DNA of 64,000 nt from Mustelus asterias. Lineage: Eukaryota. Within the stretch, counting starts at the first letter, position 1. Each line of letters opens with the position of its first letter. The notes beneath the pieces are model-generated. The model was not told the origin of the DNA, did no database searches, and was given only the letters and a program-made list of their open reading frames with translations. The stretch covers positions 7,316,001 through 7,380,000 of the forward strand of contig NC_135830.1 in NCBI RefSeq assembly GCF_964213995.1, written 5' to 3'. A program made the position numbers and the translations under genes. Below, piece by piece: positions 1 to 64,000 of this stretch.

Positions 1-502
1 CACACTTAATAATACCAGGAAATTCTTGTTATCTACAAGCCCAAATTGCACAATGATAGCCATCTGCACTCTAAATAGATTTTTTTAAAAATCTAGTTAC
101 TTAGTTACAGAAATCGATAATAATTCATCTGATCAATTAAGCTTTATTATTGTAATTTGACAGAGACCCGGAATTGTTGCAAAATAGACTGACGGTCCCT
201 TTATTCTCTGAAAATGTAATTTATGAATTTTAGTTTTGTCTTCGTGTTAGGGGCGTGCACATAAATTGACGATATTAACAATGAAATTAGCTTTTTTATG
301 AAGCGATGATGAACTGCAATAATACCATGAGAAATAATGGGCGCATTACATTCAGTCAAACAAATATCCCGATACAGATAAAATGTCCATTTTAATATTA
401 ACCTCTTGTAAATCTCGGAGTCCATTCTGTTGGGGTGTGGAAGGTGGGACGTGGATCCAGTCGCCGCCTCCAGCAGGGAATCAACAGGCGGCGCCTGGAA
501 AG

Positions 503-529
503 CCGCCCCCTTCTGCCGGGTATTTAAAT
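503..529 (+). promoter_or_regulatory. Candidate VH promoter: GC box (CCGCCCC) and TATA-like TATTTAAAT about 80 nt upstream of the leader ATG
   Basis: The motifs are seen directly and their position relative to the leader exon fits a core promoter. No ATGCAAAT octamer was seen nearby. Confidence 0.5.
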
Positions 530-606
530 GCCACTCACGGGACCGGAATCCTACAGTCCGGGAGCTGGTTTGTTCACTGAGTTCCTGACACAACCATTTC
601 CCTAAA

Positions 607-664
607 ATGACCAGAAAGATGAGGTCGGCGATTTCTCCCAGTTTGTTGCTGACTTTCTTATCCG
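607..664 (+). CDS. IGHV: IgH leader exon (MTRKMRSAISPSLLLTFLS/G; alternative ATG at 619)
   Basis: Hydrophobic signal peptide ending in a phase-1 donor G|GTGAGT at 665. It splices in frame to the AG acceptor at 796-797, giving [10 protein letters not shown]. Confidence 0.92.
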
Positions 665-797
665 GTGAGTAGTTTTTTATTGTCCAAGTCTCTCACTGTT
701 ACTGTCTCATTGTTAGTCTATCTCTGGCATGTTCCAGAAACAGGAATCATTTCACCAGGATTAATTCTCGTGTTTTTTTAAATATATATTTACACAG

Positions 798-1168
798 GTG
801 TCCAGTCGGAGGTTATCTTGACTCAGCCAGAAGCAGAGAGCGGGCGTCCCGGTGGCTCCCTGAGACTGACTTGTAAAACCAGCGGCTTCGATCTTGATCG
901 TTACGTCATGCACTGGATCCGACAGGTTCCCGGACAGGGGCTGGAGTGGTTGGTTCACTACTATTCTCCATCGGATAAACGGTACTCCCCAATCCTTCAG
1001 AGCCGATTTACTGCGTCCAAAGACACTTCAAACAACTTTTTCGCTTTGACAATGAACAATCTGAAGATTGAAGACACCGCCAACTATTACTGTGCAAGAC
1101 ACAGCAGTGGTAGTGATTACCGGGTATCGGCGACTGGGGAAAAGGGACCATGGTGGTGGTGACTGTAG
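798..1168 (+). pseudogene. IGHV: Pre-joined VH-D-(D)-JH exon of shark IgM type; J is out of frame with V by one base as written
   Basis: V reads [27 protein letters not shown]...[12 protein letters not shown]...[10 protein letters not shown] 32-nt junction follows at 1100-1131, then [12 protein letters not shown] and donor G|GTAAG at 1169. No RSS lies between V and J. The V frame hits TGA at 1160-1162. Confidence 0.88.
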
Positions 1169-4084
1169 GTAAGAACCATGCATTTATTCGGTAACAGCTT
1201 CATTTATGTTTTTGTTCAATATTTTTATCTGTTTTACCTGTAATGTGGGTTTTGTGGAATCTGAACTGAGAAATTTTAGCAATGTGATTCTGCTGAAAAG
1301 GGGTTATGGAATTCATTCCTTTCTTGTGATTTGGTATTTATCTGCTGAGGATACTGTGTCGCTTATTTAGAAAATAATCTCCGATGGGATGTGGGATAAT
1401 TCCAGAGTTTTATTGTTTTATTGTTCTACCTCCATTTGTTTCAAATCTCGGGCTCCAGATCTTTCCCTGGGTCTCGAGATTACTCGCCCAGTGAAAGTAC
1501 CACTATGTCACCAGTTCCCCAAGCATCGTAAACCGTTTGGCGTTTTTACGAGGTTTAATCTAGTGTCATCTGATGGCTGCAGGTTGTACCATCAACAGTA
1601 TAAGTATTTGTAAACTAACCCAATGTTAACAAAATATACTGAGGTTTCTATATTAATTTACTGTACCTGTCCCGCTTACCCACAATGCTGATATTTATGT
1701 TTTGCTAAACTATCCATTCACTTGGTAGCAGATGGATTTGGTAGATTCGAGATTGAGATTTCCTTGCAATGTTGCATTTGATTTTGCTGGAAATCAATTG
1801 TAGAATTGAACTGCTTCTAAATGAAACGTGTTTGAATCCCTCAGTGATATAATTTGGTGTTTTTTGCGATGAATAGATTGTGAGTTTGAATGAATTCGAA
1901 TATGTAGAATTTTTGAAACGGTTTGGAGTTTCTGCGTTATTTAATCTAGGTGCCACTGAGCGGTTACAGGTTTTCTGTTTCATACAGAAAATATAAGCGT
2001 TTGAAACTGCTTGAAGCACGATTGTGGACAGTAAACAGGCTGTTAGTGCATTTATACATTTTCAATGATTAAACGAAGCCACCGTTTACGACGCTCGTTC
2101 ACAACATAGTTTGGCGTTTGTGCAATATTTCATCTCGGTGTCATCCGATGGCGACAGGTTTTACCATCCACTTCAAATATTAATGCTTAAAATGTTTGAT
2201 ATATGAGCCAATATGAATAAAATGCGGTGAAGTTTCAAGACTAATTCGTCAGACATGTTCCACCTGCTCACAATACTATCGCTACTGTTAGTATCAAATT
2301 AATATAATTGAAAGAATCAAAATTCTGATCTTAAGAAATTTTCTGAGAGGTGGAAGTCGCTGGTAGTTAAGAAATTGTTCAGATGATTTTATTTGCTTTG
2401 TAGGAATGTTCAGACTGCATATCACTAGAGAGTGAAAAGAGGAAGCTTGAAATTTAAACAGATTGATTCAACTGCAAAAGGTTGAATTAACTTTGCATTT
2501 AATAATAACATCCTGTCTCTTGTCCATGTGCTATACACGAGACATAATTATAAGTGGAAACGATGACATGATCGAAGAACAGATTATACCTGAGCCTTAT
2601 ACTTGATTCATATTAAATATTTAATTGAACAACAAAATACAGTCTCAATTTGTTCATCATGCTTCAGTGCCACAGGCGATCTAATGAGTTGTTCTGATCA
2701 GGTTTTACAGTCATTAAACTGGATCATCTTCAATGGAACAATATAATTAATAAGATACAGCGATAGTCAGTGTTATTAACTCTAATAAACACTTTTATTC
2801 ATGACAAACTGCTGAGATATCTATATTATATACAATGTTTAAAATATTGATTTTATGATTTACCAATGCGCTCAAAAATAAACATTTTTTATTTTTTGTA
2901 AGTTAAATCGGGACATATGGAGTAAAAGTACAAAAAGCAAAACATTCAAATGTGAATGAAGTTAAGCAAAAGTAACATACATGTCTCAATATTTCCATCC
3001 ACTGTCTTGAAATGTATTGTTTAATACTGTTGAATTGTTTGGGTATTTTAATTAAACCCCAATTATTCCACAAAGTTCTAAGTAGAAACAATGTTTGGAT
3101 TTTTGAAACCTACTTATTTAAATTATTTTCATTACAGTGTGCAAAGCAACTCATTGCAAAACTAACAGACGATTAATAATAAATTACAACATAATATTAG
3201 TACTGAGTAATTCAACATAAACAAGTTCCTACAATTGAGTTGTACACAGGTGCGCAAAATATCAAAAGATTTTACGAATTTTAGTTGCACCTGAAATTAA
3301 CTTAGAAAACAATACTTTATTTATTTAGCTGTGCTCAGCTCAATAGGCTGTTTTGTTTTGATTATTTTTTTGAAAAACTTTAATTATGGAACCAGAGCAA
3401 ATCAGTGGGTATCGGTTTGTAACATGAATATTTCCTGATGTGTTTAATTCTTACCATACCACTATGTCTTCGTTACGGACGCCCATTCAATACGAATCTG
3501 TTAGATTTGATGTGCTCCATTTCAGTCAAGCTACATTGTCCCAGTATTCGAGATTTCAGACGGACAACGAGACTCGACTGGAGTCTAGAAATGAATATCA
3601 GCTTATATTTAAAGTGGTTATTGATTTTTTTGTTATTGCAAGTTAACCATTGATCAATTAGAATCAAACGGTTTGAATGAAATTGGCTGATTAAACAGAC
3701 CTATCTGCTCGGAGCTCGATTGGTGCACCGTTTGTGCGTGTCATGTTTCTGTGCGCGTCCTCACTTTCCTGACTGGTTGTGGACCTTCTGGTTTCTTCTC
3801 CTGTGCTTCAGGGAGTGAAAGTTGATCAACTTGTATCTGCGAGGAATGTGAAAGTGTGACTTGATGTTTGACCAGGCGCCTCAGAAATGAGATCCCGAAC
3901 CCAGATTGTGACAGTCAGAAAGAACAATTCGGAAATGTCAGGCAGACTGTAGAAGAAGATTTGGTTATTTTTTACCAGCGATGTATCGGTCTTGGGAATG
4001 TTGAATTAGGAAGTACAGAGGGCGGTTTGTTTTATTTCAATCCTTCCTTTAGCAGTTTTTGGCCTATTTAATGGGGCAATGTTT

Positions 4085-4380
4085 ATTTATTAGTATCGCA
4101 AGTAGGTTTAAATAAACATTGCAATGAAGTTACAGTGAAAAGCCCCTAGTGACCATTGTTCGGCTCCTGTTCGGATACACTGAGGGAAAATTTAGCATGG
4201 CCAATGCACCTAACCAACACGTCTTTCGAACTGTGGGAAGAAACCGGAGCAGCAGGAGGAAAGCGAAGCAGACACTAGTAGAACATGTATATTCCACATA
4301 GAGTCACCCAAGCCGGAAATCAAATCCGAGTCCCTGACGCGGTGAGCCAGCACTGATAACCACTGTACCACCGTGCTGCC
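4085..4380 (-). mobile_element. tRNA-derived SINE (HE1/V-SINE type)
   Basis: The reverse complement has a tRNA-like head (GGCAGCACGGTGGTACAGTGGTTATCAGTGCTG) and the same core as the other copies (GTTTCTTCCCACAGTTCGAAAGACGTG). Confidence 0.85.
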
Positions 4381-4429
4381 AGTAGGGGTTTAATCAGTCT
4401 AGCACATTTTTAATCCAATCATGGAATTT

Positions 4430-5010
4430 TAGGGGGCTGGCTAGGCCAGAGCTTGTTGTCTATACCTAACTACCTTTTGGAAAAAATGCTTATGTTTCGC
4501 CTCCTTGAACTGCTGCAGTCCACGTGGTGTGCGAACACTCACAATTTTATGGACGGGAGTTCCAGGATTTTGACCAAGCGGCAGTGAAGGAACGGCGCTC
4601 TATTTACAAGTGCAAATGGTCAGTGGTTTGGAGGGGAACTTGCAGCTGCTCCCAATATCTGATACACCTGTACTTCTTGGTGACGAAAATTGTGGGTGTG
4701 GGAGACACTGTAGAAGGGGTTCTGGCAAGTTGCTGCAGTGCATCTTGTACATGTTATACAGTGCTGCCATGTGCGTCCTGGTGGAGAGGATGAATGTTCA
4801 AGACGGTGACAGGGGGCTAGTTTGTGGGCTTCTTTGTCCTGGACAGTACCGAATTTCTGAGAGTTTCCCGCGTTTCACTTATTGAGCCAAGTGGAAATTA
4901 TCAAATCACAGACCTGCTTTGCAGGCAGCAAAATCCTTTTGGGCGAAGTGGATTGGATTACTCATAACCGGATTCCAAGCTTCTGACTGTGTCTTGTAGC
5001 TGTTGCATTT
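4430..5010 (-). mobile_element. Degenerate LINE 3' fragment
   Basis: Resembles the reverse complement of the 3' part of the 7480-7900 element. No intact ORF. Confidence 0.5.
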
Positions 5011-5759
5011 CTAACGAAACTGAATTGAACACTCCCGCGGGCATATCTCATGGGACAATGTAGTGGGAGTTACATTTTACATCAAAGCAATCTTGTACCT
5101 CGAGAGCAGCAGAGGACAGGAGCTTTTGCATGAAGGAATGTGAATTTGTTCCCAGTTTTAAACGGAATCAGCATCGAACTAACTAGTTGTGAGTTCCCGA
5201 GCCCGATAAATAGAAATGAAATTTTCACTTTCTCAGGTAAAATGATGCACGTTAATTGATCTGAGCAAGATTTCTCAACTAAATGCATTAATTTGAATGA
5301 AGTAATTCTATTGAAGAACTTTGAGTGTTAGAAATTCATTGACTATAAGTGAGCTGAGCTTCAGCACAATGTCAGAATAAACAGTATCAGGAAGTGACAG
5401 TAACTCTCCAGAGAGTGGAGCCTGGTCTGATCTGATGGGAAGTTGCCAGTTATTCTGACAACTTAAATAGATAATGACGAGACTCCCACTCCATATATCC
5501 ATCATAATGAATAAATGTTTCAAAATGTAATATTGTTCTTTTACACATTTCATGAGTCATGAGTGAGCTGGAGTGAGATCCAATTGTCTAACTCTGTTAC
5601 AAATCAGTGAACAGCATTTCTGTGAAAGATTTAAATGTTTATCCAACCCATGGCCATGTTGTGCTCAGTTACTCACCCCACTCACTGTGAGAGTGGGAGA
5701 GTTTGATTGGAGTGTGAGACTGATTGAGAATATTGAGACTGGGAGTGAGCCAGGCAAAG

Positions 5760-5843
5760 ACGTACACACATTACACGCACGCACGCATGCTCTCTCTCCC
5801 CACCATATATCTCTCAGATACACAAACCACTTTCAAAAACACC

Positions 5844-5887
<44 letters not shown>

Positions 5888-5983
5888 GTTTCCCTCTTAC
5901 ACACAGAAAACCCATATATACCAACGCTCTTCCATAAATTCTCTCACACACCCACACACAAACTCACTCTCTCACACAGTCTT

Positions 5984-6014
<31 letters not shown>

Positions 6015-7460
6015 GAGAAGTACTCTCGCTCTCCCATACACTTTCTCACACACCCACATATGATCGCACTCTCACACACTGTCCCTCACACAGCCTCTCT
6101 CTCAAACACAGTCTCTCATACACACACACCCCCACACAAAAACACGCACACAAATACACATGGTTTATCTCCCTTACACATATAGACAATAAGAAGTCTC
6201 ACAACACCAGGTCAAAATCCAACAGATTTGTTTGGAATCAGGAGTTTCGGAGCACTGCTCCTTCATCAGGTGAGCTGGTGATTCCAAATAAACCTGTTGG
6301 ACTTTAACCTGGTGCTGTGAGACTTCTTACTGTGCCCAGCCCAGTCCAACGCCGGCATTTCCACATTATGGCAGACAGACATGTTCTCTCACACACAAAT
6401 TCCCACTCTCGCACACATATTCTTTCTCTCACACACAGTGTCACATATGCGCGCTCTCTCATGCACTCATTCTCTCATAAGCTCTCTCTCATCTGAAAAC
6501 TTTCTCAAAACCACTGTCTCTGGCAAACACACTCCATTTCTCTCTTTGACAGGAACACTCTGTCATACACACAGTATTTCCCACACGATCTCCCTCACAC
6601 AACTCTCTCGCACAGTCACTCGCTCACACACTCTATCTCTCACACACAAAAGCAGTCTCTCTCTCACACACTCACACAAACAAATTATCTCACATACAGA
6701 ATCTTGCGCTCAAACACACATTCCTTTCTCTCTCAACAACGCATTTTCACGAACATTCTCTCAAATGTTTTCTCAGACATTCACACACGCACTTTGTCAC
6801 ACACACAGATTCTCTCCCCTTCATATTCTCACACACACTCCCTCACACATTCATACTTACTCTCACACACACTCTCTCTCTCTCTCACGCACACTCGATT
6901 TCGCAAATTCTCTCCCTCACACTTTGTCTCTCTGTCGCACACATAATTTCTTTCACACAAACAGTCGCTCATATATGCACACTCTATCTTATGCTGATAG
7001 TTTATCATGTGCACACCCTCGCTCTCTCACACACAATCATTGTCTCGCAAGTACAGACACTCTCACACACAGTCCCTATATCTCAAATACAGACACTCTC
7101 AAACACACTCCCTATCTCTCAAACAGAGGCACTCTCAAACACACTTTCACATTCACAACCGCTCTTCAAAAACACACATTCTTTCTCTTTCACACACTCT
7201 CTCTCTCACACATACTGACGTTCACACACTCTCTTACACAAAATTGCCTCTCCTTCTCAATCACTCGCACATAATCACTGTCTGACATACACTCTTGCTC
7301 ACGCACACCCTCACGCAGGCATCTCTCTCATTCATACACATCTGCTGTCGCTCTCACCCACATTCAAACATGAACTTTATTGCTCTCTCTCTCTTTCTCT
7401 CACGCACAAACACACACACACACACACGCATGCACCCACACACTGCCCACACTTTCCCTT
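5760..7460. repeat. Long degenerate (CA)n/(CT)n low-complexity tract
   Basis: Seen directly. It produces spurious His/Thr/Ser/Leu-rich ORFs. Confidence 0.95.
6191..6370. mobile_element. Penelope-like pLTR remnant forming a ~50-bp-arm inverted repeat around a hammerhead core
   Basis: Arms 6191-6240 and 6279-6328 are near-perfect reverse complements. The minus strand of the loop reads CTGATGA-AGGAGCAGTGCTCC-GAAA. A related copy lies at 54639-54747. Confidence 0.7.
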
Positions 7461-7479
7461 CAACACACAGATGAGAGTG

Positions 7480-7900
7480 ACTGTCCTTGACAGCATTTGA
7501 CAGAGTGTGGCATCAAAATAGCCATGCAAACTGGAGCCAATGGGAGTCAGAAGAAACATTCTCCTCTGGTTGGAGACATACCTGCCATAATGGAAGATGT
7601 ATTAGGTAGTTGGAGGGCAATTATCTCAGCTCCTGGACCTCACTGCGGGAGTTCCTCGAGATAGTGTCCAGGGCTCAACCATCTACAAGGACAGCAGATA
7701 CGTGGGAACATCAAAAACTGGAAATACCCCGACAAGCCTTTCATCATTCTGACTTGGAAACATATCACCGTTCCTTCACTGTGGCTGGTTCAAATCCTGT
7801 AACTGCCTCCTGACTGAAGTTGTTGAAGAAGGCAGCTCACTAAAATCTTCACAATTATGGATCGGAAATAAATGTTGGCATAGCCAGCGGCTCCCACATC
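7480..7900 (+). mobile_element. Degenerate non-LTR retrotransposon fragment (RT motifs plus 3' end)
   Basis: AFDRVWH...WLETYL...VGGQLS...TAGVP(R)DSV, disrupted RT motifs. Confidence 0.7.
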
Positions 7901-7949
7901 ACAGGAAAAAAAACACATTATCTGACATCGGACCTGGAGTAACTGGGAA

Positions 7950-8535
7950 TGATCATTCACTCATGCATGCTCATTCACCTCTCTCACTCGCCCATCCTCA
8001 CTCACCCACACTCATTCACCCACCATCGCTCACACACACTCACCCGCACTAATCCACCCGCACTTAGTTACCCTTACACACTCACCCACACTCACTCGCC
8101 CTCATTCACATTTGCGCTCTCATTCTCACTTACCTAACCTCACTTACCTACCCTCACTCACCGACTCACCCAAACTCACTCGCCCTCATTCATCCTCATC
8201 CACCCTCAATCACTTACCGTCACTCACTCTCCCTCGAACACCCTCACTCACTCACCCTCCCTCACACACTCACCCTCACTGTCACACCCACGCTCACTCA
8301 CCCACCTCACTCACTCACAATCATTTGCTCGCATCACTCAACCTCACAAATTTACCCATCCTCACTCACGCTCACTCACTCTCCCTCATCACTCACCGTC
8401 AGTCATTTGCCACTTTCATTCACTCACCCTCGACCACAGGCACTCACCCATTGTCAGATACTCACCCACCCTCACACACTCAGTCTGACAAGTCCACCCT
8501 CACTCACTGACACACAATCTCTCACTCTCAGTCAC
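7950..8535. repeat. (CACT/CACC)n low-complexity tract
   Basis: Seen directly. Confidence 0.9.
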
Positions 8536-9334
8536 TTATTCGGTGGGGGATGTGTGCCTGCAATGAGAGAGGAAGAAAGAACTGAAGAGAGGTCGGAAGA
8601 CAAGTGATGCCAATTGCGGGAGCATGACCAGGGAATGCAGAGAGCTGGAGGGAAGTGCATGGGTCTCATGAACAGGGAAAACAGTAAAGAGCCGGGGGTG
8701 GGGGAAGCACCCATTGTCAGAGGAGGCCAGAGGAAATGGCAGAGAGCCTGTTGGAAAGTGCAAAGAGCCGGGGGAAAAAGCAGAAGGAGACAGCAGAAAG
8801 GAGAGAAAGCTGCTGATTGGAAAGAGCCAACGTGGAGTTAACACCACAGTCAGCCCGTCCATGAACTTGCTGTCTCTACTCTTTCTTTTGGGGAGTGGGG
8901 CTGCTGAGGGGGAGAGAGGAGGGAGAATCAGTCAGTTTCAAAACAGACAACTTCCAAAGCTGCAACAATATAAAGGAAGAGACAACCTCTTCATCACAAA
9001 GTACTGTTGATTGAGAAACAACTAGTGGCTGAAAAAATATAGAAAATCTCTGCTCTTCTCTTTAATCCCATACAATGTACATCATTCAGATAACATCAAA
9101 ATATCATTTTATTGTGCTTTGATAGAGACGGGGAAAGAAATGTGTGTTTCTACAGAGGGAACACACAAGTGATGATTCCCAAAAGATAGAACTAATAGAA
9201 TCTCAAATGTAGGTGTAAGTTTAAATGCATAAGTATAACAATAAGTTTTATAACTGTATGCATATTGTAAGTTGTGTGATATCTTAATCACAATTGACAG
9301 ATTCTAACTTGTTCAATCGGCCATTCTTTTCCAG

Positions 9335-9634
9335 TGACACACTCTCCGCCTATTCTCTACGGACTGGTCTCCTCCTGTCAGCAACACAACACCGACGGTT
9401 CCGTCACCTACGGCTGTTTGGCGATGGACTACTCTCCAGAGGTCACCAAACTGACCTGGAAGAAAAATGGGCAGCCGATCGCCACTGGGTTTCAGACTTA
9501 CCCGTCAGTGAGAAACACGCAGGGAACCTACACCTTGATCAGCCAGTTAACCATCACCGAGTCAGAGGGAGAATGCAGCAAAATCAACTGTGAGGTTCAA
9601 CACAGCGGCTCAGACAAGAGAACTGAAATGCCAT
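9335..9634 (+). CDS. IGHM: IgM constant exon Cmu1
   Basis: TTTTCCAG acceptor; C1-set domain [15 protein letters not shown]...[10 protein letters not shown]...W...NCEVQH; phase-1 GT donor at 9635. Confidence 0.95.
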
Positions 9635-9839
9635 GTACGTTTTGTGGAACCAGGGGAAAAGAGAACTGCTATGACAAAACTGTATTGGGCCTTGGTTAAA
9701 ACTCATTTATAGTAGTCTGCATAGTCCTGACCCCTGGAAAATCCAGGTCTATTGACTGCAAATGAATTGTTAAAATAAAATGCCTTTTATTTGTTGTTAA
9801 TTTCTCCTACAATAAATGACTAACATAAGTTTTTTGAAG

Positions 9840-10154
9840 GTTCTAAAGATGACATCACTCCAACCGTTATCCTCACCGTGAGTTCCAGTGAAGAAATCAA
9901 ACGCAGGGAATTGGCAACCATCGTCTGTTCAATCATCGATTTCTATCCAAGATCTATCACAGTGAAGTGGCTGAAGAATGGACAGTCCATGGATTCAATA
10001 ATTGTCAGCTCCCCCGCCTGGGAAGCGAACGGAAACTTCTCAGCGAGCAGTCTGCTGACAGTCTCCCCTGGGGAATGGTTTAGCAAAGCAGTCTATACCT
10101 GCCAGGTCACTCATCAAGGGCTCACCCAAAGTCGAAACATCACCACATCTTCGG
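9840..10154 (+). CDS. IGHM: IgM constant exon Cmu2
   Basis: [20 protein letters not shown]...[12 protein letters not shown]...W...YTCQVTH; AG/GT phase-1 boundaries; frame open. Confidence 0.95.
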
Positions 10155-10521
10155 GTAAGAGACGCAAATCAAGAAGCAATGAATCATTTTGCAGTCCGAA
10201 GATAATCAAAATCAGAATTTCATTGAAGTTCGTATAAAGTACAGAAAAACCTTTACTTTACTGTACTTCCTGAGATCAGGAAAGGTATATTTGCATTGGG
10301 AATACTGCAATGCTGATTCATTAGACTGATACAGGCCGAACGAGTTGAATAATGAGAATAATTTGCACACAAGAAGCTGGTTTTCCGTCGTGTAGAAAAG
10401 AGTAAAGGTGATGGTCAGTGGTTGATACCTGGGAGTTGATTTATTCCCATTTAGAGATTGAAGACTGAATATTGCTGTCTTGATTCTGAAGATTGGGTTG
10501 ATTTTCATTTTCCATTCCCAG

Positions 10522-10830
10522 ATTCTTCCCACTGCACTGATTCCACAGTGACGATTCTGCAACCATCAATAGAACAGGTCTTACTGGAGGCGACTGTTAC
10601 CTTAACCTGCATCATTTCTAATGCTCCTTATGGAGTCAACGTGTCCTGGATCCGAGAAAAGAAGTATCTGAAATCAGAGATTGCCGAAAAAACGGGAGAG
10701 GATCCTGACAGCGTGGTCAGCAACTTAAACATCTCGACACAAGCCTGGCTGAGTGGGGCTCTGTTTGAATGCGTGGTAAACCATCAGGATCTGCCCACTC
10801 CTTTAAGAAGTTTCATCCACAAGGAAGAAG
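10522..10830 (+). CDS. IGHM: IgM constant exon Cmu3
   Basis: [30 protein letters not shown]...W...[14 protein letters not shown]; CCCAG acceptor and G|GTAAG donor. Confidence 0.95.
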
Positions 10831-11689
10831 GTAAGTAGAGAGAATGAAGCGATAAGTGAGTCTCTGTGTCTATTTCAAGTGTAAGTGTAAAAGTCAATAT
10901 TTATTATTCAGTGTGTTTCTGGTCTAACCTGATTCGTAACTCAACCAACTAAACAGTCAGGGTCTATAAAATTGTTTTAGAGTGGAAATTGATAAATTGA
11001 TGAATGAACGATGAATGAAAGGTGGTGATATTAAGTTGAGATGGAGTCACACCGCGCATCATACAACACAGGGGCAGAAACCGGCCATTCAGTCCATGGA
11101 AATGCCGATTCCGACATTCAATAAATTGATGATTAATCTGATATGGTTATTCTCCACTCCACTTTCCCACCTTCTCCCCATAATCCGCTATTCCCTTATT
11201 GATTACTAATCTGTCCACATCAGCCTTCAACACATTTAACGATTCACTACAGCCCTCTGCGGTAAAGAATTCCATAGATTCACTACCTCCGAGAGAACAA
11301 GTTCTTCCTCATCGCTCTTCAATAGGTGACCCCCTTATTATGAGATTATGTGCCTCTGACCCTATACTTTCCCACAAGGGTGGGAGTAACTCCTCAGCAT
11401 CTACCCTCTCAAGCCCCTTCGGAGAATTCTCTGCTTCTCAATAAGGTCTCCTCTCATTCTGCTGTACTCCAGTGACAACAGATCCAAATTATTCAACCGC
11501 TCCTCATATGAAAATCGATTCTGACCCAGGATCAACCTCGTGAACCTTCTGTGCCCTGCCTCCAATGCCAGTATATATTTACTTTTAAAAAGGGAACATC
11601 TTCACGGTGCATCAGGTTTGATCCCACTGGTGCCTTTATCATTTCAGCAAGACGTCTCTATTTTTATTCTCCATTCCTTTTGAAACAAT

Positions 11690-12485
11690 AAAGAAAAAAG
11701 AAAATTACAGCACAGGAACAGGCCCTTCGGCCCTCCAAGCCTGCACCGACCATGCTGCCCGACTGAACTAAAACCCTCTACCGTTCCGGAGACCATATCC
11801 CTCTATTCTCATCCTATTCATGTATTTGTCCATACACCCCTTAAATGTAAGTATCGTATCTGCTTCCACGACCTCCCCCGACAGCAAGTTCCAGGCACCC
11901 ACCACCCTCTGTGTAAAAAACTCGCCTCGTCCATCTCCATTAAACCCTATCCCTCGTACCTTAAACCTATGCCCCCTAATAATTGACTCTTCCAGCCTGG
12001 GAAAAAGCTTCTGACTATCCACTCTGTCCATGCCACTTAATCTGTTAGACTTCCATCAGGTCGCCCCTCAACCTCCGTCGTTCCAGTGAGAATAAACCAA
12101 GTTTCTCCAACCTCTTCTCATAGCTAATGCCCTCCAAAACAGGCAACATCATGGTAAATATTGTCTGTACCCACTCCAAAGTCTCCAAATCCTTCTGGTA
12201 GTGTGGAGACCAGAATTGAACACTATATTCCAAGTGCGGCCTAACTAAGGTTCTATAAAGCTGCAACATGACTTGCCAATTTTTAAACTCAGTGCCCCGG
12301 CCGATGAAGGCAAACATGCCGTATACCTTCTTGACTACCTTATCTACCTGCGTTGCCACTTTCAGTGACCTGTGTACCTGTACACCCAGAGCCCTCTGCT
12401 TATCAATACTCTTAAGGGTCCTGCCATTTACTGTTTCTTTCCTCTCTATATTAGACCTTTCAAAATGTATTGCCTCCCATTTGCA
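11690..12485 (-). mobile_element. CR1-type LINE 3' fragment nested in older LINE debris in the Cmu3-Cmu4 intron
   Basis: ORFs 12045-12359 (YRTLVRPHLEYSVQFWSPHY...LFSLERRRLRGD) and 11768-12031 (RGHRFKV...FFTQRVVGAWN) match the CR1 ORF2 C-terminus. Confidence 0.92.
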
Positions 12486-12619
12486 TTACGTCACAATGAT
12501 TAACATTCCACTTGAATTATATTTTACCTGTTCAACAGGAATCCTAGATTTCAGTAAATTAAGTACAATGATCCCTATATCTCATGTTGCAACAGTTTCT
12601 GCTGTTTTTCTCCATCGGA

Positions 12620-12950
12620 ACGACACGGTAGCACAGTGGTTAGCACTGCTGCTTCACAGCTCCTGGGATCTGTGTTCGATTTCCGGCTTGGATCACCGTC
12701 TGTGTGGAGTTTGCACATTCTCCTCGTGTCTCCGTGGGTTTCCTCCGGGTGCTCCGGTTTCCTCCCACAGTCTAAAGATGTGCGGGTTAGTTTGATTGGC
12801 CATGCTAAAATTGCCCCTTCGTGTCCTGGTTAGAGGGATTAGCGGGTAAATATGTCGGGATGTGGGGATAGGGCCTGGGTGGGATTGTCGTCGGTGCAGA
12901 CTCGATGGGCCGAATGGTCTCTTTCTGCACTGTAGGATTTCTATGATCTA
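12620..12950 (+). mobile_element. HE1/V-SINE-type SINE
   Basis: tRNA-like head CACGGTAGCACAGTGGTTAGCACTGCTG, central core, and CR1-like tail GATGGGCCGAATGG. Confidence 0.9.
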
Positions 12951-13662
12951 AATAATATTCACCCCTTTATTTTCCCTATCAAAGTGAATAAATTTACATT
13001 GTCCTACATTATATTCCATCTGCCAAGTTTTGTCCACTTACCATCCTTACTATTTGCCTTCCCAACTCTTTTTGCTTCATCGGCAAACTTGGCAAGTATA
13101 CATCCAACTACCTTGACTCCCTCATGTCTATAAATCATAAATAATGATGGTCCCAGCATTGGTACCGGTGGCACTTCACTAGTTACAGTTTACCATCCTG
13201 AAAATGCCCCCCGATCCAAACTCTCCATCTTCTATTAGTTAGTCTATCCTCTATTCATGCTAATAATCTATCACCAACAGCATGGGTTCCTTTCTTATTA
13301 ATTAGCCTGTTGTGTGGTTCCTTTTTTTAAGTCGCAGTATATTATGTCTACTGGTTCCCCTCACACCCCTCCGAGTAAGATGGGAAGAGTCTAGTGTGGA
13401 GTAAAACACTGACACAGAGCAGTTGGGTCAAATGACCTGTTTCTGTGCTGTTAACTTTCTGAAACTTTCTAATTCAATCCACCATGTTCCACAGAAAAGT
13501 ATATCCACGTCTGCTCCGAGCTGGGAAACGGAACAGATTAAAAAGTGGAAAATTGAAACCATTACGATCCAGAGCAAATCAAATTTCTCTCATATCTAAC
13601 CAGCAGTTTCATTGTCTCTGGAGTTCTCCACTTTATTGACATTTATTGTACATTTTCTGCAG

Positions 13663-14054
13663 ATCCACAACCATGGGAACCGTCCGTCTCTGTCCTCCTG
13701 CCCTCGGCAGAAGAAATCGCCGCTCAGAAATTCGTCTCCCTCAGCTGCTTAGTCAGTGGTTTCTCGCCTCGAGAAATCTTCGTCAAGTGGAACGTTAATG
13801 ACAAGCCGGTGAATCCCGGGAACTACAAGAATACCGAGGTGATGGCGGAGAACGGCAATAGCTCCTTCTTCATGTACAGCCTGTTATCCATTGCAGCGGA
13901 GGATTGGGCCAGCGGCGCTTCTTACTCCTGTATGGTGGGACATGAAGCCATCCCCTTGAAGATCATCAACAGAACAGTTGATAAATCCAGCGGTAAACCC
14001 AGTTTTGTGAACATTTCCCTTGCACTGATGGACACTGTTAATTCATGTTATTGA
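13663..14054 (+). CDS. IGHM: IgM Cmu4 plus secretory tailpiece (internal donor after 13992 for the membrane form)
   Basis: [19 protein letters not shown]...[18 protein letters not shown]...[11 protein letters not shown]...DKSS|[20 protein letters not shown]. The tail has an N-glycan site and a penultimate Cys. Internal G|GTAAAC donor. Confidence 0.96.
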
Positions 14055-14081
14055 GAATCAATCGGTTACATTTCGAACTGC

Positions 14082-14096
14082 AATAAAAATAATAAA
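14082..14096 (+). promoter_or_regulatory. Secretory-form polyadenylation signals (two AATAAA)
   Basis: AATAAA at 14082-14087 and 14091-14096, just after the secretory stop. Confidence 0.8.
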
Positions 14097-14679
14097 GGGC
14101 TTTTCCTCCAACCTAATTTAAATACACAATCGCTTCATTAGTTGTATTTCTGCTTTGCTAATGTTAGAACTATTTAGTTAGGGTGGGATATTTACAAATC
14201 TCGGACCCATGTCTTGTGGAACCAGTGAACCCAGCTCAGAGACACCATGGGTTTGACACATTCATTTCAAGATTTTGCAAAATAACTTCACCAACTTTCC
14301 TCCCGCTGAGGATAAATCCGACAATTTCAACATTTCTGACAAACAAGCACAGCATTTAGATCTCGGTGTTCCTGCTTCTCTCATTGTCCATGCCATTACC
14401 CATTGGTGCCAGCTTTAAGCTGCTGCATCACACCCACTGGGAACTGAAGTGAGGGCAACACAGAAACATGGAGGAACAATCCCCATCCAAGAGCGGGAGG
14501 AGGAAATTGTTAACACACTGGATTCTCTCTCTCCCAACGGAGAGTCAGGAGTGTGACAATAATTAACCTACTATACCCCCACTTCCCAAAAAAGGGAGAC
14601 AAGGGGCATTAGTCAATCCACTGTAAACCCACTTCCTCAATAAAGGGAGTGGGAGGGGGAGCATTAAGCATCAGTTAAA

Positions 14680-14950
14680 ATTCAAGCAGTGCAGAAGGAG
14701 GCCAATCGGCCCACCGAACCTGCCCCGACAACAATCCCACCCAGACCCAATCCCCGTAACCGAACTCCTCTCCGACAGTAAGGGGCAAATTTGCATGGCC
14801 AACAAACCCGCACATCTTTGGACTGTGAGGAGAATTCGGAGCACCCAGAGGAAACCCACACAGGCACGGGGAGAGTATGCCAACTCCATACAGACAATGA
14901 CCCAAAGCCGGAATTGAACTCGCGTCCCTGGCGCTGTGAGGCAGCAATGC
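14680..14950 (-). mobile_element. HE1/V-SINE-type SINE
   Basis: Reverse-complement match to the 12620 copy. Confidence 0.85.
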
Positions 14951-15154
14951 GAAACGTTCATCCAAGGCACCCCAGATCCCCAACAAAGAATGTTGGAGGG
15001 GGAGCAGTTAATTCACTCTACCTGCACTTCCCCGACATAGGGAGGGAGGGGAACAGTATTTAATCCACTGCAACTCCACTCCTCCAATAAAGAGAGGGAA
15101 ACAGTAGGTAATCCAGTGCACACCCACACCTCCAACAGAGAATGGCGGTAAAAT

Positions 15155-15620
15155 GATCACAGACGCACACGCAAAAACTTAACACTGAAAGAGATGGACA
15201 CACAATTGCATGCACACAGATGCAGATACAAACGCACACTCCAATGAATGCATACAACGACACACACTGAAATATGCAGAAAATACACACACATACATGC
15301 AAATGCACAAATGTGCACTGACGCAGCGCACAAACACATAAGACATGGACCCACAAACACGCAGATACATACAAATACACATACTCAGGCACGCAGATAC
15401 ATGCAAACAAACATGGATACATATAAAACAGACAAGATGACTTACGGAAGGTCATGGAATGCAAATGCCAACAAGATGACAGAATATGGATATAAATATG
15501 CATGATTTCCTACACATATCTAGCCATACAGACCAATGTCAACAGACTACACATGGACACACAAATAGGTAGATCAACAGACAGCAAAACGTTCAGAAAC
15601 ACAAATATAGACGCAATCGT
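15155..15620. repeat. AC-rich low-complexity tract (a second one at ~16550-16870)
   Basis: Seen directly. Confidence 0.85.
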
Positions 15621-16034
15621 TAACATGCTGATACTCAAGAGAACATGCTCGTATTTTAACACGCCCTATTTATTATCTCAATATCTGTGCGTCAGTAATC
15701 ATCACATTAGTTTATGCTGCCATACATGTGCTTCGACGTGCCCTCACTAGTGTTATCTACTCTCTGGCTCATTGATCAATACACAAGAAACATAGAAACA
15801 TAGAAAATGGAACTCGGAGTAGGCCATCCAGTCTTTCGAGCCTGCAGCGCCATTCATTTAGGTCATGGTTGATCATCAAATCCAGTATCCCGATCCCGAC
15901 TTTTCTCCATATCCCATATCCCTTGATCCCTTGGCAATAAGGGTTATGTCTAATTTCTACTTGAGCATGAACGTACACATTTGTAGACATGAGACATAAA
16001 CGTATATTTTTTAAAAACATGGTTATTAAGATCT

Positions 16035-16520
16035 GAGCGGCACGGTGCAATAGCTCAATGGTTAGCAATGCTGACTCACAGCGCCAGGGACATCTGTACG
16101 ATTCCCGACTTGGGTCACTGTCTGTGCAGAGTCTGCACGTTCTCCCGGTGTCTGCGTGGGTTTCCTCCGGGTGCCCCTGTTTCCTCCCACAGTCCGAAAG
16201 ACGTTCGGGCTAGATACATTGGCCATGCTAAGTTCTCTCTCATTGTACCCAAATAGCCGGAATGTGGCGACTCGGGGATTTTCACAGTAACTTCATTTGT
16301 GTTAATGTAAGCCTACTTAGAAACATAGAAACATAGAAACCCTACAGTACAGAAAGAGGCCATTCGGCCCATGAGTCTGCACCGACCACAATCCCACCCA
16401 GGCCCCATCCCCATATCCCTACATATTTTACCCATTACTCCCTCTAACCGACGCATCTCAGGACACTAAGGGGCAATTTCTTAGCATGGCCAATCAACCT
16501 AACCCGCCCATCTTTCGACT
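16035..16520. mobile_element. SINE (+, 16035-16318) abutting an opposite-strand SINE 3' half (16320-16520)
   Basis: Matches the SINE core and tail seen elsewhere in the window. Confidence 0.85.
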
Positions 16521-17423
16521 TGTAACAATAATAAATACACCTTAAACGTACTAACACATAAGCAAACACAAACACATACACAGGAAAAGCATCAATGTAA
16601 TAAACAGATCTATGACAAAAAACATTTTAACACATATATGAGCAGGCATGAACGCAGAAACATGCATTGATACGGACACAAATAAATAAACAGACTTCAA
16701 CACACGAAAAGACGCACACACATTGACAGAAAAGCAGAATATACACACAGAAATTACAAAGCAATACTCATTGGCACAAGGTCACACAGAAACACATGCA
16801 CATGGGCACACAAACAAATCGTAATGCAAAGCGTTGCACACACTTAAACAAACGCAAACACACAAATACAAAGGCCAGGCTATTGTTGAAAGTATAATTC
16901 AAGTTATTTTTGAGCAGACATGTTCTCCAATAATTGTTTCTATAACAAAATAATTCAACAAATACACTGAACAACGTTCTTGGTGAGAAACTGATATAAG
17001 TTCATGACAAGTGTTTCCATCATAAATAAGCAAATAAGGTGGGAACTCACATTCGAGCTCTTAAACAGCAACATTTACAGTTTACAAATATACAGATCAG
17101 CGAATCTCCCTTAAAACCCACCATAATATTCTCCAGGAATAGATTGCACGAAATGGTTCGAAAATGAACTAATACTGAAGAAAGGTTGTCATATTTTCCA
17201 ATATATATTGTAAAAGGAATGCAAAGGAAGAACAGGTGTGGAGACAGTTACAGATTTCGGTGACTGAGTGTCACGAAATTTGCAGTAGATATACAATGAA
17301 AACGTAATCCGAGAATAAATTAATAGCTTACGAAGGAGAATATGAAACATAACAGTAAGATATAGTGGATAAATAAAGCAATCTAATTCTGTTTCCTCGG
17401 CTGTGACCCCATATATACCACAG

Positions 17424-17542
17424 ACCGCATCTGGATTGAAGACAATGAGGATGATAACAACAACATCTGGACAACCGCTTCCACATTCGTCGTCCTATTC
17501 TGCCTGAGCATGTCCTACAGCGCTGGTGTCACTCTGGTGAAG
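17424..17542 (+). CDS. IGHM: IgM transmembrane exon TM1
   Basis: (D)RIWIEDNEDDNNNIWTTASTFVVLFCLSMSYSAGVTLVK, an acidic spacer plus an antigen-receptor TM motif; in frame with the Cmu4 internal donor; GTGAG donor at 17543. Confidence 0.92.
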
Positions 17543-17679
17543 GTGAGAATATTCAATTTACTCACACTTCAAACAGACAGAAGCCGTTTGAGAAACCTCT
17601 AAATGATTAATTGATTAAAAACTCTAATAATGTCCCAGATCATAAACAACCGCTTCATTATCTTTCCTCATTTTTACAG

Positions 17680-17688
17680 ATCAAGTGA
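17680..17688 (+). CDS. IGHM: IgM TM2 exon (IK*; cytoplasmic tail KIK)
   Basis: TTTTTACAG|ATC AAG TGA, analogous to the conserved KVK tail. Confidence 0.88.
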   Translation: MK

Positions 17689-18784
17689 TCGACTGAATTT
17701 TGGACGCTGTAGATTTCCCACAGCTGATTATTAAGATTTCTGCATGGCACAAATATATTATCTGCTCTTGGTCACTCTAACAGTAAAATTCTCTCAATTT
17801 ATCTTTCAGTATTTCTAACTCAGGCAATCGTGGCCGGTATTTCTGCTTTTCAGTCTGGAAATTTACGAGATAAATGTTGTAAATTAAATGTATCTCGTAG
17901 TTTCCCCTACATTTCATGTATAAATAATTACCTTTTCGTATTCGTTATATACAATTGTTTCCTTTTCTTTATGTTGAGATCCTGTTTTTTTTTCTTTTTG
18001 GTGTCTGTTACAGTTGTACATATGTTAGGCAGCTCAGAGCACACGTGCTCTTTTCTCAATATGGAAATCAATCGTTTTGTTCTCTTCTGTGAACGTGAAA
18101 AAAATCGTTTCTGTAAAATGTTCTCTGAATTTTTTAAATAAATCTTGAATGAAAAATGAACAAATTATCACTTTGCCAAACTCCTTTCCCCATCAGGCAA
18201 AATGGATGTCCATCCTTGTCTCCAATCTGTGCTTCAAACCAAATCTCTCAGAGTAAAATATCATTCTCTTCCCCACTGCACGAGGCACCCTGTCCAAGTA
18301 TAAGGATCTCCCACACCACAACTCAGTCTTGTGCAATCTCTCAGGGAGAAGTGGAACATTGAGACACACAATTAGAAAAAAGTCCAGCAGAGGGCGTTTC
18401 AGCTTTACGAGAGTTTCAGCATTGGGATATTGACTCGCTCTCAGTGAATATATGCCAGATACTTACTTTTATGCCGAACATAAATAGACATTCATGATTG
18501 CAACCCAGTTCAGTGCAACCAAATATAGCTACTTGAATAGGCATCTACGGAACTATGGCACAAAGTTCCTCAGCAACAGCACTGGTAGGCACTCTCGGTG
18601 TTGGCATTCTCAATAAAACATTCCCCTCTAAAACATTTTCACCATTGAGAGCAGAACGGTAAAATGCACTGCAGTGTTTTACCTATGTGACGTATGATGC
18701 GACAATGACCATGCTCCAATGTCAGCTGCAGGTTCCTATCAGTCAATGCTTTTACATTTTTAAAAAATCTTCTTGCCTGAATAT

Positions 18785-19020
18785 CATAAAACCATAAAAT
18801 CCCTACAGTGCAGAAGGAGGCCATTTGGCCCACTGAACCTGCACCGACTCCCCGACAACAATCCCACTCAAGCACTGTCCCCGGAACCCCACATATTCAG
18901 CCCGCTAATCCCCTTAACCTACACACATATCTTGGGACACTAAGGGGCAAGTTAGCTTGGCCAATCCACCTAACCTGCACATCTTTGGGGTTTGGAGTGA
19001 AACAGCAGCACCGGGAGGAA
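18785..19020 (-). mobile_element. SINE 3' half
   Basis: CAGTGCAGAAGGAGGCCATT...CCAATCCACCTAACCTGCACATCTTTG, as in the other copies. Confidence 0.8.
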
Positions 19021-19330
19021 CTTCCTATTACTGGAAAAGATAGATATGCTACACATCCTCTTTCACCATATTAATAGTCCCGAGAGACCACAGCAGTTTA
19101 AACGGCTGCACACCCCCTCTCCTTCTCAAGGGTAATTAGGAATGGAGTTGAAATCTAGATTTCCCAGTAACGCTGACATTACTTCATGTATTAATAATAA
19201 TTAAAGCCCGTGAGAGGAATTTCACTGCAGTCATGGTTATCACTACGCTGATAGTGGAGGAAAATCCGTGAAAACAAAGTGACAAACTCATTCAAAAATT
19301 ATTTACTTTCTTTAGTACAATTATGGTGGG

Positions 19331-20065
19331 TGAAGTCGGTAAATATACTTCTTGAGGCTGGTATGAGTCAAAATACAGTCACGCTTTATTCTCACAAGCT
19401 TGAGGGAGAACCTGACCCCTTGAAAGCGGAAGCCAAAGTTCTCTCTGAACACAAGAAGCGTGGACATTTATACATCAGGATTCCCAATACAAGCCATACA
19501 GCAAAGTCCAGTTAGCAGTCCTTGATCATAAATTATTGTTCCTGTAACAGCTTCTGATAGTCTCTGGATCATGGTTAGAGACTATTTGGTATCCTTGGGT
19601 CATAAAGCACAATTCTCCTGGTTGTTGCAGTCAAGGTGCCACCTCTGGTCCCCTGCTCTTCCCGCAGCCTTTCCTTTGAAGTGACTGTGTACGATTGCAG
19701 CTGTTCCAGTGGGAGTCCTCCTGCAAACGGCCATTCTCGCAATCTACCATTTGATAGCTGCTTCCTTTGTTTAAATCATAGACAAGCCTACGGGAAAGAA
19801 AGACTAACATCTATATTTAACTGGCTGTTTTATCAGAATGATATAAACAAGCGAGGGAACCATGAACAAATGGCTTGTGCTACTAAAAGTTAAAGATGAA
19901 AGACATGAACAAATGGCTTATACTACTACCAGGAGCAATATAAACAAAGGGGAGACTAGCCATAAGGAAGGGTTATGTTTATGATACATTCCAGGTACAA
20001 AGTTCAACCTTTTAGGCACAAAATACATTGAGTACAAAAAAAAAATTAACCCTTTCCCTTCTTCA
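19331..20065 (-). mobile_element. Probable solo LTR
   Basis: Termini TGAAG...CTTCA; flanks GTGGG/GTGGA (5-bp TSD with 1 mismatch); minus-strand TATAAA (19467-19472) and AATAAA (19385-19390). Confidence 0.6.
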
Positions 20066-20308
20066 GTGGAGATGTTCCTTCCCCAACTCTGGTGTATAAT
20101 TCGGGAAGCATTTCCTCTGCAAGAGTAGTGACTGTAATGCAGCTCGGGGTGATTCTCTTTGCGATCTGCCGGCCACACAGCACCAATGGAAAAGCAAGGA
20201 AGTGAGGCGAGTACAGCCTGACACACGGCAGCAGGTTATTGAGGGGCGGGGTTTAGAAAGGGTGGCTAAATATCCAAACCCTCCCCTTTCACAGAGCGGA
20301 CAGAGACA

Positions 20309-20764
20309 ATGCGGCTGCTCAGCATCTGGGCTGTGTGGGGAATATTTCAGACAGGTAAATGTGGATGCGCTCCTTCATTCCCCAAGCTTGACTGGAATCA
20401 AATTTCAATCAGCCACCGGACTAAACTTTTCCTTATTGATATATTATTTTCCAGATTTAAGTCATGAGAGATTCTGTCACTCAGCCGCTACCCTCAGATG
20501 TTAAGTCAGAAGGAGCAGCGGTCATATTAAGCTGCAACTATGAAACTACACAGAGCAGGTATGTATTGCACTTGTACCGACAACTCCCAGGAAACCATCC
20601 CGAGTTTATAGTGCGGAGAAATACATACAACAGTGAAGATAAAGCAGACTTTGCCAAAAACCGTTTCTCTATGGAGCTTCGGATATCGACTAAATTCACC
20701 AGTTTAACCGTTTCGGACCTGCAGCTGACTGATGTCGCCGTGTATTACTGCGCTTTCCAGCTAT
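20309..20764 (+). pseudogene. TCR alpha/delta-type V segment (leader 20309-20354; V exon 20455-20764), defective
   Basis: Leader MRLLSIWAVWGIFQT; V DSVTQPLPSDVKSEGAAVILSCNY...LYRQ...RFSMEL...DVAVYYCAFQL. One extra base near 20467 shifts the leader out of frame with V, and the conserved WYRQ Trp is Leu. Confidence 0.88.
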
Positions 20765-20803
20765 CACAGTGATGGAAAGCAGTCTCACCCCTGCACAAAA
20801 ACT
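20765..20803 (+). promoter_or_regulatory. 23-RSS
   Basis: CACAGTG, 23 nt, ACAAAAACT. Confidence 0.95.
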
Positions 20804-20909
20804 GCCTTTGGATTGTTGGTGCGAGCTCTGTTCTGTTGAGCGTTAAGTAGGACTGCGGTTGTTGCAGTGCAGCTCAGATACACACCGAGAGGAAACCAAA
20901 TTAACCCCG

Positions 20910-21010
20910 GATCAAACTGTCACCCAGCAGTTAGCAGGAGACACTGAGAAAATGAACTGCACGACTGCAGTGGAACAGACAAACATCACATAATTATAAC
21001 TGAAGCCACC
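20910..21010 (+). pseudogene. Possible V-segment FR1 relic
   Basis: DQTVTQQLAGDTEKMNCTT followed by stops; no FR3 or RSS was recognised. Confidence 0.3.
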
Positions 21011-22569
21011 CGTTATAATCCCCGCCCTCAATGATCCGACGTCCTGTGTGAGCTGGATGTGAGTGAAAGGAAACACCTCGATCTGTGCTGCAGCCAATGT
21101 CCTGGTGGGAGACAGCGTTCTGCTGTGTGGGTTGGTTTGTTAATGATCATCAGAAAAACAATAGTTAAAGGAAAAGGGGAAACAAGATTGGCCTCAGGAG
21201 ACACCCTGAAGCACAAGCAGCTCATTCTCAATTCTCAGTTACTACTTTGTGGAACATGTTGGTTGCAGATACGCTGTTTCTGATCCAGAAACCCACACTG
21301 ATTAAATATAGCTCTGAACAGGCCAGTTGTAAGCTGCTGGAGAATGAGAGAGGAGATGATAAATGGTTGTTTCATAGGCGGGCAGGCGGGGAACGGGTAG
21401 TAAAGGAGACAAAAAGCACATTAAAATATCATGAGCGCATTTATGACGTTTAACTTCTGTATAAAGGCGACTTGTAATCAACTAATGTAATAAGTCCACT
21501 TGTGGCCACGTGAACATACAAATTTGGAGCTGGAGTAGGCAACTGTGCCATCTCGAAACTGCCCGACATTTGATAAGATCCTGGCGGATTGAATTGTGAC
21601 ATCTGTATTTCCATGTCTCCCCTGTACACTCTGAGTCCCTGGTCATTCAATAATCGACCTCACCCCGTCCTAATTGTTTTCAATGAACTTGCCACCACTG
21701 ATTTCTGGGGAAGAGGATATCACAGACCAAAGAACATCATGGTGACAAAAAGGCATAATCTCATCATTTCTGAGGAGACCTTGAGGAGTTTATTAACATT
21801 ATCTCCCAAGTTTTTGTCCCTGTCACAAAGGAAACATCCTTTTAGTTTGGAATTAACCTCTGCACATTCTATACTGACGCAGCGATGATAACGGAAAAAC
21901 AGTATAATTCCAGGAATGAATGATACGGATTTTTTCTGTATTATTCAAATAGGTTATGTATTTTTAAAATATCTTTAACACTATGCTATATTACTCTGCA
22001 CACAACTGGCCTTGACAGGCCGGAAGGAGATTTATTGGAATGGTATTTGTGATCAGGGAGCTCTCCAAATTTGGTCAGCTCAAATAGTGTAAAACTGATA
22101 GCAATTCCGCACCACTCGAGGTCACTGGGGGACGAGACACCAAAACTATCTCCAAAACAAACCATTTTAAAATTAATTTGACCGAGTGTGGGATTCGTTG
22201 CTGAGTCCACAATTTATTGTATTCCCTAATTGCTTTTCAAATGGTGGTGATGATGTTGGGGCTGCCCTCTTCCAGGCCAGCTGATATCAAGAAAACCAAA
22301 CTCAGCTGTGAGTTCAAACTGCAGTTTCACTATCTTGCGATTAAACTAATACAATATCACCATCTGGTGGTGACTTGCACTTACGGCAGGCGCTGGCCTC
22401 TGTGAGTCTCGGGGAAGGTCAGTCACTGGATGGCTGGAACTGGCATCCGGTTGATGAAGTGCCATTATGGAATAACATTGTTCATTCCCTGTTGCAAACT
22501 TTCATACCTAAATTGGAATGGAAGTTTGCAACATGTGCTCGGGTGGTGCATTCGCCTATTTGTCACCAG

Positions 22570-22855
22570 GCACTGTATAAGAATTTTGTGACCCATTCCC
22601 CATGGGAGATATTGTCTGGAGTTGCAGTTCGGGATTATTGTGTACATTAATATTTAAAATAAATATTATTGAAGATATATGGCACGGGAGATACGTTTCA
22701 ACATCTACCGGACAGATGTTCTTGCTGTTTTGCGCAAAGGAAATAAAACTGTTCTTTTTAATGTTGCCGGGATGCTTCTCTCTGACACCGCCGTGTATCA
22801 CTGTGCCACGGAGCCCACACTGCTGCAGAGATAGAGCGGATCCCAGACAATAAGC
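22570..22855 (+). pseudogene. Highly degenerate V segment with RSS-like end
   Basis: NFVTHSP...C at the start and GMLLSDTAVYHCATEP at the end, then CACACTG (22816), 24 nt, ACAATAAGC. Confidence 0.65.
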
Positions 22856-23669
22856 CCACACATGGGAGTTCCAGTTAGGTACCACTAGAGGGCGGACTTA
22901 CGCTGATAAACATAATCAATAATTCACTCTCCATGTGAGTCACAGGGACCTTCCCAAGAGATCAGAAGAAAACCACAACCTCAACAAGAGGTGAGCAACA
23001 TTTGAGGAGTTATATTAGTTTATTTTAACTTGCATTTGTGCTATCGCCGATCTTCTTAAATCTATTCCATTTAGCTCAGTTGTTGCCCTTGGATGAAGTT
23101 TCCGTGTCTCTAATATTGAACAACTCAATCCCCCTCTCCCCTGACAGGTTTCTGAAGTCTACTACCGCGGCCTGGTCACTGGGTTTATTTGATCCGAGAG
23201 ATGTACTGCTTCCGAGAAAGTGTAGACACAATGAAGAAATTTCACAATGAAGTGACTGTGATCTTTTAAATAGACATTGAGCACAGAATTCCCCCAATGA
23301 CCAGTGAACTTCAGAATGTTTCCTCAATGATGTTTGTTACTATAAGCAACCAAGAATTTGCAGCTGCCAATTAACAGAGCAGGGTTTCATCCCCGCAACC
23401 CGATCCGGAAAAGTGCACCCGTTCCCCTATCGAGGTGCTGAAATCAGCTCGGCTCGAGGGATTTCCTTTCGATATCAGCCAGCTCACAACTGAGAGATCT
23501 CACAGACTCATAGAGACACAATGGTTGACGTGGCAGGATACTGGAAACACTTGGACTGATCACAGGTTAATGAGCAATCTTGCATAACTGACAGTCACAT
23601 TATGGCTGCATCTGCCCGCGATTCTGAGCAACCCGCAGCAGACAGGATTTTCAACCTATAGTTAAAGAC

Positions 23670-23708
23670 AGTTTTTGTGCAGCAGTCAGACTGCTTTCTA
23701 TCACTGTG
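23670..23708 (-). promoter_or_regulatory. 23-RSS
   Basis: Minus strand CACAGTG, 23 nt, ACAAAAACT. Confidence 0.95.
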
Positions 23709-24165
23709 AGTTTCAGTGAGAGCGCAGAAATACAAGGCAGCGTCAGTCAGCTGCAGACCCGAGATGGTCAAACTGGTGAATTTACTCGATGCCTGAAGTT
23801 CTCCAGAGAAACGGCTTTCAGCAAAATCTGCTACATCTTCACCAAACATCGAGTTTTTCCCCACTGTAACACAGGGTGTTGCCGGTACCAGTATAAATTG
23901 TAGTTGCTCATTCTAGTATCATAGGTACAGTTCAAAGTCACAGTTTTTCCTTCTGTCTGTTATTCTGAGGACAGCGACTGAGTAACAGAATCTCCATGAC
24001 TCAGATCTGAAAATCATGTTCGAACGAAAACAGATCAGACCGACTGAATCCGTAAAATTCAGTTCAAAAACAAGTTTGTAAAATTAAAGTAGATATGAAA
24101 TGCGTTTGGTCCATAATTCCCTGTCAGGAATGTTCCCGCACAATCCAGAAGCTGAGTAGCAGCAT
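23709..24165 (-). pseudogene. TCR alpha/delta-type V pseudogene (paralog of the 20309 V), inverted
   Basis: Leader MLLLSFWIV is frameshifted with its donor mutated to GG. The V exon from 24006 reads DSVTQSLSSE*QTEGKTVTLNCTY...WYRQ, then a frameshift, then RFSGELQASSKFTSLTISGLQLTDAALYFCALTET. Confidence 0.9.
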
Positions 24166-24677
24166 CGTTGTTGTCTGCTCAGTAAAAGTGGAGTTGGATA
24201 TTTGAAGACACCCTTTCCAAACTTCACCCTGTATATTTTGCTGTCGTGTCTCGGAATGCTCTCACTGCATTTCCCTGTATCCGCTGTGGTGCTGTGGGGT
24301 TGGTAGCTGGTGAGCTGTCTGCCAATGAATGGATTCACCCCGTGCTGGGTTCAGTCAGAGTTCCGATCGGACGAAATAGTTTCCTAGTTAGACACGTGGG
24401 AAGAGATTTGTAACCGGAAACATGGGGTCACTGATGGGGTTTATTTATTCCGGCTTCAATTCTTCATCTCCGATTCCACTAGAATCGATGTCAGTGTGTG
24501 GGCGGATAAAACCCGAGTCTCAGCTTCATTGATCAGTTCGACAGATAGGCGCCTCAGTTGGACACGAAGCAGGCGTTTGACTCCTTGTAAACTCTTCCGA
24601 ATATTAAACCCAGGTCCTGGTTCTAATCTGAACTCCCTGGACAACTGCATCAGCAGAAATTTCATATGATCTGAAAA

Positions 24678-25010
24678 ATGCTCCGAATTCACAGACTCTG
24701 TTTGCTGTGTTTCGCTCTGACCTGCACTGGGGTGACTGGAGCAGATGAGGTGATGCAGCTTCATCGGCGGAAGGTTGTTAGTGAAGGGGGAACCTTATCC
24801 ATGAACTGCACCACGACCACTACATTTAGCAACGTATATTGGTCCCGACAGTCCCCGAATCAGCCACCCCAGTATCTGGTGATGGCCAGAACAGAAACCG
24901 ATTAACGCGAGAGGATCACTGCCTCAATCGGCGGAGACAGCAAATTCAGCGCCCTGACTGTGAGAGACGCCAAAGTTACAGACACTGCCACCTATCTCTG
25001 CGCCGTGAGC
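24678..25010 (+). pseudogene. TCR alpha-type V with leader and V in one intronless exon; a single in-frame TAA at 24903-24905
   Basis: MLRIHRLCLLCFALTCTGVTG-ADEVMQ...MNCT...VYWSRQ...TD*RERITASIGGDSKFSALTVRDAKVTDTATYLCAVS, all in one frame. Confidence 0.88.
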
Positions 25011-25049
25011 CACAGTGTGACAAACATAGGGTGAGCCCATACAAAAACC
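25011..25049 (+). promoter_or_regulatory. Perfect-consensus 23-RSS
   Basis: CACAGTG, 23 nt, ACAAAAACC. Confidence 0.97.
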
Positions 25050-36400: not shown

Positions 36401-37037
36401 ATGATTGATATGCTGAAGGGCATTTTGTTTAAATTTGTTACAAAGCACGAATCGAGAAGGCAATTTACCAGCCAGTTCAACGACTATCACAATGCACATT
36501 GCTGAACGTCTGGCACCAGATGCCTGCAACGTCAATGCTTTTCATATTTTCGCTACTCTTTAACTCCTCCGTTGAAAGAGGGAAGCAATTGGTGTCGTAC
36601 AAGAATAAATTGACTGGAGTTCGGCAAGTGCGTGCGTGCGTAAGTGCGCGCGCGTGTGTGTGTGTCTGCGTGGTGGTAGAAAAGTCTCCTGTCTTCGATC
36701 AGAGTGCTGCCAATTCTAAGGTGTAACGCACTCTGGCCTCTCGCTCCGACTTCTTGATTAAATTGGGACAGGTGAGTGACTGAATGCCACATGTAGGTGG
36801 ACCCCTTGCCCACTATGGCTTCCCTGCCTTTCAGCGCTGTGTATTCATGAGCAATTGTCCTCTGGGGCTGATGCAATGACGCCAGGAGAGTCATTCGCTG
36901 CATCATCTGCAATGTGACTGCGGTGGAATTTGCTGAAATTTCCCTGTGTTTAGATTACCACTTTTTGCGAATTTAAAATGAAATGCCCTTCAGCAAACCC
37001 AACATCGCTGCAAATAGCAGCTGGATGCTCTGTTGTA

Positions 37038-37101
37038 GGATCTCTGGTCTAATGGTGAGCATCTGAATCCAGCGAACCGAATTTAAATTTAGGTGGATCC
37101 T
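37038..37101 (+). pseudogene. tRNA-Gln relic
   Basis: TGGTCTAATGGTGAGCA..CTGAATCCAGCGA with an internal deletion. Confidence 0.6.
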
Positions 37102-38204
37102 TGCTCTTCTTTGCCATTGTTGAGGATTGATTTGTTGAAGGACCTTTTGTGTAAATTCCTCACAAAGCAGGCATTGGGGGGACAATTTGTCAGCCAGTTC
37201 AACTTCTATTACACTGCACATTGCTGAGCCACTGGCGACAGGTGCCTGCATCAACAATGTTTTTTTAAAAATCTTTCACTACTCGTTAACTCCTCTGTTG
37301 AAAGAAAAGAACATTTGGTGTTACACACCAACAACCATTCGACTGGAGACTGGCAATTATTGAGCAAGCGTATGTGTATATCTGTGTGTGTGTGCGTGTG
37401 TTTGTGTGTGTGTGCCTGTGTTTATGTGTGTGTGCGTGTGTGTGTGTGTGTGCGTGTGTGCGTGTGCGCGTGTGTGTATGTCTTTTGGGAGAAAGGCCGA
37501 ATGTCAAAGGTCAGAGTGCTGTCGTTTCCATGGTGTGACTCTTCGCAATCCGGACTCTCGCCATCCCACCTCTTGTTTACATTAGGACAGATGAGTGAGT
37601 GAATGGCACCCCGAGGTGGACCCCCTCCAAAATATATATTGAATTAGGAACATATTTTGAAATGACTAATCCTCATTTTGTATTATTTCATGTCAAACAG
37701 GGTGACGCATCGTTGTATCTTATTATTAATTAAAACCTTAACCCTTTAACTACGTAAGGAGGCAAAGTTCAGTTAAAGAAAACTAATCCAAATGGAATTA
37801 GAAAAAAACTACACTGGCGTTACGGCAAATCCCACCTCAAAGCAGAAAATATTGGAAACACTTTCTAGGTCAAGCAGCGTCTATGGAAATGGAAACAGAG
37901 TGAATGTCACTGACGTCGATCCAAACTGGAAGACATTAGAGATTTAATGGTTTACGAGCAAATGCAGAGCGAAGAAAAATACAGGGAGAGAACTCTATTT
38001 AGGACCTTGTGATAGGATGTAAGGCTGGAGTGATTGAATGACATTGCAGATGATTGTTGTTCCCACAGACACAATCTCCCGGATCCTCGTTCAAATCTCA
38101 CGCAAAATGAGAAGAAAACTTCCCGCTGAATTAAGCACAAACTCTTCGAATGCCGGGGAAGGAGAGATAGTTTTAACTCAGAAAGCAGAAACCGTGAGAT
38201 TAAT

Positions 38205-38415
38205 AGGGCGGCAGGGTGGCACGCTGGTTCGCACTGCTTCATCACAGCGACACTGACCCGTGTTCGATTCCCGGCTTGACTCACTGCCCATGTGGAGTTT
38301 GCACGTTCTCCCCGTGAATGCGTGGGTTTCCTCCCACAGTCTGAAAGACGTGCTGGTTAGGTGCACTGACCCGAAAAGGCACTGGAGTGTGGCGACTGGG
38401 GAATTTCACAGTAAA
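38205..38415 (+). mobile_element. SINE (paralogous copy at 51330-51560)
   Basis: SINE head and core at the same position in both duplicated units. Confidence 0.85.
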
Positions 38416-39003
38416 TTGTTGTTACTCAAACCAGGTGGGGAAACAGCGTCTCAGCATGCCCGAAGTCAAACTGTCGCCCCATTTTCAGTTGTTTTAATCA
38501 GCTCACCTCTCAATTTTCTAATCTAACGAGAGAACAGTCTCATCCCACTGCATCACTCCTCCCAGAACAACTGCCTCATTATAGGATTAAATGCAGTGAA
38601 CCTTTGTTAAACATCGATAGCGAGAGAATAGAGGGAGCAAAGAGCAAAAGGGGGAACAGTGATCGATGCACAGACAGAGAGACTGAAAGAGTGAAAGAGT
38701 CTGAGACAGGTTTTCAGCAACAGAGAGGGACAGAGAGTGAGGCAAACACCCACAACCCAATATACAAACAACAACTCTCTGAACCCACAAGCATGGGATG
38801 CTCTGATTGGGTGAATAAGAATTAAGTGAATGTCCGCAAAAATTGTCACTTTTTGAAAATGTCTAGATTCTCTTGAGTGTGCTGTGCTAACAGAAGCCTT
38901 GCAGTCAGTGCTCGGGTTATCAAGTCCTACCCCATGTGAACCAATTCCAACATATCACGGGAAATAAACAAACAGAATCCGCTACTTGTCCATTTCGGAA
39001 CAA

Positions 39004-39093
39004 AGGCTTGCCCACAATTTGAACCCGGGACCGCTCGCACGTTTGTGGATTTTAACGTCCAAAGCGAGAATCGCACCCCTAGTCCATCAAGCC
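39004..39093 (-). pseudogene. Intron-containing tRNA-Pro(TGG), degenerate (18-nt intron 39040-39057)
   Basis: GGCTTGATGGACTAGGGGTGCGATTCTCGCTTTGGA[CGTTAAAATCCACAAACG]TGCGAGCGGTCCCGGGTTCAAAT...; T stem disrupted. Confidence 0.8.
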
Positions 39094-40143
39094 ATCTCTC
39101 AAATAACATGTCAACTAAATGTATTTTCACTGCCATGTAAAAGCGGATCCGACATCTGCACTGAAATGTGTTGAGGTTGGAAAAACTCAGGAAGTTAGCC
39201 GGCGTGTGTGCATATGGAAACAAAGTTAAACGTTCACCTCCATGACCTTTCATTAACATTGGGAATGTTTAGAAATAGAAGAAGTTTTAACAAAGTGAAA
39301 TCTAGCAGGGAGGAATCATAACAACATCTGGTAGCGTGGAAGCCAGGAGAAAATAAATGAGGGAAACAGAGAATGACAGAATGATTACACCACAGAATGA
39401 GACGATTACAACGTTACTTGCACGACTCACATGTGTTGTGGGTGTAGGGGAAGCAGAGGACGTACTGTACATATACTTCAACAGAACTGCAGTGATGAGG
39501 TTGGTGGGCTTGAAAATTGAACGTTACACATCGAATCATAGGAACATGGGAATTGGAAGCAGATGCAGCAAATTCAGCCCTTTGGTCCTGCACCACCATT
39601 CAATCAGATCATTGTTGACCTCTCCTTGATCTGAAATCCACCTCCCCACCTGTTCTCCATATCCTTTAATGCATTTTTCTTTACCAGAACTAAATCTATC
39701 CTTTCTTGAAATCATTGAACGATTCAGATTCGACCGCGCTATGGAGCAGCGAGTTCCACCAATTCACCACCCTCTGCGAGCAGTAGTTCCCCCTCATTTC
39801 AGTTTTCAATGTACCGGCTCTCAAACTATACACGGGATCTCTTGTTGGACATTGCCCCATAGGAAGAAACGTTTCGTCTACCTTTGCTCTATCAATCCAT
39901 TTAGAGTTTTATATATCTCGATCAGATTCTCCTTCATCCTTCTAAACTTCAGCAGCTTGTGGGATTATTTCAACTCATCCTCAATTCCATGTCCCAACGA
40001 ATTCAATCCGTGTTGTCATCAGCTGAAGGAGGCATTTATGTTCTATCCAAACAGAACATTTTGAAGGAGAAACATGTCACAAGTGAAAAAGATCTGAGAT
40101 AGAAATACTAATTAAGTCAGTTTAAAAAACACAGTTCACTAGT

Positions 40144-40214
40144 TTCCCTGGTAGTTCAGTGTTTGTGTTCAACACTCCCCCAGGGATAACTTGTTTCAAT
40201 TCCCGCTGAGGAAA
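40144..40214 (+). pseudogene. tRNA-Glu relic (paralog at ~53370-53441)
   Basis: TCCCTGGTAGTTCAGTG...TTCAATTCCCG..GAGGAA. Confidence 0.5.
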
Positions 40215-41137
40215 ATAAGACTATTTGCTCTCAGCAAACCATCAATAATGATCTGATTTACTCTCCGATCGAATACAGGTCTACTAGAATCAGCCGAGTG
40301 AGGTTTGCAAGTTTATATCAGAGCTGGAAATTTCACATGTGCAACACTTCAAGAATAAATACAGAAAGAGAAGGAAAGTGTAAGGCAGCAAACTACGAAC
40401 GGTTGAGACGTTTTTGCAAGGTAAAATCTGTCTGGTAATGGGTCAGATTTTACTGTTTACAGTGACACTGAATTATGAAACTGTTCCCTCGCCCTGCATT
40501 GAAAAGCATTTGGAAATATTTCTGTCCGGTTCCGAACAGTCGGAAGCAAAAGTGATAAATGCAGTGGAGTGTCCGTTGTATGTTATCATTGGCTGAGCAC
40601 ATCACTGGTATTGAACCACAAGTTGCCATTTTGCAGGAGAAAGCTGTTTGTGGCGAAACTGGTCTGGCGTGAAAACAAAAGCAGCGTGGATAATTTAAAT
40701 TCTAAAACACGCTGTGAGCTGGTGGTTAGAGTTTGACTTTTTCGCTGCTGTTTAGATTACTGGTCTGGAATTGAAGGTTTATTGCCACCATCCAAACTCT
40801 GAAAACAAAGGTGAGTTATTGCCTGGATGAACATATAAAACATAATATGATCCTTAAGTGCAGACTCTGTGCAAATTCAACAGGAGGTTCCGTTGTCATT
40901 TCTGGCAGGAAATTGGGAAGAGACGAGCTGATGGACAGTTTAAATGATGCCGGCCCTTCACTGCAGCTCATTGTGTCTCTGACGTGAGATGATTTCTGTT
41001 TGTTTCGCAGTTCAGACTTACCTGAATCAGAGAAGGAGCAGGCTCCTTCCTCCTGATGGCCTTTCCAAGGTCCATTGCGTTTAATGAATTTCGGTAACAT
41101 TATCATTAAATAGCATGATCGCGATGCGTTGCAATGT

Positions 41138-41219
41138 GGTAGCGCGGCCGAGCGGTCTAAGGTGCTGGATTAAGGCTCCAATCTCTACGGAGGCGTGGGT
41201 TCGAATCCCACTGCTGCTA
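41138..41219 (+). tRNA. TRNAL-AAG: tRNA-Leu(AAG), variant with several substitutions
   Basis: Near match to vertebrate Leu-AAG. U8 is changed to C and some stems mismatch, so it may be a pseudogene. Confidence 0.8.
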
Positions 41220-41832
41220 GCATGGATTTGGCCTGACAGCTCAGTTTGAATACAGGAGTGTGTGCTGTGTCGTTTTTGTCAGGAACAACGAGCAGACACA
41301 TGACCAACTGAAAAAGTTGCTGGGGTAAAGCAGCGTGTGTGCAAGTGGCTCCTTTCGAGAGCACACACAGGCTGAATTTCTGACTGCGGAGTCAGAAGAC
41401 CTGTTGAGATGCTCCAGCATCCGCAGTATTTTGCTTTTCCCGCCACCATTTACATTCCGTTTTTTTTTGTCTATCACAACTTTGTCAACTCTTACGCACG
41501 GCTCCCACCCTCACCCCCCCCCCCCCCCCCCGTATCACCCACACTTAAAGTGTAAATCTCGTCCTCCTTTATTGTCTTCATCTTTGATGACTGACCATAC
41601 AGATTTGAAATGTTGGCTCTATTCTCTCTCCAGAGATGCCGTCATGCCTGCTGAGATTTTACAGCATTTTAAGTTTTTCTTTTAAATTCCAGCATCTGCA
41701 GTAATTTGCTGTTGGCTGAAGGAATCATTGGTGTTCTATCTGAACATGAGGGTTTTTTTCCCGACAATCCTTTCTTGAGTATTTGAAAAACGCTACAATG
41801 TATTGATCAGATGAAAGCAGTTGCTCCCATCT

Positions 41833-41904
41833 TCCCTGGTGGTCTAGTGGTTAGGATTTGGCGCTTTCATCGCCGCGTCCCGGGTTCGATTACCGGTCAG
41901 GGAA
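41833..41904 (+). tRNA. TRNAE-UUC: tRNA-Glu(TTC), variant
   Basis: TCCCTGGTGGTCTAGTGGTTAGGATT.GGCGCTTTCA...CAGGGAA; C61 changed to A in the T stem. Confidence 0.8.
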
Positions 41905-42264
41905 CGTTGATTTTATAGCTGCCGACCAGCACATGATTTAGGAGGGGCTGAAATTACTTCCTGATCGATAACAGGAGTGATCATTGTGCCAGTTTGAGCT
42001 CCCTGGAGAAACAAAATAAACCCATTTGCACAATCCCGTCAATTGTCCCCGGCAATTTATGTTTACATCCTCCCTTGCTTTATATCACAGAACATCCGTT
42101 TTGTTCTTTTCACAGGTTGATTCGTGGCGTTACCATCAGAAAATGTTGGAAATACTCGGCAGGTCAGTTAATGTTTCGTGGCAAATGCGTGATTATTTCT
42201 GAAAGCTGAATTACTCTGAAATTGAAAACATTTGGAAATGTTTCTGTAAAGGTGAAATACTTCT

Positions 42265-42450
42265 CATGCTGGAACCTGAAACACAAAAAAAAATACTTGA
42301 AAATCTCAGCAGGTCTGGCAGCATCTGTGAAGAGAGAACAGAGCCAATGTGTCGAATCAGGAAATCTGATGAAGGGTCATCCAGATTTGAAACGTTTGTT
42401 TCCTCACAGAGGTTGTCAATCCTGCTGAGATTTTCCACCATTTTCTATTC
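42265..42450. mobile_element. Inverted pair of Penelope-like pLTR fragments with a hammerhead core (paralog at 56858-57045)
   Basis: Arms AAAATCTCAGCAGG and CCTGCTGAGATTTT flank CTGATGA-AGGGTCATCCAGATTT-GAAACGTT. Confidence 0.7.
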
Positions 42451-43669
42451 CTGTTTAATAAGTTTCTGCTCAGGATTGAACCAGGAAATTTGCATGTGTA
42501 CGGCGACCGTGATAAGTACCACACTACAGAAACGCTGCGATGCAATGATGTAAGGAAACTGGCTCCACAAACACGTCAATTACCTACAGCAATTTATATT
42601 TGCATTCTGTCTGCTGGTACCTCCTGTTAAAATGTTAAACGATACAATCTACTGCGTAGAATTCGTGTGATAACATGCACGACCTACCTTGCATTAAATT
42701 GATCTTTCTCTACACCCAAACTATGACTGTAACAGTACGTTCTGCACTCTCCCGTTTCCTTCTCGATGAATGATATGCTTTGGCTGTGTAGCGCGCAAGA
42801 AACATACTTTCCGCTCTATGCTAATGCATGTGACAATAATAAATCAAATCAAAGTTACTCCAGGAAGTTAATTAATTGAACATTTAGCTGTGATGGGCTT
42901 CGATCACGCGCTTTAACTAACGCGACTGCCTTGAATTCAGGACCTGAGACTTGAATGCTATCAGCAGAATCCATTGGTACCGGATCTGATATTGACAGTG
43001 AACAGAACCAATGAAAGAAAACTGGATTACATGTCCCATTGAGCCTCCTCCACGACAGAAAAAAGGCAGATCCTCAACCTCAACCCCAATTTCCCAGCTT
43101 ATCCCAATAGGTCTTCATTCCCTTAGATTCCAAAATCACTCCAACTCAACCTTCAATATCCTCAGCGACTGAGGATCCACGTACCTCTGGGCAGCTGCAC
43201 AATTCTAAAGATACACAAGCGTTTGGGAGAAGAAATGTCTCCTTACCTCAGTCATAAATGGCTGGCACCTGACCCAGAGAATGTAGGTCCAGAGTGCCTG
43301 ACCGAGACACTTGTCGCCATTCTAACCCACTTATCCTCACACATTTACCATGGCTCATCCATCTGACCGACATCAACTGCACCGTGAGTGAGAGAGTGAA
43401 AGCAGAAATATGACGGTGGCGATTTTACTGAGCACATTTTCTTTCCAATAATTGGAAAAAATAATATTTTGTTGGATCCATATTCAGTTCATATTCAACA
43501 ACGGAATACAATCTGGGAACTTTCAAGCAGTAAATTTCGATCATGTTCGACCCTGTTTCGAATCGGACAGTCTATCCTATATGATAAGCCTCACACTATA
43601 GAAACTCTGCTCATGACCAATGTGACCGGCCTAGGATATCAAACCGTGCAGTCTGATTGCAATTTAGAA

Positions 43670-44910
43670 TCTTGCGTGGGTTCTTAATTATGCTGGCTGC
43701 TTTGCCGAGGCAGCGGGAAGAGCCAATGGATGGGAGGCAAGTTTGCGTGATGATCTGAGCTCCGTTCACGACCCTTTGTAGTTCCTTGCGGTCCAGGGCA
43801 GAGCAGGAGCCATACCAAAATGTGATACAACCAGAAAGAATGCTTTCTATGGTGCATCTGCAAACGTAGGTGAGAGTCGTAGCTGAGATGCCAAATTTCC
43901 TTAGTCTTCTGAGAAAGTAGAGGCGTTGGTTGGCTTTCTTCACTATAGTGTCAGCATGGGGGGACCAGGACAGGTTGTTGGTGATCTGGAGAACTAAAAA
44001 CTTGAAGCTCTCGACCCTTTCTACTTCGTCGCTGTTGACGTAGACAGGGGCAATTTCTCCTCTCCGCTTCCTGAGGTCGATGACAATCTCGTTCGTTTTG
44101 TTGACATTGAGGGAGAGATTATTGTCGCCGCGCCAATTTCATCAGATTCTCTATCTCATTCTTGTACTCTGTCTCCTCATTATCTGATATCAGACCCACT
44201 GCGGTGGTGTCGCCAGCAAACTTGAAAATCGAATTGGAGGGGAATTTGGCCACACAGTCATGGGTATATCAGGACTGTAGTAGGGGGCTGAGAACACAAC
44301 TTTGTTGGGCACCGGTGTTGGGGATGACCGTGGAGGAGGTGCTGTTGCCTTTCCTTACTGATTGTGTGCTGTGGGTTAGGAAGTTGAGGATCCAGTCGCA
44401 GAGGGAGTAGCCGAGGTCCAGGCCATGGAGTTTGGAGATGAGTTTCGTCGGAATAAGGCTGAGCTGTCGTCAATAAATAGGAGTCTGACATAGGCATCTT
44501 TGTTATCTAGGTGTGCCAGGGTTGAGTGCAGGGCCAGGGAGATGGTGCCTGCTGTGGACCTGTTGCGGCGGTAGACGAACTGTAGTGGATCCAGGCAGTC
44601 CTGGAGGCTGGAATTGATTCGTGCTATGACTCGCCTTTCGAAGCACTTTATAATGATGGATGTCAGAGCCACCAGACGGTATTCATTCAGGCACGCTGCT
44701 TGGATTTTCTTTGGTACTGGGATGATGGTTGTCTTCTTGAAGCAGAAGTAAAGAGAGGTTGAAGATGTCTGCGAATACCCACGCCTGCTGATCCACGCAG
44801 GATCTGAGTTCACATCTGGGTACCCCATCCGGGCCAGTCGCTTTCCGTGGGTTGAACTTCGGGAAAGCTGCTCCGACATCTGCAATGATGACCTCTGGTA
44901 CAGTTTCATC
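43670..44910 (-). mobile_element. Rex1/Babar-type LINE RT fragment, frameshifted
   Basis: KATGPDGVP; IIPVPKK...[16 protein letters not shown]...LDPLQF.YR.NRST...YVRLLFID; KKANQRLYFLRRLRKF...ESILSGCITFWYG. Confidence 0.88.
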
Positions 44911-44939
44911 CAAGGCTCCCAGGGTGGAGGGAACGCATC

Positions 44940-45005
44940 GTTTCTGTCATGTAGTGATTACACATTCACCGAACCAAAGATTCCCTGTTGGAAAGCGGGC
45001 GGAAT
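44940..45005 (+). pseudogene. tRNA-Val relic
   Basis: GTTTCTGTCATGTAGTGATTA...GAAAGCGGGCGGAA. Confidence 0.45.
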
Positions 45006-45884
45006 TATACTTTTAACCTCAGAGTGAGGAAATGAGCAATAATTCACGTTTATTGCTGGATATTAACTGAATACTGTATTTTATACTGTGTTACACTTCC
45101 CCTTCCCCTTCACAGTTCCGCTTCAAACCCGACAGAACATTTTTCGCAGACTCTCCTTTCCAACTCTGAATGGTCAGAAAGCTTCCCTCAAACCTGCACA
45201 GTCCGGCTGATTGCTTTTGATTTGTTTGTGATTATTAAAGGCGAAGCCACGTTTCAGATGGGGAAACAAACCCAACAATGATTCTCTCTTCTCCGGCTCC
45301 ACATTGGAGACAGGGACAAGCAGCAGGATTTTAACCCGCAGTCTCCAATCACCCGCTGACAGCAGAAAGGCGCGAATGCAGATGCACCTGTACGTTGGTT
45401 TAAACTCAGAGTGAGAATTTATTGTTGAAAATTAACTCAACAGAGTATTTTACACTGCATGTTACATTTCCCCATCCATCTGTACACACACAAACGCAAT
45501 ACTTTTCACTGACTCCCGTTTCCAGCTCTGACGGTTCAGAAAGCTTCTCTCAAACCTGCACATTCCGGATCTTCCTTTCGTTCGTTGAACAGAAGCACCG
45601 CTGATCAGCATTTATTGCCCATCCCCAGTTGAGGGGCAACCACTTTGCTGTGGCTCTGGAGTCATGTGTCGGCCAGACCATCGAACAACTGCAGATTTCC
45701 TTCCACGACGGACATGAGTGAATCATGATTTTTAGCAACAATGGATGTTGTTTGATGGCCATCAGTGGATTTTTATTCCAATCTTATTTATTGTATTCAA
45801 ACTCCACTGGCTGCCCTGGCCGTCCCAAGAATATTAGCTGGTCGAGGGATCACACCACTGGACGATCGTCTCACCTAAAACAAC

Positions 45885-45979
45885 TGCTCTAGGTGAGGCT
45901 CGAACTCACAACCTCGGCATAGCCCGCTGCCTGCACTGCTGTATAAGTACCGCGCGCTAACCGATTGCGCCACTGGAGC
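45885..45979 (-). tRNA. TRNAI-UAU: Intron-containing tRNA-Ile(TAT) (21-nt intron)
   Basis: GCTCCAGTGGCGCAATCGGTTAGCGCGCGGTACTTATA[CAGCAGTGCAGGCAGCGGGCT]ATGCCGAGGTTGTGAGTTCGAGCCTCACCTAGAGCA; one C-A mismatch in the acceptor stem. Confidence 0.92.
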
Positions 45980-46918
45980 AGTGCGTTTGAATCGTTTGTG
46001 TCAGATTATTAAAGGTTACCGCAGCGTTACCTCCGTGAATAACAGTTATTCGAGGCCACATTTCAGACAGGGAAACAAATCCATCGCTGATTTTTTCCCC
46101 CCCGGCTCCACAGTGAGTGAGACAGGGAGAAGCAGCAGGATTTTATCCCGCAGTCTCCAATCGCCAGCAGAAAGCGGCGATTGCAGCTTCAATCAGCGGG
46201 TTACTGCCCATCCCTGGGACACAAGGTCTATTTCCGTTCAAACCTCCCCATAAACCGAACACAAGCTCAGCAAAACGCAGATAGATCATGTCCGGCTCAC
46301 TAAACCTTCGAGAAGCATTTACACAACACATGAGTGATTCGCAAACAAAATTCACACGAACTTTCCAAAACTTTTCAGTGATAAATTCCTCCATTTGGTT
46401 GAAAAACTGAGTGTTGTGAATCGGGAAATGAGCACCATGGGATTTGTGTTACGCAGTGACTTGTTTCCCATGGTTCGCCCTCAGGTTTGCAATTCCATTT
46501 GTGTTGTATATTGACGTGAATCTGATATCAAAATTAGGAGAAACCAAGGGCAATATTAACTCTTGGAACAAATCGTGAGGGAAATGGATCAAAATATTTG
46601 GAAGGAGGTGCAGCTGAGAATGGTGTTATTGATGATTGAGTGGAAAGCATTGGTTCGCTGGGGGTCTGGTTTTCAGTTCCATTCCCTCCTGTTGAATTCC
46701 TCCCTGTGATAAGAGACATGGATTCATTTTACCTGCACGTTCATAGGAGAAAGGGAATAACCAACACACTACAGCAGTGCTGCGGGATCAACGGAACTAA
46801 AGAGACTTGTATAGAATTGTAAACAGTGCGGTCATGCTGCAGTTCTGGAACAGGCTTTGCAGAAATAGAATTGTGGTCATTGACACACTAGTTTAGAATA
46901 CATGTAACAGCTGCTGCA

Positions 46919-46993
46919 GTCTCTGTGGCGCAATTGGTCAGCGCGGTCGCCTGTTAACTGTGGAGGTTGGTGGTTCGATACCACCCAGAAGCG
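46919..46993 (+). pseudogene. tRNA-Asn(GTT), degenerate
   Basis: GTCTCTGTGGCGCAATTGGTCAGCGCG...CTGTTAAC...GGTGGTTCGA; mismatches in the anticodon and acceptor stems. Confidence 0.78.
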
Positions 46994-48540
46994 GAATGTT
47001 GCTATTTTCTCACCATCAGCATTCACAGGCAAACAGTTGCGTGTTGGCAATGAGTTTGTGGGCGTCAATAAAAATAGTTCTCAATTGTGACCGGCTGTAC
47101 TGTTATCTGGTGTTACCAACATTATTCAATGACGATTGACTTTACACATATTACATACAAAATTATATACATGCTTCCATTATTCCATTAAACTTAAAAA
47201 TTACAATCGAAACATGGACTTTTGGCTGAGCATTTGTTCCAATTCCATATCCCTGCTTCCATTCATTCTTGGATAGATCATAAATCTGTCTAACCCAGAG
47301 TGAAATATGTTCAAGGATGGAGCATCAGAACCCTCTGGCTCGAGAATTCCGAAGATTCACGAGGCTTTGAGTGAAGCAAATTCTCCTCATCGCACTCCTA
47401 AATCATCAGCGCCTTATCCTGAGATTGTGCTCCCGTGTTTTAGATTCCTGGATCAGGAAAAAATAATGCCTCAGCTTTTCAATGGTACCTATTCTTTCTC
47501 GTGAAAGCTGTTGAGATTTTCCAGCATTTTCAGTTTTTGATTCAGATTCCAGCATCATCAGATTTTGCTTTTATTCTGTCTAAAATGCGGGGATCCAAAC
47601 TGCGTACACTATTCCAAATGTGGCCTCAACAAAACCCTGAATTACTGTAGCAAGATACAAACACTTCTAAACTTAACTCCGTGCTCAAGGCTGGAAGGAG
47701 AGCATGACAGTGGATAATTCGCACTGTGTACATTCCTGCAATCAGTAACTGTAATGTAATCAGTAACTGGATCAGGAAGATGAGATATCTGTGTCTCTTT
47801 GTACAGTCATCTCTAAACTCCATCTCCTCTTAATGCCGTGTGGCATACATTCGCTTTCCCTGCTTTCCAGTTAAAGCTCGGGTTCACCAACTGTCTGTGT
47901 CTTTATCAAGCAGCTAATTGACCCTGGGAGCTGGATAGCCAGAGGGAGCTGGATGTGGGGCAGCGACAGAAACAGGAAGAGACGCGACATGACAGTGATC
48001 TTTCTGTCGATAGATCTGCCTCAGTCCTTCCCTCTCTCAGTCTAACTATCCATTTCCCTCTTCTGTTTTTGTTCCTCCTATTCTCTCCCTGTCTGGGTGG
48101 AATCAAGTTTAATTGAATTGATTCTGAAATGAGGCCGTTGTTGAACTCGGGTTGATTGTAATGGCGGAGGAGACTCAATGGGACATGTGATCTAATCCAA
48201 CTCCAATGATTCTGTTCAATGCCAATACTAGTTCCGACAGCAATGACTTCTGTTGGTGTCGTTGATAGGAAGTTTAAGGCACTAAATTTAGGATAGCGAC
48301 ATTTGTGGAGGCGTGTGATCAAATTCTCCCAATGTCAGATTTTCACTTAAATTACTTGAAACGTTACGAACTTTGATCAAACATGTGATTATTAAAATTG
48401 AATGCAGCAGAATGTGTCATCATTCATTTTGATTAGAGAAACCGGCAGAGAGAATGTAAAGTGAGCAACTGACGGGCTTGTGGAACGAGTTTAGTTGCTC
48501 CACAAGTAAACCGGGTCTGCTTCAAGTCATCCATCGCAAA

Positions 48541-48614
48541 GTTTCTGTAGTGCAGTCGTTACCATGTTTGCCTCACATGCGCACAGGTCCCCGGGTCAAG
48601 ACCGAGCAAAAACA
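48541..48614 (+). pseudogene. tRNA-Val(CAC) pseudogene (paralog of 34557)
   Basis: GTTTCTGTAGTGCAGTCGTTACC...CCTCACA...GGTCCCCGG. Confidence 0.7.
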
Positions 48615-49784
48615 TTCCGAAATGGGTTAATTTCAAATGATTCAGATTTATTCTTGCTTTTCACGAAACATTGATTGAACGGTTGAGGTCTTGTCGCATT
48701 TAAAATGGGAATCACTCAGTAAAGAGATTGAAAGGGGAGGTCTGTGATAGAGAGCATAACACGATGGGTTAACTGACACAAGGAATGATGGACAAGGGCA
48801 ACATTGGGTGGTTCCCAATATTTTATACTTTGCTGCTTTTATGGGTGAACTCCAGCTCTCCATTCCTCCGGCAATTTCACCGCTCAAACTGAGACTTTCT
48901 CCATCCCGCTTTGTTAATCCCACAGTTACTTCTTTCTGAATGAAAACTGCTTGCAATCAGTCGAAGTCAAATAGTTTTGTGCTTCATTCAGCGAGAAGTT
49001 TTCTTATCATTTAGCCCGATATTTTTATCCAGAAATGAGTGACGTTTGTGCCAATGCAAACGGTTAATTCTGACCCATTATCAACCAGATTTTACCTAGT
49101 GTCACCATCTCCATCGTCAGCGCTTTCCATCCTATCTCTGTCCTTCACTATCTGTGTTTCTTTTTGACCTTTTGTCCATGTGACATTTCCAACTCGGAAG
49201 CAAAACTACAAACCTCACTCCACCGTTTCTGGCAGAGCGGCTTTGGACCAGGAAGTATTACAGTTTGTTTATCAAAAACATTAAGTCTTAGTGCATCGAA
49301 GCCAGCCTGTGACCCCGAAAGCACCGAACACTAGCCACGAGACCAGCAGGATGTAATTTTCCTGATTCTCGCAGTCACGGATTACAGGAATGTGCATAGT
49401 GCCAATTAAACACAGTCACCCACTCCTTCCAGTCTGTTAAGATATGGAATTGTTCATATTTTCACACTAGCTTCCAGTATGACCAAAGCAGAGCTGTGAC
49501 AAGCTGATGTTGTTCAGAATTTTTACCACACTCAGGTTTATAACACTTCGATGCCAACATTCCTCGAACGTGGTGAGCTACAGTGAAATTTAATGCAGTT
49601 GAAGATAGCTTATTGAAGATAGCTTACTCATTTTTTTCAGGAGGAACCAGCAAGGGTAAAGTAAATATGAATTGCTGTGGGTTTTTGATGGGATTGTGCA
49701 TTGGGGCTGATATTTCACTCTGCTGTTCAAATTGGCACAGGTATTGAACGACCATTTTCAGCCTGTAGCCGTGTGTTGCGGTCG

Positions 49785-49843
49785 GTGGTGTAATGGTGAG
49801 CACTCTGGACCCTGAATCCAGCAATCCGAGTTCAAAACTCGGC
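49785..49843 (+). pseudogene. Truncated tRNA-Gln(CTG) (paralog of 35630)
   Basis: TGGTGTAATGGTGAGCACTCTGGACCCTGAATCCAGCAATCCGAGTTCAAAACTCGG; the acceptor stem is lost. Confidence 0.78.
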
Positions 49844-63409: not shown

Positions 63410-63650
63410 GATAAAAGCAAATTGCTGCGGATGCTGGAATCTGAAACCAAAAGGGGAAATGCTGGAAAATCTCAGCAGGTCTGGCAACATCTGTAAGGAG
63501 AGAAATGTGCTGACGTTTCGAGTCCAGATTACCCTTTTCAAAGCTGACATTTCAAATTGAGCTTTGGAAAAGTGACATCAGGACTCGAAACTTCAGCTCC
63601 TTTCTCATTCTGGCAGACCTGCTGGGATTTTCCAGCATTTTCTCTTTTGG
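63410..63650. mobile_element. Inverted pair of Penelope-like pLTR fragments
   Basis: Same family as 42265 and 34190, with GGACTCGAAAC motifs on both strands. Confidence 0.65.
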
Positions 63651-63776
63651 TAACCATGGGGATGCTGTTGGTCCGTTAATTGTAAACTTTGTAATCAGAA
63701 CAAACTGAGACACCAGATTCGAACAACATTTGGGTTCATGCATATTAAGAGTCGGACGAAGGTTATCACAGCAGTA

Positions 63777-63847
63777 GCCTGGCTATCTTAGTCGGTTGCA
63801 TAACAGATGTAATTTCAGAGCCTTGGGTTCAAGCCCAACGTTGGGCG
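63777..63847 (+). pseudogene. tRNA-Lys relic
   Basis: GCCTGGCTATCTTAGTCGGT...GGGTTCAAGCCCAACGTTGGGCG. Confidence 0.6.
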
Positions 63848-64000
63848 CCATAGTTTTTAAACTTTGCTGATTTCCTGGTTAAATTCCAGCTCTCCATTCC
63901 TCCGGCAGTGACACCACTCAAACTGAGACTTTCTCCATCCCGCGTTGTTCATCTCACAATGACGGATTTCTGAATAAAAACTGTTTGCAATCAGTAGAAG

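Follow-up and report, generated by a model that had tools for sequence, protein, structure and literature searches.

The stretch of DNA analysed here, the window, comprises 64,000 nt of the genome of Mustelus asterias (GCF_964213995.1, NC_135830.1, positions 7,316,001–7,380,000 of the forward strand; contig C71) and holds an IgM heavy-chain gene on the plus strand. A TATA-like box (521–528), recognised by sequence and presumably functional, precedes the leader exon (619–664), which has its ATG at 619 and an in-frame upstream ATG at 607. The next exon (798–1168, 371 nt, with AG and GT borders) carries V, D and J parts in a single piece, and no RSS lies between V and J. The constant region consists of C-mu1 (9335–9634), C-mu2 (9840–10154), C-mu3 (10522–10830), and C-mu4 with the secretory tail and stop (13663–14054, donor after 13992), followed by TM1 (17424–17542) and TM2 with its stop (17680–17688), both read from the sequence. 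The leader, the four C exons, the secretory tail, and both TM exons are all open and bordered by AG and GT, in agreement with the sequence-only reading that had described this gene as intact outside the junction; in the leader, however, a T>C substitution at 638 changes Leu7 to Pro (Leu7Pro), a private change absent from both sister copies described below. C1, C2, C3, and C4 are 78, 68, 82, and 88% identical, in order, to a named shark IgM (P0036), and protein searches match shark VH and IgM (up to 76% identity), although none of the 5 matches inspected, out of 40, holds a CDR3 resembling that of the window. With one V-D-D-J set, four mu exons, a secretory tail, and TM exons, the gene is an elasmobranch IgM heavy-chain minicluster. 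Its J–C intron contains, just upstream of C-mu1, a degenerate CA/CT-rich tandem tract with strong GC skew (5770–8500).

The VH coding segment (798–1102) retains its full germline 3' end and is identical in both unjoined sisters. From that end (1102) to the J Trp codon (1135), V and J are fused by a junction of 32 nt with no RSS, as originally described. The motif CACAGC had been suspected of being a retained heptamer from an aberrant joint. It is instead the V end AGACAC, found in several unjoined clusters, overlapping by 2 nt an exact 10-nt match to the core of the commonest germline D1 (1101–1110), and it is also present in both unjoined sisters. Five untemplated-looking bases (1111–1115), possibly N nucleotides, mark the old D1–D2 joint, and are followed by a diverged D2 (1116–1127) that resembles a common germline D2 at 8 of 12 nt in a by-eye comparison; this 12-nt piece stops exactly where the 12-RSS heptamer of the sisters starts. 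The D2–J joint (1127–1128) leads into a trimmed JH (1128–1168). The V frame is open into the junction and then runs off the J frame, reaching a TGA at 1160–1162, 6 nt before the GT donor at 1169; adding one base regains the J frame.

A search of the genome with positions 798–1170 yielded 44 matches (195 candidates, 40 scored, 30 loci examined), among which two copies, L002 (C270) and L003 (C128), are 100% identical to the query over its positions 1–331 and 330–373, with a gap between both parts. These sisters therefore match the window perfectly over 798–1128, V-D1-D2 junction included, after which come a 12-RSS, a spacer, a 23-RSS, and the complete J, which extends 7 nt further on the 5' side. 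Compared with a sister copy, the window lacks exactly 390 nt; the cuts lie at the RSS borders, no bases were added, and the leader intron, J–C intron, and flanks of the window are collinear with those of the sisters. The D2–J spacer of the sisters is itself 68–71% identical to those of other clusters, in six of the six tested. A junction 24-mer (at most 2 mismatches) occurs at exactly three places in the genome, namely the window and the two sisters. A degenerate V-end-to-J pattern finds two places in the 3.68-Gb genome (the window and the locus L004) and none with a reversed control, which excludes chance for the V–J fusion of the window; since the pattern is exact, its count of fully joined clusters is a lower bound. 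With its segments fused, its RSSs and intervening DNA gone, and its introns and flanks kept, the window cluster has the structure of the germline-joined IgH type.

Collinearity of the three copies is confined to a shared block that runs from about −110 kb to about +58 kb, which is consistent with paralogous segmental duplicates. The view that they are simple alleles of one locus is not supported, because none of the three pairs is collinear past about −115 kb or +66 kb (340–364 kb compared), and the copies may also represent strongly rearranged haplotypes. A processed or retroposed cDNA was discarded, given the introns and the roughly 170 kb of collinear flank. Within the duplicated block, the window also holds TCR V-like segments at about 20450–20765 (+), 23700–24040 (−), 24700–25011 (+), and 27700–28100 (+), and at 30270–30809 (−); three of them have a 23-RSS match, some are broken, and that at 30270–30809 is open. 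These downstream segments agree with the IgH–TCR alpha/delta linkage reported in the accessible part of PMC12227049. Between −67 and −19 kb, the window copy is 90–97% like C270 and C128, which are 99.8% alike, whereas just upstream of the IgM gene it is 99.7% like both of them. This mosaic suggests conversion or recombination of the core. Codons varying among the copies amount to 10 of 610, five amino-acid changing and five silent (two and one in the window copy, including a private Arg>Ile codon at 9998 in C-mu2), too few for a selection test or for showing relaxed selection.

The deletion that separates the window from its sisters has the sequence features of a RAG coding joint: a 12/23 RSS pair is lost, the ends lie at or near the heptamers, and trimming is small. 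Either D was trimmed by 0 and J by 7 nt, or D by 1 and J by 6, and nothing was added; no P bases are visible in this joint. Very probably, an old half-joined IgM cluster was duplicated, and one of the duplicates, that in the window, recently underwent a non-productive D2–J joining by RAG in the germline.

The frame of the joint could be explained in another way, namely that D2 and J were first joined in frame in the germline, producing an invariant antibody, and that one base was lost later. A one-base difference is all that separates the observed joint from an in-frame one (J trimmed by 6 and D not at all), the D end and the J start share a 3-nt overlap that would favour it, and the fully joined L004 of the same genome is in frame. 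However, this reading requires the joint itself to have mutated a second time, although the copy shows just one private substitution over the surrounding 2,101 nt and, from −500 to 4000, no private indel besides the joint. Simple D2–J trims are in frame in 26 of 77 cases and out of frame in the remaining 51, like the observed one, so that an out-of-frame joint is an ordinary outcome that calls for no second event. In-frame joining followed by decay is hence considered improbable, although it is the best preserved of the alternatives.

Somewhat less probable still is a RAG-independent germline deletion that removed the D2–J spacer through the 2-nt microhomology. Two letters fit either side of the joint, and because the D heptamer contributes its first base to this overlap, the letters are compatible with a non-RAG deletion as well; moreover, there are no P or N bases that would mark a hairpin or TdT. 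Against it, the ends of the deletion lie at most 1 nt and 7 nt away from the respective heptamers of a 12/23 pair, and a random deletion ending at both RSS borders has a rough chance of about 3e-5 or less, even if its ends are confined to 400 nt of the RSSs. In addition, eight other loci of the 30 examined are joined or half-joined at coding-segment ends.

The abundance of the joint in public DNA runs bears on whether it was inherited. Five of the 21 listed runs (X1, X2, X4, X8, and X12) were compared, for the window's family only. X1 and X2 come from one sample, whose tissue and library are not on record and which may be the assembly's own source, and they cover the J–C intron evenly, thus behaving as DNA. 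Both contain a 58-nt contig over 1099–1156 with no other letter, no gap, and no inserted letter. Aligned to L002, the joint that skips exactly 390 nt has a depth of 19.1 in X1 and 25.2 in X2, the unjoined spacer of 22.6 and 22.5, and the shared flank of 39.7 and 47.1, these contig depths being no copy numbers and having no single-copy baseline in either run. A three-variant haplotype private to C270 is found at depths of 12.7 and 12.0, versus 26.7 and 34.4. Among the six copy models tried, two joined copies to one and one fits best (rough score of 1.7, with 8.7 for the next and 12.6 for 1:1:1), and under either of the two plain models the depth of the joined form equals or exceeds that of a normally inherited copy. 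In the bulk DNA of this one sample, of unrecorded tissue, the joint therefore stands at the level of an inherited copy. Most single-base differences between the copies are absent from the public-run contigs, but contigs drop variants, and the window-specific base at 3253 is read differently in them. X8 and X12, other samples with the same species label, have no contig spanning the junction. The earlier proposal of a recently fixed, non-productive germline RAG event is supported as to the recent, non-productive RAG event, whereas a single sample covering the site does not show its fixation.

These depths weigh heavily against a third alternative, a somatic lymphocyte rearrangement captured by the assembly or a sample consisting mostly of a single lymphoid clone. 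According to the accessible portion of PMC2435157, shark B cells commonly carry out-of-frame VDJ joints, and the only sample that covers the site has no recorded tissue. Nevertheless, one single junction accounts for about half of the depth of the cluster family in both X1 and X2, the joined form is deeper than the C270-type haplotype, and the V exon shows no mutation relative to the sisters. The somatic B-cell read proposed from the letters is, with the joined form as deep as the unjoined one, close to refuted, and a somatic origin of any kind is a shade less credible than the deletion through microhomology.

Finally, a functional invariant germline antibody hidden by a one-base homopolymer error, as envisaged by the sequence-only reading, would suit the intact leader, C exons, and splice sites, but has practically no standing left: the exon is indeed one base short of the J frame, yet the G thought to be missing from GGG at 1122–1124 is not, because both sisters and the unblemished public-run contig have the same three G, which places the frameshift at the D2–J joint and outside the G run.

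The order of the joining events can be read from a second organism. In X4, a run of another species label (organism B), a 582-nt contig matches the window over 1007–1125 and over 1127–1192, with 3 differences in each part and 397 letters, whose sequence is not displayed, in between; the joined form was not found among the X4 contigs, which prove presence and not absence. X4 therefore has a V-D-D join that is unjoined to J, so that the V-D-D fusion predates the split of the species and the D–J joint is derived. In addition, a long branch (0.19) separates the V of the window's group from those of the other 27 loci. Around the gene, the window copy differs privately at 13 of 11,900 nt (0.11%), and at 39 of 21,888 nt (0.18%), with similar numbers in the sister copies, compared with 49 differences in 881 nt (5.6%) between intron pieces of the window and organism B. 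The joint would then have formed within roughly the last 4–6% of the time since the species split, an age that is relative only, with no rate for an absolute date, and that gene conversion could have biased downward, making the joint look younger, given that the window copy is mosaic.

A three-step history may be proposed for this very probable germline joint. In a first, old step, V, D1, and D2 would have been fused in frame in an ancestor, presumably by RAG in the germline, leaving one D2–J joint to make, a state that is seen in the two sister copies and in the run of another species label. Subsequently, a block of about 170 kb comprising the cluster and the neighbouring TCR V segments would have been duplicated, its core being kept alike or homogenised, to give the three copies now seen. 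In a recent third step, one copy would have used its remaining 12-RSS/23-RSS pair: RAG would have cut in a germ cell or very early embryo, the ends would have been joined in the absence of TdT, and the product would have been inherited.

Having lost its RSSs, the window copy cannot rearrange again within the cluster. An early stop upstream of four exon junctions makes a transcript a likely target of NMD, and the mRNA of the window, which is predicted to stop 6 nt before the J donor, would likely be subject to such decay. The window copy is probably a young pseudogene, tolerated because the sister copies remain, although its C exons are all still open and thus show no decay yet, which counts against this reading. 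The sister VDD-J cluster, for its part, is open, in frame, and conserved, and represents a candidate limited-diversity IgM.

Other IgH clusters of this genome are found in several joining states. The 30 loci examined comprise 21 unjoined V-D-D-J clusters, four VDD-J (L002, L003, L022, and L023), two V-D-DJ, two fully joined, and one apparent IgM/TCR hybrid. L022 and L023 (G000:C597:54436-57734 and C105:79349-82647) constitute another VDD-J family of independent origin; their junction differs, and their 12/23 RSS pair is intact. The second fully joined VDJ, L004 (G000:C166:441290-444654), is in frame (CARHVQQWGMGYW), and the nearest unjoined locus examined is 95% identical to it upstream; it is a candidate invariant antibody. 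In the identical V-D1-D2J clusters L009 and L010 (G000:C971:52623-55927 and C143:779637-782941), D2 is fused to J, while V and D1 retain their RSSs. Their upstream regions are 99.1–99.3% identical to those of L007 and L006, and they are probably another young join.

The hybrid locus, L006 (G000:C138:216667-219971), has its V on the minus strand, and its features lie 455–800 nt past the YYC codon. It holds an IgM V with a 23-RSS and an IgM D1 with a 12-RSS, and four extra bases link the 3' end of this D1 to a short D-like piece, followed by a 23-RSS, which we take to be, as to its chain, a TCR-delta D. About 250 nt past this piece lies a TCR J-like exon (..AKLIFGNGTRLIVEP, with a GT donor), and the 1.5 kb upstream are 99.7% identical to the normal IgM cluster L007. 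The locus thus has the appearance of a fusion between an IgM D1 and a TCR-delta D.

Germline joins in sharks are attributed to RAG acting in germ cells, and the accessible text of PMC2193156 dates them from light chains, with bounds of at least 7 Myr. The window touches the question of whether such joins are random or kept only when in frame. It is also a clear example of a probable germline joining event that, far from yielding an innate-like antibody, inactivated a gene. Since the same genome contains both the product and its exact parent, which differ in length by 390 nt, the age, spread, and frame-blindness of the process become directly testable. A wider reading can be offered tentatively, although it is rather doubtful as a whole: the joint might still segregate, some animals having it joined and others unjoined or without the copy, so that RAG would still be editing shark germ cells, stepwise (V-D-D long ago with N-like bases, D–J now without them) and blind to frame, and the parent would be a conserved semi-invariant IgM heavy chain varying only at its D2–J joint.

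Among known systems, the accessible part of the review PMC5192425 describes VD-J, VD-DJ, and VDJ IgM clusters in cartilaginous fish, as well as IgM1gj, which has no CH2. The window family shares this layout, and VDD-J and VDDJ states both occur in it; however, that text lists the joined states as separate kinds, while derivation within near-identical duplicates is a feature of the window family. Nurse shark IgM1gj (P0040; PMC5192425, same part) and the window both hold a fully joined VDJ on a mu-type constant region. In contrast, IgM1gj has no C-mu2, is in frame, and is secreted in neonates, whereas the window has four C domains, its C-mu2 being present and open as the sequence-only reading had pointed out, and is out of frame. 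The V of the window is 63% identical to that of IgM1gj versus 68–75% to conventional shark VH, and the window gene is not an IgM1gj.

Somatic VDD-J and out-of-frame VDJ rearrangements of nurse shark lymphocytes, as far as the accessible text of PMC2435157 describes them, show the same configurations and the same kind of joint. However, they are formed per cell and their junctions differ, unlike the window, where one junction makes up about half of the bulk-DNA depth.

A close parallel is provided by the NS4 light chains of the nurse shark (PMC2193156, of which the accessible part is considered here), where joined genes derive from split ones, the youngest within 7 Myr, and where joining is placed in germ cells with little sign of TdT; the same text refers, with Kokubu 1988 as its source, to heavy-chain genes in which VD or VDD are joined. 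As in the window family, joined and split NS4 genes are up to 99% alike in one genome, and their joints, like that of the window, resemble V(D)J coding joints that were trimmed and received few N nucleotides, and are ascribed to RAG in germ cells. Two of the six joined NS4 genes are called pseudogenes, while R4 and R18 are expressed in pups; the joint of the window, for its part, is out of frame. A fully joined heavy-chain gene accompanied by a half-joined parent with an identical junction was not found in the literature searched, most subscription journals and supplements lying outside that search, which is a weak indication that this parent–product pair is new. Compared with NS4 in the text cited, the window concerns a heavy chain, with two separate joining steps, a private change of 0.1–0.2% set against a youngest bound of 7 Myr, and an exact surviving parent whose V and V-D-D junction are identical to its own.
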